A DNA stretch of 64,000 bases, from the IMG/VR virus record IMGVR_UViG_3300022200_000036. One strand, 5' to 3'. Below, piece after piece: positions 1 through 64,000 of this stretch. Position 1 is the first letter of the stretch. Each line of letters begins with the position of its first letter. Source of the DNA: an uncultured virus (IMG/VR IMGVR_UViG_3300022200_000036) (lineage: Duplodnaviria > Heunggongvirae > Uroviricota > Caudoviricetes). Both the position numbers and the translations under genes were made by a program. The notes below the pieces were generated by a model, which worked only from the letters and a program-made list of their open reading frames with translations, ran no database searches and was not told the origin of the DNA.

Positions 1-284
1 CGCATCAGCTAGCTGCTTGGGGACAAGCAGTACGTAACTGTGTTGGCTCTGCTTCTCACTATGCAGAAGACATTAAGAAACGTAAACACTTCATTGTCTT
101 GTGCATGGTTGGTGGTAAGCCAACCTTCACGATTCAGATGGATGTATCCATGGGTGTCATGAACGTCAAGCAGATTGCTGGTGTCGCCAACGAACGGTTG
201 TCTGATGACGACCGCGACAAGTACAGCAATGCCTTCAAGCAGGCTTTACAGCAGCGTGAAAAGCAGCTAGCATCTGAGAGCTGA
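1..284 (+). CDS. Partial (5'-truncated) PcfJ-like domain protein
   Basis: Frame open from the window start: HQLAAWGQAVRNCVGSASHYAEDIKKRKHFIVLCM...TIQM...QIAGVAN resembles the PcfJ C-terminal pattern (L..EG..M.HCVG.Y...TIE...Q..G..N). Confidence 0.5.
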   Translation, partial: HQLAAWGQAVRNCVGSASHYAEDIKKRKHFIVLCMVGGKPTFTIQMDVSMGVMNVKQIAGVANERLSDDDRDKYSNAFKQALQQREKQLASES

Positions 285-332
285 AGCCAAGGCAGGGGGC
301 GTCTATCCTCGTTATAGATGCTCCCTTTACTT

Positions 333-557
333 ATGACTGATTACACAGACGATCAGCTACTAGCCATGGCTATGGCAAATCTTGGAGAGTACATTCATGA
401 ACACTCACCTCACTATGTATTGATTAATGATCCTCGCAACGAGGATGACTATGATAGCTGGACTTACGGAATGGAAGTCCTGCCACAAGATCACACTTGG
501 CAGTCCACATCAATTGACGTGGATGTAAGCCCAAGTGATGCAGATATGGCGGAATAG
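333..557 (+). CDS. Hypothetical acidic protein; its 3' end overlaps tRNA-Leu
   Basis: ORF track 318..557; ATG at 333 preferred. Confidence 0.5.
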   Translation: MTDYTDDQLLAMAMANLGEYIHEHSPHYVLINDPRNEDDYDSWTYGMEVLPQDHTWQSTSIDVDVSPSDADMAE

Positions 558-625
558 GTAGACGCAACGGACTTAAAATCCGTAGGCCATTGGTCGTGAG
601 AGTTCGAGTCTCTCTATCTGCACCA
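540..625 (+). tRNA. trnL: tRNA-Leu(UAA), intronless, CCA encoded
   Basis: Acceptor GCAGATA/TATCTGC + ACCA; D arm GCGG-AATAGGTAGA-CGC; anticodon stem ACGGA/TCCGT with loop CT-TAA-AA; long variable arm; T arm GAGAG-TTCGAGT-CTCTC. Confidence 0.95.
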
Positions 626-647
626 ACCCAACTCATTACTCAACACC

Positions 648-1010
648 ATGCAAATCTTCGCTGCTTTCAAGCACCTCATCCCTGAGTTCCATGCTTTCTC
701 TGATGAAGACAAGCGTTATAACATTGGCGCTACTTGGACAGCTCCTGATGGCCTGAAAGATTACCACAACGTTGAGCTGCGGTACGTACGCAACTCTGAG
801 CGTATGGCCCTCCAAGGGCAGCCTCAGCCTGATGGCAGTTGGAAGTATGTCGAGCCCAACGGCAACGTCCACGTAATCTCTGCAGAGCGAGCTAAACATT
901 TCATGGAGCAGACCCAAGCCCATGCATCCATCATGGTTGGCATGCTCGACAAGATGCGTGAAGCAGGAATCATCGATGACATCCTGGACACTGACGCCCA
1001 GCCTGCTTAA
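648..1010 (+). CDS. Hypothetical protein
   Basis: 120-aa ORF with phage-like codon usage, followed by a hairpin. Confidence 0.75.
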   Translation: MQIFAAFKHLIPEFHAFSDEDKRYNIGATWTAPDGLKDYHNVELRYVRNSERMALQGQPQPDGSWKYVEPNGNVHVISAERAKHFMEQTQAHASIMVGMLDKMREAGIIDDILDTDAQPA

Positions 1011-1027
1011 GATACTCACCTGACATT

Positions 1028-1052
1028 GGCCCCTGCATTAGCAGGGGTCTTT
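1028..1052 (+). terminator. Probable intrinsic terminator
   Basis: GGCCCCTGC-ATTA-GCAGGGGTC stem followed by TTT. Confidence 0.55.
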
Positions 1053-1062
1053 CCTACAGAAG

Positions 1063-1428
1063 ATGGCATTTCAGAAACAACTGCTGCCTGATTGCCCAGA
1101 ATGTGGGCAGCCTGCGTTACGTGTTCTTGAATCTCGCCAAGCAACCCATGGCCGTCGTCGTCGCAAACAATGTGATGTATGCGGTCATCGTTGCACCACA
1201 TACGAGATTTCATCTGAAGACTATGCCAGGTATGATCACTTCCTCTACATGCACAATGAATTATGTAAACGACTAGGACAAAACACCACAGAACAAGCAC
1301 CACCTCAAGACAATCAATGCACTACTTGCAGCCATAATCAAGGCAGCGATTGTGCTTATGGTTTTCCTGAGTACGACACACCCGATTCATTTGATTGTAC
1401 TTGGTATGAGCAGCAAGCGTCAATTTAA
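1063..1428 (+). CDS. NrdR-like N-terminal zinc-ribbon protein (no ATP cone) with a second Cys cluster
   Basis: CPECG...RVLESR...RRRRKQCDVCGHRCTTYE matches the NrdR Zn ribbon; C-terminal CTTCSH...C...C. Confidence 0.75.
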   Translation: MAFQKQLLPDCPECGQPALRVLESRQATHGRRRRKQCDVCGHRCTTYEISSEDYARYDHFLYMHNELCKRLGQNTTEQAPPQDNQCTTCSHNQGSDCAYGFPEYDTPDSFDCTWYEQQASI

Positions 1429-1708
1429 TTACCGCATTGGTGATCGCGTAGCAGAACGTCCTAAGACCCATGGCATTTACACCAGGTCACCTGAGATGCG
1501 TCAATCACTCAAGCAATACCGCAAGCAAAGGTACGGCACAGTAGTTGGCACGAGTACCAGAGCAAATAAGAATGGTTATCGTTATAAGATCCTTCTCATT
1601 CAATGGGATGGACTCAAAACACCATCTGAACATGCATGCATGCGCATCTGTCCTGCATCAGAAATTGCACGACTGACCAATGAAGTTGTTGTCCCAGGGG
1701 AGATGTGA
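1406..1708 (+). CDS. Hypothetical basic protein
   Basis: ORF coupled to its neighbours; ATG at 1406. Confidence 0.6.
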   Translation: MSSKRQFNYRIGDRVAERPKTHGIYTRSPEMRQSLKQYRKQRYGTVVGTSTRANKNGYRYKILLIQWDGLKTPSEHACMRICPASEIARLTNEVVVPGEM

Positions 1709-1920
1709 TCATGAATGATCTACAGAAAGCTTTCCTACGTGGTGCATGCGTCACCATCCTTTGCTTTGCAGTGACTGGTTTGTTGGCAGCAATCTTCTTG
1801 ACGCCAGATGAACCTAAAGACACATCTAGGTTTGAAGTCATTGCAAAGTATGAAGAGTGTCATGTCATCCGTTACACTGATCCCACAACACGCTGGCAGT
1901 ACTTCTTGAAATGTCCATGA
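1705..1920 (+). CDS. Small membrane protein
   Basis: One hydrophobic segment ACVTILCFAVTGLLAAIFL. Confidence 0.6.
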   Translation: MIMNDLQKAFLRGACVTILCFAVTGLLAAIFLTPDEPKDTSRFEVIAKYEECHVIRYTDPTTRWQYFLKCP

Positions 1921-2570
1921 ACGTATCACTAGTCTGGGCTACGCCCAATGCAGAGGAAATGATCGTGAAGATGGCACGTGTTTCCGCACCAAAGAATCAA
2001 AGCAACATGGATACAGCACCTAAGTTGCTTAGGTATCTGATCAATCACAAACATTGGTCACCTTACGAGATGGCTAATCTCTGTGTTGAAATCAACACAA
2101 CACGTGCAATATCTGCGCAGATCTTACGTCATCGTTCCTTCAGCTTCCAAGAATTTAGTCAAAGGTATGCAGACACTAATGAACTAGGCTCCGCCGTCAT
2201 TCCTCATCTACGTCGTCAAGACCACAAGAACAGGCAGAACAGCATTGATGATCTACCAGCAGAACTTGTTGCTTCTTATTACAGGCGCATTAGTGAGCTG
2301 TATGAATCATCTGAACATCTCTATCGCGAGATGGTTAGTAATGGCGTAGCAAAAGAATGCGCGCGTTCTATTCTGCCGCTTTCGACACAGACCCGTCTTT
2401 ACATGAACGGTACACTCAGGTCGTTCATTCATTATCTTGATCTTCGCTGTGACCCAGGAACTCAACTCGAACACCAACAAATTGCAAGAGAAATCAAACG
2501 AATCTTTTGTGAACAATTCCCCATCATCGGAGAAGCAGCCTTCTCCGAAGGATGGGGAATTGAAAGATGA
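1911..2570 (+). CDS. thyX: FAD-dependent thymidylate synthase
   Basis: HWSPYE, QILRHRSFSFQEFSQRY (RHRx7S motif), KECARSILP, R...TQLEH. Confidence 0.97.
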   Translation: MSMNVSLVWATPNAEEMIVKMARVSAPKNQSNMDTAPKLLRYLINHKHWSPYEMANLCVEINTTRAISAQILRHRSFSFQEFSQRYADTNELGSAVIPHLRRQDHKNRQNSIDDLPAELVASYYRRISELYESSEHLYREMVSNGVAKECARSILPLSTQTRLYMNGTLRSFIHYLDLRCDPGTQLEHQQIAREIKRIFCEQFPIIGEAAFSEGWGIER

Positions 2571-2586
2571 TATAAACAAATGGCGA

Positions 2587-2766
2587 TCAGAAGGTCGCGG
2601 TTGTTTGTTTTTCTAATTCTTTAAGAGCATGCTTGGACTCTACATCCAAGCGTGCTTTCTTTTTCTTTTGTTCAATCAAGTACACAATCAATGCACTATT
2701 CAATTTAGTAAGCTCCAATGTTTTTTGTGCTAGCTCCAAGGATAGTTTTGCAGCTTCTTGATTCAT
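2587..2766 (-). CDS. Hypothetical coiled-coil protein
   Basis: ATG at 2766 overlaps the stop of the upstream DUF4278-like gene. Confidence 0.5.
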   Translation of the reverse strand: MNQEAAKLSLELAQKTLELTKLNSALIVYLIEQKKKKARLDVESKHALKELEKQTTATF

Positions 2767-2915
2767 TTGATCTGACCTCCGGTGACATAAGGAAAGTAAC
2801 AAGCGTTACGATACTTGAGGCAGAGCCACGGGCGGTGTGCTAGATTCCACCAGGCCTTGTCCTTCTGAGATTGTTCCTCTTGGTTGTACTTGACACCCCG
2901 ATACGTAAGAGTCAT
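2763..2915 (-). CDS. DUF4278-like small cyanobacterial protein
   Basis: N-terminus MTLTYRGVKY is typical of DUF4278; a second LKYR..Y half-repeat follows. Confidence 0.7.
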   Translation of the reverse strand: MTLTYRGVKYNQEEQSQKDKAWWNLAHRPWLCLKYRNACYFPYVTGGQIK

Positions 2916-2925
2916 GATGCATTTG

Positions 2926-2939
2926 GTATCTGTTGATAC
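2926..2939. promoter_or_regulatory. Candidate NtcA binding site (GTA-N8-TAC)
   Basis: GTATCTGTTGATAC, 10 nt upstream of the DUF4278-like start and just downstream of a TATTGT -10-like hexamer on the minus strand. Confidence 0.55.
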
Positions 2940-3024
2940 AGCAACAATACTGCTGTATTGATATTCATGTCGTTCATCCTGTAACACAAAATCAAGCTGA
3001 CAAGTTCTACACACTTCTCTTCCT

Positions 3025-3246
3025 ATGCCTGAACTTTCCCCAGCTACCCAAGCAGTGCTCGACGCCTTCCGCTCCAATCACACAGGGCAAGGCTGTCTTG
3101 CCGCCGCCCTTCGTGCTGCTGCAGATCAAGCTGAAGACGTTTGCCAAGCGCGACCTTTTACCGAATGGGGCGAAGGCTGGTTGGAAGGCGTTAAAGATGT
3201 TGTCGCAGGCTTTCGTCGCATCGCCACTGAACTCGAAGCCCATTAG
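3025..3246 (+). CDS. Hypothetical protein
   Basis: 73-aa ORF, MPELSPATQAVLDAF... Confidence 0.7.
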   Translation: MPELSPATQAVLDAFRSNHTGQGCLAAALRAAADQAEDVCQARPFTEWGEGWLEGVKDVVAGFRRIATELEAH

Positions 3247-3264
3247 ACCGATCAACTTATCATC

Positions 3265-3561
3265 ATGAAAGGATTCAACACAACTAAACAAGCAACTCGA
3301 TCTTCTTCTTATTGGGTTGCATCTTATACAAAGGACAATGAAGATGAACCACTTGGTATTCACAAGAAAGTTTTGTCTTATGCTCCAGGGCAAGACAAAG
3401 AAGTTTTGATGACTAAGTACTGTCACTCACTCATGAAACTTAATCCACACGTATGGGAAGTCCTGGTGCACCAAGGACCAAGTAAAACTCCAGACCATGG
3501 AGATCAGATTGTTATTCGCTTATCACGTGAACCTTTCAAAGGATGTGGTCAGCTCACTTGA
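3265..3561 (+). CDS. Hypothetical protein
   Basis: 98-aa ORF. Confidence 0.65.
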   Translation: MKGFNTTKQATRSSSYWVASYTKDNEDEPLGIHKKVLSYAPGQDKEVLMTKYCHSLMKLNPHVWEVLVHQGPSKTPDHGDQIVIRLSREPFKGCGQLT

Positions 3562-3766
3562 CGCAAGGGCGTGACCTCACAGAGATCAACCTGCAAGGTC
3601 ATTCACTTGCCAACCAGAGGAAGCTGCAGAAACTCTGGTTCCCTTGGACCTGACGCAGCTCTTCTTCGGCCCTTATCTACTGTAGACTAAATTCCTGAAC
3701 GGGAAGATGGACCTGAGATGTCCTTAAACTCATTCATTAGTTCTGCTTATCATTCAATTCAACACA

Positions 3767-4528
3767 ATGAAACTCCTCAAGTTTTCCACATGTAACGGTA
3801 AGCTCAAGAATCGTTTGATCTTCAACCTGCCTGCTGGTTACACATGCCCTCACGCTGGTGTATGTAAAACCATGGCTGACAGAACAACTGGTAAGATTTA
3901 TGACTTGCCGCAGTTCAATGGCACAGAAGCACCTGAGTACCGTTGCTTTGCTGCCATGGCAGAGACCAGGCCAACAGTACGTCAAGCACGTTGGCACAAC
4001 TGGGATCTCATTCGTGAAACCATTCACATGAATGGCAACCAAGCCGTGCTATTGCGTGATCTGATTGACCTTTCACTTCTGATGCAACCACCCAAGAAGC
4101 TGGTACGCATCCATGAGTCGGGAGATTTCTGGACTGAGAACTACATGAAGGCTTGGATCATGGTTGCACAAGGCCGGCCCGAGCAAAAGTTCTATGCTTA
4201 TACCAAGTCTCTTGGCATGTGGTACAACTTGAAAGATCTCATCCCACCGAACTTTTATCTCACTGCATCTTACGGTGGTACTCTCGACTACTTGATTCCT
4301 AAATACCCTGATGTGTTCCAACGTGTGGCATACGTTGTCTACACGGAAGAGGAAGCAGCTGAACGTGGTCTCCATGTAGATCATGATGACAGCCACTGCC
4401 TTGGTGACAAACCATTCGCACTCCTGGTTCATGGCTCCCAGCGTGCTGGTTCTGATGCAATGGCTGCATTAACAAAACGTAAGAAGGAAGGTAAGTTTGT
4501 TGGGTATGGTACATCCAACAAAAAATAA
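3767..4528 (+). CDS. GP88-family phage protein
   Basis: FNLPAGYTCP.AG.C...CFA...VRIHESGDF...YAYTKS pattern. Confidence 0.75.
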   Translation: MKLLKFSTCNGKLKNRLIFNLPAGYTCPHAGVCKTMADRTTGKIYDLPQFNGTEAPEYRCFAAMAETRPTVRQARWHNWDLIRETIHMNGNQAVLLRDLIDLSLLMQPPKKLVRIHESGDFWTENYMKAWIMVAQGRPEQKFYAYTKSLGMWYNLKDLIPPNFYLTASYGGTLDYLIPKYPDVFQRVAYVVYTEEEAAERGLHVDHDDSHCLGDKPFALLVHGSQRAGSDAMAALTKRKKEGKFVGYGTSNKK

Positions 4529-4591
4529 TCTGTAGACCCTTGCGGATCAGATGGCATGACGTAACATGCAACCGTCTTTCATCTGATCCCA

Positions 4592-4825
4592 ATGTCTTAT
4601 GTCATTGCTTGCTGGCGGTGGGGCACACCACATGCCATTACTGCTAACAAAGAAAGCAATAAGTTTGAGTTGATTCCACTAGACTCTGATGTAGCTTTAA
4701 ACAAGATCTTTTCCCATCCGTATCGTGCGGGTGCGCAACAGATCTTGACGTGGATCAATGACAACGATGAAGACCTCTCAAGTAAAGAACTGCAAGTTTG
4801 CGATGAAAGCCAGTTCCGCAAATGA
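4592..4825 (+). CDS. Hypothetical protein
   Basis: 77-aa ORF directly upstream of polA. Confidence 0.6.
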   Translation: MSYVIACWRWGTPHAITANKESNKFELIPLDSDVALNKIFSHPYRAGAQQILTWINDNDEDLSSKELQVCDESQFRK

Positions 4826-6626
4826 CAAATGGTTGGTATTCGACCTTGAGAGTGATGGACTCTATGATGTGGTCACCAAGATTCACTGCATTGTTATCCA
4901 TGACATTACATCCGAACAAACTTTTAGTTATGGGCCTGATCGCATTGCTAATGCTATTGCTCATCTGGCAACCGCTGATGTTCTCATAGGACATAACCTG
5001 ATTTTTTTCGACATTCCTGTCCTGCAAAAGCTGCATTCATTTGTCAGCAAAGCACGCATCATTGACACACTCATCTGCACACGACTCATTTGGCCCAAGG
5101 AAAAACTCTATGATCTTGACATCGAACAATATCCGCAGGTTCCAAAGAACCTACGTGGATCCGCATCACTTAAGGCCTGGGGATGGCGCCTGGCCGATCA
5201 TAAGATCAACTTCAAAGACTTCTCCGAATATTCTGAGGAGATGTTGGAGTATTGTATCCAGGACGTTAATGTCACAACAAAACTCTGGGAGCACATCTCC
5301 AAGGAGAACTATCCGGAACCAGCTCTTAAGTTGGAGCACGACTTTGCACTTGCAATTAACAAACAAATTCGAGCAGGTGTTCCTTTTGATGTGGATGCAT
5401 GTCTTGATCTGGTGGATGATCTCCGAGCAAAAGAAGTACAACTTGAAGCACAGCTAAAACAAATCTTTCCGCCCATCGAACATCGCACTTGGTTTACTCC
5501 CAAGGTCAATAACAAAACTCGTGGTTATGTCAAAGGAGTACCGTTTGAAAAAGTGCGACACGAAGAGTTCAATCCTGGCTCTCGTGATCAAATTGCTGAT
5601 CGACTTAAGGCAAAATACGGATGGGAGCCAGAGAAAACAACTGAGAAAGGAAATCCAGTTCTTAATGACGAAGTATTAGAGCAGCTGCCGTATCCAGAAG
5701 CCAAGCCTCTGGCAGAATACATGCTCCTCAAGAAACGTCTTGGTCAGATTGCTGATGGCAACAACGCTTGGCTCAAGCTGGTTAATAATGACAGCGGTCG
5801 TATGCACGGTGACGTTGTTACTAACGGCTGCGTCACTGGTAGGTGTGCTCATAGGTACCCTAATATGGGTCAAGTTCCAGCGGGTTATTCACCTTATGGC
5901 AAAGAATGTCGTTCGTTATTTCATGCGCCCGAAGGATGGGACATGATTGGTATCGATGCCAAAGCACTGGAGCTTAGGTGCTTAGCTGGATACCTTGCAC
6001 TTTGGGATGACGGAGAATATGCACGTGTGGTTACTGATCCTGAAATTGATATTCATGAATACAACAGAGAAAAGTTTGGTGTGCCAACCAGAGACATCAG
6101 TAAGCGTTTGCTTTATGCCGTGCTATACGGGGCTGGACATCTCAAAGCTGGTACCATTGTAGACCCGAATGAAAAAGATGAAGAAACATTGCGTCAACTA
6201 GGGAAAACTGCAATTAAATCATTCATGAAAGGTGTGCCTGCATTGCAAGAACTTAAGAATCAAATCGATGCAAACATTTCCACACGTGGACATTTAATTG
6301 GCTTGGATCGCCGCATTCTTTATTGTCGTTCTGCATTCAAGGGATTGAATGTTTTATTGCAATCAGCAGGTGCAATCCTTATGAAGCAAGTTGTTATTAA
6401 CATCCATAACAACATTGAGTCTGCCCTATCTCTGCCCCATGGGCAGGGTTGGGAGCAGGTACTCATGGTGCACGATGAAGTAGAGATTGTCTGCAAGCCG
6501 CAGTACACAGAACTTATTAAAGAACAAGTTATGCTTGCTTTTCCTCAAGCGCAAGAATTCTTTGGTTTCTTGTGTCCAATTGAAGGAGACGCTAGAGTTG
6601 GCTACACTTGGTACGACGTTCACTGA
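4803..6626 (+). CDS. polA: Family A DNA polymerase (T7-like, 3'-5' exonuclease + polymerase; Tyr at the E. coli 762-equivalent position)
   Basis: ExoI FDLESDG, ExoII GHNLIFFD, ExoIII YCIQDV; motif A DAKALELR, motif B SKRLLYAVLYG, motif C VHDE; start uncertain (4758 or 4803). Confidence 0.96.
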   Translation: MKASSANDKWLVFDLESDGLYDVVTKIHCIVIHDITSEQTFSYGPDRIANAIAHLATADVLIGHNLIFFDIPVLQKLHSFVSKARIIDTLICTRLIWPKEKLYDLDIEQYPQVPKNLRGSASLKAWGWRLADHKINFKDFSEYSEEMLEYCIQDVNVTTKLWEHISKENYPEPALKLEHDFALAINKQIRAGVPFDVDACLDLVDDLRAKEVQLEAQLKQIFPPIEHRTWFTPKVNNKTRGYVKGVPFEKVRHEEFNPGSRDQIADRLKAKYGWEPEKTTEKGNPVLNDEVLEQLPYPEAKPLAEYMLLKKRLGQIADGNNAWLKLVNNDSGRMHGDVVTNGCVTGRCAHRYPNMGQVPAGYSPYGKECRSLFHAPEGWDMIGIDAKALELRCLAGYLALWDDGEYARVVTDPEIDIHEYNREKFGVPTRDISKRLLYAVLYGAGHLKAGTIVDPNEKDEETLRQLGKTAIKSFMKGVPALQELKNQIDANISTRGHLIGLDRRILYCRSAFKGLNVLLQSAGAILMKQVVINIHNNIESALSLPHGQGWEQVLMVHDEVEIVCKPQYTELIKEQVMLAFPQAQEFFGFLCPIEGDARVGYTWYDVH

Positions 6627-6637
6627 CCGTTGGACCT

Positions 6638-6664
6638 CGTCCTAAGCATGACGTTAAACTGCTT
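6638..6664 (+). repeat. 27-nt pseudoknot-forming motif, copy 1 (upstream of ssb)
   Basis: CGTC-CT-AAGCA-T-GACG-TTAAAC-TGCTT; CGTC/GACG and AAGCA/TGCTT can pair. Confidence 0.85.
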
Positions 6665-6684
6665 TAACACTGCACATCAGATTG

Positions 6685-7503
6685 ATGAACTTCGTTTCTG
6701 CTCACGTCATTCTCAATGAATCTTCACGAGAGGTGTACACAAGTGCATCTTCGTCCAACCAGGTAGCGCAAGTTGTTCTTGCACCTGTTGGTAACAAAGC
6801 ACCCACTGTCCTTGACCTCCATGTTTACGGGAAGCCTGCAGAAAAATTTAAGACCTACGTTCGAGGACAGCGTATCTACATTCACGGCGCCAAGTTACGG
6901 TTTGATATCCAATCAAAGACGTACTCGCTCCATGGAGGATCTATTGCAGAAGTTACTGAATCATTCCCTATCTTCAACGACGTCATCTTGAGCGGTCGTT
7001 GTATCAAAGACATTGATCAAACTGATGCACGTGCCTTCAAGACAACAGCTGATGGCTTGATAATTGCAAACCAAACACTCTCAGTTAATACAGGCCGCAA
7101 CCAAGCTGATCTGTTTAACTTCTATGCAATAAACACGGCACAAGATAAGTTCAATCAAGCTGAACTTCTTGTTAACTTTACGCGTAAAGGTACTGGCCTG
7201 ACCATTCGTGGTCGTCTTGTTACCGATGCATGGACTGATAAGGACACCAAAGAACAGCGGTCTGTTACCAAGATCCAGCTGGTGCAAATGACGCTTGCAC
7301 CTAAGGGCAGTGAGTCTCAAGCGAAACCTGTGGTATCGCAAACAACGGTGGCTTCCACCGAAAATGTCGCTAGTCTATGGGGCGGTAAGACCGCTGAGGA
7401 ATCACCGGACCCTTGGAACCAAGCCTCAGGTGGTGGGCTGCCTGATCTCCCTGGTCAGTACGGCTCTACCCCTAACTTTGATTCAGACGAACCTCCCTTC
7501 TAG
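6685..7503 (+). CDS. ssb: Single-stranded DNA-binding protein with two tandem OB folds
   Basis: VILSGR..KD...AE......KG....I.GRL.TD.WTDKD...RS pattern; a degenerate N-terminal OB repeat; acidic C-terminal tip DSDEPPF. Confidence 0.85.
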   Translation: MNFVSAHVILNESSREVYTSASSSNQVAQVVLAPVGNKAPTVLDLHVYGKPAEKFKTYVRGQRIYIHGAKLRFDIQSKTYSLHGGSIAEVTESFPIFNDVILSGRCIKDIDQTDARAFKTTADGLIIANQTLSVNTGRNQADLFNFYAINTAQDKFNQAELLVNFTRKGTGLTIRGRLVTDAWTDKDTKEQRSVTKIQLVQMTLAPKGSESQAKPVVSQTTVASTENVASLWGGKTAEESPDPWNQASGGGLPDLPGQYGSTPNFDSDEPPF

Positions 7504-7508
7504 ACATC

Positions 7509-7760
7509 ATGCCAATCAATGTTCCGATTGACGACAACACCATGTCTTTGCGTGACGCCATTGCCTACGAGTTCTACATGGAAAATCTTTCCGTTTACAT
7601 GGATACCTGGAAAGATGAAGATAAAGAAAAACGTGAAGACATTGGTGTTGCGCTTGCAAAACTTGCAACGGCTGCGTATACAGTAGCTGAAATCTTTTGC
7701 ATGACACGTGATGACATCATCTCCGAATCCATCAAATCAAACGATGACACCGACGTATGA
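7509..7760 (+). CDS. Hypothetical protein
   Basis: 83-aa ORF. Confidence 0.65.
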   Translation: MPINVPIDDNTMSLRDAIAYEFYMENLSVYMDTWKDEDKEKREDIGVALAKLATAAYTVAEIFCMTRDDIISESIKSNDDTDV

Positions 7761-7986
7761 TCAATTCACTCTCCTCTATGAGGATGAGTATGACAAAGTT
7801 CTCCATGAGTTCAAAGGTGTTGTTGCTGATGATGTGATTGGACACATTATTGACTTTCTTAAAGGCTGCGGCTATTGCGAACACTCCATCCATGAGGCGT
7901 TGCAAGAGAAAGCGGAAGCTTACTTTGAAGCTCAACAACTGTTACGACTTCCTGCACAACAGGATGATCTTATCGGTCTTGACTGA
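7744..7986 (+). CDS. Hypothetical acidic protein
   Basis: ORF track 7708..7986; the later ATG is preferred. Confidence 0.6.
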   Translation: MTPTYDQFTLLYEDEYDKVLHEFKGVVADDVIGHIIDFLKGCGYCEHSIHEALQEKAEAYFEAQQLLRLPAQQDDLIGLD

Positions 7987-7991
7987 TAATA

Positions 7992-8018
7992 CGTCCTGGG
8001 CATGACGTTAAACTGCCC
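7992..8018 (+). repeat. 27-nt pseudoknot-forming motif, copy 2
   Basis: CGTC-CT-GGGCA-T-GACG-TTAAAC-TGCCC. Confidence 0.85.
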
Positions 8019-8040
8019 ACATCCAAACTACGAACAGACC

Positions 8041-9060
8041 ATGACTGCTTCTTTGTCCACCAAGAAAAACACTTCGCTTGCTACCAGGGGCCTTGATTCG
8101 TTTAAACTTTTTCAATCCAAAGAATTTGTTTCGGGGTACCAAAACCTCGTCACAATACAACCACTCAATAAGTCCAAGGTACGAGGTTGGTTCGTGCGGA
8201 AGTCAGACCTTGACACTTGTGGATGGAGTGCCACTGAAGATCAATTTGCTGACGGTTCTGTTCTCTGGAACTACAAGCAAACTTTTGGTATGGCTCCCAA
8301 TACTTCAGTGGAAGAAGGGCTCAATTTCGTTGAGCCTCGCGTTCAAATCCTTTTACGTTCTCCCCTCATGGTTGAGGAAACCTCAGGGATGAGGCAAGTG
8401 ATCGGTACGTTTGAAGATCCAGAGATCAAGCAGTTGTTTGAGAACGATAAGATTGCATCTGATCTTTCCAATAGTAAAGGTGAAATCTACAAGCGTAAGT
8501 ACGCTGTACGTACCAAGTATCTGGTCTATGTGTTGACCAAAGATAATAAGCGTGCTCACAAGATCCCGATGGTGCTTACCATCAAAGGATTGAATGGCAC
8601 TGACATCTCGGATAAGATCAAGATGTATGAAAAGGAAATGTCTAAGTGCTTGAGCAAAGCACTGAATTCTGAAGTTCCTTTGGCATTTAACGAAAAGTTT
8701 TATGCCACTACAGTGTTTGCTCCCGTGCTTGTCAATGACATGCGCGGTGCAAATAACGTAGAGATTTGTGCAATCGAATCCTTTGAGATCCCTGATTACA
8801 CAACGCAAGAAAATGCGATTGAATCATTGAATCGTCTTTCGATTCCTGATGAAGATCGTGAATCCACCTGGAAGTATCAAGATATGTTCCAGGACTATAT
8901 CAATCAACATGCCAAGCAAGATGCTGATAAACTCGGCGGTGCTTATGGCATCAAGGAAGGTGTAGAGATTCTTCCTGTCTCTCGTACCACGGATGCAGTT
9001 GATGTAAAAGCATTACCTGCCCGTGATCCAATGACTGGTGAGGATGCTAGTCTGCTCTAA
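8041..9060 (+). CDS. Conserved hypothetical protein, possibly ssDNA-binding or recombination related
   Basis: 339-aa ORF from ATG 8041; C-terminal DPMTGE motif is common in phage recombination and annealing proteins. Confidence 0.7.
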   Translation: MTASLSTKKNTSLATRGLDSFKLFQSKEFVSGYQNLVTIQPLNKSKVRGWFVRKSDLDTCGWSATEDQFADGSVLWNYKQTFGMAPNTSVEEGLNFVEPRVQILLRSPLMVEETSGMRQVIGTFEDPEIKQLFENDKIASDLSNSKGEIYKRKYAVRTKYLVYVLTKDNKRAHKIPMVLTIKGLNGTDISDKIKMYEKEMSKCLSKALNSEVPLAFNEKFYATTVFAPVLVNDMRGANNVEICAIESFEIPDYTTQENAIESLNRLSIPDEDRESTWKYQDMFQDYINQHAKQDADKLGGAYGIKEGVEILPVSRTTDAVDVKALPARDPMTGEDASLL

Positions 9061-9105
9061 TGACTAAAGCAAACACTTCGGTTGATTTGCTTGCGGCGTT
9101 TTTCC

Positions 9106-9375
9106 TCACTCTGATTGAGCCGGGATCTGATGTGAGAATTGTCCTTGCATCAGATCCATTGCATCTTTCACAAGTCCTTTGATTGCTATTTGCCGTGTTG
9201 TTGCAATCTTTGTAAGCAGCACGGCAATTTCTTTTACCTCATCCAAGGAAGTGGATTCATTGATCTGACGTATCATTTTTTCTTGCCAGAACATTTCCTC
9301 AGGACCTGCTTCAAACTGCAACATGACTTGAAATGTTTTTAACACTCTAATCGCTTCACTGCTAACCAAGCTCAA
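9106..9375 (-). CDS. Small helical protein, weakly NblA-like
   Basis: PEEMFWQEKMIRQINESTSLDEVKEIAVLLTKIATTRQIAIKGLV helix-loop-helix; start may be ATG 9324. Confidence 0.45.
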   Translation of the reverse strand: MSLVSSEAIRVLKTFQVMLQFEAGPEEMFWQEKMIRQINESTSLDEVKEIAVLLTKIATTRQIAIKGLVKDAMDLMQGQFSHQIPAQSE

Positions 9376-9402
9376 CTACAGTTTTTGTTTCGAATTCAAC
9401 AC

Positions 9403-9594
9403 ATGAAACCCGAAGAGAAGGCAGCCATCAAGGCTGGCGCTACCACAGCATTGGTCACGACCGCCATTGCACTTCTGTTACCATCTCCTGCGGCATGGGC
9501 TGCTGCGCTCTATGGATCGTATAGGATGGCTAAGGGCGCGTACCAGAAAGCAAAGGAGGACCAAGCTCAGCAAGACTACTGGACCAACCACTAA
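9403..9594 (+). CDS. Small membrane protein
   Basis: Hydrophobic ALVTTAIALLLPSPAAWAAALYG. Confidence 0.6.
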   Translation: MKPEEKAAIKAGATTALVTTAIALLLPSPAAWAAALYGSYRMAKGAYQKAKEDQAQQDYWTNH

Positions 9595-9612
9595 TTCAAC
9601 TCAATCCCAACC

Positions 9613-10551
9613 ATGTCAACTCAACTCCAGACCGAACTCAACGCTGCGCAAGGTGCTATCTACACTCGTTCTAATCTTGGACGGGCGTTCCAAGATTTCG
9701 ATGACGCCGACATTGGTGGCATCTATTTGCGAAGCGATGATTGTATTGTGGTGCGTCGCGATGGTAGCGAGCAGGCTTACAATCGGGAGATGATCAAGGT
9801 TGCCTACACTAACTACACTAACCGTCTCAAAGATTTTTTCTCTTATCTTGGCCCTAACTATCGTGGCCCTAGTGTATGGCATAACAATGCTTATGTTATG
9901 TTTAAAGGCTGGAACTACTCCCATGCACTCGGACACCTCACATCAAATGCAAAACTTCAAGCTCACTGGGCTGACAAATTTATACATGTATCTGAACAAC
10001 AAAAGCTTGTCCACCTGCTCCAGTCCGATCAGACGGATCTTGGCCATCTGGTTGCACCGGACGGAATGCGGCTTCAGGATCGGCCCATTGATGTTGACAG
10101 CGACATGGAAGATGAACAAGCTCCTGTCATGGGTGAACCTTGGTGTTCGTGTGGGTCGTATCAGCGTCAGCTCAGCAACCTATCTGACTTTGAGGCCGAA
10201 ATCACAGGATTCAAACCCTGGTGCATCCACCTGAGCTGGTTCAACAAGTACCGTGAACTACTGTGCAAACGCACAGAAGCACGGAATGCTAGCCCCAGTG
10301 GTACACCTGAGAAATGTGTATCGTGGTGGTATGCCCCCCCTGCAGATCACATCAGCGATGGTCGCTTTGTACTTTTGTATACCAACCATGGGGCACAGGC
10401 TCCCTTGACTCATTGGCGTACTTACAAACCTAAGGAGATCTTTACGCAGCATGATGCGTGGGATTTGTTCTTTAACATGTGTGATGCAGGCTACGTACCA
10501 TTCCCTGGTATTGCCTTGCCACAACTGAAATCTGCTATCAAGAAGCAATGA
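9613..10551 (+). CDS. SWIM-type zinc finger protein
   Basis: CSCGSY...WCIH (CxC-xn-CxH). Confidence 0.7.
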   Translation: MSTQLQTELNAAQGAIYTRSNLGRAFQDFDDADIGGIYLRSDDCIVVRRDGSEQAYNREMIKVAYTNYTNRLKDFFSYLGPNYRGPSVWHNNAYVMFKGWNYSHALGHLTSNAKLQAHWADKFIHVSEQQKLVHLLQSDQTDLGHLVAPDGMRLQDRPIDVDSDMEDEQAPVMGEPWCSCGSYQRQLSNLSDFEAEITGFKPWCIHLSWFNKYRELLCKRTEARNASPSGTPEKCVSWWYAPPADHISDGRFVLLYTNHGAQAPLTHWRTYKPKEIFTQHDAWDLFFNMCDAGYVPFPGIALPQLKSAIKKQ

Positions 10552-10715
10552 GGCTTCCCAATGGAAAACATAAGTTGGACCTTGAAGTTGATGAAAACAC
10601 CTACTGGGAGCTTGTTAAATTAGGTGCAGAGATCCAAATGGATCATAAGTCCTATGTAGAAAACATCCTTATCGGCCATGTTGAAACCGAGCTCGATCGA
10701 AAAACTGAGGATTGA
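10548..10715 (+). CDS. Small hypothetical protein, ribbon-helix-helix-like; not in the ORF track
   Basis: ATGA-coupled to the upstream stop; MRLPNGKHKLDLEVDENTYWELVKLGAEIQMDHKSYVENILIGHVETELDRKTED. Confidence 0.55.
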   Translation: MRLPNGKHKLDLEVDENTYWELVKLGAEIQMDHKSYVENILIGHVETELDRKTED

Positions 10716-10869
10716 ATTCATCGAAGAAGACGATGGATCCGGTACCATCCACATCGAGTGGGACGAGAAAGATCCAGATCTTCAATGGTGGACTGACCTT
10801 GGTGAAGAAGGTCAAAAATCCTTTATGATCAAAGCGCTCACTGACGCAACTAAAGACTATGTCGATTGA
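10678..10869 (+). CDS. Hypothetical acidic protein
   Basis: 63-aa ORF. Confidence 0.6.
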   Translation: MLKPSSIEKLRIEFIEEDDGSGTIHIEWDEKDPDLQWWTDLGEEGQKSFMIKALTDATKDYVD

Positions 10870-11263
10870 CACCTACGGACTTCCCGCAGAACAGTACGAA
10901 GAGTTCTTTGAAGATAATGTCAGGTTTGCTGCTGAGCTTTACCTGCGTACTTGTAACATCCTGACTACCAAGGGTGTTGGGAATGTTGATTTCAAAACAG
11001 TCCTTGACATGTACCAAGAGTGCACCTATCAAACCAACGATGATTGTCGTCGGTATCAAAAAGCTAACAACCCCGAGGCAATCAAAGATGATGTGTTGTT
11101 TGAGCTGAGCCCTTCCAGGCAAGAGCTGCTTGAACGCGTGGAATCTCTTCATGCCAAGATCGAAGCACTCACCGATTACATCGGCAAGCTGACCGAGGTC
11201 GTAACAGATGGTCTAAACGGCGTCACCAATGCCCTCGGTACCGACCAAACCGTGGTAGACTGA
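10859..11263 (+). CDS. Hypothetical protein
   Basis: 134-aa ORF with a C-terminal coiled coil. Confidence 0.7.
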   Translation: MSIDTYGLPAEQYEEFFEDNVRFAAELYLRTCNILTTKGVGNVDFKTVLDMYQECTYQTNDDCRRYQKANNPEAIKDDVLFELSPSRQELLERVESLHAKIEALTDYIGKLTEVVTDGLNGVTNALGTDQTVVD

Positions 11264-11286
11264 TCGCGTCTTCCAAGGAACAAGAC

Positions 11287-11313
11287 CGTCCTGGTCATGA
11301 CGTAAAACTGACC
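11287..11313 (+). repeat. 27-nt pseudoknot-forming motif, copy 3
   Basis: CGTC-CT-GGTCA-T-GACG-TAAAAC-TGACC. Confidence 0.85.
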
Positions 11314-11333
11314 AACTACCTCAACTCCATACC

Positions 11334-11447
11334 ATGTTTGAATCCTTGTTTGCCGCCGTACTTCCGGTGATGAAAGATTTGTTGTGGGCAGCCGCCGGCA
11401 TGCTGCTGACCTATGCACTTAATAAGTACCAAGCTCACTTCAACTGA
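11334..11447 (+). CDS. 37-aa hydrophobic peptide; not in the ORF track
   Basis: MFESLFAAVLPVMKDLLWAAAGMLLTYALNKYQAHFN; starts 20 nt after motif copy 3, the same spacing as the other copies. Confidence 0.6.
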   Translation: MFESLFAAVLPVMKDLLWAAAGMLLTYALNKYQAHFN

Positions 11448-11455
11448 CTTGAACC

Positions 11456-12172
11456 ATGACAACTCAAATCACACAAGCTAAACTCAAAGATCTCAACATC
11501 ATCAAACTCTACGAACACTATGCTGCTCTCGAAAAGTCTCTGCCTCTTCTCACTCCTGAGTCCCAAGACCTGGCAAAAGCAGAGCTTGAAACTTGTGCCA
11601 ACCTACGGTCAGAAAAGATTGATCGTATTCATTACGCAATGGCTGCCCATGAGGACGCACTGGAGCGCATCAAGAAAGAAGGTGACCTCATCACCCAGGC
11701 CAAGCGGCATCACGAGTCGCAGCTCAAGTCACTCAAAGGTCTGTTAAATTACTTACGTCGGGTCCTTCCACTGGATTCGAACAAGATCACAGGTCGTAAC
11801 TACCAGTTCACCCTTGTCAAGAAAAAAGACCTTACCGTCGAGATCACCTCGGACCCGGAGTTTTGGCACACTGAAGAAAGACGACGTTATTGCATTGAAG
11901 AAACTGTCACCACAACCAAGCAAGTTGTGTTACGTTCAATGTCAGGAGAAGTTCTGTCCGACAGAACTGAACCCAAAACAACCACTAAAGTCCTCCCTAA
12001 CCTCGATGCCATACGCAGCGCCTATCAAGAAGGCCAACAACTCCCAGCAGGAGTCAAGGTCATCCAAGAATATTCCGTCCGCACCAAACGAATCTTCGGA
12101 GAACCACGAATGGAAATGGCGCCATCCGAATATCCAGGACAGCTTCTACCAAAAGATTCCAGCGCCGACTAA
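11456..12172 (+). CDS. Siphovirus Gp157-family (Gam-like) protein
   Basis: EKID......L..IK.E...I..AK.....LK.L...; C-terminal PNLDAIRSAYQEGQQLPAGV. Confidence 0.75.
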   Translation: MTTQITQAKLKDLNIIKLYEHYAALEKSLPLLTPESQDLAKAELETCANLRSEKIDRIHYAMAAHEDALERIKKEGDLITQAKRHHESQLKSLKGLLNYLRRVLPLDSNKITGRNYQFTLVKKKDLTVEITSDPEFWHTEERRRYCIEETVTTTKQVVLRSMSGEVLSDRTEPKTTTKVLPNLDAIRSAYQEGQQLPAGVKVIQEYSVRTKRIFGEPRMEMAPSEYPGQLLPKDSSAD

Positions 12173-12194
12173 TAGTGATGACGCTCGTATCAAG

Positions 12195-12419
12195 ATGAAC
12201 TGTCATGAACATGCCCTCAAAGACTTTGATCTTCAGCTGGAGATGAATGGTATACAGATGGACATGATGATGGATGGAAACCAGGTTTGTTCGTACAAAA
12301 TTAATGAGTACGATGATTTGGAAGAAAAGAAGTTGAAGTTACTTCTTGGTAAACGCTTCCATCAAAACGCTGCTAATGCCTATTGGTATTATCTACAACG
12401 TGAAAAGGCAGCTAAGTAA
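12195..12419 (+). CDS. Hypothetical protein (start uncertain)
   Basis: 3' part of ORF 11814..12419. Confidence 0.5.
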   Translation: MNCHEHALKDFDLQLEMNGIQMDMMMDGNQVCSYKINEYDDLEEKKLKLLLGKRFHQNAANAYWYYLQREKAAK

Positions 12420-12455
12420 ATGCTAGTACAATAGAAGTATTAGCACAGGAGTTCC

Positions 12456-12719
12456 ATGGGTGGTGACGCAGCCTTAAATAAGTTGATTGCTGGGTTCACC
12501 AACGATGGGACTCCTCTTTCTGCAACAATTGGTTCCAAGATGGAACATGGTGTTGTCATCTTGACAGCAGCCATGCTTGCTAATGAAAACCTTGCAGCAT
12601 CTATGGATCCTGTTGAAATGGTTGATGGCGCCATCTCGTATTACAACATCATCCAAGAACGTCTTGGTTACTACCAGCAAAACCAAACAAGTTCTTTAGA
12701 ACGCATGCTTAAGAACTGA
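12456..12719 (+). CDS. Hypothetical protein
   Basis: AGGAG SD and an upstream TACAAT -10. Confidence 0.7.
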   Translation: MGGDAALNKLIAGFTNDGTPLSATIGSKMEHGVVILTAAMLANENLAASMDPVEMVDGAISYYNIIQERLGYYQQNQTSSLERMLKN

Positions 12720-12754
12720 TTGCTGCTAAGGTAATCAAGTCATTACACACAACG

Positions 12755-12949
12755 ATGGACACAGTTGCCGTCCCAAAGCTCACCTTGTCTTTTGAGGTGG
12801 AGATTCAAATTGAACACAACTCGTTCTCTGGTAAAACACCAGAGGACATTGCCGATTCTCTCCAGGATGAAATCCACGATATGATTTTTGAACTGAGTCA
12901 GGTTACTGGTGTAACATCTTCCCTCACTGGCATCGCATCCTACGACTGA
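12755..12949 (+). CDS. Hypothetical protein
   Basis: 64-aa ORF. Confidence 0.6.
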   Translation: MDTVAVPKLTLSFEVEIQIEHNSFSGKTPEDIADSLQDEIHDMIFELSQVTGVTSSLTGIASYD

Positions 12950-12950
12950 C

Positions 12951-13202
12951 ATGATGAACACTGACTACCTTGCTGGCTGGGACGTAGCAGCTGAGCAACG
13001 TAAAGCAGACTTCATAGAGCACTTGTACAAGTGCTCTGGGCGGGAGGATGCACCTCCTGGCATCAAAGGCACATACACTGGTCTGTGGCATGACTTCTGC
13101 ATTCGAGAAGCAGGTCCTATCATGCGTGATCGCTACTTTGAAATGATGGAAGCCGTCCGTCTGTACGAAGAAGGCAAGCTGCAACCTGTTGCTATGTCTT
13201 AA
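12951..13202 (+). CDS. Hypothetical protein
   Basis: 83-aa ORF (LY..SGR....YTGLW). Confidence 0.65.
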   Translation: MMNTDYLAGWDVAAEQRKADFIEHLYKCSGREDAPPGIKGTYTGLWHDFCIREAGPIMRDRYFEMMEAVRLYEEGKLQPVAMS

Positions 13203-13230
13203 GGTTTACACTGAACACCCTTCTGTCATT

Positions 13231-13260
13231 GGACGTGCCACACTAGTGGTACGTCCTTTT
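13231..13260 (+). terminator. Intrinsic terminator-like hairpin
   Basis: GGACGTGCCAC-ACTA-GTGGTACGTCC-TTTT. Confidence 0.6.
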
Positions 13261-13267
13261 AACTGCA

Positions 13268-13615
13268 ATGGACATTAACGAAAAGCCAATGGAAACCATT
13301 GATCAGTGGCAAGAATGGTACCGCAATTCAAAAGTGGTAGCAGAGATGGATGAGCCTCTTGTCAACAAGGATTCACGTGAGGTGTTGCATGATACGCAAC
13401 ACGCAACAAATTCGTATGTACTAGCTGCAAAAGACTACTGGATGAAGAAAGCGCAAGAGCATTTCGCAGATACCATCTGTGACTTTACCAACGAACTTAC
13501 AGGACAAGATCTATATAAAGCCTTTTATGCTGCTGCAAAAGAAAATTTAAATATCGCAGCAAAAGAATATGCCAAAGCTAAAAGCCTTGTTGATTGTCTT
13601 AAAGGTTTAAACTGA
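13268..13615 (+). CDS. Hypothetical protein
   Basis: 115-aa ORF. Confidence 0.65.
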   Translation: MDINEKPMETIDQWQEWYRNSKVVAEMDEPLVNKDSREVLHDTQHATNSYVLAAKDYWMKKAQEHFADTICDFTNELTGQDLYKAFYAAAKENLNIAAKEYAKAKSLVDCLKGLN

Positions 13616-13869
13616 TGTCACGCTCTAAAGATCCTGAGTACCCCAAGTGGATTTGTGATACCTGTGGCCAAGACTATGGCACGTGGTACAAGAAAGGTAC
13701 ATACGTTGGTCCACCACATCACTACGCCACTTATCACCAGGGGACTTGTAATGTGTGCGGTGCAACAGAAGTTCCGGTGACTGAACCTCGTGATTACGGT
13801 CATTTACGTGCCAAGTGGCGAGAAGAGTATGTCAGAAGGCAGAACAAAACTGCGTGCGATAATAAATAA
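13615..13869 (+). CDS. Small zinc-finger protein
   Basis: WICDTCG...H.G.CNVCG...VTEPRDYGHL. Confidence 0.65.
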   Translation: MSRSKDPEYPKWICDTCGQDYGTWYKKGTYVGPPHHYATYHQGTCNVCGATEVPVTEPRDYGHLRAKWREEYVRRQNKTACDNK

Positions 13870-13885
13870 AACCAACAATAAAGCA

Positions 13886-15205
13886 ATGCCTGTTTATAGA
13901 GAATCAGGTGGAAGTATCCTGTATGACGTTGTAAAAGTACAGACCTGCAGTGGTCAACCACTGGAAGTAACAACAACCACCACAAAACCTGTACAAATTA
14001 CAACTGCAGGCACGCCTGCAAGTGATGCCTTTGGTCGTGCACGTGTATCCGCACCACTTACATTATTTGATTCTAGTCACCGCTATAACGATAATGAATT
14101 ATGGGCAACCGCAACTGGTGTCTCCTCTGATGCAACATTCAATAGTGATGAAGGCTTAGTTGATCTAAATGTACCAACGACTTCAGGTGGTTACGTAATC
14201 AGAGAAACTAAAAAAGTCTTTTCGTACCAACCAGGTAAATCTTTGTTGGTATTAAATACTTTTGCAATGAATCCTGCACAAGATAATCTAAGACAGAGAG
14301 TCGGCTACTTCAATGATGCCAATGGTATCTATGTAGAACTAAACGATTCAGTGCTTAGCTTTGTTGAGCGCAGCTCTGTGATAGGTACAACAACTGAAAC
14401 AAAAGTATCCCAAAACGATTGGAATATAGACCCAATGGATGGTACTGGGCCATCTGGTTTGACACTTGATATCAGTAAAGCTCAAATCTTCTGGATGGAT
14501 ATTGAATGGCTAGGTTTAGGTACTGTGCGGCTTGGTTTTGTTATTGATGGTGTCTTTGTTCATTGCCATTCATCCCACCATGCAAATAAAATTGCATCAA
14601 CATACATTACAACAGCTACGCTTCCATTGAGGTATGAAATCACTAACCTAGATACTACCGCTTCTGTTAGTACATTAAAACAGGTTTGTTCAACGGTCAT
14701 CTCTGAAGGTGGCTATGAATTGCGTGGCGATCAACTTGGTGTTGGTACCCCTGTAAATGCAGCAAGAGACTTGACAGCCACTGGCATTCCTTATCCAATT
14801 GTTTCTATTCGTCTTAAATCATCCCCTGATCGTTTAGATGCAGTTGTTATCCCAACAGCAACAAGTATCCTAGGTATCGGTAATAATGCAATCTTTGAAT
14901 GGGCTCTTAAAAGAGGAGGTACAATTTCTGGCGGTACCTGGACCAGTGCAGGTACTAACTCTGCGGTTGAATACAACCTAAGTGGTGTCACACTTAGCGG
15001 TGCCACAACGCTTGCTAAAGGCTATATCTCATCCACAGCTCAAAGCACAGCACCATTAAACATATTAAAAGAAGCTTTGTTTAATTTCCAGTTAAGACGG
15101 GACGGCTTAACTGGTACACCAGAAAACTTTACGTTAACTCTACAAACAAAAGTTGCAGGTGACGATGTATATGCTGCGTTAGACTGGGAGGAGATAAGTC
15201 GTTGA
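13886..15205 (+). CDS. Beta-rich putative virion structural protein
   Basis: DAFGR.RVS.P.TLFDS...YQPGKS...WLG.G.VR.GF...LPLRYEI...W.EI is a widespread phage structural-protein pattern. Confidence 0.7.
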   Translation: MPVYRESGGSILYDVVKVQTCSGQPLEVTTTTTKPVQITTAGTPASDAFGRARVSAPLTLFDSSHRYNDNELWATATGVSSDATFNSDEGLVDLNVPTTSGGYVIRETKKVFSYQPGKSLLVLNTFAMNPAQDNLRQRVGYFNDANGIYVELNDSVLSFVERSSVIGTTTETKVSQNDWNIDPMDGTGPSGLTLDISKAQIFWMDIEWLGLGTVRLGFVIDGVFVHCHSSHHANKIASTYITTATLPLRYEITNLDTTASVSTLKQVCSTVISEGGYELRGDQLGVGTPVNAARDLTATGIPYPIVSIRLKSSPDRLDAVVIPTATSILGIGNNAIFEWALKRGGTISGGTWTSAGTNSAVEYNLSGVTLSGATTLAKGYISSTAQSTAPLNILKEALFNFQLRRDGLTGTPENFTLTLQTKVAGDDVYAALDWEEISR

Positions 15206-15231
15206 TAGGCTAAAACGATTGATTGAAAACT

Positions 15232-15786
15232 ATGTATACCCCTGGTCCCGAAGCGCCGAAATTGCAGCAACCCCTCACACTTGAAGTGGTGCCACAACCA
15301 CAGGCAAAACCCAAAGCACCTGGCAAGTCCAAGGGTAATAACAATGTTGGTAGCTTCATCCAACAGCTAATTAGCTTGATGGCATATGTCCATCAGCTCC
15401 AGGTCCAATCTCATCTCCTGCATTTCAATTATGAGTGCTCAAACTTTTTGAGTGTTCATAAATTCCTTGGCAAGCAATACGAAGCACATCAAGATCAATT
15501 CGATAAAATCGGTGAGTTTGTCCGTTCCATGGACTACTTACTTCCGATGTGTCATAACGGTTTGATGGACGCAAGCCCAGAGTTCAAGCACTGCACCAGC
15601 TATAAACCACAAGAGATGCTCGGCACCTACTACAAAAACCTTGAGGAGCTTGGCATGAAAGCTAAAAAGCTGGAGCCTGTTGCTGCCAAGGTAGGTGCTG
15701 TAGACATCCAGAACTACATGGCTGAGCTTGTTGGTGAAGCCTTCAAAGCAGCATGGTTTATTAAGGCAACGCTACGCAATGGTTAA
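15232..15786 (+). CDS. Dps/ferritin-like protein
   Basis: SHLLHFNY...FLSVHKFL...Y.....DKIGE resembles the Dps ferroxidase motif; Pro/Lys-rich N-terminal tail. Confidence 0.75.
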   Translation: MYTPGPEAPKLQQPLTLEVVPQPQAKPKAPGKSKGNNNVGSFIQQLISLMAYVHQLQVQSHLLHFNYECSNFLSVHKFLGKQYEAHQDQFDKIGEFVRSMDYLLPMCHNGLMDASPEFKHCTSYKPQEMLGTYYKNLEELGMKAKKLEPVAAKVGAVDIQNYMAELVGEAFKAAWFIKATLRNG

Positions 15787-15844
15787 TTCTAAACATGTGG
15801 CAACAAATACTACGCGGTAAAATACCTTATACAAGGTAAAGCAA

Positions 15845-16534
15845 ATGGCTGATCCTTCCTTATTTCAGGCGTACATGAATAGCAGAGGTTTAAAAAATCC
15901 TGCATTTAATTTTGTGCCCGGCGTTGGTTTTCAACCAACAGAACAAATTAACCAAATCGTAAATGCTTTTAAACAAAAGTCTGGTAAGCAGTATTCAGTT
16001 GAGCCAGCAAATTCTGTAATGGCAATTGGTGGTGAACCCATGTGGGGTACTGGTGGTGGTGTTGTATATGACAACAATCAATCAATAGGTTTTGTTGATC
16101 CTCTTCAGGGAACAGCTCACGTGGTTGCCCATGAATCTGCGCATAGTCTTTTCCCCTCTAATCTAAGAGAGTTTCAAAAAAGAAAAATAAACGCAGGCGC
16201 TCAGTTTATAGATCCTTTATCCGTACCACGTGATACCGGACAAAGATTACGTTATGTCCATGAAACATTTGCTAAACCTATCTTAGAAGAAGAAGCAAGA
16301 GCGCAAGGTGTAGCTTACGGTCTCTTAAATAAACTTGATATTCCTTCAGAAGAAGCTTGGGAAACACCAATTGATTACCCAAGGACATACTTAAAAGAAG
16401 GTCTTGGTAGATACATGGATACTGAAATTGGACCTCCTTCCCCAGGAGAAAGGAAAGAAGCGCAAACAATCCTAAAAGGAATCGATCCTTATCTACAAAG
16501 AATGTTCAACCAAGGATATCAAGTCTTTAATTAG
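15845..16534 (+). CDS. Hypothetical protein with a zincin HExxH motif
   Basis: VVAHESAH with a downstream EEEARA. Confidence 0.6.
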   Translation: MADPSLFQAYMNSRGLKNPAFNFVPGVGFQPTEQINQIVNAFKQKSGKQYSVEPANSVMAIGGEPMWGTGGGVVYDNNQSIGFVDPLQGTAHVVAHESAHSLFPSNLREFQKRKINAGAQFIDPLSVPRDTGQRLRYVHETFAKPILEEEARAQGVAYGLLNKLDIPSEEAWETPIDYPRTYLKEGLGRYMDTEIGPPSPGERKEAQTILKGIDPYLQRMFNQGYQVFN

Positions 16535-16781
16535 ACCAGTGTTCAAGCCTGTGGCAATTACAACAAAGCGGAATGCATTTCTCAATTTCTGCTTCTACTC
16601 TGCTCCAGGAGTAGCCGTGGTTCACCATGGATGAGATGTTATTGTCCTTATCACCTATATGGTGGAACTCAAGGACACGGTGATCATCCAACCCACACTT
16701 CTCGCACTGCAAAGTCTTCTTGTACTCCAGGAGCTTTTGTCGATTCTTATCGATACGTTTTTTGGCGTCAGCCCAGGCCAC
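16527..16781 (-). CDS. Small HNH endonuclease
   Basis: CEKCG...LEFHH...EIEKC..LCCNCHRLEH. Confidence 0.85.
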   Translation of the reverse strand: MAWADAKKRIDKNRQKLLEYKKTLQCEKCGLDDHRVLEFHHIGDKDNNISSMVNHGYSWSRVEAEIEKCIPLCCNCHRLEHWSN

Positions 16782-16855
16782 GTATAGTTTTTGTGCACAC
16801 GTAAATATAATTTATCAGGATTTCCAATAAACGCAATTTATTAAGATTCTCGATA

Positions 16856-16929
16856 TCGGAGATGCAGGATTTGAACCTGCGACCCATTGCTCCCAAAGCA
16901 ATTGCGCTACCAAGCTGCGCTAATCCCCG
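16856..16929 (-). tRNA. trnP: tRNA-Pro(UGG), no encoded CCA
   Basis: CGGGGAT/ATCTCCG acceptor; GCGCAGCTTGGTAGCGC D arm; TTGCT-TT-TGG-GA-GCAA anticodon arm; GCAGG-TTCAAAT-CCTGC T arm. Confidence 0.95.
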
Positions 16930-16932
16930 GTG

Positions 16933-17035
16933 TTAAGGGCGAGGATGTCCACCTACGATGCCTTTTGACTTCGGCCTCTACGATGTGGCTGAGGGGATCC
17001 TTCGTTTAATACAACGTTCCTTGTTGCACCCTTAA
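16933..17035 (-). ncRNA. Candidate structured RNA immediately 5' of tRNA-Pro
   Basis: 9-bp closing stem TTAAGGGTG/CGCCCTTAA; internal stems TGCAAC/GTTGTA and AGGAT/ATCCT; crossing CCTC/GAGG and CCAC/GTGG; CATCGTAG occurs twice. Confidence 0.55.
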
Positions 17036-17036
17036 T

Positions 17037-17249
17037 GAGTGACCCCTCTGTTTGAGCATCATTGATAACTGGTGAAGATGCCTGCAAGCCTGTGCGCACA
17101 GTGTAAAGCCGTCCTCGTTATCAAGCTAAGCTTGAGGGGTGTTGTTGATGGCCCAAACGTGACCAGCCTCAAGGACTGGACAGAGGCTTGGGCTCTATAC
17201 CCAAATCAGCTAGTACAGATGCTTGGATCAAGCAACCCCCACTGATTGG
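17037..17249 (-). ncRNA. manA-like structured RNA
   Basis: Stems GCCCAA/TTGGGC, crossing CCTC/GAGG and CCAG/CTGG, ACCCCTC/GAGGGGT, TTGATAAC/GTTATCAA, 3' GGTCACTC; tRNA-adjacent as known for cyanophage manA RNAs. Family assignment is from recall only. Confidence 0.55.
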
Positions 17250-17312
17250 ACCATACCGACAGAGCAGTATGGGTGGTTGGGTGCCCCATCAAAAGAGAGG
17301 GGGAACATATTG

Positions 17313-17340
17313 AGTATAACAAAAAACCCCGGTGTATCAA
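17313..17340 (-). promoter_or_regulatory. Sigma70-type promoter for the ncRNA/tRNA-Pro unit, embedded in a terminator
   Basis: TTGATA-N16-TATACT with TGn extended -10. Confidence 0.6.
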
Positions 17341-17350
17341 GCCGGGGTTG
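17321..17350 (-). terminator. Intrinsic terminator
   Basis: AACCCCGG-cttgataca-CCGGGGTT followed by a T run. Confidence 0.75.
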
Positions 17351-17473
17351 TGTTCCTTCCTGCTCAAACGTTAGTCCTTCGGTTCTAAGCCGTGAGTTAC
17401 GTACGTTACTTGAAGGAGTAGTTCGACTATTTACTCCAGGGCGGTATTGCCCCACGTCAGTATATCAAGACAA

Positions 17474-17677
17474 TTAAGAACCTGAGCGGTATCGACGGGC
17501 TGCTCGACCGGCTTTCTTTGCTTTTTCTGTGTTCGGAATAAACTGTTTACCTTGGCGGCTACCAGCTCTTTTCTTTTGATCCGTCTCCTCACGTTCTTCT
17601 TTAGACAGTGAAGCCCAGGCCTTCTCTGGCAAGTAACGCTTGGTGTAACCCTTTTGAATTGCTTTGTCACTCGACAT
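17474..17677 (-). CDS. DUF5872-like protein, C-terminal half
   Basis: RYLPEKAWASLS.EE...TDQKKR.GSR.GKQF..NT..AK. Confidence 0.65.
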   Translation of the reverse strand: MSSDKAIQKGYTKRYLPEKAWASLSKEEREETDQKKRAGSRQGKQFIPNTEKAKKAGRAARRYRSGS

Positions 17678-17680
17678 TAT

Positions 17681-17920
17681 TTAAAATTCTTCCCAATCAA
17701 TTACTACAGTTTCATCAAGTTGTTTAATAGTAGTGTAAGGCATTGGATTTTTTGGTCCTGCCATTTCAGCGTGAACTATCTCAAACAAATCTTCAAAAGC
17801 ACAAAACTCAACCGATTCTTGATCCGGATCCTGTTCCCAATCAGAAAACCGTTCAGTTGTAGGAATAAATTCAAGAGTTCGAGTATAAGTTACTATTACT
17901 GGTTTGAGGGGAATTTTCAT
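17681..17920 (-). CDS. Hypothetical acidic protein
   Basis: 79-aa ORF. Confidence 0.6.
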   Translation of the reverse strand: MKIPLKPVIVTYTRTLEFIPTTERFSDWEQDPDQESVEFCAFEDLFEIVHAEMAGPKNPMPYTTIKQLDETVVIDWEEF

Positions 17921-17922
17921 GA

Positions 17923-18831
17923 TTAACGAATGTTAATTGGATAGCTAAACGATTTGTCTGGCATCTTCATTACAACAGAGCGACCAAAAAAAGTAAGGGG
18001 ATGTGCAGCAGCGGGAGCAGCATTTCCGCCTGGAATAGGCATGCCAGTTACAGCAGTTAATGCAGCTACCTGAGAAGGATCTATTGTTGGCATACCAGGG
18101 CCAATAGGTGTTTTTCTGTCAGCTGCTCCATACACAAAATCATATTTTTCATTTGCAGTATAACCATTTTGACTCGGACTAAACCAAACGCGACCAAGAG
18201 AAGTTTCAGCAGAAGTTAAAGGATTATTTGAAGAAGAAGTTCCGTAAGCTGAATAAGGAATATCACCTGTATCCATTCTTCGCAATCTGCTGCGAACTTC
18301 TGCAAGATTATTGTTTGCAAGCGTTCTCATAAAAGGCAACTGCATGCCGGCTGCCCCAGGAGAATTAAGCATTTGAGAAAGATTTTTTTCTTCTTTAATT
18401 GAGGCGTTGTAAATATCTTTTTGATATGCAGGATTATTTATGGTATTGCCTATTTCTTTTGTAAGCTCTGCTGGAATTTGCAATCCATCTGCGCCAATGC
18501 CCGTATAATATCTACCAAAAAGATTCACGCTAAAAGGTGCAGTATTTAAGCCTTTGGATATAGCTTGCTGGACAAAAGGAGGTGCTGCTTTTATTGAACG
18601 TTCGACAAACGGTTGGGCTTTAGCCAAACCGGTGGCTGTTGCATCAACTAAAGCTGCTTTTCTGCGAACAAAGTCAGAAGGTTGTTCATTTTTTGGAATA
18701 CCAGATCTTTGAAATGCTGCGCCAAGAGGAGTGGCTGCTCCACCAGGTAACAATCCACCAAAAATATTCTTGTCTACTTGGCCATAAGTGCGGCCTACGC
18801 GATTTAAAAACTTTTGAAATAATTCCATCAC
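17923..18831 (-). CDS. Hypothetical protein, possibly internal virion protein
   Basis: 302-aa Gly/Pro/Ala-rich ORF; ATGA-coupled. Confidence 0.7.
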   Translation of the reverse strand: MMELFQKFLNRVGRTYGQVDKNIFGGLLPGGAATPLGAAFQRSGIPKNEQPSDFVRRKAALVDATATGLAKAQPFVERSIKAAPPFVQQAISKGLNTAPFSVNLFGRYYTGIGADGLQIPAELTKEIGNTINNPAYQKDIYNASIKEEKNLSQMLNSPGAAGMQLPFMRTLANNNLAEVRSRLRRMDTGDIPYSAYGTSSSNNPLTSAETSLGRVWFSPSQNGYTANEKYDFVYGAADRKTPIGPGMPTIDPSQVAALTAVTGMPIPGGNAAPAAAHPLTFFGRSVVMKMPDKSFSYPINIR

Positions 18832-19112
18832 TTACTCTTCTTATACTTTTTGGCGGCAGACTTAGCCTTCTTTATTTTCTCATACTCGTCTTTTGTCATC
18901 CAAGATTCTTTGCCCCACTTCTCCAGAGACTTTTGCTTCTCACCTTTACCACCTTTATATCCACCACCAGCTTCTTCATACTCACGAGCTAACATCTGTG
19001 AGCGGCGTGCAGACCACTGACCTGGTTTGCCGCCCTTAGAACTATTCATGATGCGGTTTTTAATCCGCTCACGTAATTCTGGTTTAGTGTACTTGCTATC
19101 ATCCTGGGCCAT
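18828..19112 (-). CDS. DUF5872-like protein, N-terminal half
   Basis: YTKPELRERIK...KGGKPGQWSAR..Q..A.EY..AGGGY..QKSL.KW. Confidence 0.7.
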   Translation of the reverse strand: MAQDDSKYTKPELRERIKNRIMNSSKGGKPGQWSARRSQMLAREYEEAGGGYKGGKGEKQKSLEKWGKESWMTKDEYEKIKKAKSAAKKYKKSK

Positions 19113-19234
19113 CAGGATTTTTATTACGCTCTTCTAATATTTTACGCCACCTGCATGGACGCGATAATACCTGCTCCATTTCCTTAGCAGTCGGCTTAGG
19201 TATCGGTAACGTCGCTAGATATCTTTCGAGGCGT

Positions 19235-19447
19235 TCAGCCTCGGTAAGGATTCTTCTTTTCGCCATCCTTTTGAGCAAAAGCTTGCATTAAATCATCGAC
19301 TTGCTCCAATGATTCAATGCGAATCAAAAGATCAGACAGTGAATTAACGGTGATTGGATGCTCAGTGCGTGCTGCAAAAGCAAGGGCTTCACGTAAACAG
19401 GACGCTGCTTGATCCAGGGATTCTTTGACTTGGGTAGAGAGGGACAT
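19235..19447 (-). CDS. Hypothetical protein
   Basis: MSLSTQVKESLDQA..LR.ALAFAAR.E.P. Confidence 0.65.
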   Translation of the reverse strand: MSLSTQVKESLDQAASCLREALAFAARTEHPITVNSLSDLLIRIESLEQVDDLMQAFAQKDGEKKNPYRG

Positions 19448-19516
19448 CTCGGATTCTTTCGGTGTTCTTACTATAGGTGCAATCAACAACATCTGTGTAC
19501 TTAACGCCTCTACTAA

Positions 19517-20773
19517 CTATAGATCAAGACAATAGCTATAGCCATCAGCTTTAACTGGTGTGTTTACCAGGAAGCCATGGATGGTTTTCCCTACATAATG
19601 CAGGTCATCATAAGAAAGAGACGGTGATGTACCCAAGAAAAAGACGCGCTTGAGTACGTCATAAGCATTGGGAAAATCTTTGGCATTACCAAGATGTCGA
19701 TAAGCTGGATGCAACAGGAGATTGCCAGCAAAGTAGTTGCGTGTCTGGATACCAGAGCTTTCGAGATGCTGTTGTAAAGCCTGTTTAACATTTGGGTTGT
19801 CACATACAATTGGCACACCAAACCACGAGGTTTCTGCTAAAGGTTTCTCGCCAATGATCTTAACTTCTGCAGGGTAGTCCTGAAAATAATCCACAATTGT
19901 CTTGTAGTTAAGACGGCGAATTGTGTGGATTTCCTCAAATTTGTCCAGTTGTACTTGACCGACGGAACCCTGTAGATCCAACGGCTTTAAGTTGTAACCA
20001 ATCTGGCTGAATACATACTTGTGATCAATAACCACGTCATAATCAGGTAGCCATGCTTTGAAACGTTCACCACAAGAGCCATTGGCAAGTAGGTTGCACT
20101 GGCCCACGCAATAACAGTCGCGTCCCCACCAAGCAAACTGACGAGCGAGCTCTGTCAATCCAGGGAAACTAGAGGAGACCATACCCCCTTCAAAGGTTGT
20201 GATGTGGTGCGCCGGATAAAATGAACAAGATGCAGCGGCTGCATACTTTGTCAGATACTCGCCATCCCACTTAGAGCCAAGGGAATCACAATTGTCTGCT
20301 ACATAAAGGATGGAGTGCGCATCACAGATATCGAGTAGACGATCCAGATCGTAACTATTACCCAAAACAGGGCTACTGAATACAGCAACGGTTTTGTCCG
20401 TGATCGCATCTTCTACTTGATCTAAGTCCCAATTCAAATCATCCCATGTAATATCCACAAACTTAGGAGTCAGGCCATTCTGAATAATTGGATTGACGGT
20501 GGTCGGGAACCCAACAACACTGACAATAACCTCAGCGCCATCCGGCCAATCAAAATATTTTTTCAGCGCAGCAATCATTACCAAGTTGGCAGAGCTGCCG
20601 CTGTTCACCATAAGAGATGAAGTAAACCCAAACTTCTTGGAGAAAGCGCGTTCAAATTTATCGACCTCCTTGCCCGCTGGGTACCAAGCTCCTTCACGTA
20701 AGGTGGAGATTGCAGCCTCTACTTCGGTCCCGTCAAAGTACGGACCGGAGTACAAAACTTTTGAGCGTGACAT
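19517..20773 (-). CDS. rfbH: RfbH/E1-like NDP-4-keto-6-deoxyglucose 3-dehydratase (DegT/DnrJ family)
   Basis: VNSGSSANL, DNCDSLG, SFYPAHHITTFEGG (His in place of the PLP Lys), WGRDCYC..C [2Fe-2S] motif, GYNLKP.D.Q. Confidence 0.88.
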   Translation of the reverse strand: MSRSKVLYSGPYFDGTEVEAAISTLREGAWYPAGKEVDKFERAFSKKFGFTSSLMVNSGSSANLVMIAALKKYFDWPDGAEVIVSVVGFPTTVNPIIQNGLTPKFVDITWDDLNWDLDQVEDAITDKTVAVFSSPVLGNSYDLDRLLDICDAHSILYVADNCDSLGSKWDGEYLTKYAAAASCSFYPAHHITTFEGGMVSSSFPGLTELARQFAWWGRDCYCVGQCNLLANGSCGERFKAWLPDYDVVIDHKYVFSQIGYNLKPLDLQGSVGQVQLDKFEEIHTIRRLNYKTIVDYFQDYPAEVKIIGEKPLAETSWFGVPIVCDNPNVKQALQQHLESSGIQTRNYFAGNLLLHPAYRHLGNAKDFPNAYDVLKRVFFLGTSPSLSYDDLHYVGKTIHGFLVNTPVKADGYSYCLDL

Positions 20774-21564
20774 AAATCTTCCAGCCCATCACGAAGGGAT
20801 ATGCAAGGCGTATAGCCAAGGTTGAAAAGCCTGGTGCAATCCAAGCTAAACCTGATGGCTTGATTATAACTACCTTTGGCGGGGATGATAGTTATTTTGC
20901 TGTCTGAACCTAAAGATTGTTTGCAGTACTCAACGCAGTCAAAAAGCGTGGTCTCAATCCCAGTACCAATGTTGTAGATGGTATTGAGATTTCCTTTGCG
21001 ACATGCGTGGTTGATGCCTCGACACACATCTTGGATGTGAATGTAGTCACGAGACAAGCCTCGATACACCTCAATATCTTTATCTTTTCTTAAGAATTGA
21101 ATAATACGGTGAAGGGCATTGCGCTTTTCTGTACCCTTATCAGGGCCACCATAAACATTTCCAAGACGTAAGATACGCCAATTCATATCATGAGCCTGGC
21201 AGTACTCCATAACTAACTTCTCGGCTGCATACTTAGTTACAGAATAAAAACCATTGGGATCACAGATGGCATATTCCGTAGGCTTGGTATATTTGGGTCC
21301 GTAAACAAACCAACTGCTGACAAAGTTAAATGTCTTGACGCCAAAGTCTTTACAGTGTGCCAAGTGATCAGCTAACACCGTAAGGTTTGTGTGAATGTCA
21401 AGCTGAGGATTGGTATGGATATTGGAGTTGTCGGTGGTACTAATTAGGTATAAAACATCTTCCGTGAATGGGACTGCATATCCACGGGGCACATATTCTC
21501 CGCCGTACATGCCACGGTAGTAACTACCAATGATTCCGGTGCCGCCGTAAAGTGTTAGATCCAT
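20719..21564 (-). CDS. NAD-dependent epimerase/dehydratase (extended SDR)
   Basis: GGTGIIG, SSWFVYG, YSVTK (YxxxK), RLGNVYG, RDYIHI.D. Confidence 0.9.
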   Translation of the reverse strand: MDLTLYGGTGIIGSYYRGMYGGEYVPRGYAVPFTEDVLYLISTTDNSNIHTNPQLDIHTNLTVLADHLAHCKDFGVKTFNFVSSWFVYGPKYTKPTEYAICDPNGFYSVTKYAAEKLVMEYCQAHDMNWRILRLGNVYGGPDKGTEKRNALHRIIQFLRKDKDIEVYRGLSRDYIHIQDVCRGINHACRKGNLNTIYNIGTGIETTLFDCVEYCKQSLGSDSKITIIPAKGSYNQAIRFSLDCTRLFNLGYTPCISLRDGLEDLCHAQKFCTPVRTLTGPK

Positions 21565-21565
21565 T

Positions 21566-22273
21566 TCAGTTGTACAAGTCGGCGGTGTACCAAAGGTCAT
21601 TGTAGTTGTTTACACCGGTAGCGCCAAGAGATTTGAGGTCGCCCCCAGAGGAAGGTTTCTTTAACGCAAAAATTGTTCCATCTGGTAGAACAAGGGCTTT
21701 GTTCTTGTTGTAATGATTGGGTGTCAATTCGACAGAATCACCAAAAATTACTTTGTCATCAATGTTACTTACAGCAATTGCCTTGCCCCATGCAGTGGGG
21801 CCTGTAGGACATAACGGTGTCAAGCCATAGTAATTGTCTTCGATGTTACGAACAATCTGAAAGATTGCTTCATCTAATACTTCATTATCAGGAACTGTGT
21901 AAAACGCAGCGCCATCACACGCCCAAGACACTTTTGTGTATAAGTTGATATCACGGAACGCAAGTAGTCTGCAATCATCAGGTAATTTGACTCCCGTCTG
22001 ACAACGCAAGGAGATATCAAAGTACCAGCCACCAACTATATTGGCGATGCAGTAACGTGCCAGGTCACACTTGTAGGAGTAGGGTTTGACCTTGCGGTAA
22101 GCATTAATAACATCCTCGCCATAGTGCTCTTCCAGGAATTGTTCAACCTCTTGATTGTTGTAGATCTTGTGAGGTAGATCTGGGAAGCAGCTACGCACGG
22201 AATCAGTTGCTTGCTTTAAGAAAAGAGGCAGAGCTGAATCATTATCAGTTAAGTAGATTTGCGTGATCTGCAT
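21566..22273 (-). CDS. GT32/Och1-like glycosyltransferase
   Basis: KCDLARY.I....GGWYFD...TGP. Confidence 0.8.
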   Translation of the reverse strand: MQITQIYLTDNDSALPLFLKQATDSVRSCFPDLPHKIYNNQEVEQFLEEHYGEDVINAYRKVKPYSYKCDLARYCIANIVGGWYFDISLRCQTGVKLPDDCRLLAFRDINLYTKVSWACDGAAFYTVPDNEVLDEAIFQIVRNIEDNYYGLTPLCPTGPTAWGKAIAVSNIDDKVIFGDSVELTPNHYNKNKALVLPDGTIFALKKPSSGGDLKSLGATGVNNYNDLWYTADLYN

Positions 22274-22275
22274 AA

Positions 22276-22938
22276 TTATCGATAAAGGACGAAAGGAATT
22301 TCTTGAATCTTTTGGGAACCAAAGAAGTGCTCTTTATTTAAGAACACTGCTGTAAGCAAACGCTCCATCAAGAAGGCTGGGCCACGCCTATTGTAACCAC
22401 CTTGAGATGTAAAGTAGTCTTTAGCCTCTTCCCAAATAGGGAGGAGGATGTCAAACACAACATCAAAGTATTGGTTCATGGCATCGTTTGGACCCATCAC
22501 CTGGAGCGTTTCAAAGAACTTAGGTTGAGACCACATCTCCAAAAGCATCTCCTCAGTCAATGGAATCTTCTTGGCACGTGCCATCTCTAAAGACAACTCC
22601 ACAGTTTCATCCAGGCCGCCACCATGGCCTTGAGAAAACTGTTGTTGCACTGAAAACGGGAAGGTGACATGGCGTGGGATATACAACGTGTCATCCTCAG
22701 CGGTACTAAGGAATCGTTCCTCCCAATTGCGACGGTAATTTACAATACCAAAAAATGGATCTGTACACTCGTTCCAGAGAGTGTACATGCAGCTAAGCTC
22801 ACCCCAATATGGATTAACGTCTGCATGTGGCCCTTGATCTCCATAAAATGAGATAATGCGGGCATTGGAATCAAACCTCACATGACAATGCTCCAGGCAT
22901 ACGGCATATAAGGTAATATCCTTGGCGGCAAGCTTCAC
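22276..22938 (-). CDS. DUF4422-like putative glycosyltransferase
   Basis: NPYWGELS.MY.LW...GIVNYRR...R.PAFLMERL. Confidence 0.65.
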   Translation of the reverse strand: MKLAAKDITLYAVCLEHCHVRFDSNARIISFYGDQGPHADVNPYWGELSCMYTLWNECTDPFFGIVNYRRNWEERFLSTAEDDTLYIPRHVTFPFSVQQQFSQGHGGGLDETVELSLEMARAKKIPLTEEMLLEMWSQPKFFETLQVMGPNDAMNQYFDVVFDILLPIWEEAKDYFTSQGGYNRRGPAFLMERLLTAVFLNKEHFFGSQKIQEIPFVLYR

Positions 22939-22949
22939 AACGCCATTGG

Positions 22950-23111
22950 TTACAGATCAATCCGAGTATAAGGGATATCTTGTTGCTTTAGTTCCAGTTC
23001 TCGTTGATCTGCTTCAATGGTTTCGACATCCTCAAATACCAGGCCTTCAAAGCAGCCAGTTCGACAATCGTCATCAAAGTCGTAATAGAAGCGTGTAAGG
23101 TTGGATCCCAT
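22950..23111 (-). CDS. Small acidic hypothetical protein; not in the ORF track
   Basis: MGSNLTRFYYDFDDDCRTGCFEGLVFEDVE... Confidence 0.45.
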   Translation of the reverse strand: MGSNLTRFYYDFDDDCRTGCFEGLVFEDVETIEADQRELELKQQDIPYTRIDL

Positions 23112-23269
23112 GGTCATTGACGTGAGAGGACTTCAGTAAAGAAGAGGTAGGCATCCATACTAATCACAAGAAACATGGCGCCCAGGATCGAGGCAATCGC
23201 GTAATTAAAGTCGTCCACTGCACTCCAGTTCTTTTCATGCTAAATTAGCAGCAATATACAAAACCATCA

Positions 23270-24124
23270 ATGGTTGCTAAAATAAATACACACGATCCTT
23301 GGATTAAGGCCAAGGATAAGCAACCAGAAATGATGCGGTCGATTAACCGGACCGCAGCCAGAATTACGCTTAACGGAAAACGTCACTATACAACGCCGTT
23401 ACCCACTGGCCCTGCACCGTCCGTAACTACTATCATTAGTGAAACAGCTTCCGAAGCAAACAAACGGAAGCTTGAAATGTGGTCAAAAGCAAACCCAGGT
23501 GTCAAAGAACAAGCGGCCGAGCGAGGCACTGCCATTCACTATGGTATGGAGCAGTACCTCAAAGGGGACAAAAACCCTGAAATCAAAGAGGAATATGCAG
23601 ACTTTTGGGCAGGTATGCCAGCAATTCTGGATCAATTCCAGGAAGTCCTTTGGGCCGAGTCCCCTGTTCTGGATAAGTTTGACTTCACTATTGGCGCTGA
23701 TGATGTTGCTCGTGTATGGGGTTGTGACGGAGAAGGACGTGCTTGGGCTGGTGCCCCTGATATTATTGCCGTCGCTAATAATAAACTTACGCTCGCTGAT
23801 CTGAAAACCAGCGTCAAACCATATAGCCGCAAGTGGCCCAAAGATTTGGAGAAGGGCTCCCAAGAGTGGCGTGACTTGCTCGGCGGTCATATGAAATTTA
23901 AAAAAACATGTAAACAACTGGCTGCATACGACATTGCTATTGAACAAACCTTAGGAATGAAAGTACAGCAGGCGGCAATTCTTGTGTCTACTCCGGTACG
24001 TACCCAGGTTTTTAAAATCTCTCGAAGGTTTTTAGATTCCCTTCGGGAAGATTGGTACAAGATTGTTGAGGAGTATTACGCCCAGGTGACCAACTGTAAT
24101 GTCTATGATCCAGATCTAATTTAG
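23270..24124 (+). CDS. PD-(D/E)xK exonuclease
   Basis: PSVTTI...RGTAIH...E...AGAPD...DLKTS...QLAAY. Confidence 0.88.
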   Translation: MVAKINTHDPWIKAKDKQPEMMRSINRTAARITLNGKRHYTTPLPTGPAPSVTTIISETASEANKRKLEMWSKANPGVKEQAAERGTAIHYGMEQYLKGDKNPEIKEEYADFWAGMPAILDQFQEVLWAESPVLDKFDFTIGADDVARVWGCDGEGRAWAGAPDIIAVANNKLTLADLKTSVKPYSRKWPKDLEKGSQEWRDLLGGHMKFKKTCKQLAAYDIAIEQTLGMKVQQAAILVSTPVRTQVFKISRRFLDSLREDWYKIVEEYYAQVTNCNVYDPDLI

Positions 24125-24663
24125 AAATTGCGCATCATACTGGCAAGGCCACCAGCAAAGGTGTCGCGTTGACGTGCACGGTTAGATTGAGCTGCCTGAC
24201 GCATCTTGGAACCTTCAAGACGGCCAATTAAAGTTTCAAAATCTTGAAGCTCGGCATCAGACATACCACCGCCATATTGTTTGCTAAGGCTTTCATTTAC
24301 CAATTCAGAACGCGTATCCTCATCAATATCGCTAAGACCTCGAATATCTCCTGTGCGACGCTCACCTTCACTTAAACTAGCCAAGGCATCCTTGTATTTT
24401 TTTTGGTTTATAGTGTTTTGTCCCCAGTTTTCAAAATGTACCCGTGCAAGTTGATCAGGACTAAACTCAGAGGCATCCTTTGCTGATGTACCATATTTTT
24501 TATTGGCACGATCAACCCACCTTTGTTCCCAACCACTTGTATCTTTACCGTAGCGTTGTGTATAATCCTTTCCTGTATCAATACCTGCCTGACGTGCGTC
24601 AGAAATGTAAGTAACAGCGTCAGGCCGTGCTTTTAAGTAAGCAGCAAGATTAAAATTCGTCAT
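24121..24663 (-). CDS. Putative internal virion protein; C-terminus paralogous to 62642..62950
   Basis: C-terminal YGGGMSDAELQDFETLI.RLEGSK.RQAAQ.NRARQRDTFAGGLASMM.NF is shared. Confidence 0.75.
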   Translation of the reverse strand: MTNFNLAAYLKARPDAVTYISDARQAGIDTGKDYTQRYGKDTSGWEQRWVDRANKKYGTSAKDASEFSPDQLARVHFENWGQNTINQKKYKDALASLSEGERRTGDIRGLSDIDEDTRSELVNESLSKQYGGGMSDAELQDFETLIGRLEGSKMRQAAQSNRARQRDTFAGGLASMMRNF

Positions 24664-24715
24664 TTTTTTGCTCTTTTCGTCTAGTCTAAGACAATGAACC
24701 CAGGCACCTGGTACA

Positions 24716-24907
24716 TTGACGGCTTACAACACCAACGGCAAGATGGAGTGCAGGAAGCGTCTCGCATGGCAGATCGCAAGTGAGCGTTCGGTAGTCACCA
24801 GGGAAGATGCTGTAGAGCTATACCACAAGATGATGAAAGAATTTGAAGCAATTGATAAAAGGGCTAAATATAAAGAAGCTGAGTCTAGTGAGTCTCAACA
24901 AACTTAA
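24716..24907 (+). CDS. Hypothetical protein
   Basis: 63-aa ORF. Confidence 0.5.
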   Translation: MTAYNTNGKMECRKRLAWQIASERSVVTREDAVELYHKMMKEFEAIDKRAKYKEAESSESQQT

Positions 24908-24972
24908 TACATCCTTGGTGGTCCGCACGGTTTAGCGGCCGTAGGATAAGAAGACACACAACTGAGCCCTCC

Positions 24973-25161
24973 ATGGACATCCACGTGATCTGCGTGGGTG
25001 AGTGGATGAATACTCTCCTGAGCCGCATGAACAGTGCGGTGGATGGGGATTGTTTTGTCCTGCCCACCCTTATGCATCTCCATGCCTACAACATCCTAAA
25101 GGAAGGCTCATTCCCAGAGAAAGATCTTAAAGTAGAAGTCCTGCAGCAAACGGAAGTATGA
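24973..25161 (+). CDS. Hypothetical protein
   Basis: ATGA-coupled to the primase gene. Confidence 0.6.
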   Translation: MDIHVICVGEWMNTLLSRMNSAVDGDCFVLPTLMHLHAYNILKEGSFPEKDLKVEVLQQTEV

Positions 25162-27785
25162 CAAGCCAAAATCAACAAGCTCTTAAGCCTGGCGAAATTA
25201 GGCTTGATCTCATCCCTATTGACTGGCCCCTAACACCACTAGGCGCAAATAAAGATCCTTACGTCCAGGGCTGGCAAAACAAACCATTTAGCGTCAAAGA
25301 AATTGAAGAAGAACTTGCAACAGGTGACTGCAAAGCAATTGGCGTACTTGGCGGCCCTGCCTACAACCATCCTTATGGTTTGGTTTGGGTTGATGTTGAT
25401 GGATCAAGCGTCTACAAACTCATCGAAGAGATCAGTGGTCTCTCCCTACAAGATGCGTTGCCTGCCTCCCTTACCATCTGCAGCGGTAAAGAGGGAAGGG
25501 AGCGTCGACTCTACAAACTAAACCGCGATAAACACAAACACTTCATCCGTAACAAATACACCTGGCACGCAAGTGGTAACAAAGAAAAGCTTGAGATCCT
25601 GTGGAAAAAACATCAGGGTGTTTTGATGGGTTTACATCCAGAAACTGATGGCTACTACACCAAAGAAGGCCTTGGTTTTGAATGGGTTGATAAGCTGCCT
25701 GAATTCCCAGAATGGTTGCTAAATAGCATCATCACCAAAAACGCCAAGCAGGGAAAACCGGCGCAGGAAGTATCACGATTCATCGGTCCCAACTTCGCTG
25801 TCCAAACCAAAGTCGATCTCGAACGGGATATCCAAGTAGCTACTGAAGCCATGTGGGGTATGCCTCCAGAGGCGACGGATGACTATGACATCTGGATCAT
25901 GGTTGGTCAATCGCTTCATAGCTTGGATGAATCGTTGCTGGACCAATGGGATGAATGGTCCAAACAATCCGATAAGTACAAAGATGGTGAGTGCCATAAG
26001 CGTTGGTTGTCGTTTAGTAAAGGTGGTGGTCGTGGTATCGGCTCACTCATTCATGTTGCGAAGGAGAATGGCTGGGCTCCTTCCGAGGATCACCGGGCAC
26101 TTCCTGTTGATGATGCGACACTAACAGCTGTGTCCAAACTTCTTCCTGATCTTGAGCAAGACACTTTAGAGCACATGGAAAAGCTGGCTGAACTTGAAGC
26201 TCCTTCAACACGTAACCATCAATCCACTCAAAAGTGGCAGGTGTTGCCTCAAGACAACTCAAAAGAGCCAAAAGATGCACGGGGGCGGAACCAATCATCG
26301 AACGTAGTGGCAGACCATGTACTCAGTATGTATATGGGCAACCTGCTGTTTAGTCAACCGCATAATCAATTTTTCTTATACGACCCACGGGCAGGTCTTT
26401 GGTCCAAACTCACAAAGATCGAAATGTTTGGCACCATCCGAGAGAAGATGCAGATGTTAACAAAATCCAATACACTGCCGCGTGGCTTTAATCACAGCCT
26501 CATGGAAGATGTCTATAAGCAGCTCCAGGCTTTGGTGCCGTTTGATGAGTGGTATGACGGATCGGATTACCTCTTATTCACTAATGGTGTGCTTGAGGTA
26601 GCAACCAGGGAGTTGCAACCGTTTAACAAAAAGCTGTTCATGACGCAACAGATGCCATATGAATATGATCCCTACGCCACATGTGAAGACATTATTAAAT
26701 GGTTGAAGTACACACAACACAACTCTTGGAATCGTACACAAGTGCTTAGGGCATGGCTACGGGCAACACTGCTTGGCACCTATGAGATTCAAAAGTTCCT
26801 GGAAATTGTAGGTCCAGGTAAGTCGGGTAAATCTACTTACGCAAACCTAGCAGTTGCATTGGTTGGTAAAAGCAATACTTACTCCACTGACTTCGAAAAC
26901 ATGGAAAAGAACCGTTTTGAAGCAGCGGCATACATGGGTAAAAAACTTCTGCTGTTCCAAGATGCTGATCGTTGGGGTGGTTCCGTGTCACGCCTGAAAG
27001 CAATCACTGGTAATGACTGGATTCGCTCTGAGCGCAAGTATCAAGGGGAAACGGCAGATCCATTCCAGTACCACGGGATGGTAATCATTACTGCCAATGA
27101 AGCTATCCAGTCCACTGACTACACATCAGGGCTTGCTCGTCGGCGTCTCACGATTCCATTCGACCGTCCATTTACTGGTGGACAAGCAGAACAACGTGAG
27201 CTGATCAAATTCGACAACAAAGGTAATCCACAGGGCGAGTTTGCTCCCTTATTGCCAGGGCTTGTGAACTGGCTATTGGATATGAATGAAGATGACATGC
27301 GTTCCTATCTGATGGAGACCGCACGTCACGTCGATTTCTTCCAGGTATATGAAAAAGAACAAAGCCTACGTTCTAACCCAGTACTGGACTGGATGAGTCA
27401 GCATGTCATCTTTGATCCAGGCGTATGTTCAATTATTGGTAGATGCATCCCAGCTCAAGGCTCCAGTAACTACTATCAACATTGGCAGCAATGGCTCTAT
27501 CCAAGCTACGTCGAGTTCTGTCGTGGCTGTAACGTAGGCTTCGTAGGACGCAGTCGATTTGAAATGCTGTTCCTCGATATCTGCAAAAACCAGCTCAAGT
27601 TAAATGTTTATAGCAAAAAACAATCTAAAGGACTACGCGTGTTTAATACCGCCGTACGTGAAACAAACCCAAATAAATACGAACACTACCCCTCCATTGT
27701 AGAAGTGGCTTCTGATCCGGAAAAATACAAAGAGTTATATGGCATGGATATAAGAGCAGACTCAGTATCCTCTAGCGAGCCGTAA
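25158..27785 (+). CDS. Primase-helicase: Prim-Pol + PriCT-2 + D5-like SF3 helicase
   Basis: K.P...GW...VWVDVDG; DYDIWI.VG.SLH...WDEWS.QS.KY; Walker A GPGKSGKS; LKAITG.D.I..ERKY; RRR. Confidence 0.92.
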   Translation: MTSQNQQALKPGEIRLDLIPIDWPLTPLGANKDPYVQGWQNKPFSVKEIEEELATGDCKAIGVLGGPAYNHPYGLVWVDVDGSSVYKLIEEISGLSLQDALPASLTICSGKEGRERRLYKLNRDKHKHFIRNKYTWHASGNKEKLEILWKKHQGVLMGLHPETDGYYTKEGLGFEWVDKLPEFPEWLLNSIITKNAKQGKPAQEVSRFIGPNFAVQTKVDLERDIQVATEAMWGMPPEATDDYDIWIMVGQSLHSLDESLLDQWDEWSKQSDKYKDGECHKRWLSFSKGGGRGIGSLIHVAKENGWAPSEDHRALPVDDATLTAVSKLLPDLEQDTLEHMEKLAELEAPSTRNHQSTQKWQVLPQDNSKEPKDARGRNQSSNVVADHVLSMYMGNLLFSQPHNQFFLYDPRAGLWSKLTKIEMFGTIREKMQMLTKSNTLPRGFNHSLMEDVYKQLQALVPFDEWYDGSDYLLFTNGVLEVATRELQPFNKKLFMTQQMPYEYDPYATCEDIIKWLKYTQHNSWNRTQVLRAWLRATLLGTYEIQKFLEIVGPGKSGKSTYANLAVALVGKSNTYSTDFENMEKNRFEAAAYMGKKLLLFQDADRWGGSVSRLKAITGNDWIRSERKYQGETADPFQYHGMVIITANEAIQSTDYTSGLARRRLTIPFDRPFTGGQAEQRELIKFDNKGNPQGEFAPLLPGLVNWLLDMNEDDMRSYLMETARHVDFFQVYEKEQSLRSNPVLDWMSQHVIFDPGVCSIIGRCIPAQGSSNYYQHWQQWLYPSYVEFCRGCNVGFVGRSRFEMLFLDICKNQLKLNVYSKKQSKGLRVFNTAVRETNPNKYEHYPSIVEVASDPEKYKELYGMDIRADSVSSSEP

Positions 27786-28655
27786 CTCAAGATCTTCAAT
27801 CTTTTTATCTTTTTCTGATTTAATCCCAAGGGCGCCAGATAGTGTTCCGCCAAGCCCCATGCCGGTGATAACACCTATTTCATCACCGGCAAAACGACCA
27901 ACGGCACGCCCAATATGTTCACCTGTGATTTTTCTTGGACCTTGCAAAAGTTTTTCAAAAGCATCTCCAATGTCCATCTCAAGCCCTGGAACTGTTTTGC
28001 CTTTTTGTAACATTGCCATTTTTGCAATATTGTTATCCATATTGGCTGCAGCTTGTACATTAATTAAGTTCTCAACTTGATTAAACCCTTGATTCATTAA
28101 ATCTTGAAGCCCCTCGCCCATTTGCTGTCTTTGTGCGGGCGAAAAATTTTCTAACATTTCAAGACCCGCACGTCCTTGTCCTACTGCGCCAACGGCACTG
28201 TGATATTTTTTAAAGGTTTCCGCATCTACTCCATATTTAGCTACAAATCCCTGTGGGTTTTGTAATGCTTCATTGAGAAGCTGTGCCGATGTTTGTTGCT
28301 TAAGTTCTTGTTTAATTTGTCCCTTTGCGTAACGCATTGTTTCTGCGCCGCCGCTTGCCAAAGTTTTCTGCCCTGTAAGTCTTCCAATGGAAGCCAATAA
28401 TCCTGATTGGTTTTTTAGCGCTTGTGGATGTAAACGTTTACCTATTGCTGCACCAATATTTTTACCTAATAGACCAATCCCAACTCCACCTGCGATACCG
28501 CCAAGTGTTTGAAGAGCAATCTGAGAAGCGGGCGTGTCTGATCCAATGAGACTAAGGCCCGCAGTACCGCCTGCCATTACTCCTTCAATGCCTTCTTGAA
28601 ATAAATCATTTTGCTGTAAGCGCATAAACTTACCAGCAAGATTAGCTTGGTTCAT
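27762..28655 (-). CDS. Gly-rich hypothetical protein, possibly internal virion protein
   Basis: 297 aa; N-terminal LAGKF. Confidence 0.7.
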   Translation of the reverse strand: MNQANLAGKFMRLQQNDLFQEGIEGVMAGGTAGLSLIGSDTPASQIALQTLGGIAGGVGIGLLGKNIGAAIGKRLHPQALKNQSGLLASIGRLTGQKTLASGGAETMRYAKGQIKQELKQQTSAQLLNEALQNPQGFVAKYGVDAETFKKYHSAVGAVGQGRAGLEMLENFSPAQRQQMGEGLQDLMNQGFNQVENLINVQAAANMDNNIAKMAMLQKGKTVPGLEMDIGDAFEKLLQGPRKITGEHIGRAVGRFAGDEIGVITGMGLGGTLSGALGIKSEKDKKIEDLELRLARGY

Positions 28656-28724
28656 ATTACTAGTTTTTTTCTAGTCTACATTCCTTTGATTTTCTGTATA
28701 GTTAAACGAGAGTGCCTCGCTTTA

Positions 28725-30005
28725 ATGACCAAAAAAACTAAGGTATTGTGGTGTGGTGACATTGTTGCAATGACCGGCTTTGCTCGGGTCACCGAAAATG
28801 TCATCACCCGCCTTAAAGATAATTTTGAAATTGTTGTACTCGGCCACAACTGGTGGGGTGACCCATGTGAGCAACAGAAGGATTTCAAAATGTATCCTTC
28901 ATCTAATCGATTCCAAACCGCACCATTCGGTGAGCAACGCATCCGTGAAATCGTTGAACGTGAGCAACCAGACATTGTGTTCACGATCAATGATATGTGG
29001 ATTATCAATGAACAGTACCGCCAGATCCAAGACCTACACAAACAGGGCAAGTTTAAATTTGTGGGTTATGCACCCATGGATTCGTATGGATGGATTGGTT
29101 GCCTGTCTGATACCGCCAACGATTGGGATGCCATCATATCCTACACGGAATTTGGGGCGCACGAATTTGTGCGGGGTGGTATTACCAAGCCCATTGCCGT
29201 CATTCCACATGGTGTGACACAAGGGCAGTTCTACCCCATGGACAAGAAAGAATGCCGTCGCAAGCTGGGTCTCCAAGAAGACTTATTTATTGTCTTTAAT
29301 GGAAACAGAAATCAGTTCCGTAAACGGATTGACATTACGATCCGGGGTTTTGCCAAGTTTGCGGTTGACAAGCCAGAAGCACGCCTGTACCTGCACATGG
29401 GTCTAAAAGATCAGGGCTGGGATGTGATGAGCGTATTTGCCAGGGAGATGTCTCGTGTTGGTCTTGATCCCAACGGACGCATCATCATGACGACACAGAC
29501 GGAAGGGCCGCCGAACGTGTCGGTGGACATGCTCAACACCATTTATAACGCTTGTGATGTTGGTGTCAACACTTGCAAAGGTGAAGGCTGGGGGCTTGTC
29601 AACTTTGAACAAGCTTCTTGTGCTGTGGCCCAGGTGGTACCTGACCATACGTCTTGCAAAGAGATCTTTGAGGGTTATGGCGAGCTGATCCGTTGCGACC
29701 ACGTTGATGTAGATACCAACTATGCAAGGGAGATGCCCTGCCCGTCAGCAGATCACCTTGCTGAAATTCTGGAGAATCTGTACCAGGACCGTACGTATCT
29801 GCAGCATGTGGGCGAACGCTGCTGGGATCGCGTAACGGATCCTCAATTCTCATGGGACACAGTTGCGTCTCAATTTGGTGGCATCTTTGAAGATGTCATG
29901 AAGGAGGTTGAGCATTCAGTCCCAGCTGAGATCAGTGAGAAACCACGTAAGAAGGGGAAGAAAAACCAAAGTCTTCGCAAGAAGCAAGAGCCAGCACTAA
30001 CGTAA
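28725..30005 (+). CDS. Glycosyltransferase family 4 (GT-B)
   Basis: TGFARV...IPHGV...NRNQFRKRID...IYNACDV.V....EGWGL...E. Confidence 0.9.
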   Translation: MTKKTKVLWCGDIVAMTGFARVTENVITRLKDNFEIVVLGHNWWGDPCEQQKDFKMYPSSNRFQTAPFGEQRIREIVEREQPDIVFTINDMWIINEQYRQIQDLHKQGKFKFVGYAPMDSYGWIGCLSDTANDWDAIISYTEFGAHEFVRGGITKPIAVIPHGVTQGQFYPMDKKECRRKLGLQEDLFIVFNGNRNQFRKRIDITIRGFAKFAVDKPEARLYLHMGLKDQGWDVMSVFAREMSRVGLDPNGRIIMTTQTEGPPNVSVDMLNTIYNACDVGVNTCKGEGWGLVNFEQASCAVAQVVPDHTSCKEIFEGYGELIRCDHVDVDTNYAREMPCPSADHLAEILENLYQDRTYLQHVGERCWDRVTDPQFSWDTVASQFGGIFEDVMKEVEHSVPAEISEKPRKKGKKNQSLRKKQEPALT

Positions 30006-30023
30006 GTGCCGCTCAGGGTGACT

Positions 30024-30051
30024 AGGCCTCCACTTCGGTGGGGGCTTTTTT
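30024..30051 (+). terminator. Intrinsic terminator
   Basis: GC-rich stem with TTCG tetraloop (CCAC-TTCG-GTGG) and a T run. Confidence 0.8.
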
Positions 30052-30119
30052 ATTGGTAATAAAAGAGTGTGAGCTGTTAAACAGCACATTTAGGGCGTCT
30101 ACCTGCTTATTTACCGTCT

Positions 30120-30310
30120 AAACGAGGGGGTCTACGTCCTTATATACCATAGGAAAGCCAAGGCTCACTTTTGAAAAAGTGAAACAAGTACTGAGAATTG
30201 TTCTCAATAACACATGAGACTAATTTGGGATAAACGAGAATTTTGTTTCACTTTTGAAAAAGTGAGCCTTGACTCATATAAAAAATATAAAAGGGTAGAC
30301 TCCCTCGTTT
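30120..30310. repeat. Imperfect inverted repeat with 68-bp arms; candidate replication origin
   Basis: Arms 30120-30187 and 30243-30310 align without gaps; each contains CACTTTTGAAAAAGTG; the 55-bp spacer contains TGAGAATTGTTCTCA. Confidence 0.85.
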
Positions 30311-30392
30311 CCCCCTTAAACAGGCGCGTATACACCCATTACACCGCTTTAAACCTTGCTAGACTACCTTAGTAATGTAAGTCCTGGTCCCA

Positions 30393-30818
30393 ATGCCCCG
30401 TTCTTACCGAGAGCTCCCTTCGTACTGTTGGTTGGCAGAAAACTTGGATTTGACCGATCAATACCCAAGTGCTTTGGTATGGAAGACTGCGGGCCGCAAC
30501 CATGAGCCCGGTGATATGGCTGGGGTGCTGCGTACAGATGGCCGTTTTTACACCATCTCATTACTGGGAATCAAATATCCAGCTCATCGGGTCGTGTACT
30601 ACTTACGTACTGGCGAGGATCCGGGTGATGCTGATGTCCTTCACGACAAACGCAACAGGGAACGTGACAACCGCCTGGAACTGACCCTGTATCGACGTAG
30701 GACGCGTCCAGCACCTAAGTACAAGCGTCGTGTCCGTAACGAAGAAGGTCAGCTTGTGCACCGTGACCCGGACATGATTTACACCTTCGTGCAACGCAAC
30801 CGAAACCTAGAGGCCTGA
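30393..30818 (+). CDS. HNH-like endonuclease, possibly degenerate
   Basis: L.WK...G..AG...Y..I....YPAHRVVY....G..P...V.H...NR..DNR. Confidence 0.7.
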   Translation: MPRSYRELPSYCWLAENLDLTDQYPSALVWKTAGRNHEPGDMAGVLRTDGRFYTISLLGIKYPAHRVVYYLRTGEDPGDADVLHDKRNRERDNRLELTLYRRRTRPAPKYKRRVRNEEGQLVHRDPDMIYTFVQRNRNLEA

Positions 30819-30821
30819 TCA

Positions 30822-31571
30822 ATGGCAAACTCCCTTACCAATGCATCCAAACTGCTTCAGCTTGCAAAAACTTTTACCTTAATTCCAGTCATTGATGGCA
30901 TCCATAAAATGTCTGATGAAAACCTCAGGACGCATGGTTACTATCGTGGCTTCTACTGCCAGTACGGCCATCGCATCCGGCATCTAAAAGACCACTGGTG
31001 TTATGAGTGCGTCCGTAAGATCCAAAGCAACAATTGTGGTTTTGACGTCAACTACCTCAATAAAAACTACAAGTCAAGACTGCTGGAGCTTTGGAAACAA
31101 ATCCCTGTTGGCAACTGGGATGAGTGCTGGGAGGTGCCATGGCTCGGCAATAAACGCATGCGTTTTCCCTCTTATGTCACAGGGTTTGATGCCAAGTACA
31201 ACAGCAATGTCAGTGTCCACAAAATTATCTACCAATGCGCCTGGGGGGACGTTGGTAAGTTATTTGTCACACGCACGTGTAAAAATAAAAACTGTCTTAA
31301 CCCTCTCCACTTAGTCTCAAGTTGGAATCGAATGTTTCCGCCGCAGACCATCTATCCGTTTGAGCCAGAGTTCGATCCTGTTAAGGCAATGGAACAGGCA
31401 CAACGTTTTCTTGCGGGAACCCCTGAACCACTCGTCGAGCGGCAGTACAAAAGCACTATTCAACATCCGCTGGTAAATAAAAACACCCCGGATTATGATG
31501 AAGAACAGGAGTTGTATTACAGTTCATATGCCCAGGAACTCAGTAACTCAGCCACAAAGAACTCAGAATAA
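30822..31571 (+). CDS. Zn-binding HNH-like protein
   Basis: C.YGH..R....WCYEC; ECWE...VHK..Y...V.RTCKNKNCLNPLHL. Confidence 0.6.
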   Translation: MANSLTNASKLLQLAKTFTLIPVIDGIHKMSDENLRTHGYYRGFYCQYGHRIRHLKDHWCYECVRKIQSNNCGFDVNYLNKNYKSRLLELWKQIPVGNWDECWEVPWLGNKRMRFPSYVTGFDAKYNSNVSVHKIIYQCAWGDVGKLFVTRTCKNKNCLNPLHLVSSWNRMFPPQTIYPFEPEFDPVKAMEQAQRFLAGTPEPLVERQYKSTIQHPLVNKNTPDYDEEQELYYSSYAQELSNSATKNSE

Positions 31572-32439
31572 TCCTTTAGTCATCGGCACGTTCAACCAAA
31601 CTGCTCTGCGGTACCTCCATGGAACCTTGGGTGCACAGTGGAAACCTATTGGTCGTGCCGATACAAGCCAAACATCTAACGGTGGTATTGGCGGAGGCAC
31701 TTTTAATCACTGGTTCCAGGTAAATCTGGCGTCTCCTGGTTGGATTATTCTTACGAAAGGTCCGCCGCGTCCACAGTACATTCAAGTATCTGCATATGAC
31801 CTAAACAAAATTCCTATCCAGGGAAATCCTGTATTTGATGCAGATTCTATCCATATCGATTCCAATGGAGACGTGTACATTCCGTATTTAGATACGGTAA
31901 TGAATACACAATCTGATCTATACAATACCTACGAACGTTTACGTCTTGATCGTGGTGATGATAGGTATTATCCCCTGGCGGCAGGAAGTTATCTCATCTG
32001 TGTTTCATCGACTCGCAACGAGACCCTAGAGTACAACCTAGGTGTTGTCATCGAGTTTCCAGTAAACGAGGCTTTTTTCGAGCTAGAAGATACCAATGGT
32101 TCTGTCTGTTTACAGGAAACTGAAGTTGATGCGGCAGAGATCGTTGGTCCAATTCTTGTTGATGTCGTCATCAGCGCCAATGCTTTTTCAGAAACAAGCT
32201 GTGAGATTGGATCTGGTGTGACCGTTACCATTAATGACGGCATCACTTGGTACATTGGAGAAAGAATCCCTGCTTCCACGTATGATAATTTTAAGATTAT
32301 TCTTGAAGTAGGTGACGATGCGTATTACGACACAATCCATGATCATTCTTTATCCGAATGGCAGAATGCATGGAGTAGAGAACATCAAGAAACCGACCGT
32401 TTCCCCGATATCTTCGTTCCGTTAGTCAACAGGCCATGA
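31528..32439 (+). CDS. Putative virion structural protein
   Basis: 303-aa acidic, beta-rich ORF. Confidence 0.65.
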   Translation: MPRNSVTQPQRTQNNPLVIGTFNQTALRYLHGTLGAQWKPIGRADTSQTSNGGIGGGTFNHWFQVNLASPGWIILTKGPPRPQYIQVSAYDLNKIPIQGNPVFDADSIHIDSNGDVYIPYLDTVMNTQSDLYNTYERLRLDRGDDRYYPLAAGSYLICVSSTRNETLEYNLGVVIEFPVNEAFFELEDTNGSVCLQETEVDAAEIVGPILVDVVISANAFSETSCEIGSGVTVTINDGITWYIGERIPASTYDNFKIILEVGDDAYYDTIHDHSLSEWQNAWSREHQETDRFPDIFVPLVNRP

Positions 32440-32567
32440 TCAACATTCTTAAAAATCTTTTCAAGAAGCAAAAACCCAAGCGTTTTTACTTAAGCCCTTC
32501 TGCTGCATGGCTTTTGTACTGCACAAATAATCCGTCAGCACCTGAGTGTTTAATCTACGATGTGTAG
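32436..32567 (+). CDS. cp12: CP12-like mini-protein (C-terminal Cys pair only); not in the ORF track
   Basis: 43 aa ending YCTNNPSAPECLIYDV, matching the CP12 C-terminal motif (Y/F)C..NP...EC..YD; ATGA-coupled to the upstream stop. Confidence 0.7.
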   Translation: MINILKNLFKKQKPKRFYLSPSAAWLLYCTNNPSAPECLIYDV

Positions 32568-32599
32568 TGAACGTACAATAAAAGAAATAGGAGATAACC

Positions 32600-32761
32600 A
32601 TGGACTTTAACAAGTACATCGAATTAGCACTTGCCATTCACGCCGTAGCCTCAATCATTGTTTCAATCACGCCCACGCCCCATGATGACAAGCTGGTCGG
32701 CAAGCTGTACAAGCTCATTGAAACCCTTGCATTAGTTGTGGGTCGTGCCAAGGAGCGCTGA
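32600..32761 (+). CDS. Small membrane protein, holin candidate; not in the ORF track
   Basis: AGGAG SD; MDFNKYIELALAIHAVASIIVSITPTPHDDKLVGKLYKLIETLALVVGRAKER; near the endolysin. Confidence 0.65.
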   Translation: MDFNKYIELALAIHAVASIIVSITPTPHDDKLVGKLYKLIETLALVVGRAKER

Positions 32762-32923
32762 TTAGTTATCTAAAGCTTGAAACCAGAACACGCAGCCGCC
32801 CTGTTCTTCAACCCAATCTTTAGTTTCATATGCGTGCTCTTTAGGTAAAGTCACGCATTTTTTATCGTTGCCAATTTGCCAGCAGATGTTAACGCGAATC
32901 TGCGGCTCCTTGTATTTTTTCAC
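32762..32923 (-). CDS. Hypothetical protein
   Basis: GTG start right after the endolysin stop. Confidence 0.5.
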   Translation of the reverse strand: MKKYKEPQIRVNICWQIGNDKKCVTLPKEHAYETKDWVEEQGGCVFWFQALDN

Positions 32924-32924
32924 T

Positions 32925-33935
32925 TCAGTAGTCCCAACGCAGGAACGGCTTCCCTTCTCGCATTCCGACATGCACGAATCCCTTGGGCGCACCGTATCCT
33001 AGGCTAAATTTCCATTGTTTATCACACCAATCCTGCACGGCATAGATGTCTGCCCCTTGAATATAAAAATCAATCGCACCTTTAGATGGTGTGTTGTAAG
33101 TATGTTCACTGTTTTTAGCGCCACCGACTCCGGAATTGATGGGTTCTGGACGTGAACCGCTAGTGATAATTAACGGCTTGTTCTCAAATTGTTTACGGAC
33201 TTTTTCCAAAAATAAGCATAATTCTTTTGCTGTATCGCATTGATACTGTTTAGTAAATCGACGACCTTCTTGATTTAAACAAATCTCACCGTAGGTGATA
33301 TTAGGTGTGATTTTGTATGTGAATGGACTCCAGGGGTTGAAGTTATTGTTGTGTGGGTTGGAATCTTCTTTCTCTCCAATATTTTGGAGCTGACGATCCA
33401 TGATCTGAATTAATTTTGTCGCATAGTCAGGATCTGTGGCGTAGGACTCCTTGACCAAAAGTCGAGCGCATTCGTTCCTACTTTCTGCCCGATTAACACC
33501 TTGGAAACGACCAAAGTCTTTATACCAGCGATCAACAAGGTAACAAACACAGGTTTGTAAATCAGGAAAATCAAGGAATCCAGCCTTGATTGTGACCCAT
33601 TGACCGTTGATGAATTCTTGGGTGCTGACTGTAGAGCCAGATCCCTTAAGTCCAAAGTAATTGTTTTTACCAGATGTGTGTTGACCCCAGCCTGATTCCA
33701 GCGCCCACTGTGCAGCAACACATTCAGGCCATTTAGCTCCAGCTGTTTTAGCTGCAGCAAGAACACCGTCCCAAGTGTTATCTACAATTGGAGTAGGCTT
33801 TGGTTTGTTTCGATATTTCTCAGCAAAAAGCTCTAAGACATCAGCAGTGAGCTGGTCCTGAAGCCATTCCAACGCATCAATTTGATGCTGTTCTTCATTA
33901 AAAAACCTTGCGGCGTCTGTGAGTTTGATTGACAT
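32925..33935 (-). CDS. Endolysin: GH73 glucosaminidase + peptidase M15
   Basis: AQWALESGWG...NNYFGLKG...YATDPDY; ITSG.R...N..VGGA.NSEH...AIDF...FVH. Confidence 0.88.
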   Translation of the reverse strand: MSIKLTDAARFFNEEQHQIDALEWLQDQLTADVLELFAEKYRNKPKPTPIVDNTWDGVLAAAKTAGAKWPECVAAQWALESGWGQHTSGKNNYFGLKGSGSTVSTQEFINGQWVTIKAGFLDFPDLQTCVCYLVDRWYKDFGRFQGVNRAESRNECARLLVKESYATDPDYATKLIQIMDRQLQNIGEKEDSNPHNNNFNPWSPFTYKITPNITYGEICLNQEGRRFTKQYQCDTAKELCLFLEKVRKQFENKPLIITSGSRPEPINSGVGGAKNSEHTYNTPSKGAIDFYIQGADIYAVQDWCDKQWKFSLGYGAPKGFVHVGMREGKPFLRWDY

Positions 33936-33978
33936 ATCGACCTAGAGCAATATAAATACTCTAGATCAGGTCAACAAA

Positions 33979-34163
33979 TCAAGCAGGTACGGCTTCTTTC
34001 ACTTTAGTTTCTTCCACGGCCTCTTCCTCTGGCGCAAACTCAAGAGTATCGATCAGTTGACCGATAAGGCTAGCAAAAAAAGCAATCAGGTTACCGTCAC
34101 CAGTGGTACGTGCAGAACCAAAGGAATTGATAGCAGAAACAAGCTGGCTTTAGTACAGACCAT
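33979..34163 (-). pseudogene. Small gene with an apparent 1-nt deletion near its start
   Basis: The ATG frame stops after 25 codons; an adjacent frame LVSAINSFGSARTTGDGNLIAFFASLIGQLIDTLEFAPEEE has no start of its own. Confidence 0.4.
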
Positions 34164-34197
34164 ATCAAACAATTGTTTTCACAAAGTATAGCAAAAT

Positions 34198-34521
34198 TCA
34201 CCAAGGAACTCCAGCTGCGGAAGTTGGGTTTAATTCTTGCTGGATTTGCTTTGCAAGTGCTGCTTCAATAGATGCAACTTGCTCATCGCCAAGGGCAGCT
34301 TTTACCCAGCCAATAACCTGGTCTTGGGTAAGCTGATCGAAAGGTGTGTAGTTACCAGGGTCTGGATCACCGAACCCTACAGAGCCGTAAGCACCGGCAG
34401 ATTCCCCTTGATCTTCAAGGTTTACAGTCCAATGCGCAGTGTAAACCTGTCCATCAGGCGGTGTATCACCATCGGGAAGTTTACGTTCCAGGTTTGCAAT
34501 AGACCAAGTAGCGGTAGCCAT
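34198..34521 (-). CDS. Tail-fibre-associated protein
   Basis: W.I..LER...V.T.HW...YGS......PFDQLT...V.GWVK...A.GVPW. Confidence 0.75.
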   Translation of the reverse strand: MATATWSIANLERKLPDGDTPPDGQVYTAHWTVNLEDQGESAGAYGSVGFGDPDPGNYTPFDQLTQDQVIGWVKAALGDEQVASIEAALAKQIQQELNPTSAAGVPW

Positions 34522-34657
34522 AACAAAATGTTTTTTCTCATTCTATCAAGTAAGTTTTTCCTAAACCCAGTAGTGTAGCAGTTTTTTCGTCCAAACGGTC
34601 TCGCAAGCACGTACAATAAAAAGGAGCGGTTGCACCCCGCTCCTCTTAAAACACCTT

Positions 34658-35401
34658 ATGGATAGCTTAACACCTTCGGACACTCTTGTCGTCCGCACAT
34701 GGAATGACACGCCCATCAGTCGTCGTACCAGGGATGGGTACGTCAATGCGACTGCAATGTGCAAAGCCAATGGCAAACGGTGGTCTGATTATCGAGAGTC
34801 AGAGCGGTGCCAGCGTTATTTGGATGCGCTTTCTGAACTAACGGGGATTCCGGTAGTTTCTTTGTACCAGTCAATCGAAGGCCGTAACGGTGGCACTTTT
34901 ATCCATCCACAAGTAGCGATTGACCTTGCCCGCTGGATCAGCGCACCGTTTGCCGTGTGGATGGACGGATGGTTCCTTGAGCAATCCGAAAGCACACAAC
35001 CTAAAGCGCCTGTATCGCAACCAGTAATCTCTGGTACAGATGTATTAAACCTTCTCAAAGAGTCGGTTGGCTTCTTAAAAGAACTTGAGTCTTTTGATGA
35101 TCGCGATCGCATCTTGTTTGCTGATTTAGCAAGGAATAACGCAATGCGCGTTAATTCTGATTTTCTTTTGCCGCCAGGGGATGAAGAAATTACAATCAGC
35201 GATGCATACCTGGAGCTGTTTCAAAAACGGTTACCACGCAAAGAATCTTCACACGTTGGTAAATTGGTTGCCAGTAAATATCGTGAAGAATTTAAACAAG
35301 AGCCTCCAACACGTATTCAATACGTAGATGGTGCGCCACGAAAAGTAAAAAGCTATCAAAAAAATTGGTTAATGTCAGCCCTTCAATCACTAATCAAATA
35401 A
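34658..35401 (+). CDS. KilA-N domain DNA-binding protein (antirepressor-like)
   Basis: RRTRDGYVNATAMCKANGKRWSDY...GGTFIHPQVAIDLARWIS. Confidence 0.9.
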   Translation: MDSLTPSDTLVVRTWNDTPISRRTRDGYVNATAMCKANGKRWSDYRESERCQRYLDALSELTGIPVVSLYQSIEGRNGGTFIHPQVAIDLARWISAPFAVWMDGWFLEQSESTQPKAPVSQPVISGTDVLNLLKESVGFLKELESFDDRDRILFADLARNNAMRVNSDFLLPPGDEEITISDAYLELFQKRLPRKESSHVGKLVASKYREEFKQEPPTRIQYVDGAPRKVKSYQKNWLMSALQSLIK

Positions 35402-35432
35402 AAGAAAGCCCCTAAAGCAGGGGCTTTTTTCT
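35402..35432. terminator. Bidirectional intrinsic terminator
   Basis: AAGAAAGCCCCT-aaagc-AGGGGCTTTTTTCTT between convergent genes. Confidence 0.8.
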
Positions 35433-35462
35433 TAAGGTGACTAGAGAAGGAACCTTCCTTGG

Positions 35463-36419
35463 TTACCAAGTAGACAGCGCAGAGCGCTTCCAAGTGTTGG
35501 TAGCGGTGCAAACGTAGACGTAATTGGCGTCCCAGCAGATCTCGCCAGTGGTTCCAGTGTCTGTCGCGGATGCAGGAGTTTTTGCAGTTGCGATCCTAAT
35601 ACGATTGTCATTCACTTGAAGCAATGCGCCGCCACTATTGCTACCTGTGCCTATCAATACTCGCCCAGACGTGTCAATTCTTACTTTCTCCGTACTATTT
35701 GTCCCAATAAACAGCGGGGCATTGGTAAGTGTGGATAAAAAGCCATAATTATTACCAGCAGCTATGTTGATTTGCGTATTTGTCCCACCACCTCCTCCAA
35801 GGTATTCTCCAAGAAATCCGCCAGTACTCGCTCCCGAGCCTGTGTCATTCGTTCGACTCCTAATCTGTTGTGAGCCAGTTTTTTGGCAATCAAGAAGATA
35901 ATCAGGGCTCGTAGTGCCGACCCCTACTCTGTTATTGTCAGCATCAACGTAGAGCGTATTCGTGTCTACAGCCACATTGCCATTGGCGTCGATTGAGAGA
36001 CGCCCAACGCCATTAGTCGAGATCGCTACTTGGTCTGTGCCGGGTGAATAAATGCCGTTATCTGTGGTGCCAACAGAAACAGATGGCGCGGCTGCAGAGC
36101 CAGAACCAAAATTACCAACCGATCCGGTAATTGTTGTGCCGGAAAGAGTTGCAAAGTTTGCGGTGGTACCAGTGACAGTTGTTCCGGTTACTGTCGTGAA
36201 CCCCGCAGAACCGCCAGTGACAGTTGTGAAGACACCTGCATTACCTGTCACGGTTGCACCAGAGACCGTACTCGTGCCAATAATTGCGGCGCCTTGAATC
36301 GTACCAGTGGCAGTAATATTTCCAGAAATTGATTGAACAATACCAGAAACACTAATGGTTTGATCAGCACCACCGTTAGTAAAGGTAATTTGATCGACCT
36401 TGACAATGCCGTAAGCCAT
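35463..36419 (-). CDS. Tail fibre protein
   Basis: T/G-rich repeats (SGATVTG, FTTVTG); GVGTTSP..LL; C-terminal GEICWD..Y.YVC.ATNTWKR. Confidence 0.8.
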   Translation of the reverse strand: MAYGIVKVDQITFTNGGADQTISVSGIVQSISGNITATGTIQGAAIIGTSTVSGATVTGNAGVFTTVTGGSAGFTTVTGTTVTGTTANFATLSGTTITGSVGNFGSGSAAAPSVSVGTTDNGIYSPGTDQVAISTNGVGRLSIDANGNVAVDTNTLYVDADNNRVGVGTTSPDYLLDCQKTGSQQIRSRTNDTGSGASTGGFLGEYLGGGGGTNTQINIAAGNNYGFLSTLTNAPLFIGTNSTEKVRIDTSGRVLIGTGSNSGGALLQVNDNRIRIATAKTPASATDTGTTGEICWDANYVYVCTATNTWKRSALSTW

Positions 36420-36455
36420 GTTTTTTGTTACTTTTTTTTATTTTAGCCGGAGTGA

Positions 36456-37094
36456 TTAAGGCAAGATTACAAGCGGTCCTTGAATTACAAAACCCGCTGT
36501 ACTACCGGAAACAACACCAGAGCAAACAATAGCGGGGGTTGCGCCAGATGGTGTGGTGATGTGCAAAATGCTCCCGGTCACATCTGTAAACAGACCAGTA
36601 TTTCCGGTAACAGTTGCACCACTTAAGTAACTGGTAAATACACCAGATACGCCAGAGATGGCTCCCCCCTGGAACGTATCACCAGTAACGGTGGCGCCAG
36701 AGATTCGATCCGTGAATGTACCACTGACAGCGGTAAGGTTTGTAAATTGTGCGGTATTTCCGGTAATTACTGCACCACTGACGGTACCACTGGTTGTTAA
36801 ATTATTTTGTACAACAACACCACTAAAGGTTGCCAGGCTAGTTCCAGTGATGCTTGTAAAGTTACTGGTGCCTGTAACTGTGAGATTACCTGCAATTGTT
36901 ACGTTGCCTGTAATCGTTTCGCCTGTAATGTTGGCGTAATACTGATCTAAATATGCCCTAAACTGCGTAAAGCTAATTTTTTTGTTGCGCAGGGTAGGGT
37001 CCACCTCAAAAACGTGGACCAGCGTCAGTAGATCCTGTTCATCAATATCCGTGCCGTTAATGGCAGGGAATTCTGAAATACGTCTGTTAGCGAT
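36456..37094 (-). CDS. Tail fibre-like protein with a probable ATC start codon
   Basis: Frame extends 30 codons above the GTG at 37004 to ATC-GCT-AAC-AGA-CGT (ANRRISEFPA); SGATVTG repeats. Confidence 0.7.
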   Translation of the reverse strand: MANRRISEFPAINGTDIDEQDLLTLVHVFEVDPTLRNKKISFTQFRAYLDQYYANITGETITGNVTIAGNLTVTGTSNFTSITGTSLATFSGVVVQNNLTTSGTVSGAVITGNTAQFTNLTAVSGTFTDRISGATVTGDTFQGGAISGVSGVFTSYLSGATVTGNTGLFTDVTGSILHITTPSGATPAIVCSGVVSGSTAGFVIQGPLVILP

Positions 37095-37138
37095 GACCCT
37101 AACCCTTTATTTCTACCTTGTTGTTATTCTAGCTTTCC

Positions 37139-37456
37139 TTAGCGCATCCTAATCTCGACACGCGGCAAGAAATTTGTTACCATGTTCCAAGACCATTGAA
37201 CTCCTGTAACAATTCCGCAGGAAAGCAGTAGTACAAGCAACACTTCGGCAACGGTCAAATTACGTCGCACATAAATAACTTGTGGTTGCGGCTGAGGGAT
37301 TTGCTGTTGTTGCGCAACGGCTTGTTGGATTGCTACTTGCCTGGCACGTGCTTTCAACTCAGCCAACTGCTCGGGTGTGATCTGACCTTCTAAGGAAATC
37401 TGCTGGGGCGGCTGCTGAGCTACAGGAGCCTGGCTCGGCGGGATTTGTTCTTCCAT
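37139..37456 (-). CDS. Gln/Pro-rich membrane protein
   Basis: One TM segment VLLVLLLSCGIVTGV. Confidence 0.7.
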   Translation of the reverse strand: MEEQIPPSQAPVAQQPPQQISLEGQITPEQLAELKARARQVAIQQAVAQQQQIPQPQPQVIYVRRNLTVAEVLLVLLLSCGIVTGVQWSWNMVTNFLPRVEIRMR

Positions 37457-37508
37457 GGTCACAAAAGTTTTGCTTACAGATTAGCATCTAAACAAACGGT
37501 GTGACGTT

Positions 37509-37919
37509 ATGCAGTACGGATTACGTAAAAGTCTTGAAGACATTGCGTATGAGCTAAGAGGAATCAAGAATATCCTTAGCTCTATGTGGCACAGCCGCTA
37601 CAAAAATGGTGATACAGACCTGACGAACCCTGAGTCTCTTGCTGATGAGTACATCTCAACAGAAGAATGCGGAAGGCGTTTAGGTGTCTCAGATCAAACC
37701 ATCCGCAATTGGATGGCAATTGGCAGGAAAGATCCTGAAAAAGGCTGGGTAGAAGGTATTCACTATGTCAACGTCTCTCCAGATGTCAACCGCAAGGCTG
37801 TTATCCGCATCCCCTGGACGCGACTAATCCATTCCTTTGCACGCAATACGGACATTGAAATCAAAAATATCCGCAGCCGCTATGACTTATATAAGACGCA
37901 AAAGGAAATTTTGGAATAA
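37509..37919 (+). CDS. Helix-turn-helix DNA-binding protein (excisionase-like)
   Basis: YISTEECGRRLGVSDQTIRNW...W.EG.HY. Confidence 0.75.
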   Translation: MQYGLRKSLEDIAYELRGIKNILSSMWHSRYKNGDTDLTNPESLADEYISTEECGRRLGVSDQTIRNWMAIGRKDPEKGWVEGIHYVNVSPDVNRKAVIRIPWTRLIHSFARNTDIEIKNIRSRYDLYKTQKEILE

Positions 37920-38386
37920 TGGCTCATCGCTTCCAGGGAATTGATATTAGTTCAGTAACGATTGAGAACTATGATGAGCTGTTGCCAGAATCATTGGCGA
38001 ACCAGGTGTTTGACTTCTTACCGCCAAGTGGTTCTTTCGATGACGGGTGCCTGCGCCGCTATCTAGAAAATTTAAAAAACTATGAAGAAGAAGACACCAA
38101 CTCTGGCATGACGCTGGCCAATAGATTACGTCTTGCTTTCCGTAACCTGGAACCAGATACGATCTGTGGCAAGTTTCCATCAGCAGAGTTGCCTCTTAAG
38201 CGGCGGTTGCGATGTGTAGCCGAATATCTAATTCGGTCTGGAGAATTTGATAAAGTACGAGATGAAGATGGCAAACTCATCAAGAAACGCGGCGTACTTG
38301 GCAAGTTGGTAGTCATGTACAAACCAACGCCAAAGCTGCTGGAATCTTTACACCGCCAAGGATTGCTTAAGAATGAATCGACGTGA
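37919..38386 (+). CDS. Hypothetical protein
   Basis: 155-aa coupled ORF. Confidence 0.7.
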   Translation: MAHRFQGIDISSVTIENYDELLPESLANQVFDFLPPSGSFDDGCLRRYLENLKNYEEEDTNSGMTLANRLRLAFRNLEPDTICGKFPSAELPLKRRLRCVAEYLIRSGEFDKVRDEDGKLIKKRGVLGKLVVMYKPTPKLLESLHRQGLLKNEST

Positions 38387-38756
38387 AAAACTGATTGCTT
38401 CTGTGATTGGTCCAGAGATGGACGAAACGAAAGCAAAGATGCTTGATGCCACCATAAAGTTAATTCTTGGTGACATGGGTGAGCAGTACTGCAAGATGTG
38501 GGAGGTTGAAGGCCCAGGTGTCATGGTGTTCCAGCCCAAAAACAAAGAGAGGTCAATGTTCTTTTGGACACTAAAAGAAATCCATACTGCACAAGAAGAT
38601 TGTGAACGTAATAATGACGGAGATTTAGCGGAAACATTCCGTCGTATTCTCCAGGCTGCACAAAAAATTGATCCAACGGAAAAGGCAGGTTACATCATCA
38701 ACGATGATGATGGAATCCGTTTCATAGAAATTGATTACAACAAGGAGGCGGCATGA
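38373..38756 (+). CDS. Hypothetical protein
   Basis: 127-aa coupled ORF. Confidence 0.7.
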   Translation: MNRREKLIASVIGPEMDETKAKMLDATIKLILGDMGEQYCKMWEVEGPGVMVFQPKNKERSMFFWTLKEIHTAQEDCERNNDGDLAETFRRILQAAQKIDPTEKAGYIINDDDGIRFIEIDYNKEAA

Positions 38757-39373
38757 CGGAAGACCTTGAAAACAAAGTAGATAATCGCGTCATTCGTGGC
38801 AATTCATCTCGTATTGAAGGCAGGGAGTATATCACTAATCAAGACCTTGTGCTAGCAGCTAATGAGCTATTGGGTGGCATCGATCTTGATGTGGCTAGCT
38901 CAAAGGTTGCTAATGAGTACGTCCAAGCGAATGAGTTTTACAGCCCACAGGATGATGGGTTGAATTGCCAACAGTGGTACGGAAGCTGCTACTTGTTCCC
39001 ACCATCGGGTGCGTACTACTGGGATAAAGAGAGCCAACGGTGGAAGATGACAAGGGCATCGTCACCAAGTTTGACATCGTCTCATGCCGTATGGTTTAGA
39101 CGGATGTACCATGCGTGGCTAGCAAATGAAATTAAGCAGGGGCTGTATTTCAGCAACTGTCCTGACATGATTCGTTATGAGCCTAAGATCTTTAAGTTCC
39201 CAATGTGCATTCTTAAAACTGTCCCCACACTGTTAAGTCACGAGGGCGGTGAGATTAAGAAAAAACAAACGTGCACTTCTTTTGTTGTCTACTTTCCACC
39301 CCAGGATTCTGCTGGAGATGCTGTGGAGCATTTTCAAAAAATCTATGAAGAACGTGGGCATCTTCTCTTGTAA
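38753..39373 (+). CDS. DNA N6-adenine methyltransferase-like protein with an atypical catalytic motif
   Basis: IDLDVASS..AN..V.A..FY...DDGL...W.G.. followed by FPPS where NPPY is expected. Confidence 0.65.
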   Translation: MTEDLENKVDNRVIRGNSSRIEGREYITNQDLVLAANELLGGIDLDVASSKVANEYVQANEFYSPQDDGLNCQQWYGSCYLFPPSGAYYWDKESQRWKMTRASSPSLTSSHAVWFRRMYHAWLANEIKQGLYFSNCPDMIRYEPKIFKFPMCILKTVPTLLSHEGGEIKKKQTCTSFVVYFPPQDSAGDAVEHFQKIYEERGHLLL

Positions 39374-39406
39374 TCTCGGTATACTAAAGGACGATTAAGA
39401 GGATTT

Positions 39407-39994
39407 ATGAGCGTCCTGGCCGATTGGGAGATCAAGCAACTTGCGGAAGAAGAAGAGATGATTTCACCTTTTGTTGATCACCTGGTCAACAAAGAAAATG
39501 ATCGCAAACTTCTTAGTTATGGCCTTAGCTCATACGGTTATGATATCCGGCTGTCTCCCAAGCAATGCTTAATTTTTGGTAAGGTGCAAGCTGGGGATTG
39601 TGATCCAAAAGACTTTGATCCTGCCATTCTCAAGCCCGCTGATCTCTTGGAGGACGAACGTGGTCAGTACTTCCTGCTTCCTCCGTACGGCTATTGTCTC
39701 GGTGTTGCGCAAGAGCGTCTAAAGCTCCCTCGGGATGTCACTGTCGTCGCCGTAGGCAAATCTACTTATGCGCGTTCTGGCATCCTTGTGAACATCACGC
39801 CTGCTGAAAGTGGCTGGGAAGGCTACCTAACGCTAGAGATTAGCAATTGCACTGCGCTCTTCAATCGTATCTATGCGAATGAGGGGATTACGCAACTACT
39901 GTTCTATCGTGGTAACCCTTGCCATACCACGTACCAAGATCGAAAGGGTAAATACCAAGACCAACCAAACAACGTGGTATTCTCCCAGGTTTAA
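39407..39994 (+). CDS. dcd: dCTP deaminase
   Basis: SYGLSSYGYDIR; GKSTYARSG...TPAE.GWEG.LTLEISN; Y..RKGKYQ.Q. Confidence 0.95.
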   Translation: MSVLADWEIKQLAEEEEMISPFVDHLVNKENDRKLLSYGLSSYGYDIRLSPKQCLIFGKVQAGDCDPKDFDPAILKPADLLEDERGQYFLLPPYGYCLGVAQERLKLPRDVTVVAVGKSTYARSGILVNITPAESGWEGYLTLEISNCTALFNRIYANEGITQLLFYRGNPCHTTYQDRKGKYQDQPNNVVFSQV

Positions 39995-40317
39995 CCAAAC
40001 GGTTTGCCGGCCTGTAAGGTGGGTTTGCGAGCGTAACCAACAGATCCCGCACGCCCACCTGAATCACCAGACGTAGCACTGGTCGGTTCACGGACTAAGT
40101 TGCGTTTTTTGTATTCGCCAGCGGATCTAGCTGCACGCATAAATTTGGCAACACGATTTTGATCCCTGTTTACAGATTCGGCCGCTCCACGGGAGTCTTC
40201 TGACAGACGACGCATGTCTGTGTCGTACGCCTGTTCCGGGTTGAGATCTGATACCTCAGCTCCAGAGGTACCAGAGTCAACACCTGGATCGTAAGTAGGT
40301 CTAAATCTGTTAGCCAT
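39991..40317 (-). CDS. Hypothetical protein
   Basis: 108-aa ORF. Confidence 0.65.
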   Translation of the reverse strand: MANRFRPTYDPGVDSGTSGAEVSDLNPEQAYDTDMRRLSEDSRGAAESVNRDQNRVAKFMRAARSAGEYKKRNLVREPTSATSGDSGGRAGSVGYARKPTLQAGKPFG

Positions 40318-40352
40318 AATAGAATTATAGGAACAGTAAATCGATTAAACCC

Positions 40353-40697
40353 GTGATGCATTCCGCTGCCGGATTTTTAGATTCGTTCGTGCAGGATGAA
40401 TTAAAGTGCCGTTGTCTTAGTGAAGAAGATTTCGGTCAACCTCTCGCCAATGAGGAAAATGACGTACCATTGTATGACATGTACAATCGTGGTTTAGTCG
40501 CATGCGAGCAGGGACTAGAAAGGAATCCATTGAATCTCGAGGGGGCACGGCCCGGAACGACTGGTTTAATCCCATCGATGGAGGAGGGCTTAGCAATGGG
40601 AGCCTCTCCGAAACCGAAAGCACTGGTCCTGGAGCTGGAGGAACCGGACGAGGAAGAACTGATGCTTTCAGCAAAGCGGAGGGGCTTGAGCCGGTAA
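40353..40697 (+). CDS. Hypothetical acidic protein
   Basis: 114-aa ORF with an upstream TAGAAT. Confidence 0.6.
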   Translation: MMHSAAGFLDSFVQDELKCRCLSEEDFGQPLANEENDVPLYDMYNRGLVACEQGLERNPLNLEGARPGTTGLIPSMEEGLAMGASPKPKALVLELEEPDEEELMLSAKRRGLSR

Positions 40698-40714
40698 GTA
40701 CTGTTGTTGACGCA

Positions 40715-41005
40715 ATGGAGTGCCCTGGTGGCGTATGCCCTGTTCCCTGGGCCACCAAAGAAGAGCCTCCGGTGATCCAGGAAGATGTCGTCAATCATCC
40801 GTCTCATTACACTGACGGCGGAATTGAATGCATCGAAGCCATCGAAGCGCAGCTGACCGTAGAAGAGTACCGAGGCTATCTAAAGGGTAATGTCGCCAAG
40901 TACGGGTGGCGTGAGCGCCATAAAGGCGGGACAGAATCACTGAAGAAGGCAAGGTGGTACCTGGATCGTCTTATTCAACTGGATGAAACGCTTCAGAACG
41001 GCTGA
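40715..41005 (+). CDS. DUF3310 family protein
   Basis: DVVNHPSHY..GGIECIEAI...GYLKGN..KY..R...KGG.ESLKKARWYL. Confidence 0.88.
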   Translation: MECPGGVCPVPWATKEEPPVIQEDVVNHPSHYTDGGIECIEAIEAQLTVEEYRGYLKGNVAKYGWRERHKGGTESLKKARWYLDRLIQLDETLQNG

Positions 41006-41283
41006 AGGTCATCGTCATCGTCCCCGTCGTCGTCATAACCACAGGCGGCGGCGAGTTCGGCCAGTTCCAAATCCGTTGGATAGTCCCAATCCACTTCAAT
41101 GTTTTCGGACGCCATGATTGCTTTGATTGCCTCCCATTCCATCATGCGTTGATGGAACAGATTAAGCAAAGCAAAACGGAGTTGTTCCCAGGTCATTTCC
41201 TCTGACTGCAGCTCTGCTTTACGCATTGCGAATTGCAGTTCAAGAGGCAGTTCAAATTCCTGTGGCTCTACAGAACGCTCCAT
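40993..41283 (-). CDS. nblA: NblA-like phycobilisome degradation protein
   Basis: ELPLELQFAMRKAELQSEEMTWEQLRFALLNLFHQRMMEWEAIKAIM fits L.LEQ.F..R......M..EQ...L..L..Q.M; acidic tail. Confidence 0.65.
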   Translation of the reverse strand: MERSVEPQEFELPLELQFAMRKAELQSEEMTWEQLRFALLNLFHQRMMEWEAIKAIMASENIEVDWDYPTDLELAELAAACGYDDDGDDDDDLQPF

Positions 41284-41313
41284 TCCACTTTGCATTTGCT
41301 CGTTGCAGCTATT

Positions 41314-41979
41314 CTAATCGTAGCGTTCAAATTCACTATCGACGTCATCCAGCTCAAAATCTGGGAAGGGATCGTCGTCAATCCTGAAGTTATTGGCAAA
41401 TTCTGAAAGTATGTAAGGACTAACGCGTTCTTCCAGGGTACGGATAGCACGTACCTCGTGGGGAGCAGCGGTGTAGTTGCGGAATGCAGTGAGAAGGATT
41501 TCTGTCGAGGCCCAGGGGTTGGCATCCACTTCTTGGAGGAACAGGTTCATTTCTTCCCTGCGGCGGTCCAGAAGGCCACCAATGACTTTGTGATCTTCGT
41601 TAAAGATCCACCTGCCAATTTCATCAGTGGCACCCGAGAAGTTTTCCACTTCTAAGCAGTCGATAATACGACTGTAAAGAAAGGGTTCCCACCCGATGGA
41701 ATGAATAAAGGATACCAAGGCTTGACGCATGTGGTCATCAAGGCCGAGGTTGAGTTTTAACAGTTGCGCTTCGATGATATTGACTTCATGAAATAAGTAT
41801 TCCAGTGCTTTTTCTTGGCTGCAATACTGGCCTTGTCTGACGGGAGAACCATCGGGATAAAACTGAGTTCCAAACCCGATGGTGTATGGTTCTCCACCTG
41901 AGCACGGATCTGGATATGCCTTTTCGCTAAACCCTTCGTATTTACGAATGAGGTTAATTGCGTGCGAAAGATCCGACAT
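41314..41979 (-). CDS. GH24 phage lysozyme
   Basis: IRKYEGF...AYPDP......TIGFG...ALVSF...GLLDRRREE. Confidence 0.85.
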   Translation of the reverse strand: MSDLSHAINLIRKYEGFSEKAYPDPCSGGEPYTIGFGTQFYPDGSPVRQGQYCSQEKALEYLFHEVNIIEAQLLKLNLGLDDHMRQALVSFIHSIGWEPFLYSRIIDCLEVENFSGATDEIGRWIFNEDHKVIGGLLDRRREEMNLFLQEVDANPWASTEILLTAFRNYTAAPHEVRAIRTLEERVSPYILSEFANNFRIDDDPFPDFELDDVDSEFERYD

Positions 41980-42016
41980 AGGAGTAACTATTATTACTCC
42001 CAATCATACATACTTT

Positions 42017-42139
42017 TTATTTGCCTTGACCACGACTTAACTTACGTCCGTGGTTAGGACGTGAGTGTTTGCCGTCTCCTTGATTTGTCTTCTTAGGCTT
42101 GGACTCAATTTGGAGTGCGGTGGACTTTGGTTTTGCCAT
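42017..42139 (-). CDS. Small basic peptide; not in the ORF track
   Basis: MAKPKSTALQIESKPKKTNQGDGKHSRPNHGRKLSRGQGK. Confidence 0.55.
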   Translation of the reverse strand: MAKPKSTALQIESKPKKTNQGDGKHSRPNHGRKLSRGQGK

Positions 42140-42165
42140 TGCCAGTGGAGTAAGACAAGGTTATC

Positions 42166-42387
42166 TTAGTCGATAGAACCCGTTCGTGCAGCCTGCATAA
42201 TTGCCGCCTTTACTTCAGGAGAGTAGTTTGACGACGCAACATCTGCGGTTGAAAAAGGGTATTGAAAATCTAAGAGTGCACTTCTAAGCCCAGGATCAGA
42301 AACCTCTGTGGCCAAACGCTGCATTGTATTTTGATCTGGAAATACATTTGGTGTATAGCCAGTTGCATACTTGCCTGCTAATTTCAT
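42166..42387 (-). CDS. Hypothetical protein (N-terminal LAGKY)
   Basis: 73-aa ORF. Confidence 0.6.
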   Translation of the reverse strand: MKLAGKYATGYTPNVFPDQNTMQRLATEVSDPGLRSALLDFQYPFSTADVASSNYSPEVKAAIMQAARTGSID

Positions 42388-42391
42388 AATT

Positions 42392-42691
42392 TTACCACTT
42401 TACGCGATGGCTCCAGTATCGAGCTGACATCTTATCGGGATTTGGATCTTGTGCGTTATGCCGAGCGTAGTAGGATTTCTTCCGTGCTTTATCCTTGGCT
42501 GATGTTGGGTTTTTGCCAGCGCCCTTCACGCCTTGTTGGCCAAAGCGAATGATCTTTTCTTCACCTCCCTCGCAAGCCTTGACGACGTGGCTTTTGGTCG
42601 GATGGCCAGGTGTCTTGCGGGGTTTGTTACACTCCATCGAATCTTTATGTATTTTGGCAGCCTTAGCTGCTTTCTTGCGTTTATCAGACAT
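42392..42691 (-). CDS. Conserved basic phage protein
   Basis: KSHVVKAC..G.EK.IRFGQQG...RK.SY.ARH...SA.YWS..KW. Confidence 0.75.
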   Translation of the reverse strand: MSDKRKKAAKAAKIHKDSMECNKPRKTPGHPTKSHVVKACEGGEEKIIRFGQQGVKGAGKNPTSAKDKARKKSYYARHNAQDPNPDKMSARYWSHRVKW

Positions 42692-44916
42692 CAGATAGAG
42701 CCAAGCAACGATCCAAAGCTACTTCCTGTACCCATATTAAAATAGGAAGGCGCACCTTCATCTTCTTCATCTTCAAAATACTTAAAGTAAGTAGAACGCT
42801 TGGGTGTATAAGTCTCTGCTTTGCTTGTGTCGTCTGTATCAAGCATTGAACCCAGTGACCCAATGGCTGCAAAAGGATCTGACATATCTGGCATACTAAA
42901 GCCCAAGAGGCTCATAGCACCTTCTTTTGTGGAAGCTTTTCCAACATCAGCTGCACTTAAACTCTTATCTTCTTCTGTTGCATCAGGAAAAAACTCTGTA
43001 TAGAATTCTGATTCCGTTCCGCCATAACCAGCTTTCTTAAAGACGTTAAACAGTGCGCTTCCGCCAGCGGGCGGTGTAATTTCCTCGTCTGTATCACGCT
43101 GGATATATCCGTACCCAAGTTCTTTCTGTGTTGGTTTAATGCGTTGTTCATTGAGCTGACGGATACGTTCTCGCATCTCAGCCGCCGGATCAGTGCTCAA
43201 AATTTGAGTCAAGGCTTCTTTGATCTGATCAACTGGATTATCCTTGGTACTCATGCCAAGTCCTTTAAGTCTATCTTGAAGCTCAGGAGATAAACCAGCA
43301 ACATTCATCTTGTCAACAAGCTCTGCTGCCTTGGATTCAGCAGATACAAACTCAGCAAAAATTGGGTTGCCAAAGGACGCCTTCTCACTTTCCAATGCTT
43401 TGGCTAGATCATTCTGAATAAAATCAGCTAAGTCTTGTCGTGTATAGGTGTCTGCAACAGGGTCATATCCTTTGTTTTTCCCAAGAACTTGATAGTGCAG
43501 CCGAGCAAAATCATCCTTATTGTTTAAATCAACTCCATATTCATATGCTAATTGGTTCCATGTTTTACCATCGGTTACTGCTTGGTCTGATTCGCGTGCA
43601 TCCCAAGCTGATTGCACATTTTCCTTCTGTTGTTGGTAAAGGCTTTGCTTGGAAGTTACATCTGTACCAGAAATTAGTTCGGGGTTCCAATAAAATTTAG
43701 GATCAAACTCTTTCGTTGTGGATGCTGTACGTAAGCCATCGATATACGTCTGTGCTTGTTTATTGGCAAAGTCTTTTAAAGCACTAGAAACCAACTGTGT
43801 CTGAAGAACGTTTTGCTCATCTTCTTTTACATCCATATAACTGATGAATTCAGTAATTGACTTAGATGTGTCAAAGCGAGGCTTCAAGTAATCATTGACA
43901 AAATCATTAACAAATTTTTGTTCAAGTGCATATGTTTTTTGCGCATCTTCCGGATCCGCAATTTCACTCATGTTTTTGTATCGTTCTGCCAGGGTTTCAT
44001 CAAACCACTTCTGCCAGTTATAAGAGACAGAAGAGCCCATACCAAGACTCTTGTCAAGGCTTTCGGAGAGTCCTTTACCAAATTTGGAGTCTTTACTTAG
44101 GCTAAGGAAACCACCACCGCCAAGATCACCAAGGATTGCATTCTTGATATCGGACTTAAAGTCAGTGACATTAGGCATCCCCATCCCCTGGAGGATGTCT
44201 GCCATCTGCTCTTGTTTAATTGCACGTTTATATTCGTCTAGTGTTTGTTTTAAAACATCAGTCGTTAAAGCGCCAAACGCCCGCTCACCTTGCTTGTCAA
44301 CAAAATCTTGTGTGGCCAACTCGGCCAATGACTCAGGCTTGTCTGCCGTTTTACCTAAAATTGTTTCTCTTAAAATTTGTTGTTCTTGATTTGTCGGAGC
44401 TCTCAGCGTTTCTGTGTACGTATCAAATTCTCTTTTAGTACCAGGTAGTCCACTTGGCGCGCCAACAAAAGTATAGTCTGAGTGAAGATAATCGTCTAAT
44501 GTTGTGTACGTACGCGTAATATCTACGTCAGGAATTTTTTTGCCGCCGAAAGAAACACTTTTTGATGCGTCCTTCCAGCTTTGTACTTTATCTGGCACCA
44601 GACCAGAATAAAATTTTGAGTCAAACTTGGTGATATCAGAGCCTTGCTTGCTTGAATCCCAAGGTTTGATTCCGGCTGCTTTCACATAAAAATCTTCAAT
44701 CTCTTTAATTGTTTGGTCATCAACGTAATCTTTGTAGTAATAATTACCTTTGGACAACTGCTCATCCAAGGCTTTCATTAAAGACTTGTAATCTGTTACG
44801 CCAGTAGAAACACCATTAAGCCTATTGGCAATCTCTTTGGCAATATAATTTTGTGTTGAGTTACCTTGTTCCTCGATGGGAACAAGATTTCCATTCTGCA
44901 CTTCAAATCGAATCAT
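42691..44916 (-). CDS. Large putative internal virion/ejection protein
   Basis: 741-aa helical ORF with internal FD.KFY repeats. Confidence 0.7.
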   Translation of the reverse strand: MIRFEVQNGNLVPIEEQGNSTQNYIAKEIANRLNGVSTGVTDYKSLMKALDEQLSKGNYYYKDYVDDQTIKEIEDFYVKAAGIKPWDSSKQGSDITKFDSKFYSGLVPDKVQSWKDASKSVSFGGKKIPDVDITRTYTTLDDYLHSDYTFVGAPSGLPGTKREFDTYTETLRAPTNQEQQILRETILGKTADKPESLAELATQDFVDKQGERAFGALTTDVLKQTLDEYKRAIKQEQMADILQGMGMPNVTDFKSDIKNAILGDLGGGGFLSLSKDSKFGKGLSESLDKSLGMGSSVSYNWQKWFDETLAERYKNMSEIADPEDAQKTYALEQKFVNDFVNDYLKPRFDTSKSITEFISYMDVKEDEQNVLQTQLVSSALKDFANKQAQTYIDGLRTASTTKEFDPKFYWNPELISGTDVTSKQSLYQQQKENVQSAWDARESDQAVTDGKTWNQLAYEYGVDLNNKDDFARLHYQVLGKNKGYDPVADTYTRQDLADFIQNDLAKALESEKASFGNPIFAEFVSAESKAAELVDKMNVAGLSPELQDRLKGLGMSTKDNPVDQIKEALTQILSTDPAAEMRERIRQLNEQRIKPTQKELGYGYIQRDTDEEITPPAGGSALFNVFKKAGYGGTESEFYTEFFPDATEEDKSLSAADVGKASTKEGAMSLLGFSMPDMSDPFAAIGSLGSMLDTDDTSKAETYTPKRSTYFKYFEDEEDEGAPSYFNMGTGSSFGSLLGSI

Positions 44917-45269
44917 GACGCTTCTTTGTCCCTGTAGAGTTCAATTACGTTAAAACTGCCGGGCTCCATCCAAGCTTTTATTCTATCTAGGTTTTCTTGA
45001 CTAAAGAAACTTTGTTTTAAGTACCAGGCTTCCATTTCACTGGAGCCTTTATTTGCATTGCATCTCTTACATGCGGGAATGAGGTTATGCCGATTAGAGC
45101 AGCCAGATTTAAACCGTGGAATAATATGATCAAGGCTTGTTGCCTTTTCACCGCAATAACCACATTGATAATCCCAGGTTTGGTATATGCTTTCTCTGAA
45201 TCGTTTTTTAGCAAGTTTTGGTGTTAATTCAACTAGCAGGGCAAGGGGCTCGTGCTGGCTGCAAAACAT
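44913..45269 (-). CDS. HNH endonuclease (McrA-like)
   Basis: CGYCG...LDHIIP...G.....NL.PAC..CN..K. Confidence 0.9.
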   Translation of the reverse strand: MFCSQHEPLALLVELTPKLAKKRFRESIYQTWDYQCGYCGEKATSLDHIIPRFKSGCSNRHNLIPACKRCNANKGSSEMEAWYLKQSFFSQENLDRIKAWMEPGSFNVIELYRDKEAS

Positions 45270-45404
45270 GCTTTTCAATTGCCGTTAACTCATTCTAAAT
45301 TCTCCAAACAGTTGCTGGACAAACCAAAGAGATAAAGAAATGCTGACAAATCTTGACATACGATTTGTTTTGTGTACTGTGTATAAGTAGCTACTGCCAG
45401 CTTC

Positions 45405-45623
45405 ATGGCCAAACACCCCGGTTGGGTATCTGCCCAAAAACTCGAAGAACTCTTGGGCATTGACAAGAAGACACTCTTTAAGTACCGCGACGACGGTACG
45501 CTAAAGCTTGGCCCCCATTATGCCGCATTCCCTGAGACGCGTTCCAGAGATAGCTATCGATGGAATGTAACAGCAGTACGGAAAGCACTGACAAAACAAG
45601 GTATGATGCCTGTGGCCGCCTGA
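45405..45623 (+). CDS. Small HTH DNA-binding protein (excisionase-like)
   Basis: WVSAQKL.ELLGID.KTL.KYR...LK.G.HY...YRWN; TTGACA and TACTGT promoter-like hexamers upstream. Confidence 0.7.
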   Translation: MAKHPGWVSAQKLEELLGIDKKTLFKYRDDGTLKLGPHYAAFPETRSRDSYRWNVTAVRKALTKQGMMPVAA

Positions 45624-45647
45624 GAACCGGTCACTATGGACGAGGGG

Positions 45648-45676
45648 AGCAGTCCTTGCGCAAGGGCTGCTTTTTT
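45648..45676 (+). terminator. Intrinsic terminator
   Basis: GCAGTCCTTG/CAAGGGCTGC stem followed by TTTTTT. Confidence 0.7.
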
Positions 45677-47225
45677 ATGGGCTATAGGGGATGCCGTTTT
45701 TATCAAACATCGTAAAGTTTTGAATCTCAATGCGGTCTGTAGCAAAGTTGAACAGACGTTGAAGCATTGGAAAAATCATTGGCGATTGGCAATTGTAAGG
45801 AGGTACATCCATCTTTGCGAGCGCATTTTTTGTCTGTCTAAACTCACGTAAACTCTCTTGTTCTTTTTCGGATTTTGCAACCAAGGCCTGTTCCCAAGCT
45901 GCCATGCTTCCTATGCCAACCGGAAAATCGGATGGCTCAGGAGGAAAAACATTGTCTCTAAATTTCAAGGCATAGATATGTTTGCAGTAACGCAGTTCAT
46001 CCAGCAGAGGCGTCCAACTATCGTCGACAGCCGTAATAGTAATCTGCTCAACCGAGTCCTTGTCCGTGGTCTGTGTAACAGATGTGTAATCATTGTATGT
46101 TGGCATGCCTTCTGAACGAGAGCCTGCGACTGCAATATCAGACGTACCCCTGGTATACGTCGAGCCAAACTCTCGATAAACCCCAGGGTTGTCTCTTGCT
46201 ACGTTAAAGCCAGTTGCGGCTGAATCTGTAACCTCATAGTCAAGACCAAAACCATCAGGAGAGATAACCTCAAGGGATCTGTTTTGATCCCTAGGTGTCA
46301 TTGCCCGATTGTCAAGGATCCCATCACGTTTTGTTAGCTCAAACCTACCTGGTTTTATATTTGCCAATCCTGTACGAGGAAACTGCTTGTTATTGCTGGC
46401 CGTCATTCCCGATAAGAAGGAATAATCCCGGCGCGTAAAATCTTGGCAAGTACAACAGTACCTAGATCCAGTGATCAAATACCTTCCAGGCGTAAAACTA
46501 ACAGGAGAAGGGGTGACGAAAACGGAGTCGGGAGTGACCTGCACTGAACCTGCCTTCTTAAAAGTCAGCACTCCTGTGTTTTGATCTATGGCCACTACAA
46601 CCGCCTGAACGTAGCCATATCTTTTTTGAGTTTCCGGATTAATAGTGTCTTTATCAATAATCTCGCCATCAACAGTAATTATTCGATCTTCAAAAATTTC
46701 CGTATTAGCTGGTTTGGTTCCGTTTGGCTGTCCTGAAACTGAAATAAAAAAAGGCGGAGGAAGTGGGTTGGTCGCGCTCCAGGTTCCCGCTAATTTTACA
46801 TACCAGTAGTTACTGTCTTCGGTGACTGATTCAATAAAAAGTTTTTGAGAGCTTACTGGATCCGTGAGTTGATCACAGCGCACAGAGCCTGCGTAACGCC
46901 AAATTGCCCAGTGCATTCCAAGCTCTTTGCTTGTTGTTGGATAGCCGACAAAAGCACCTGATACTACAGGCGTTGGGTTTCCGCTTGTTGTTGCATTAGG
47001 TATTTGATAACTGAATTCATAGCTGTAATCATTGTTGTAGCTAGAGGCAGTGGCAAGCTCATAGCCCCTTCTCCAACGGGACCAAGCAGACTCTCTGTTA
47101 ATAGTGTAAAGAGAATCTGGAACGGAGCCGCGAGAAAACTCTGTGCTTATAGGCTTTACGCCATTAGGTGCAGCTACTTCTGATTGATTAAAATTACCAA
47201 AAGAGCTTCCACTCTTCTTGGCCAT
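45675..47225 (-). CDS. Putative structural protein with a split SWIM-like Zn motif
   Basis: CCTCQDF ... YCKHIYA separated by ~150 aa. Confidence 0.65.
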   Translation of the reverse strand: MAKKSGSSFGNFNQSEVAAPNGVKPISTEFSRGSVPDSLYTINRESAWSRWRRGYELATASSYNNDYSYEFSYQIPNATTSGNPTPVVSGAFVGYPTTSKELGMHWAIWRYAGSVRCDQLTDPVSSQKLFIESVTEDSNYWYVKLAGTWSATNPLPPPFFISVSGQPNGTKPANTEIFEDRIITVDGEIIDKDTINPETQKRYGYVQAVVVAIDQNTGVLTFKKAGSVQVTPDSVFVTPSPVSFTPGRYLITGSRYCCTCQDFTRRDYSFLSGMTASNNKQFPRTGLANIKPGRFELTKRDGILDNRAMTPRDQNRSLEVISPDGFGLDYEVTDSAATGFNVARDNPGVYREFGSTYTRGTSDIAVAGSRSEGMPTYNDYTSVTQTTDKDSVEQITITAVDDSWTPLLDELRYCKHIYALKFRDNVFPPEPSDFPVGIGSMAAWEQALVAKSEKEQESLREFRQTKNALAKMDVPPYNCQSPMIFPMLQRLFNFATDRIEIQNFTMFDKNGIPYSP

Positions 47226-47227
47226 AA

Positions 47228-48007
47228 TCAGAAGAAACCGCCTTGAGCAATGATGTGAGCACCTGGCACGTAACCAGAAGCATTGGGTCCATCCGGGAAC
47301 ACGCCGACGTAAATGCGGTCTCCACGCTCCAGGTAGATGCCTTTATTGCGCAGTGGTGCCGTGGGTCCTAAACCATTGGTATTGCCTGCTTGCGCCACGG
47401 GAGAAGCCAGTTGCGGCATCAGGTCAGAGCAGTCAACAGTACCGCTGTTAGCAGGGACTGTTTTGGCAAACAGCACACGGTAATCACCTGAAGCAGGAAT
47501 CGGTACGGTTGTATTACGTGTGTGATAAAAGACGAAGGTTACCTCTGGTTGATATCCATAAGTCACACCGTTGTACAGGAAGCCGGTCGCAGTGCCCCCA
47601 GAGTATAAAAGCGCTGTATTAACGCCCGTTAGTGTAGTGCCACCAGTGTATGTGTAGTAGCCGTAACCACTGGCGGGTGCTGTGCCAACGACTCCAGTGT
47701 TTTCCACAAACACAACCTGGCCGCTTACCAAAGAAATGACATCGCCAGACGTTGTGGTATTAACGGTGTAGTCAACGCCACGGTAGAAATCATTACGTGT
47801 GATGGTGATTGAATCTACAACACCGCCACTGTTGTTATCTTCTTGTAAAGCAGCGTCCATATCCACAAGGATCGATGGAGCCTGGCCGCCCTGTACAAAG
47901 AGTGTGTTAGCAGTAGAGCTGCCAACAGTCTGAGTTGTTACTCGTACCGAATCAAATAACGGCCGATCAATAAACAACGGTTGCTTGTTGCTGCTAGTTG
48001 CCGACAA
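47228..48007 (-). CDS. Putative virion structural protein
   Basis: T/G/V-rich beta protein; TTG start. Confidence 0.7.
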   Translation of the reverse strand: MSATSSNKQPLFIDRPLFDSVRVTTQTVGSSTANTLFVQGGQAPSILVDMDAALQEDNNSGGVVDSITITRNDFYRGVDYTVNTTTSGDVISLVSGQVVFVENTGVVGTAPASGYGYYTYTGGTTLTGVNTALLYSGGTATGFLYNGVTYGYQPEVTFVFYHTRNTTVPIPASGDYRVLFAKTVPANSGTVDCSDLMPQLASPVAQAGNTNGLGPTAPLRNKGIYLERGDRIYVGVFPDGPNASGYVPGAHIIAQGGFF

Positions 48008-48049
48008 TGTTCTACTGCGCTTTTACTGATTCGTTAATTCTAACGTGTT

Positions 48050-48745
48050 TTAACCGTATGGGTTATTAAGAAGCAATTGAAAAGGATTAATAGATGCAGT
48101 GGGTGGTTGCAGGAGTTGCGACATAAGTTCTTGCTTTAATAGATCTTTTGTCGTTGGTTGTTTTTGTTGGGCACCAAGGACAGCTGACATAAAACCCTGG
48201 AACAAACCAGAGGAAGACATGTCTTGTCCCCTCGACTCACCTTGAGCTTGATCACCTGATAAGGGCTGCATACCCTGTTGGTACGTTTTTTGTAGTTCTG
48301 AATAACTCTTGACTGGTTGGCCGTAATAGCTTTTACCTTCCCTTGTAGGTAATGATGCCCACTCTGGCGCCAAGGCAGCGACAAAATCTGGTGTCAGACC
48401 TTTCTTCTGTAAGTAAGAAAGGCCACCAAGGCCCATGGTTCGTTGACGAGCAAGATCAAGAGCAGCAATATCTTGTTCAACGGGACCAAAAGATCCAAGT
48501 CCTAACTTCTTTTGTTGTTGCTGCCAGGTTGGGGTCAAGAATTGATAAGCACCCGCTGCGGTACTCCTCCCTTTCATTACCTTGTCTGGATGCCGTTTCA
48601 AGTCTGGTGCTAACGAGCCACCAAACATGACGCGATATGAATCCGGCCCACCGCGTTCTGTTCCTTCTGCAAAGCGCAGCATACGAAGCAAACCCTGTGC
48701 TTCGGGAGTCTGCCTGAACTTTTCGTAGAAGGAACGATCTGCCAT
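48050..48745 (-). CDS. Lambda-type lysozyme (GH104) with a C-terminal extension
   Basis: AEGT...Y.V.FGG....HP...STAAGAYQFL..TW...F.P..QD.AA...EWASLP...YGQP. Confidence 0.9.
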   Translation of the reverse strand: MADRSFYEKFRQTPEAQGLLRMLRFAEGTERGGPDSYRVMFGGSLAPDLKRHPDKVMKGRSTAAGAYQFLTPTWQQQQKKLGLGSFGPVEQDIAALDLARQRTMGLGGLSYLQKKGLTPDFVAALAPEWASLPTREGKSYYGQPVKSYSELQKTYQQGMQPLSGDQAQGESRGQDMSSSGLFQGFMSAVLGAQQKQPTTKDLLKQELMSQLLQPPTASINPFQLLLNNPYG

Positions 48746-48749
48746 GGGT

Positions 48750-48866
48750 TTATGCTCCTACCCAATTTGAATTTGCCTTGAGCCTAGGAGGAAAGATTGC
48801 TTGTACTGCTGCAACCAGAGTGATAATAGCTGCTAGGCGTTTAACAAAATTGGGACAAAGGATCAT
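48750..48866 (-). CDS. 38-aa signal-peptide-like ORF upstream of the lysozyme; not in the ORF track
   Basis: MILCPNFVKRLAAIITLVAAVQAIFPPRLKANSNWVGA. Confidence 0.45.
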   Translation of the reverse strand: MILCPNFVKRLAAIITLVAAVQAIFPPRLKANSNWVGA

Positions 48867-48952
48867 GGTTCTAAAGCAACAACACTGGCCTCCATGAATC
48901 AAAGATTCGTATCCAGTTGGTTGGACTTACGCGCTATGCGCCGCCAAGGATA

Positions 48953-49846
48953 TTATTTCTGTGCTTGGTTAAGAAGAGCCTGAAATTTCTTTTCCATCTC
49001 TGGATCAATCTGCAGACCTTGTTGGCCGTAGGTGGAAGTTGCACCAAAGGAACTGATACCTGGAAGCCCTTGAGGTGCGTTAACACCTGGTGGAGGAGTC
49101 ATCAGCATTTGCTGCGGAAGCTGATAACCGTAACCCTGAGAGGCAGCCTGGCCAGCTAACGACCCTTGGATGGCATCGTACCCAGATTGACCAGGGCGTA
49201 CTTTGGCGGCAAGTTGTGGGTTGGCTTTCGCCCACATTTGCATACCGATGTCTTCTGCAGACTGAACTTGTTCTGGTGTAGCGCCAGGTGCAGCTGCAAT
49301 TTTCCGTGCAGCTTCGTAACGTTGAAGTTCAGGATCTTGTGCTGTAATTTGTGCTACCCGTGATTTTTCGGCTTCATAGGCACGATCTGCGGCTGCTTGC
49401 TGACCAGGGAAGCCAGCACCTGGCCGAAAGCTTTCAGCTGCTTGACCAGCGGCAAGTTCTTTCTCCTTGTAACCAGGGCCGTAATTACGCTGGTCACCAA
49501 ATGGTTTGGTGCCCCCAAAAGAAGCATTTGTGTACGGAACATTACCTTGCGATAGCTGTCCTGCCGCGTAACGCATTTCATTACCTAAGTAAGGCAATGA
49601 ACCACGACCGAGTTGTCCCCCCATGTACTGGAGCTCGTTTACAAGAGATCGTCCCAGGTTGCGCCCAGTATCGTTCCGTGGATCAGGGATAATCCCAGGG
49701 AGATTCTGAACCCCTCTATCTAAGGCCGAACCAGATCTTCCCTGCATAAAAAGCTGTGGCCCCAGAAAAACACCGGCGCCCTGCACAACATTGCGGCCCA
49801 AGCCAAGTAAACCACGAAGTTCCCGTGCACCTGCAAAACTAGGCAT
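48953..49846 (-). CDS. G/Q/A-rich putative internal virion protein
   Basis: 297-aa ORF with GGAGG SD; internal NE..Y..GQL..G..PY repeat. Confidence 0.7.
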   Translation of the reverse strand: MPSFAGARELRGLLGLGRNVVQGAGVFLGPQLFMQGRSGSALDRGVQNLPGIIPDPRNDTGRNLGRSLVNELQYMGGQLGRGSLPYLGNEMRYAAGQLSQGNVPYTNASFGGTKPFGDQRNYGPGYKEKELAAGQAAESFRPGAGFPGQQAAADRAYEAEKSRVAQITAQDPELQRYEAARKIAAAPGATPEQVQSAEDIGMQMWAKANPQLAAKVRPGQSGYDAIQGSLAGQAASQGYGYQLPQQMLMTPPPGVNAPQGLPGISSFGATSTYGQQGLQIDPEMEKKFQALLNQAQK

Positions 49847-49848
49847 AA

Positions 49849-50310
49849 CTACCTCCAATTAAGGTTTAGATAAATGCGCGATCCCACAGCCGTATCGGCA
49901 GGACCTGGAAGACTCTGGATGAACTCAGCGCCAGAGCGTTCGTAACGATATCTGGCCTGGAACGGATCCTTGTAGTTTGGTACGTAAAGGATACCGGCTA
50001 AACGGTTGGTTTCGTAGAGATAAATCTCGTCCCAAACCTTGAGTGCCTCTTTGGCATTACTGGAGCGAATCGTACGATCAACGTCACCAGCAATACTTTC
50101 AAGGCGAGTAGAAGGTGAAGTGGCAACCTCAGTCTTCTTTTCGGCGGTGTCGCAGCGGCCGATTTGAATAACGATCTTATCGTAAAAGTACGAATCAGGG
50201 ACCGTGTTCATAGCTTCTTCAAGCCGCGCGAAGTCACCCGCCGGCACAGAAACCGTGAAGTAGCCCAAATGATAACGGACTCTACTCTTATCGAAGTCGC
50301 TGAGTTGCAC
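49849..50310 (-). CDS. Conserved structural protein (head-tail connector candidate)
   Basis: 153-aa ORF in the morphogenesis module. Confidence 0.6.
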   Translation of the reverse strand: MQLSDFDKSRVRYHLGYFTVSVPAGDFARLEEAMNTVPDSYFYDKIVIQIGRCDTAEKKTEVATSPSTRLESIAGDVDRTIRSSNAKEALKVWDEIYLYETNRLAGILYVPNYKDPFQARYRYERSGAEFIQSLPGPADTAVGSRIYLNLNWR

Positions 50311-50349
50311 AACCTACTTCCGTATGTTTCTCATTATAAATGTACTGAA

Positions 50350-51027
50350 CTAACCAAGATATGGATTGGGTAGGCTCCTTAATAGATCCAGGGGATTTTG
50401 CTGAGTTGGTGGTTGTAATAGCTGGCCAATTAAATTGCGCTTCATTGAAGTAGCTGCGTTTTCTTTTTGTTTGCCTGTAAAACCAGTGCCAAGCAAATAA
50501 CCCATCAAGAACTCCTTGGGGTCAATGCCAGCACCAGAAGCAGTTGCTGTACCCTCTCCAAAGCTTTTTCCACGTGTTGTTGATGAATCTGGTAATTCAC
50601 TTAGATGAAATGTTTGCAACTCATATGGACCAGTGCGCAAGCTAGAAACATTGCCTGCGCCACCACGATTGGCATGGGTAGCAACAGAACCTTGCCCCAA
50701 GAAACGTAACTGAGTTCCCTCGGGTAAACCATAGTCCTCTCCGCCATGCATCCTTCGGTCACCATGGACTGGATGCACGCGCATCCCCATAGGACTCGTA
50801 AGTGTTGCTGCTGGATTTAAAACAAAATCGTCAGCTTGCTTTGAGTATAAAGCTTGCCAGTCTTCACTGCCAGGGAGTCGGAATTGAAGATATTGTCCAA
50901 TATCAGTACGTGCCTTGGAAAGAGGAAAACGCTTTCCATCCTTCAATACTTCCCAATGCGCATGTGGGGCTGTGGAGGTACCAGTGGAACCAACACGTCC
51001 TAAATATAGTGCAGGTCCTATAGCCAT
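50350..51027 (-). CDS. M23 peptidase-like protein, circularly permuted
   Basis: N-terminal GRVGSTGTSTAPHAHWEV precedes TSPMG.R.HP......HGGED...GGAGN...FHL. Confidence 0.8.
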   Translation of the reverse strand: MAIGPALYLGRVGSTGTSTAPHAHWEVLKDGKRFPLSKARTDIGQYLQFRLPGSEDWQALYSKQADDFVLNPAATLTSPMGMRVHPVHGDRRMHGGEDYGLPEGTQLRFLGQGSVATHANRGGAGNVSSLRTGPYELQTFHLSELPDSSTTRGKSFGEGTATASGAGIDPKEFLMGYLLGTGFTGKQKENAATSMKRNLIGQLLQPPTQQNPLDLLRSLPNPYLG

Positions 51028-51053
51028 ATCTTTTTCTTTTTATTGTAAGACTG

Positions 51054-51078
51054 AAAAACCCCCGGTTTCCCAGGGGCT
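51054..51078 (-). terminator. Intrinsic terminator of the capsid operon
   Basis: GCCCCTGG-GAAA-CCGGGGGT followed by TTTT on the minus strand. Confidence 0.75.
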
Positions 51079-51098
51079 TGGTAAGGAGAAGAGTGTAA

Positions 51099-51527
51099 TC
51101 AAACCCTGATTAAATCAGCAGCAATCACGGCGTCCCAGTCAACCCTACGGATCTGTCGCAGTTGTTCGAGATTGTTGAACCTTTCACCCGATAAGGACAT
51201 CTGAAGATCTTTAATCTCTCGGGCTGTTTTCAATCCAATACCCTTGATATGATCAGCGATCATTTGCGGGGTAGCTGAATTGATATTTAAACGGTTGTCC
51301 GGGGGAAAAGTACGTGGTTCTTCCTTTGCAGCTTTATCTTTTACCTGAAGCGTTTTTACCGTTTTGGTGGCGGCTTCATCAGGCGTAAGCTCAGTCTTGT
51401 ATGCGGTATAAAGGCGACCGTCCTGATCTTCGACCATGAACCAATCACCGTTATCCCATTCACTTACAATCTTGACTCTTGCGCCTGTTTTTTTGTGCTG
51501 ATAAAGCATTGCTGCAGTGGTTGTCAT
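51099..51527 (-). CDS. Helix-hairpin-helix DNA-binding protein
   Basis: LNINSAT...I...IKGIG.KTA..I...F..LEQL..I. Confidence 0.75.
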   Translation of the reverse strand: MTTTAAMLYQHKKTGARVKIVSEWDNGDWFMVEDQDGRLYTAYKTELTPDEAATKTVKTLQVKDKAAKEEPRTFPPDNRLNINSATPQMIADHIKGIGLKTAREIKDLQMSLSGERFNNLEQLRQIRRVDWDAVIAADLIRV

Positions 51528-51562
51528 AAGACCAGAATTACACTGGTCTTAGTTTAACCTAA

Positions 51563-52354
51563 TCAGCTGACAGTGCGGCCAAGCAGGTAGCCATCAATGT
51601 CTTCGTAGCCAGCGGCTTCATCAGGCTGGAGGTAGCACACCTCAACCACGATGTAACCAGTACGACCACCAGAGGCATCACCACTGGAAATATACCAACC
51701 ACCCGAGGTGGAAGTAGCGGTCTGCGACTCACGAGCTTGGACGGTGTACGTGGTAGCAGAGGTGATCTGCTTGTACACATTGGCCACACCCACGCCAGCA
51801 GCACCGGTAGCGGTCAGGAAAGGCTGAGCGCTATAGGCTGCAGTACCAGCAGCGAAGAAGATTTCACCAGGCTGAGAACCAGAGGTGGTGGAGGTGAGGT
51901 TAGCTTGTGCCACGGCTTCACCAGCGGTGCCGGTAGAAGTCAGACCAGGACCAAAGGTGATCACGTTGCCAGTTGCGGCATACACACCAGAAGCAACACG
52001 ACCATCACCCCAGCCGGAAGCAACGGATGCAGTGGCGCGATACACATAAGCAGGGGTGGTGCTGCTACCAGAGATCACCATGCCGGTGATGTCGGGGCGG
52101 GTATCATCATTCCGATAAGGGGAAGGAACGATCACACTGCCAGAAGCAACGGCGCCAACACCGGAAGTAGCGGTGACAGGCACATAACCACGCTGCTGGA
52201 AGTAGCGATAACCAGGGATCGCCAGAACAGAAGTGGGGCCGCCGTTAGAGGCGTTGTTGGAACCAGAATCGTTGGTGTCAACGTTACGGTACCAACCGTT
52301 GAGGGGCTCTGCCCAGTTACCTGGGTAGATCTTTTTAGCGGACAAATAGGACAT
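51563..52354 (-). CDS. Structural protein directly after the capsid gene (minor capsid/decoration candidate)
   Basis: G/T/S/A-rich with highly biased codon usage. Confidence 0.75.
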   Translation of the reverse strand: MSYLSAKKIYPGNWAEPLNGWYRNVDTNDSGSNNASNGGPTSVLAIPGYRYFQQRGYVPVTATSGVGAVASGSVIVPSPYRNDDTRPDITGMVISGSSTTPAYVYRATASVASGWGDGRVASGVYAATGNVITFGPGLTSTGTAGEAVAQANLTSTTSGSQPGEIFFAAGTAAYSAQPFLTATGAAGVGVANVYKQITSATTYTVQARESQTATSTSGGWYISSGDASGGRTGYIVVEVCYLQPDEAAGYEDIDGYLLGRTVS

Positions 52355-52387
52355 TTATTTTTTCCTGTTATGTAGGTTTATCAGTTA

Positions 52388-53459
52388 TCAAACAGTGCCG
52401 TCGTCTTGAACGAAGCTGTAAGCAGTGGTCACAAAGTCCTTGTTCAGGATCTCGAAACCAGCGTACAGTTGCCAGATCAGGATGATGAAGCGGCTGAAGT
52501 CATCGTTGTTGTTGATCAGCACCTGGGCGTTAGGACCACCGATACCAACACCAATCGACTGAGGACCGAAGAAGTAACCTTGGGCCACTTCCTTAGAAGC
52601 ATAGCTGGAACCATCATCAAAAGATGCGGTTACATTCTTGGTCGGGAAGTTGGTCGACTCGAAGAACTTAACACCTTCGAACTGAACACCAGTCGGCATC
52701 ACAGGCTCACCAGCCAGGAAATAGCCCTGACCAGCTTGGGGACCCATGTAGAAGCTGGCGTTGTTAGGCATCATGGGGTTACCCATGTACATGCCTTGAC
52801 CAGGATTACCAGCGTAGCGGGCAATCTCACGGAAGTCACTATCACGACGCAGGTGCATCATGAAGGTAGGATCGCAGATGCAACGATACAGACCATCAGT
52901 GAAGGTCGGAACGTTACGCTTGCGCAGATCCTTAACAATGGTCAGCAGGTCGGTCTTCACCTGGAACTGCTGCACTTCGTTGCCGTACTCACCAGTGGTG
53001 TAGGAGATACGACCTTGGGAATCCTTGGTCTTACCACCAGCAAAGTAGTAGCCACCCTGGGAGGTAGAAGCAGCACCATTAGCTTCTGCTTTGGCAAGTT
53101 CGTCGATGAACACGCGATCACGCCAGCGGCGATAGTCGTCAAGCAGCGTCAGGCTACCGATCGACTGGTGGAACATATTCAGGTTACCGGTGTCCAGCAG
53201 AAGACGCTGGGCGGTAATCAGGGTCTCGCGCGCAATCTTGAAGGTCGAAGGCTGGGTCGGATCACCCGGATCTGCAGGACCAGTATATTCCTTAAGCACC
53301 ACCAGGACTTTCTCCTTGGTGATGTTACGGCTGTTAGCGGTACCGATGGTTTGATCGGCAATACGCTCACGGCTGTCCTTAGTACCAGGGGTACCCCAGA
53401 ACTTATAGCGGTCTAACTGGACGGTTTGACCAGGCTGACGAGTGAAGTCGTGGACGACA
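52388..53459 (-). CDS. Major capsid protein, exon 2
   Basis: Begins T|GTC GTC CAC (VVHDFTRQPGQTVQLDRY); spliced CDS is 1164 nt = 387 aa; lies downstream of portal and scaffold. Confidence 0.88.
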
Positions 53460-54566
53460 CGTGCTAGCATGTTCTCCATGCAGCTCCCTAGGTTTCTCAT
53501 CCCTAGGGCACTGACTATATCTTGCTCCCAAAAATGACACTTTCTCAAGAAACAGTTGAAAACTTTGCTTCTCGTATGTCAGATGTAGATGCGTCCAAAG
53601 AATTAGGAGTCTGTATGGTCACATTCTACAAAGCTAGAAAGTTGTTTGGCATTCCCTCGTACTTCGAGGCAACCGGAAAACGTAAAACCAAAACAGGAAA
53701 AATTTACTCGTTTATGGAATACAACGACCGATATTTTCAGTCAATTGATTCTCCTGATAAGGCATACTTTTTAGGCTTGCTTGCTTCGGATGGGAACATA
53801 AGTCCTCGTTTAACAGCTGCACGTATTGCATTAAAAGCAGATGATGCAGATATCCTTGAAAAATTTAGATCTTTCTTGGGGGCAGGCGCACCTGCTTTGA
53901 AAGATAAGGTTCCAACGCTTAAAGGAATTAAAGGTAATCCCCAAAAGATTTTGGTGCTTAGCAGAAAAGTTTTAGTAAATGATTTGATGAAATTAGGTAT
54001 AACTCCTAACAAATCACATACTCTAAAAATTAACTGCGATCTCAAGGACTTTAAAAAGGACTTTATCAGGGGCGTCTGGGACGGAGATGGATCAGTAACA
54101 GAACGAAGGTTTAAAGTAACCACTGCCTCTGAATGTTTTGCCTTTCAGCTTCAAGGCTGGATAGAAGAAATAAGCGGGGTTATTCTTCCTGTTAAATCAG
54201 AAGTAACCAAAAACGATAAAAACTTGTTCCATCTTCCTGGTTACATTCGAGACGCAAATGCAATACATGCAATTTACGGAGATTCCAACCTTTATATCGA
54301 ACGTAAGTTTAAAAACTATGTTCGTTATTGGGAGCCCCGGCGCTAATGGGTTTCATAATCCGTTCTGGATTGTATACCCTAGTCGATGAACCTTCTTCTT
54401 ATTCCTAAGAAGCTTGGCTGCTGATTGCCCCATGAGCTTGATCTTTTTAACCATTCACGCTTACTGTTACCAGTTACGTTGTAGGGACCAAACCTTAAGG
54501 TGAAGGGTTTCCAGCAATTCACCGGGTGTTCACTTTTTGATTACTCAAAAAGGCGGCTGTCAATCA
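53460..54566 (-). mobile_element. Group I self-splicing intron (1107 nt) in the major capsid gene
   Basis: P1 CGGU|UG/CAGCCG with U.G at the splice site; P10 GACA/UGUC; P GAAUUGCUGGAAA; Q AAUCAGCAG; R GUUCAUCGACUA; S AAGAUAUAGUC; terminal G; removal restores EPV-VVHDF in frame. Confidence 0.93.
53534..54346 (+). CDS. LAGLIDADG homing endonuclease encoded antisense within the intron
   Basis: AYFLGLLASDGNI and FIRGVWDGDGSV motifs; N-terminal HTH-like segment; lies in the P8 loop (GCTCCCAA/TTGGGAGC). Confidence 0.9.
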   Translation: MTLSQETVENFASRMSDVDASKELGVCMVTFYKARKLFGIPSYFEATGKRKTKTGKIYSFMEYNDRYFQSIDSPDKAYFLGLLASDGNISPRLTAARIALKADDADILEKFRSFLGAGAPALKDKVPTLKGIKGNPQKILVLSRKVLVNDLMKLGITPNKSHTLKINCDLKDFKKDFIRGVWDGDGSVTERRFKVTTASECFAFQLQGWIEEISGVILPVKSEVTKNDKNLFHLPGYIRDANAIHAIYGDSNLYIERKFKNYVRYWEPRR

Positions 54567-54658
54567 ACCGGTTCCACGGCCATTTCCGCGATGTATGCGG
54601 GGTGAGGGCGGTATAGCTCTGCCCCTAAAATCTTAGGGAAATCATTGTCAATAAACAC
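54567..54658 (-). CDS. Major capsid protein, exon 1
   Basis: GGAGG SD + GTG; MFIDNDFPKILGAELYRPHPAYIAEMAVEP + GT (92 nt). Confidence 0.88.
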
Positions 54659-54755
54659 TTAGATTATCCTCCAGTGTCAGTGTTTTTATCGGGTGAAAGA
54701 TAAAGACACGTGTGTCTTATCTAACACAAATTTTAGCAGGTAGTGAACTTATGTG

Positions 54756-55328
54756 TTACACGTACTGCATAGTTGTCATACCAAGACCTCTTGGGTTTTG
54801 GGAGACATAGGGCGATTCCGGATCAATGGCACCACCTTGCTGGAAGCCTGGTACACCCATGGCGCCAATACCTGCTCCTAATGCAAGGCCGCCTGCGCCT
54901 GCGGCTGCCGCAGAGGCAGGAACTAAGCCAGCCGCAAAAGCAGGGTTAGCAGCAGAGGCAAGATTTGCAGGTAAAGCCAATAAACCTGTACGTGCAATAT
55001 TACCAACGGTTTGAGGTGAATATAAAGTAGCAGCTTGACCGCGACTCATGTATTCAGGACTGTTGACAATTCCTTGCTCAATACGTTGCCTTGCAGAACG
55101 TTTAGTTTTGCCTAAAGGTCTTTCCAAACCTTTCTCAACAAGATTGGGAAGAACGTCGGCATACTTACCTGCTAGTGCGGTCGCACCACGGAGACCGCCA
55201 TATGCACCAAGGCCACCAAGACCTGCCGCAAGTGCAGCCGAACCCGGATTTTCACCTTGAGAAAGGGCGTACCCGCCTATAGCTAAGCCAGCCGCAGCAG
55301 GTACACCGTATTTAAGAGCGCCACGCAT
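54756..55328 (-). CDS. Ala/Gly-rich hydrophobic protein
   Basis: 190 aa; contains LAGKY. Confidence 0.7.
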   Translation of the reverse strand: MRGALKYGVPAAAGLAIGGYALSQGENPGSAALAAGLGGLGAYGGLRGATALAGKYADVLPNLVEKGLERPLGKTKRSARQRIEQGIVNSPEYMSRGQAATLYSPQTVGNIARTGLLALPANLASAANPAFAAGLVPASAAAAGAGGLALGAGIGAMGVPGFQQGGAIDPESPYVSQNPRGLGMTTMQYV

Positions 55329-55332
55329 GGCA

Positions 55333-56331
55333 TTACTCCATTACAAACAGTTTGTTTGCAACGACTTGAGGTTGAGCTTGGTTCAAGATGCGCCAGGCTT
55401 GACTGGGATCCACATCCATCTGTTGCTTGAAGCTGCCCCAGAAGTTTTCAGGCTGCTGAGGAGCAGCGGCAGCAGGAGGAGCAGGGAACTGACCTAATAC
55501 CCGCTGAACAGGAGTGGTGGGATAACCGAAGGTGCCAAGTTCAGCCTCATTCTCATACACAGGATACGGACCTTCTGGACCGAAGAACTTCAGCGTGTAA
55601 TCACTGAGAACATCGGGATTGGTCAGAATCTCGTTATACGCAAGGTTCTCCTGGTGCTCGTTAACCGAAAATTCGGCATAACGATCGAGAACTTCTTGTG
55701 CTTTATGGCCCCAAGCGACGGCGCTATCCAGCATATTTTCAAGCTGGAGGGCATAGTTGTTGAGTATTGCAGGGGAGTTCCAGCCGTACGCGTCAATTAC
55801 GTTTCGACTTTCCTCGTTTAGATGCAGGTAATCGGCGATTGCGCTCTGCACTTCCATCCGCAGCTCGTTGGCTACTCCCGGAGAGGATGCCGCTAAGGAG
55901 ATTAGGGAAGAGCTGGGCGAGTAAGCCTGGTTGGGTGACCAGGTCTGCGGAGCCAATTGTTGCGTAGCTGGGTTGCTGTACAGCTGGCCGTAATTGGCTG
56001 GAGCGTACTGCGTCGTCTGTGATGGTTGACCCTGGAACGGGGATTGAACTGGACTGCTCAACAGGTTCACTACCTTGTTGAACGCCGATTCCCATGGATT
56101 GCTCGCCGCCTCCGGTTGGGATTGGGGGGCGTACTGAATAGGGGCTGATTGGTAGCTGAGGGCCGCCTGAGGCACCGCTTGGGGGTAGCTGGTACCCACC
56201 TGATATTGGACTGGACTGCCCACTGGAGCTTGGGGTGCCGGAGCTGCTGCCGGAACCACGTAATTGCTTGGAGCCACCGCCACTGGTGCTTGGCTCGTCT
56301 GTGGGATCGATTGGACGGTAGCGTCCTGCAT
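55333..56331 (-). CDS. Capsid scaffolding protein candidate
   Basis: AGGAG SD; P/Q/A-rich N-terminus, helical C-terminus; between portal and capsid. Confidence 0.7.
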   Translation of the reverse strand: MQDATVQSIPQTSQAPVAVAPSNYVVPAAAPAPQAPVGSPVQYQVGTSYPQAVPQAALSYQSAPIQYAPQSQPEAASNPWESAFNKVVNLLSSPVQSPFQGQPSQTTQYAPANYGQLYSNPATQQLAPQTWSPNQAYSPSSSLISLAASSPGVANELRMEVQSAIADYLHLNEESRNVIDAYGWNSPAILNNYALQLENMLDSAVAWGHKAQEVLDRYAEFSVNEHQENLAYNEILTNPDVLSDYTLKFFGPEGPYPVYENEAELGTFGYPTTPVQRVLGQFPAPPAAAAPQQPENFWGSFKQQMDVDPSQAWRILNQAQPQVVANKLFVME

Positions 56332-58078
56332 AACTCATCTCCTTTTGTAGAGCTTCTAAAGTTCGATACAGATATGGAGTTAGATCCAATCTTGGGTCCG
56401 CAGCCATCGGAAGATCCGGTGCTTGCGGGTGGGGAGTCTGCATCATGCCCCCCACTAACCTGGCGAACTGAGAGTAAGCACCCTGTAATTCGTTCACCAT
56501 CCTGAAAGGGAACCCAGATAACATCTCGGCCCGTTCCTCATCCGTCTTAGACGGGAAGAGGTATTTCAATGCTTCAATGCTATCAACACCTAATTCTTGC
56601 AGATTTCGTACCACGATTGAGTTATTGAGAATATCTTGGGTTGAATCTTCGTAAACAGGACCCATCCAACGCCACAAAATAGTGACATCACCATCTGGAA
56701 TAAGACCAATAACCTTGGGTGGAATTTGTTGTGTCTCCACGCAAGCCATCATCAATCGTTTGAGCATGTCATTGTATTGCTTCATCGCGTCTTCATAGGC
56801 AGCTTCTTCTTCCGGTGAAGCCTCATCTGGTAGATCTACGGGCTTCTCAAGTCCTGCTGCCATTGCAAGTGTAGTCTTGAACAATTGTTCTTCTTGATAA
56901 ATAATTAGTTCAAGACAACGACAGATGCCGTGGGTGTAAATGGCATTTGCTTTTTTCTTCGATGTCGCGGCAACGCGGCCAAAGAGAGATTTGTATTCAG
57001 TTGCGGTAACACCAGCAGAGATGGAAAGCTCATCAACGCCACCAAGAGCAGTGCGAATTTCTTCACGATACTGACGTGCAAAAGCATTTTGGTCGCCAGT
57101 GATGGCGTCTGGAACAATGTAGCCAACACGGTCGTTTGGTTCTAAATTTGCAATGACACGTGGTACACGGATCTGACCGTCCATGCCACGACTGACTGGA
57201 TCAGATTTAAACATCGACCTACTCATCGGTGATGGGCTTGTGAATCCAGAGTTTGCTGCGATTGATGGACGCTGAATTGTGGTGTCACCACCGGCTTCCA
57301 TCAGGTCTGTCTTGGGACGAGAAGACAATAATGTTGGGTTACCAAAGAATGTAATGTTCTTGCGCATGGTGCGCATCAAGTCATCATGCGTGCAGATGTG
57401 ATTAGCAAGGGCATCAAACTCACCAGTACCTTCATTTGAAAACCCTTGAGTATTGTTAATGATCTCAACGCATGGAATAAAACCAAGGCTATTTTTTAAC
57501 TGCTTGGTATTACCCGTAAGCGCATAAGTTGGCATGTCAAAATTTAATTCAGAATCTGAATGCGTCTCTTCGATTTCTTTTGCTTTAATTGCCAAGCGAA
57601 TGTAACGTTTGGCTCCAGGACTATAGCTACTTTGATTGCCTGTAATATTTGTTGTATTAATTTGATCGCCAAAACCATTACCTTTACGCACCTTGTAGCT
57701 ATAGATGATTACAACCTCATCCAGCTCGCCATCAACGTTGTAATAGGCACGATATTCATGATCACGAAAGTAGTAAAGCCTATAGCTTTGTTTCGTGGGA
57801 CGGATGTAAAAAAGACCTTTGCCATCACACAAAAAATACTCCCAGATCGAATCTAGGCGTGTATCCATTTTGTTGTACTTGAGCACACGGTCGATAAAGT
57901 CCTTGCGTTGTGCACCGAAGTTGTCTTGAGATGGAAAGAACTCAACTCCTTGGCGAATGCCAAAAAGTTTCATCTGAGCAATATGCGACGCAACAATGCC
58001 CGTATCGACAACAATATCGCTGTCCTTATCCAGGTAAGCGTTAATAATCTCTTGTAAACGGGCTTTAGCGTCGGCCAT
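55793..58078 (-). CDS. Portal protein with a long C-terminal overlap into the scaffold gene
   Basis: Size and position between terminase and scaffold/capsid; LGFIPCVEI.N...G.GEF; the last ~180 aa are low complexity. Confidence 0.75.
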   Translation of the reverse strand: MADAKARLQEIINAYLDKDSDIVVDTGIVASHIAQMKLFGIRQGVEFFPSQDNFGAQRKDFIDRVLKYNKMDTRLDSIWEYFLCDGKGLFYIRPTKQSYRLYYFRDHEYRAYYNVDGELDEVVIIYSYKVRKGNGFGDQINTTNITGNQSSYSPGAKRYIRLAIKAKEIEETHSDSELNFDMPTYALTGNTKQLKNSLGFIPCVEIINNTQGFSNEGTGEFDALANHICTHDDLMRTMRKNITFFGNPTLLSSRPKTDLMEAGGDTTIQRPSIAANSGFTSPSPMSRSMFKSDPVSRGMDGQIRVPRVIANLEPNDRVGYIVPDAITGDQNAFARQYREEIRTALGGVDELSISAGVTATEYKSLFGRVAATSKKKANAIYTHGICRCLELIIYQEEQLFKTTLAMAAGLEKPVDLPDEASPEEEAAYEDAMKQYNDMLKRLMMACVETQQIPPKVIGLIPDGDVTILWRWMGPVYEDSTQDILNNSIVVRNLQELGVDSIEALKYLFPSKTDEERAEMLSGFPFRMVNELQGAYSQFARLVGGMMQTPHPQAPDLPMAADPRLDLTPYLYRTLEALQKEMSYAGRYRPIDPTDEPSTSGGGSKQLRGSGSSSGTPSSSGQSSPISGGYQLPPSGASGGPQLPISPYSVRPPIPTGGGEQSMGIGVQQGSEPVEQSSSIPVPGSTITDDAVRSSQLRPAVQQPSYATIGSADLVTQPGLLAQLFPNLLSGILSGSSQRAADGSAERNRRLPASKRGKSKRN

Positions 58079-58227
58079 TATCTATTACCTTGTTGTTTAA
58101 ATACTAGCAGGTTTTAAAAAGGACGCTGTTGCATAGGGTAAGTTACAAACTGATTGGGACCTACTTGCATCTGGTCAGCCCCACGCATACGCATACGCTG
58201 TTCCTTTTAACGATCAATCCACTTATT

Positions 58228-58410
58228 CTACTCTTCTATAACTTCGTAACCAGCTGCGTCATTCACCTTGGAAATAACGATGCCAGTACCACGTACATCC
58301 CAATTCAAAACATCGCCTTCTTCCCAGCCAAGCTCTTCGGTTACTTCATCAGGAAAAACAATGTACTGATATCCGTTCTCGTCCTCTTGGACTTCTAAGA
58401 TGTAACTCAT
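58228..58410 (-). CDS. AbrB/MazE-like DNA-binding protein
   Basis: IVFPDEV.EELGW.EGD.L.W.V....I.I.K. Confidence 0.7.
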   Translation of the reverse strand: MSYILEVQEDENGYQYIVFPDEVTEELGWEEGDVLNWDVRGTGIVISKVNDAAGYEVIEE

Positions 58411-58703
58411 TTCGCGTCGAGAAGCTTTTCGACCAGTTTATCAAGCTTAGCGTTGATCTGCGTAAAGTTTTCATGCATCTGTTGAATTTCTCTTAAGAAA
58501 TCAACCTTGAGCACGTATTCAAGCGGCAAACGTTTCAGGTCGTCTTCCAAAACATCAATCCTTCTTTTCTGGGATCCAATGTAATCAAAAGCCCTTATAA
58601 TGCGATCATTTTGTTGGGCCATAATTTTGTTGGCTACCCAGCCACCACCTGTCACAGCGGATACAACAGCTGTTACAGCAATGGCAATATATTCCGGACC
58701 CAC
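58407..58703 (-). CDS. Membrane-anchored coiled-coil protein
   Basis: N-terminal TM segment IAIAVTAVVSAVTGGGW. Confidence 0.65.
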   Translation of the reverse strand: MGPEYIAIAVTAVVSAVTGGGWVANKIMAQQNDRIIRAFDYIGSQKRRIDVLEDDLKRLPLEYVLKVDFLREIQQMHENFTQINAKLDKLVEKLLDAK

Positions 58704-58735
58704 GACCTGAATTGGCTTTTTTCTAATTCTAAAGG

Positions 58736-61273
58736 CTAGTAATCAACCTGTAGTTTTCCTTTGCGCATCAAACCGTTAATGACCCAAACCAAGCTATCGA
58801 CGCAATCGTCGTGACTGCTAATACCAAAGTTCGTCAGCTCTTCGAACATTGCCGTGAAGTTACGGAATCGATTGAAAATTATCTTACGATCTTCAAAAAG
58901 ACCCATGCAACCACGGAAACGCGCAAGTTTATCGGCGCGGAATCCTTTGACTGCGTGCCAATTTAAGTTATAAAGATTTTCATTGTTTAAACAAACACGC
59001 TTGAAGTCTGATTCAAGAGAAGCCTGGTATTGCACAGCTTCTGAATAAATATCGCATGTGGAGTAGGTCGGATAGTAATTTCCGTTTTCGTCACGTCCCA
59101 CGATAGACCAATCATTAAGAAGTTCTTTAAGGGCATCCAGCTTTTCAAGGTTGCCCATGACACGCAACCGGCGGTAATCAATCACGTGAATCTGATCGCC
59201 AATTCGACCGGCAAGCGTCATTACCGTGTAATCATTCTTTTCTTTTGTACCAGCAGATAGGTCGACTCCCACAGCAATCGTATCGAACTCAGTGGCGATC
59301 TCGGCTTTTATAATAAGCTCTGGTGCCAAGGACAGTTCATTCTGTCTGATCACCTGATTCATGTACTGGAACGAGAAGGCAATAGGTGCTTGCCTCTTCT
59401 TTTCTTTCAGGTAATCCAGTGACCACATCTCAGGCCAATACGAGACTTCGTCCCCTGTTTTAGGGTCGTTCAAGATGGCGGACAACACAATTTGAATCCA
59501 GTTGTTTTGTGGGTTGAATGTTGTGGAGTGAATATCGTCATGTCTGAAGCGCGTACCAAGACAGATGGCACGTCCACCCTCAAACATTGTTGGTGCAATC
59601 ACCGCATTCCAGTTCTCCTGCATCTGTTTACGGATGTCAGGGTTAGAAATATCTGCAGCTGACTTGATCGCGTCATCAATTATGCAATTCAAAACATTTA
59701 AACCATTAGCGATAAAGTTGTGGTCTAAATGCTCTACTTCTAGGTCATAGACGAACTCCTCTCTTTCGCTAAGAAACTCAACTCTGGAAACGGGCTCGGG
59801 CGACCAGCCTTGTCCGTTACCTGATGATGCGCCACATGACACTGGCGACATAATGTAATCAAATTTTGCGGGATATTGTTTGTCTTTTTGTGGTCGATAT
59901 GATGTACGCAAAGATTTGTCCTGGACGTTCCGTTGCTTAATAACAACTTCCGCTCCTTTGTATTGCATCCAACGCAAGTAAAATTGTCCCTTTCCAAAAT
60001 CAACGGTCTCATTTCCTGAAAATCGTTGGAACTGCAGCCGTGTTGGTAATTGCTGTTCCCAGTCTTTTTCATTCGCCGTGAATGAAGGTGATTCGCACAC
60101 TCCCGCGAGCAACAAGTTGTTTTGTGACTGACTGGTCGAAATAATGCTTGACAAACTGGACAAGATTTTTCCTGAAGCTTTCGTGATGCTGCTCCAGTAC
60201 ACTGATGGCTGCAACAAATCACTAATGGATTTTTTGAAAGACGTTGGGATAAGCGATTTGAGGTTACGCAAAACTGTTGGCCACACTGCGGACAAGTTGG
60301 CCTTACCTGAAAAGCCTGTGTTGTACGAAAACAAGCCTCGCAGATACGTTGTGTTTTTTTCTTTGGCCCCCCGCAGGAAAGACAGTTCTTTATCTTGTCT
60401 CCTGTTGGATGCTCTGACAAGGACATCCCCTGCACTAAGATCTCCCGCCCTCTTTTGTTTTCCGTCTTGCGTAACGAAAGGGTGCTCGGGAGTTGCTGAA
60501 ATACGATTTCCAGAGGCTGTTGTAATGTCAACAATGCCTTTGGTAAAACGCCTTGTAACTGCCCCCACGTTGCTCCAATCAATTTGATTTGTTTCTGAGT
60601 TTCTAACAGCAATTTGGTATTGGTCTGGATCTTCATAAATAGCTTTAATTGGCACTTGACCAACGTTGGTCGTAACTAGTGTATCACCTGTCAAGCACAA
60701 GTGCGAGCGCTTAGAAGTCACGGAGCCCTTGAGGCCAGCAGCGCAGAGTGTGAATTGTTCTTCACCAGTGGTGTCAATACCTGCAAACCTGTGATCAATA
60801 GACCAATACTCATTGCTGGTAACGTTCTTGAGTAGCCGTACCTTTGGAAAAACTTCTTGGTAGCGCTTGCTTTCAATGATTCGTTTAATCGTTGCAGACT
60901 TAGATCGAGCAATATCGACTGTGTAGGAAAGATAAAGAATTTGTAGCGGCATTTTTGCCATGGTGTGAACACCAATAGCCCATGCCGTAAACAACCCAAG
61001 GACGGTACTTTTGGCGGAGCCCCTCGGCGCCAAGAGATCAACATTTGGACCGGCAATCTTTATCAAACAATTACTATCATTGCCGGTAACAAACTGTCTA
61101 TGCCATTCTTTGTGGTGAGCGGCTGGTGGTTTATCTGCTACATACTCACAAAAGAACCCAAAATCTTCCCGTGCTTTCTCCAGGGATTCAAGATTTCGTG
61201 GAACTCGAATTTGTTGCCTGCGTGCAGCAGCCTGTGCGTTACGTCGGTAAGCAAGGTGTTGATAAGCAGGCAT
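58736..61273 (-). CDS. terL: Terminase large subunit precursor containing an intein (508 aa after splicing)
   Basis: Walker A APRGSAKS; Walker B HL|CIIDD; GTRFRHDD; nuclease GVDLSA...DYT...HDDCVDS. Confidence 0.93.
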   Translation of the reverse strand: MPAYQHLAYRRNAQAAARRQQIRVPRNLESLEKAREDFGFFCEYVADKPPAAHHKEWHRQFVTGNDSNCLIKIAGPNVDLLAPRGSAKSTVLGLFTAWAIGVHTMAKMPLQILYLSYTVDIARSKSATIKRIIESKRYQEVFPKVRLLKNVTSNEYWSIDHRFAGIDTTGEEQFTLCAAGLKGSVTSKRSHLCLTGDTLVTTNVGQVPIKAIYEDPDQYQIAVRNSETNQIDWSNVGAVTRRFTKGIVDITTASGNRISATPEHPFVTQDGKQKRAGDLSAGDVLVRASNRRQDKELSFLRGAKEKNTTYLRGLFSYNTGFSGKANLSAVWPTVLRNLKSLIPTSFKKSISDLLQPSVYWSSITKASGKILSSLSSIISTSQSQNNLLLAGVCESPSFTANEKDWEQQLPTRLQFQRFSGNETVDFGKGQFYLRWMQYKGAEVVIKQRNVQDKSLRTSYRPQKDKQYPAKFDYIMSPVSCGASSGNGQGWSPEPVSRVEFLSEREEFVYDLEVEHLDHNFIANGLNVLNCIIDDAIKSAADISNPDIRKQMQENWNAVIAPTMFEGGRAICLGTRFRHDDIHSTTFNPQNNWIQIVLSAILNDPKTGDEVSYWPEMWSLDYLKEKKRQAPIAFSFQYMNQVIRQNELSLAPELIIKAEIATEFDTIAVGVDLSAGTKEKNDYTVMTLAGRIGDQIHVIDYRRLRVMGNLEKLDALKELLNDWSIVGRDENGNYYPTYSTCDIYSEAVQYQASLESDFKRVCLNNENLYNLNWHAVKGFRADKLARFRGCMGLFEDRKIIFNRFRNFTAMFEELTNFGISSHDDCVDSLVWVINGLMRKGKLQVDY
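59687..60697 (-). mobile_element. Intein, 337 aa (residues 193-529 of TerL)
   Basis: Block A CLTGDTLV; block B TPEHPF; block F VYDLEV..HNFIANG; C-terminal VLN followed by Cys+1. Confidence 0.92.
59740..60426 (-). CDS. Zinc-finger HNH endonuclease in the +1 frame inside the intein
   Basis: 228 aa with several CxxC repeats, then ILERDNFTCVGC...LCVHHIDH.K.NN..QNLITLCRQCH..HH. Confidence 0.85.
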   Translation of the reverse strand: MSLSEHPTGDKIKNCLSCGGPKKKTQRICEACFRTTQAFQVRPTCPQCGQQFCVTSNRLSQRLSKNPLVICCSHQCTGAASRKLQEKSCPVCQALFRPVSHKTTCCSRECANHLHSRRMKKTGNSNYQHGCSSNDFQEMRPLILERDNFTCVGCNTKERKLLLSNGTSRTNLCVHHIDHKKTNNIPQNLITLCRQCHVAHHQVTDKAGRPSPFPELSFLAKERSSSMT

Positions 61274-61303
61274 CTTATGCAGTAATCAGCGTATTACTGA
61301 ATA

Positions 61304-61660
61304 CTACCTTATTTTCCCTCGTTGTTGCCTTTCTTCTTCTGTTCCTTGTACTTGCGAGCTTTCTCCAAAGCGGCCTTCCTCTTCTCGTTGTCCGACATCT
61401 CGCTGCCGTCCTTGTTCTTGGCCTCTTTCTTCTTGAAGTGCTCCAGTAGTTCTGGAGGCATCTTGTTCTTGCTCATTGGCTTTCTTTTCCATTAAGGCAT
61501 TCATCACTTCTTGCCCTTGAGAAACCTTTTGGGCAATTGGTGTTGGACGACGCACACCAGCATGCTGCTCGCGATTCTTCTGTAGTTTACGTACTACATC
61601 AGCCATGCGGCCAGCAATATTTTCACCAAAAACTGGTGGCTGCGGCGATGGTTTTTCCAT
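61304..61660 (-). CDS. Hypothetical protein; its 3' part overlaps the basic ORF
   Basis: 118-aa ORF; contains IAGRM. Confidence 0.5.
   Translation of the reverse strand: MEKPSPQPPVFGENIAGRMADVVRKLQKNREQHAGVRRPTPIAQKVSQGQEVMNALMEKKANEQEQDASRTTGALQEERGQEQGRQRDVGQREEEGRFGESSQVQGTEEERQQRGKIR
61309..61476 (-). CDS. Small basic protein; not in the ORF track
   Basis: MSKNKMPPELLEHFKKKEAKNKDGSEMSDNEKRKAALEKARKYKEQKKKGNNEGK. Confidence 0.55.
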   Translation of the reverse strand: MSKNKMPPELLEHFKKKEAKNKDGSEMSDNEKRKAALEKARKYKEQKKKGNNEGK

Positions 61661-61678
61661 GAAACAAGTCTAAATTAA

Positions 61679-62296
61679 TTATTCTTCAAGTTGCATGTGA
61701 GACCATACACTCATCGAAGCCTCTTCCAGGGGCATTTCAATAGGATCATCCTTAAAGATAGTAAGGAGTTCACGAATAGCGCGATCCGCACCCGCCATTA
61801 ACAGGCCCTTGCGATCTTTATTAGAAGTAAACAGCTCTACTTGTGCAATAGTCCCACGTAATTCTTTTTGCATACCAGCGATACGCGCAACTCCTGCATC
61901 ACGCTTGACAATGCCGTTATCTACGTCTTCACGGAGTTTACGGATATCCTCCTGCATCTCATCGATTTCGTACAAAAGTACTTTCCTGTGATCAGGTTTT
62001 GGATAGTACTTTTGTAGCCAGTAATCACATCCAGCGATACCTCCGTTATATCCAAGAAAACGTGCATATAAATAGCATTCAATCACCGAAAAAGTTTCGG
62101 CGCAAAAAGCTCTGAACGCATTCTCGGTAGGTGAGTCAAGATTATCGACCCATTGGTCGAATACCTCAATATCGATATGCTCTTTGGGATTGCGCGTAAT
62201 CTCGAGCTTCGTCTTCTTGACCGAACTGCTGGGCTTGTGCTGCAGACTTACGCTGTTCTTCACCGGTCTTTCCGATTGAGGCACGTTCTTGCTCAC
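61679..62296 (-). CDS. Terminase small subunit candidate (start uncertain)
   Basis: Helical protein shortly upstream of terL. Confidence 0.5.
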   Translation of the reverse strand: MSKNVPQSERPVKNSVSLQHKPSSSVKKTKLEITRNPKEHIDIEVFDQWVDNLDSPTENAFRAFCAETFSVIECYLYARFLGYNGGIAGCDYWLQKYYPKPDHRKVLLYEIDEMQEDIRKLREDVDNGIVKRDAGVARIAGMQKELRGTIAQVELFTSNKDRKGLLMAGADRAIRELLTIFKDDPIEMPLEEASMSVWSHMQLEE

Positions 62297-62459
62297 CTGC
62301 TTCCTTCATTTTTTCCTTGGACGAACCAACAGATACATCCTGGAAGATTTTAACAGCAGACGCTGCCTTACGTGCTTTGTCCTCATCAAACAAAAGATCG
62401 TAAGGATCAGGGTTTGCTGGGCTTTTACTTTCGTCCCAATAGGCTTCAAAGTCAGCCAT
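62166..62459 (-). CDS. Putative internal virion protein
   Basis: GEQER...GEEQR motifs. Confidence 0.6.
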   Translation of the reverse strand: MADFEAYWDESKSPANPDPYDLLFDEDKARKAASAVKIFQDVSVGSSKEKMKEAGEQERASIGKTGEEQRKSAAQAQQFGQEDEARDYAQSQRAYRY

Positions 62460-62620
62460 TAACGCACTTCCTCTTTGTTATCTGCCTTAAAAACATCTTC
62501 TTCTTTTTGTCCAGAAGAAGATTGTTTATCCTGTTCTAATTTGTTTTTGGCGTAGCGGTAAGCAACGTCAGCAGCCTGGCGGTAACGATTAAGTTCAGAA
62601 ACGGTATCTGTCTCTTTCAT
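62459..62620 (-). CDS. Small hypothetical protein; not in the ORF track
   Basis: MKETDTVSELNRYRQAADVAYRYAKNKLEQ...; stop/start coupled to the next gene. Confidence 0.55.
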   Translation of the reverse strand: MKETDTVSELNRYRQAADVAYRYAKNKLEQDKQSSSGQKEEDVFKADNKEEVR

Positions 62621-62641
62621 TACAACCAGGCTTTATATAGA

Positions 62642-62950
62642 TCAGAAGTTACCCATCATGCTGGCAAGGCCTCCAGCAAAGGTGTCCCGTTGACGTGCAC
62701 GGTTAGCTTGTGCAGCCTGACGCAATTTGGAACCTTCAAGACGGCTGATCAGGGTCTCAAAATCCTGAAGCTCGGCATCAGACATACCACCGCCGTACTT
62801 GCGGGTGGTGATCTCATCTGCCAATGCTTGGGCTTCTGCTTCACTCATGCCCTCGGACATGAGCTGTTCTTTAGTAGCACGGAATTTACTCTGGTCGCCA
62901 GCGCGTTTGCCGCTAGAGACGTTAGTAGTTGCAGCGAGATTGTAAGCCAT
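62642..62950 (-). CDS. Putative internal virion protein; C-terminus paralogous to 24121..24663
   Basis: Shared ~51-aa C-terminus. Confidence 0.75.
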   Translation of the reverse strand: MAYNLAATTNVSSGKRAGDQSKFRATKEQLMSEGMSEAEAQALADEITTRKYGGGMSDAELQDFETLISRLEGSKLRQAAQANRARQRDTFAGGLASMMGNF

Positions 62951-62991
62951 GTTTAAAAGATTAAATCTAAAGTTATTTTAGTATGTTTTAC

Positions 62992-63453
62992 CTAGAAATT
63001 AAACATACTGGTAATGCTGCGCATCATGTCAGCACCACGTTCAATTCTAGTAACGTTTTCCAATCCAGCGTTAACAATTTTTTGTAGATCAATTTTGCCT
63101 TTGGCTTCTGCTTGTACCACAGGAATGCGATTATCAATTTCATACTTAAGACGTTCTGTCTCGGCTGCTTGCCGAACATTTTCCATTGCTTTCTGTGCGT
63201 CCCAGCCGTAGTTAGAGATCTGAGAACGCGTTTGTAGTTCAGCGGCTGTTTGTGCAGCCTCGAACTCAGGAAGAGTGTAACTTGTCGTTGGTGCTGCGTA
63301 CGCTTGCGCTTTAGGCCCAACTGCAACCCCTGCGCCTTGAACCCTATTGATCTCAGCTTGAATTTCGCGCATGCTGCGACCTGCAGCAAGGGCTCGATCA
63401 ATATCAGCTTGGCCAATGCCAGGTGCTGATCCAGGTGTATCTAGCCAGGACAT
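62992..63453 (-). CDS. Putative internal virion protein
   Basis: Ala/Gln-rich; ends SMFNF. Confidence 0.7.
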   Translation of the reverse strand: MSWLDTPGSAPGIGQADIDRALAAGRSMREIQAEINRVQGAGVAVGPKAQAYAAPTTSYTLPEFEAAQTAAELQTRSQISNYGWDAQKAMENVRQAAETERLKYEIDNRIPVVQAEAKGKIDLQKIVNAGLENVTRIERGADMMRSITSMFNF

Positions 63454-63479
63454 ATTAAAACCTTTTTTTATAGTTTAAT

Positions 63480-64000
63480 TTAGCCAAGCATTGCATTAAC
63501 TAGATTCGTGACGTTACCTGGATTAAATTGAAAACGTCCTCTGTCTAGCGTGCCATCAGGCCGTGTTGATATAGGGCCATACGTGCGCTCCCAATCAAGA
63601 TCAGCTTCGCTCCTAACGGCACCAGGATTTGCAGACAGTATACGAGTGTTCAATAAAGATTGAAAAGAGCTGGGATCTTTAGCCCCCATTGCCTTAGCAT
63701 AGCGGGTCGTATCTGCCCACTCAGCATCTGTCATAGGACGGCTTAACAGATCCTGGAAAGAAACCTCAGCAATTGGTTTATATGCCTCATAATTAACATC
63801 AGCTGCACTGTATTTACCAATTAGTGCATCCGGACGAAAGTTTGTATACCCTCTATAACCCGATAAAAAACTAATAGCATCGCTAGGACTCTGCTCGAAG
63901 AGTTCTCTAGCTGTTTTTTTAATCCCTTTGCGCTCCTTACGAGAAAGGCGTGATACCTTTGCAGGGTAATCTTCAAAGATTGAAAGGCTTGTATGGTGGC
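63480..64000 (-). CDS. Partial hypothetical protein (start lies beyond the window)
   Basis: The frame of ORF 63480..63734 stays open to the window end. Confidence 0.65.
   Translation of the reverse strand, partial: HHTSLSIFEDYPAKVSRLSRKERKGIKKTARELFEQSPSDAISFLSGYRGYTNFRPDALIGKYSAADVNYEAYKPIAEVSFQDLLSRPMTDAEWADTTRYAKAMGAKDPSSFQSLLNTRILSANPGAVRSEADLDWERTYGPISTRPDGTLDRGRFQFNPGNVTNLVNAMLG

Follow-up and report, generated by a model that had tools for sequence, protein, structure and literature searches.

An HNH endonuclease reading frame overlapping the terminase intein of an uncultured caudovirus in the +1 phase

The intein in the large terminase subunit gene (terL) of an uncultured caudovirus shares its DNA with a second reading frame, which lies in the +1 phase on the same strand and is predicted to encode an HNH endonuclease. 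Inteins are usually described with the homing endonuclease in frame. Here, the terL intein in frame 0 and the HNH nuclease in frame +1 are taken to constitute one mobile unit of two overlapping genes, a reading to which a probability of roughly 0.85 is assigned and which is supported, at the level of sequence, by the open frames, frame-specific selection, the predicted folds and catalytic residues, and a sporadic distribution. A sequence-only reading of the window (the whole 64,000-nucleotide stretch of DNA that was analysed, IMG/VR record IMGVR_UViG_3300022200_000036) had proposed such a dual-coding mobile element; open frames, selection and distribution all bear out this core proposal, and the coordinates given for terL, the intein and the +1 ORF were confirmed.

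The terL intein and the HNH reading frame

All features described lie on the minus strand of the window. According to the ORF list and its translation, the terL precursor is an ORF of 845 amino acids including the intein (58736..61273), with matches to the Pfam families Intein_splicing (59.3 bits, cut-off 35.8; TerL residues 205-525) and Terminase_6C (34.1 bits, cut-off 22.6). The N-extein (192 residues, 60698..61273; the N-terminal part of the ATPase, ending in ...KRSHL) was delimited by the position of CLTGD in the translation, the intein (337 residues, TerL residues 193-529, 59687..60697; Cys1 to Asn337, then Cys+1) by the translation and the Pfam match, and the C-extein (316 residues and the stop codon, 58736..59686; beginning with Cys+1 and the Walker B motif, C-IIDD) by the translation and the intein-less alleles, which read KRSHL-V-IIDDA at the corresponding site. 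The insertion point is thus immediately ahead of the Walker B motif. A split intein or fractured gene was ruled out, terL being a single ORF of 845 codons.

The residues of a class 1 intein are all present (C1, the TxxH block B as T69-P-E-H72, N337 and Cys+1), and within the subfamily all 15 of 15 members are exactly 337 residues long with C1, T69-x-x-H72 and N337 invariant. A penultimate His in block G is canonical for inteins but not universal; the window intein carries Leu instead (...VLN), its relatives end in VLN, TLN, VGN or VSN and the wider family in VHN. Because of this Leu, the splicing efficiency of the window intein is not assured. Three parts were distinguished in the AlphaFold2 model: an N-terminal splicing lobe with blocks A and B (intein residues 1-98, 60404..60697; pLDDT 73-93), an open, unconserved and predicted disordered linker (residues 99-295, 59813..60403; pLDDT below 50) and a C-terminal splicing lobe with blocks F and G, ending in ...NGLNVLN (residues 296-337, 59687..59812; pLDDT about 89-91). 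In the model the N- and C-terminal parts form a HINT fold, for which Foldseek returned the Ssp DnaB mini-intein 6frg as the best match (E 2.3e-7, rmsd 1.6 over 97 columns) among 60 matches at E ≤ 0.001; those listed are inteins or related Hint-type domains, including a bacterial intein-like domain and hedgehog autoprocessing domains. With a Pfam score above cut-off and a predicted HINT fold like that of mini-inteins, the terL intein is credible. Since terL is an essential gene and the intein interrupts its Walker B motif, we infer that the putative intein splices. No Pfam or PHROG nuclease match was found for the linker in the intein frame, which, together with its low pLDDT, agrees with the original description of a central linker devoid of any recognisable domain.

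The +1 frame over this region is open from a TTG at 60663 to a TAG at 59740-59742. The most likely extent of the HNH ORF, judged from a conserved ATG and from frozen four-fold sites, is 298 codons plus the TAG (59740..60636), with a translation beginning MKIQTNTK...; its TAG is embedded in C-CTA-GAA, which codes for block F (YDLEV) of the intein. Three zinc-ribbon modules with CxxC...CxxC and CxxC...CxxxC repeats occupy residues 85-180 (60097..60384), the invariant cysteines being 85, 88, 99, 102, 115, 118, 142, 146, 159, 162, 176 and 180; the Pfam family DZR_2 matched here with E 3.7e-5, which is under its cut-off. The catalytic domain of the HNH (beta-beta-alpha-metal) type follows at residues 193-298 (59743..60060). 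Its CxxC...HH...N...N...CxxCH..HH pattern does not vary across 16 relatives (C221, C224, H245, H246, N254, N258, C263, C266, H267, H270 and H271 are invariant), the catalytic core is likewise invariant among 40 distant relatives, and the window ORF is full length with every one of the invariant residues in place. HNH families of PHROG matched the ORF (best phrog_1271, E 2.1e-15); the Pfam families HNH and HNH_3 scored 16 bits on the window copy, below their curated cut-offs of 21.4 and 24.8, and HNH_3 was matched by 13 of the 16 relatives at E ≤ 0.01. The AlphaFold2 model of the protein (pLDDT 76.7) shows the features of an HNH fold. A PDB sequence search with the HNH profile gave no meaningful match (one chance match, E 0.5), and a Foldseek search with the model gave no match at E ≤ 0.001, HNH proteins topping the list. 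From its profile matches, invariant residues and predicted fold, the assignment of the +1 ORF as a zinc-ribbon HNH endonuclease is credible, in line with the multi-CxxC HNH endonuclease originally noticed in this frame.

Frame-specific selection and the probable start of the HNH ORF

Selection was measured on 14 representatives of less than 97% nucleotide identity; left out of the codon alignment were L022, L029, L037 and L038 (a longer terL with a second intein, or a deletion), L007, L027, L033, L035 and L036 (contig ends) and L002 and L003 (too distant). Variability peaks at terL codon position 3 in the exteins (0.57) and at terL codon position 1 in the overlap (0.52), the latter being the third position of the HNH codons. 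In the linker, amino-acid identity is 0.377 in frame 0, against an off-frame background of 0.34-0.36, and 0.628 in frame +1, whose four-fold sites differ freely, as wobble sites do (0.568). Selection therefore switches frame in the linker: the HNH frame is conserved and the intein frame is only kept open, the outcome predicted beforehand. The four-fold sites of the intein frame are frozen only in alignment columns 209-505 (p 3.9e-14 and 1.3e-28) and behave normally in columns 188-208 (p 0.3) and 506-525 (p 0.55), so that the frozen stretch is exactly that from ATG 60636 to the TAG; from column 495 on, wobble variability is back at TerL codon position 3.

The first 70 or so codons of this stretch (60427..60636), in which an N-terminal extension of the HNH ORF runs over intein residues 21-91 including block B, are constrained in both frames. 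Four-fold sites of frame 0 differ by 0.159 here, compared with 0.61 in the exteins (Mann-Whitney p = 3.9e-14); identity is 0.60 in frame 0 (0.60-0.68 in the N-terminal splicing lobe) and 0.62 in frame +1, and both frames are predicted to fold. For the extension, this prediction was based on 16 sequences, and the wide fold search hardly covered HNH residues 1-190. Its conservation in the +1 frame follows in part from the constraint that block B imposes in frame 0; QLPSTLS, for example, is the +1 reading of ATPEHPF.

The ATG at 60634..60636 (site 1) is embedded in ATT TAT GAA, the codons for I-Y-E of the intein. It is ATG in 22 of 26 related loci and not in the other four; among 23 distinct sequences, 20 have ATG and three ATA, while the Tyr codon is TAT in all 23. 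In L012, L013 and L022, the loci without this ATG that were inspected, a GTG or TTG codon follows 4-8 codons further on. Upstream of site 1, most relatives have stops in the +1 frame at a distance of 10-14 codons. Gene callers applied to other contigs gave HNH products of 298 and 300 residues, and the protein of phage S-EIVl matches residues 1-297 of the 298-residue form at 62.6% identity. Taken together, these comparisons make ATG 60636 the most likely start. No Shine-Dalgarno-like sequence or promoter-like site was found before either this or the downstream candidate ATG; a signal scan of 59600-61400 detected no terminator-like site and two promoter-like sites (2.2 expected), neither of which precedes the HNH start on the minus strand.

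The downstream candidate (site 2, 60424..60426), from which the sequence-only reading had started an ORF of 228 codons, overlaps the GAT GTC codons of G-D-V in the intein as described, and the TAG does lie within YDLEV. The HNH ORF is thus most likely not limited to exactly the linker, as that reading had it, the conserved ATG 60636 extending the ORF over about 70 codons of the N-terminal splicing lobe. That the same element might nevertheless make its nuclease from ATG 60426, the constraint upstream being non-coding (for instance a signal in the RNA or DNA, or a region used in translation initiation), is considered unlikely. The window does have this ATG, which is also the sole ATG available in L012, L013 and L019 (ATA at site 1); the brucellaphage ORF has just a short N-terminal part ahead of its first zinc ribbon, and the 228-residue form already contains all zinc ribbons and the HNH domain. 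However, site 2 is ATG in only 6 of the 26 loci (AAA, AAC or ATT in the rest), and the +1 frame is open and the intein-frame four-fold sites are frozen over all 70 codons from site 1; the S-EIVl match, the gene-caller products and the GTG or TTG codons shortly downstream of site 1 in L012, L013 and L022 likewise speak for the longer form.

Distribution, mobility and integrity of the two frames

Phage S-EIVl and 35 viral contigs have the two-frame layout in common, and every one of the 35 has an open terL frame. Setting aside three loci truncated by a contig end (L033, L035 and L036) and three decayed ones (L021, L037 and L038), the HNH frame is open over 303-334 codons in the remaining 29. A profile of distant HNH relatives retrieved 61 viral loci, in 56 of which the nuclease ORF has the same +1 phase, as it does in the genomes of the isolates S-EIVl, brucellaphage Pr and Gordonia phage Clown. 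The insertion site ...N|C-[hydrophobic]-DD recurs in all three isolates and in 52 of 55 diverse loci, and for 37 of 50 the C-terminal part of the host protein corresponds to a terminase nuclease domain.

Among the 80 best relatives of the C-extein, 76 are intein-less (KRSHL-V-IIDDA; 90-95% identity), three are intein-bearing copies identical to the window and one lacks the motif. The nearest terL relatives, with exteins 94-95% identical to the window, have neither intein nor HNH (the N-extein is 94-95% identical to intein-less alleles), whereas other intein-bearing terL genes have an extein identity to the window of at most 85%; for the L023 group, identity is 50-51% in the exteins, 59% in the N-terminal lobe of the intein and 57% in the HNH. 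The argument for transfer is drawn from such identity tables. A second scan of 80 loci gave 48 empty alleles, 16 intein alleles (four of them mini-inteins with a dead +1 frame), six intein-less alleles that retain Cys at +1 and 10 loci without the motif. A tblastn search for the HNH was negative both in 77 intein-less loci (477,529 nt around terL) and in the rest of the window, and seven loci (L021, L037, L038, L132, L133, L138 and L139) have a dead or deleted HNH while terL is open. In the sequences compared, the HNH is thus found solely together with the intein, and the intein is sporadically distributed, occurring in empty, full, decayed and lost states. Such a distribution is equally compatible with repeated loss.

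By analogy with homing endonucleases, the HNH nuclease probably spreads the intein. An improbable alternative is that it serves the phage instead, either as a factor of the terminase-associated packaging type or as a weapon against co-infecting phages. Its location inside terL, a weak match to a PHROG 'terminase small subunit' family (E 4.4e-4) and a functional link with the terminase raised by the authors of PMC4422536, in the part of that article available, would fit such a role; terminase-associated HNH packaging factors are attributed there to Kala et al. 2014. Against a packaging need, no such HNH occurs in the closest terL relatives (94-95% identical exteins) over the 3.5 kb to each side of the terL match by which every locus was retrieved, and the HNH always travels with the intein and is dispensed with in the seven loci above. 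A terminase-associated packaging factor would be expected beside the terminase genes across the whole phage group, but the 77 intein-less relatives have no homologue. Homing and an attack on a competitor's terL are compatible with each other.

That the nuclease is produced as part of the terL/intein polypeptide by programmed ribosomal frameshifting, with a +1 shift into the HNH frame and possibly a -1 shift out of it, the +1 shift having been suggested at the outset as one production route, is highly improbable. The +1 frame is open for nine codons ahead of site 1 (from 60663), and one database protein (P0037, 498 residues) comprises the terL N-extein and the first part of the intein and then passes directly into the HNH frame; P0037, however, represents a single cluster and may contain an indel. 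A stop-free intein frame across the whole linker would be needless if ribosomes left it, the start codon is conserved, +1-frame stops precede it in most relatives, and no conserved slippery motif was seen in the aligned DNA.

The coexistence of two open frames was examined by shuffling synonymous codons. With the HNH protein fixed, a mean of 13.6-15.4 stops is expected in the intein frame, where none is observed, and that frame was open in 0 of 20,000 shuffles of either type; with the linker protein fixed, the +1 frame was open in 0.05-0.2% of shuffles. The region is covered without a single gap by contigs from three other studies. Two of these run across the whole intein (X7, 1159 nt with 1 difference from the window, and X9, 1128 nt with 15), and the third matches without any difference (X5, 890 nt). 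Short contigs from the same samples lose the match at the insertion site and run on as the intein-less junction. The two-frame layout is real, more than chance and not a misassembly. Two compensating assembly indels, the artefact to be looked for, are excluded by the shuffles, the 35 contigs and the three independent gap-free contigs. An artefact or relic, that is, two such indels hiding an in-frame HNH intein or a +1 ORF decaying as a pseudogene, is hardly tenable: decay is seen in some relatives and nothing favours indels, but with an in-frame nuclease so hidden, about 14 stops would be expected in the intein frame as it now reads, the contigs from three other studies are free of gaps, the isolates (S-EIVl, the brucellaphages and Gordonia phage Clown) have the same +1 phase, and the window ORF is intact. 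None of the 20 sequencing runs listed as carrying the region is on record as RNA; run X20, for which RNA status was guessed, has short contigs over 59717-60279 that are uninformative on the frames.

Proposed model and comparison with known systems

We infer internal initiation, splicing, cleavage and homing from the sequence as follows. Translation of terL in frame 0 would yield an 845-residue precursor with a class 1 intein (Cys1, TxxH block B, terminal Asn, Cys+1), the two splicing lobes of which would fold together while the disordered passenger linker of about 200 residues loops out; self-splicing would then leave a 508-residue TerL with an intact Walker B motif (HL-C-IIDD). In frame +1, a separate protein of 298 residues would be initiated within the same mRNA, most likely at AUG 60636, and would consist of the HNH nuclease domain preceded by three zinc ribbons and, at the N-terminus, a short extension rich in beta structure. 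As in homing endonucleases, this protein may cut or nick intein-less terL (KRSHL|VIIDD) in co-infected cells, and repair templated by the intein-bearing allele would copy in the whole element, changing Val to Cys at +1.

The balance tips slightly towards an old, stable two-frame element of single origin, rather than a passing accident in a dispensable linker, in which, in the window lineage, about 70 codons encode both proteins under double purifying selection. The +1 phase and the Walker B site in terL are common to cyanophages, brucellaphages, actinophages and dozens of uncultured viruses, a range across which HNH identity falls to about 30%, and in most members the nuclease ORF spans nearly the whole intein. 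If so, splicing and homing can occupy two overlapping genes in this terL intein family and persist in that state over long divergence, supporting the view that inteins gained nucleases by invasion of free-standing genes. The doubly constrained stretch of 70 codons would also be a compact natural case of two folded domains sharing one DNA sequence. Out-of-frame intein nucleases are invisible to standard annotation; because it misses them (only six called proteins matched the HNH in a collection of 5.8 billion proteins), such inteins have likely been misfiled as decaying or mini-inteins.

The sequence-only reading did not regard the layout as a recognised intein class; it is, however, annotated in brucellaphages and has been in print since 2015, with preprints following in 2025 and 2026. 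In brucellaphage NC_019447, gp07 is labelled 'intein present' and gp08 'putative HNH endonuclease', as discussed in Virol J 2015 (PMC4422536, available in part). The brucellaphages (Tb, Pr and relatives) match the window in the terL insertion site of the intein, which immediately precedes Walker B (...HN|C-VIIDD), in an HNH on the same strand in frame +1 and in a linker that is open yet meaningless in the intein frame, and the two HNH ORFs are homologous (28% identity, E 4e-16 by tblastn, residues 47-281). They differ in that the window phage is a cyanophage of the S-EIVl type, its ORF reaches further over the splicing lobe at its N-terminal end and stops within block F (the brucellaphage ORF further on), and its penultimate intein residue is Leu rather than His. 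A selection analysis, given here, is absent from the available portion of the published brucellaphage text.

Out-of-frame endonucleases in inteins are the subject of the preprints of 2025 and 2026. In one such group, as here, the nuclease ORF lies within the intein on the same strand in another frame, in many cases in terL, and the middle part of the intein frame is without recognisable structure. A nuclease of the endonuclease VII type (IPR004211) in 'frame 3' is a criterion for this group, which is proposed to have arisen when a free-standing endonuclease gene invaded an intein. The cyanobacterial dnaX intein with an out-of-frame LAGLIDADG endonuclease (Phillips, DeSimone, Gogarten, bioRxiv 10.64898/2026.09.14.751524) resembles the window element, as far as the accessible part of that preprint goes, in having splicing and homing functions in separate overlapping frames, frame-dependent selection with fewer synonymous changes in the extein frame where the two frames overlap, a disordered middle in the intein frame and a sporadic distribution; it differs in being located in a cellular gene, in its LAGLIDADG nuclease and in the frame used ('+2ORF').

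Two further systems share part of the arrangement, according to the available parts of their descriptions. The ShiLan domain, a hidden out-of-frame HNH in actinophage DNA methylases (Genes 2025, PMC11855218), which is the case mentioned in the sequence-only reading, also lies inside an insertion that is open in the host frame; it has no detectable splicing domains, whereas a complete intein surrounds the nuclease here. In fractured genes, split inteins have a free-standing endonuclease gene between their halves (Dassa et al. 2009, PMC2677866), likewise a separately translated endonuclease gene lodged in intein-coding DNA; there the host gene is two ORFs joined by trans-splicing, whereas terL is one continuous ORF. 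The window element is thus a further example of a layout already in print for brucellaphage terL and in the preprints of 2025 and 2026.

The terL intein and the nuclease in its +1 frame

The gene for the large terminase subunit, terL (845 aa, 58736-61273, minus strand), was delineated as a single ORF in which Pfam detected an intein splicing domain (59.3 bits versus a cut-off of 35.8) and also a terminase nuclease domain. The intein encompasses 337 residues (TerL residues 193-529; 60697-59687, minus strand), exactly as placed by the sequence-only reading; it starts with CLTGD, ends with ...NGLNVLN and is directly followed by Cys+1, the first C-extein residue, and the Walker B motif IIDD. The splicing lobes, intein residues 1-98 and 296-337, were predicted by AlphaFold2 with a pLDDT of 73-93 and match solved mini-inteins (6frg, E 2.3e-7). 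Between the lobes lie 197 residues with a pLDDT below 50, and the intein-frame translation of the HNH-overlapping DNA gave no family match in Pfam or PHROG, consistent with the earlier description of a linker devoid of any recognisable domain. The penultimate intein residue is Leu (59687-59695) versus the canonical His; near relatives carry Gly or Ser and the wider family reads VHN. Each of 15 subfamily inteins is exactly 337 aa long with zero indels, yet intein-frame identity is only 37-57%; internal gaps are absent from the alignment of 16 nucleases.

Translation of the +1 frame gave an ORF open from TTG 60663 to TAG 59740-59742 (minus strand), with ATG 60426 inside the GAT GTC codons of G-D-V and the TAG inside CTA GAA of YDLEV, as previously described. 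The assignment of its product as an HNH endonuclease with multiple CxxC pairs is supported by matches to PHROG HNH families (best E 2.1e-15) and by an alignment of 16 relatives, in which the HNH motif (two CxxC pairs, HH, two Asn and CH..HH) and three zinc-ribbon modules upstream of it are invariant. Pfam HNH models scored the window's copy at ~16 bits, below their curated cut-offs. The AlphaFold2 model of the +1 protein has a mean pLDDT of 76.7, and a Foldseek search with it returned the same HNH families, but none at E <= 0.001.

Frame-specific selection and the nuclease start

The terL of the Synechococcus phage isolate S-EIVl shares 70.8% nucleotide identity with the window's, and the two +1-frame proteins are 62.6% identical over residues 1-297. 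Scanning of viral contigs with the nuclease yielded 35 loci (55-100% identity); all 35 keep the terL frame open, and in 29 the nuclease frame runs without a stop for 303-334 codons, the remaining six being cut by contig ends (L033, L035 and L036) or decayed, through a stop in the nuclease (L021) or loss of the zinc ribbons by internal deletion (L037 and L038). From a codon alignment of 28 terL genes (23 distinct), 14 representatives sharing less than 97% nucleotide identity were analysed. Codon variability in the exteins, the TerL parts flanking the intein, peaks at terL position 3 (0.57), and over the overlap the maximum moves to terL position 1 (0.52), the third position of the nuclease codon. 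In the exteins, identity and four-fold difference were 0.68-0.71 and 0.61 for frame 0 (the terL/intein frame), and 0.35-0.36 and 0.22 for frame +1. In the linker (columns 279-505) the corresponding values were 0.377 and 0.141 for frame 0 versus 0.628 and 0.568 for frame +1. The frame-0 linker identity therefore lies at the off-frame background of 0.34-0.36, obtained from extein frames +1 and +2, in agreement with the earlier prediction of purifying selection on the +1 frame and mere stop avoidance in the intein frame.

A null model, in which the HNH protein was fixed, synonymous codons were shuffled and intein-frame stops were counted, gave means of 13.6 (own codons) and 15.4 (window codon usage) expected stops. 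The actual count is zero, and with neither type did any of 20,000 shuffles leave the intein frame open, indicating that it is actively kept open. For codon usage only, the 761-aa ORF downstream of terL (55793-58078, minus strand), which ends in a ~200-aa Ser/Gly/Pro-rich low-complexity tail, was counted as a structural gene. Two compensating assembly indels, the artefact considered by the sequence-only reading, would fill the intein frame with stops, and none is present. Independent metagenome contigs covering the entire intein differ from the window at 1 position over 1159 nt (X7) and 15 positions over 1128 nt (X9), both with 0 gaps, and an 890-nt contig (X5) is identical; no insertions or deletions were listed over the region in four runs from four studies. 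The stretch is present in 20 runs from 11 studies.

The nuclease start had been placed at ATG 60426, a start codon that just 6 of 26 loci share. This position was abandoned in favour of the upstream ATG 60636, present in 22 of 26 loci. It arises from the intein codons ATT TAT GAA, and the Tyr over it is always TAT (23/23 distinct sequences). Among the loci lacking it (L012, L013, L019 and L022), L012, L013 and L022 have a GTG or TTG 4-8 codons downstream of the site, and the +1-frame sequence of L019 is identical to that of L012. Between both ATGs (columns 209-279) the two frames are conserved (identity 0.60 in frame 0 and 0.62 in frame +1; four-fold differences 0.159 and 0.365) and frame-0 four-fold sites are almost frozen. 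In a per-column test of the frame-0 four-fold difference against the exteins (median 0 versus 0.644), freezing was significant in columns 209-279 (p = 3.9e-14) and 279-480 (p = 1.3e-28), and was absent from columns 188-208, before ATG 60636 (p = 0.3), and 506-525, after the TAG (p = 0.55). The +1 coding signal therefore spans 60636 to the TAG, and the nuclease ORF is most likely this 298-aa frame; gene callers on other contigs independently gave 298- and 300-aa products. Some 70 codons would thus be shared by the N-terminal splicing lobe, block B included, and an N-terminal extension of the nuclease. The extension is predicted to be beta-rich (AlphaFold2, pLDDT 69-89), a prediction to be read with caution because +1 conservation is partly forced by frame 0 (QLPSTLS is the +1 reading of ATPEHPF); the real evidence for its apparent coding is the frozen synonymous sites and conserved openness.

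No Shine-Dalgarno-like sequence precedes ATG 60426 or ATG 60636, and no promoter-like site was found upstream of the nuclease on the minus strand. Internal initiation on the terL mRNA would be the simplest reading. A +1 frameshift, the other route proposed earlier, appears unlikely, because the intein frame is kept open, the start codon is conserved and most relatives have +1-frame stops 10-14 codons before that codon. In the database protein P0037 (498 aa, a single cluster) the terL N-part runs into the nuclease frame within one ORF, which may reflect an indel; P0137 likewise switches between the two frames inside one ORF, and both may represent natural indels, frameshifted copies or sequencing errors.

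Allele states and probable mobility

The best 80 relatives of the window's C-extein (90-100% identical) comprise 76 intein-less alleles (KRSHL-V-IIDDA), three intein-bearing copies identical to the window and one without the motif. Exteins of the intein-less near relatives are 92-95% identical to the window's, and those of other intein-bearing terL genes at most 85%. The group of the related locus L023 shares 50-51% of extein residues with the window, 59% of the intein N-lobe and 57% of the nuclease, the intein being more conserved than its host gene.

A second scan around L023 encompassed 80 loci, with 48 empty alleles carrying Val, 16 intein alleles, six intein-less alleles with Cys at +1 and ten without the motif. 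Four intein alleles (L132, L133, L138 and L139) are mini-inteins of ~180 aa whose +1 frame is dead, interrupted by stops. Another (L170:2-2533), also inserted at the Walker-B site, is divergent and ends in ...SSDLVLVSN before Cys+1; its +1 frame again holds a complete zinc-ribbon HNH. The terL frame stays open in all decayed copies, both these mini-inteins and L037/L038 and L021. The Cys-bearing intein-less alleles (L127, L142, L149, L152, L153 and L193) read KRAHL-C-[FLI][IV]DD where empty alleles have Val, and the C-extein of L127 is 96% identical to that of L023. This Cys is possibly the footprint of precise intein loss; alternatively, such alleles may be pre-adapted or resistant.

Neither 77 intein-less loci (477,529 nt) nor the remainder of the window yielded a nuclease homologue. 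In metagenomes, summed contig depth was far higher on the extein flanks than on the intein (up to 7319 versus 16.9 in X9), and short contigs part from the window's sequence precisely at the insertion site, then read the intein-less junction; intein-plus and intein-minus alleles therefore co-occur in the same samples. The empty, full, decayed and lost states and their distribution would be consistent with homing, and the sporadic distribution would also fit repeated loss.

A second intein, ~400 aa long and located in the P-loop (..LSPRG, intein, SAKST..), interrupts some related terL genes (L022:924-4685, L029:921-4679, L038:963-4268, L165, L168, L169, L172 and L178). It has in-frame LAGLIDADG-like motifs (LLGDGGL, DTDGT) and Pro, not Cys, as first residue; the window's terL is without it.

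Breadth of the family and comparison with known systems

A profile of 16 nucleases matched 9,680 cluster representatives at E <= 0.001 and 655 at E <= 1e-10. Many matched nucleases terminate in ...SMTSKWKE..TSLQ.KYSSTTA, which is what intein blocks F and G (..YDLxV..NFFANGxLVHNC) yield when read in +1, and a strict pattern occurs in 53 of 153 examined proteins (150 matches listed and three others). A profile of 40 tail-bearing proteins was used to collect 61 viral loci, 56 of which carry the nuclease in +1 of a long host ORF that extends over the full length of the nuclease match; the five exceptions belong to the six matches with the poorest E values (2e-16 or worse). The intein end reads ...N, then C, then a Walker-B-like DD in 52 of 55 re-examined loci; 39 of the 52 have the nuclease stop 1-2 codons beyond Cys+1, so that nuclease ORF and intein occupy almost the same stretch. 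Among 50 host C-parts scanned, 37 are terminase nuclease domains (33 above the Pfam cut-off). Brucellaphage Pr and Gordonia phage Clown share the window's insertion site and +1 phase.

The overlapping layout is real and well supported at the sequence level, and the interpretation first put forward is correct in its core. The layout is not an unrecognised one, however: the kind is described in brucellaphage annotation, in a printed discussion of 2015 (PMC4422536) and in preprints from 2025 and 2026. In brucellaphage GenBank records, terL bears the label 'intein present' and a 'putative HNH endonuclease' is nested within it, the same arrangement as in the window. Actinophage inteins whose endonucleases occupy a separate frame are reported in a 2025 preprint, which calls an endonuclease VII-like type in 'frame 3' unreported and proposes intein invasion by free-standing endonuclease genes. 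Frame-dependent selection is described for a cyanobacterial dnaX intein with an out-of-frame LAGLIDADG gene (bioRxiv 10.64898/2026.09.14.751524). A Walker-B terL intein was named TerL1-e, with no remark on a second frame (Kelley et al., 2016). The ShiLan paper (PMC11855218) describes a hidden HNH with the intein absent, whereas the window's nuclease lies inside an intein. The window's element is a further member of the described kind. Beyond these published reports, the present analysis adds a corrected start with a doubly constrained overlap with the splicing lobe, a +1 phase and insertion site constant across very distant phages, and apparent empty, full, decayed and lost states all in one cyanophage group.
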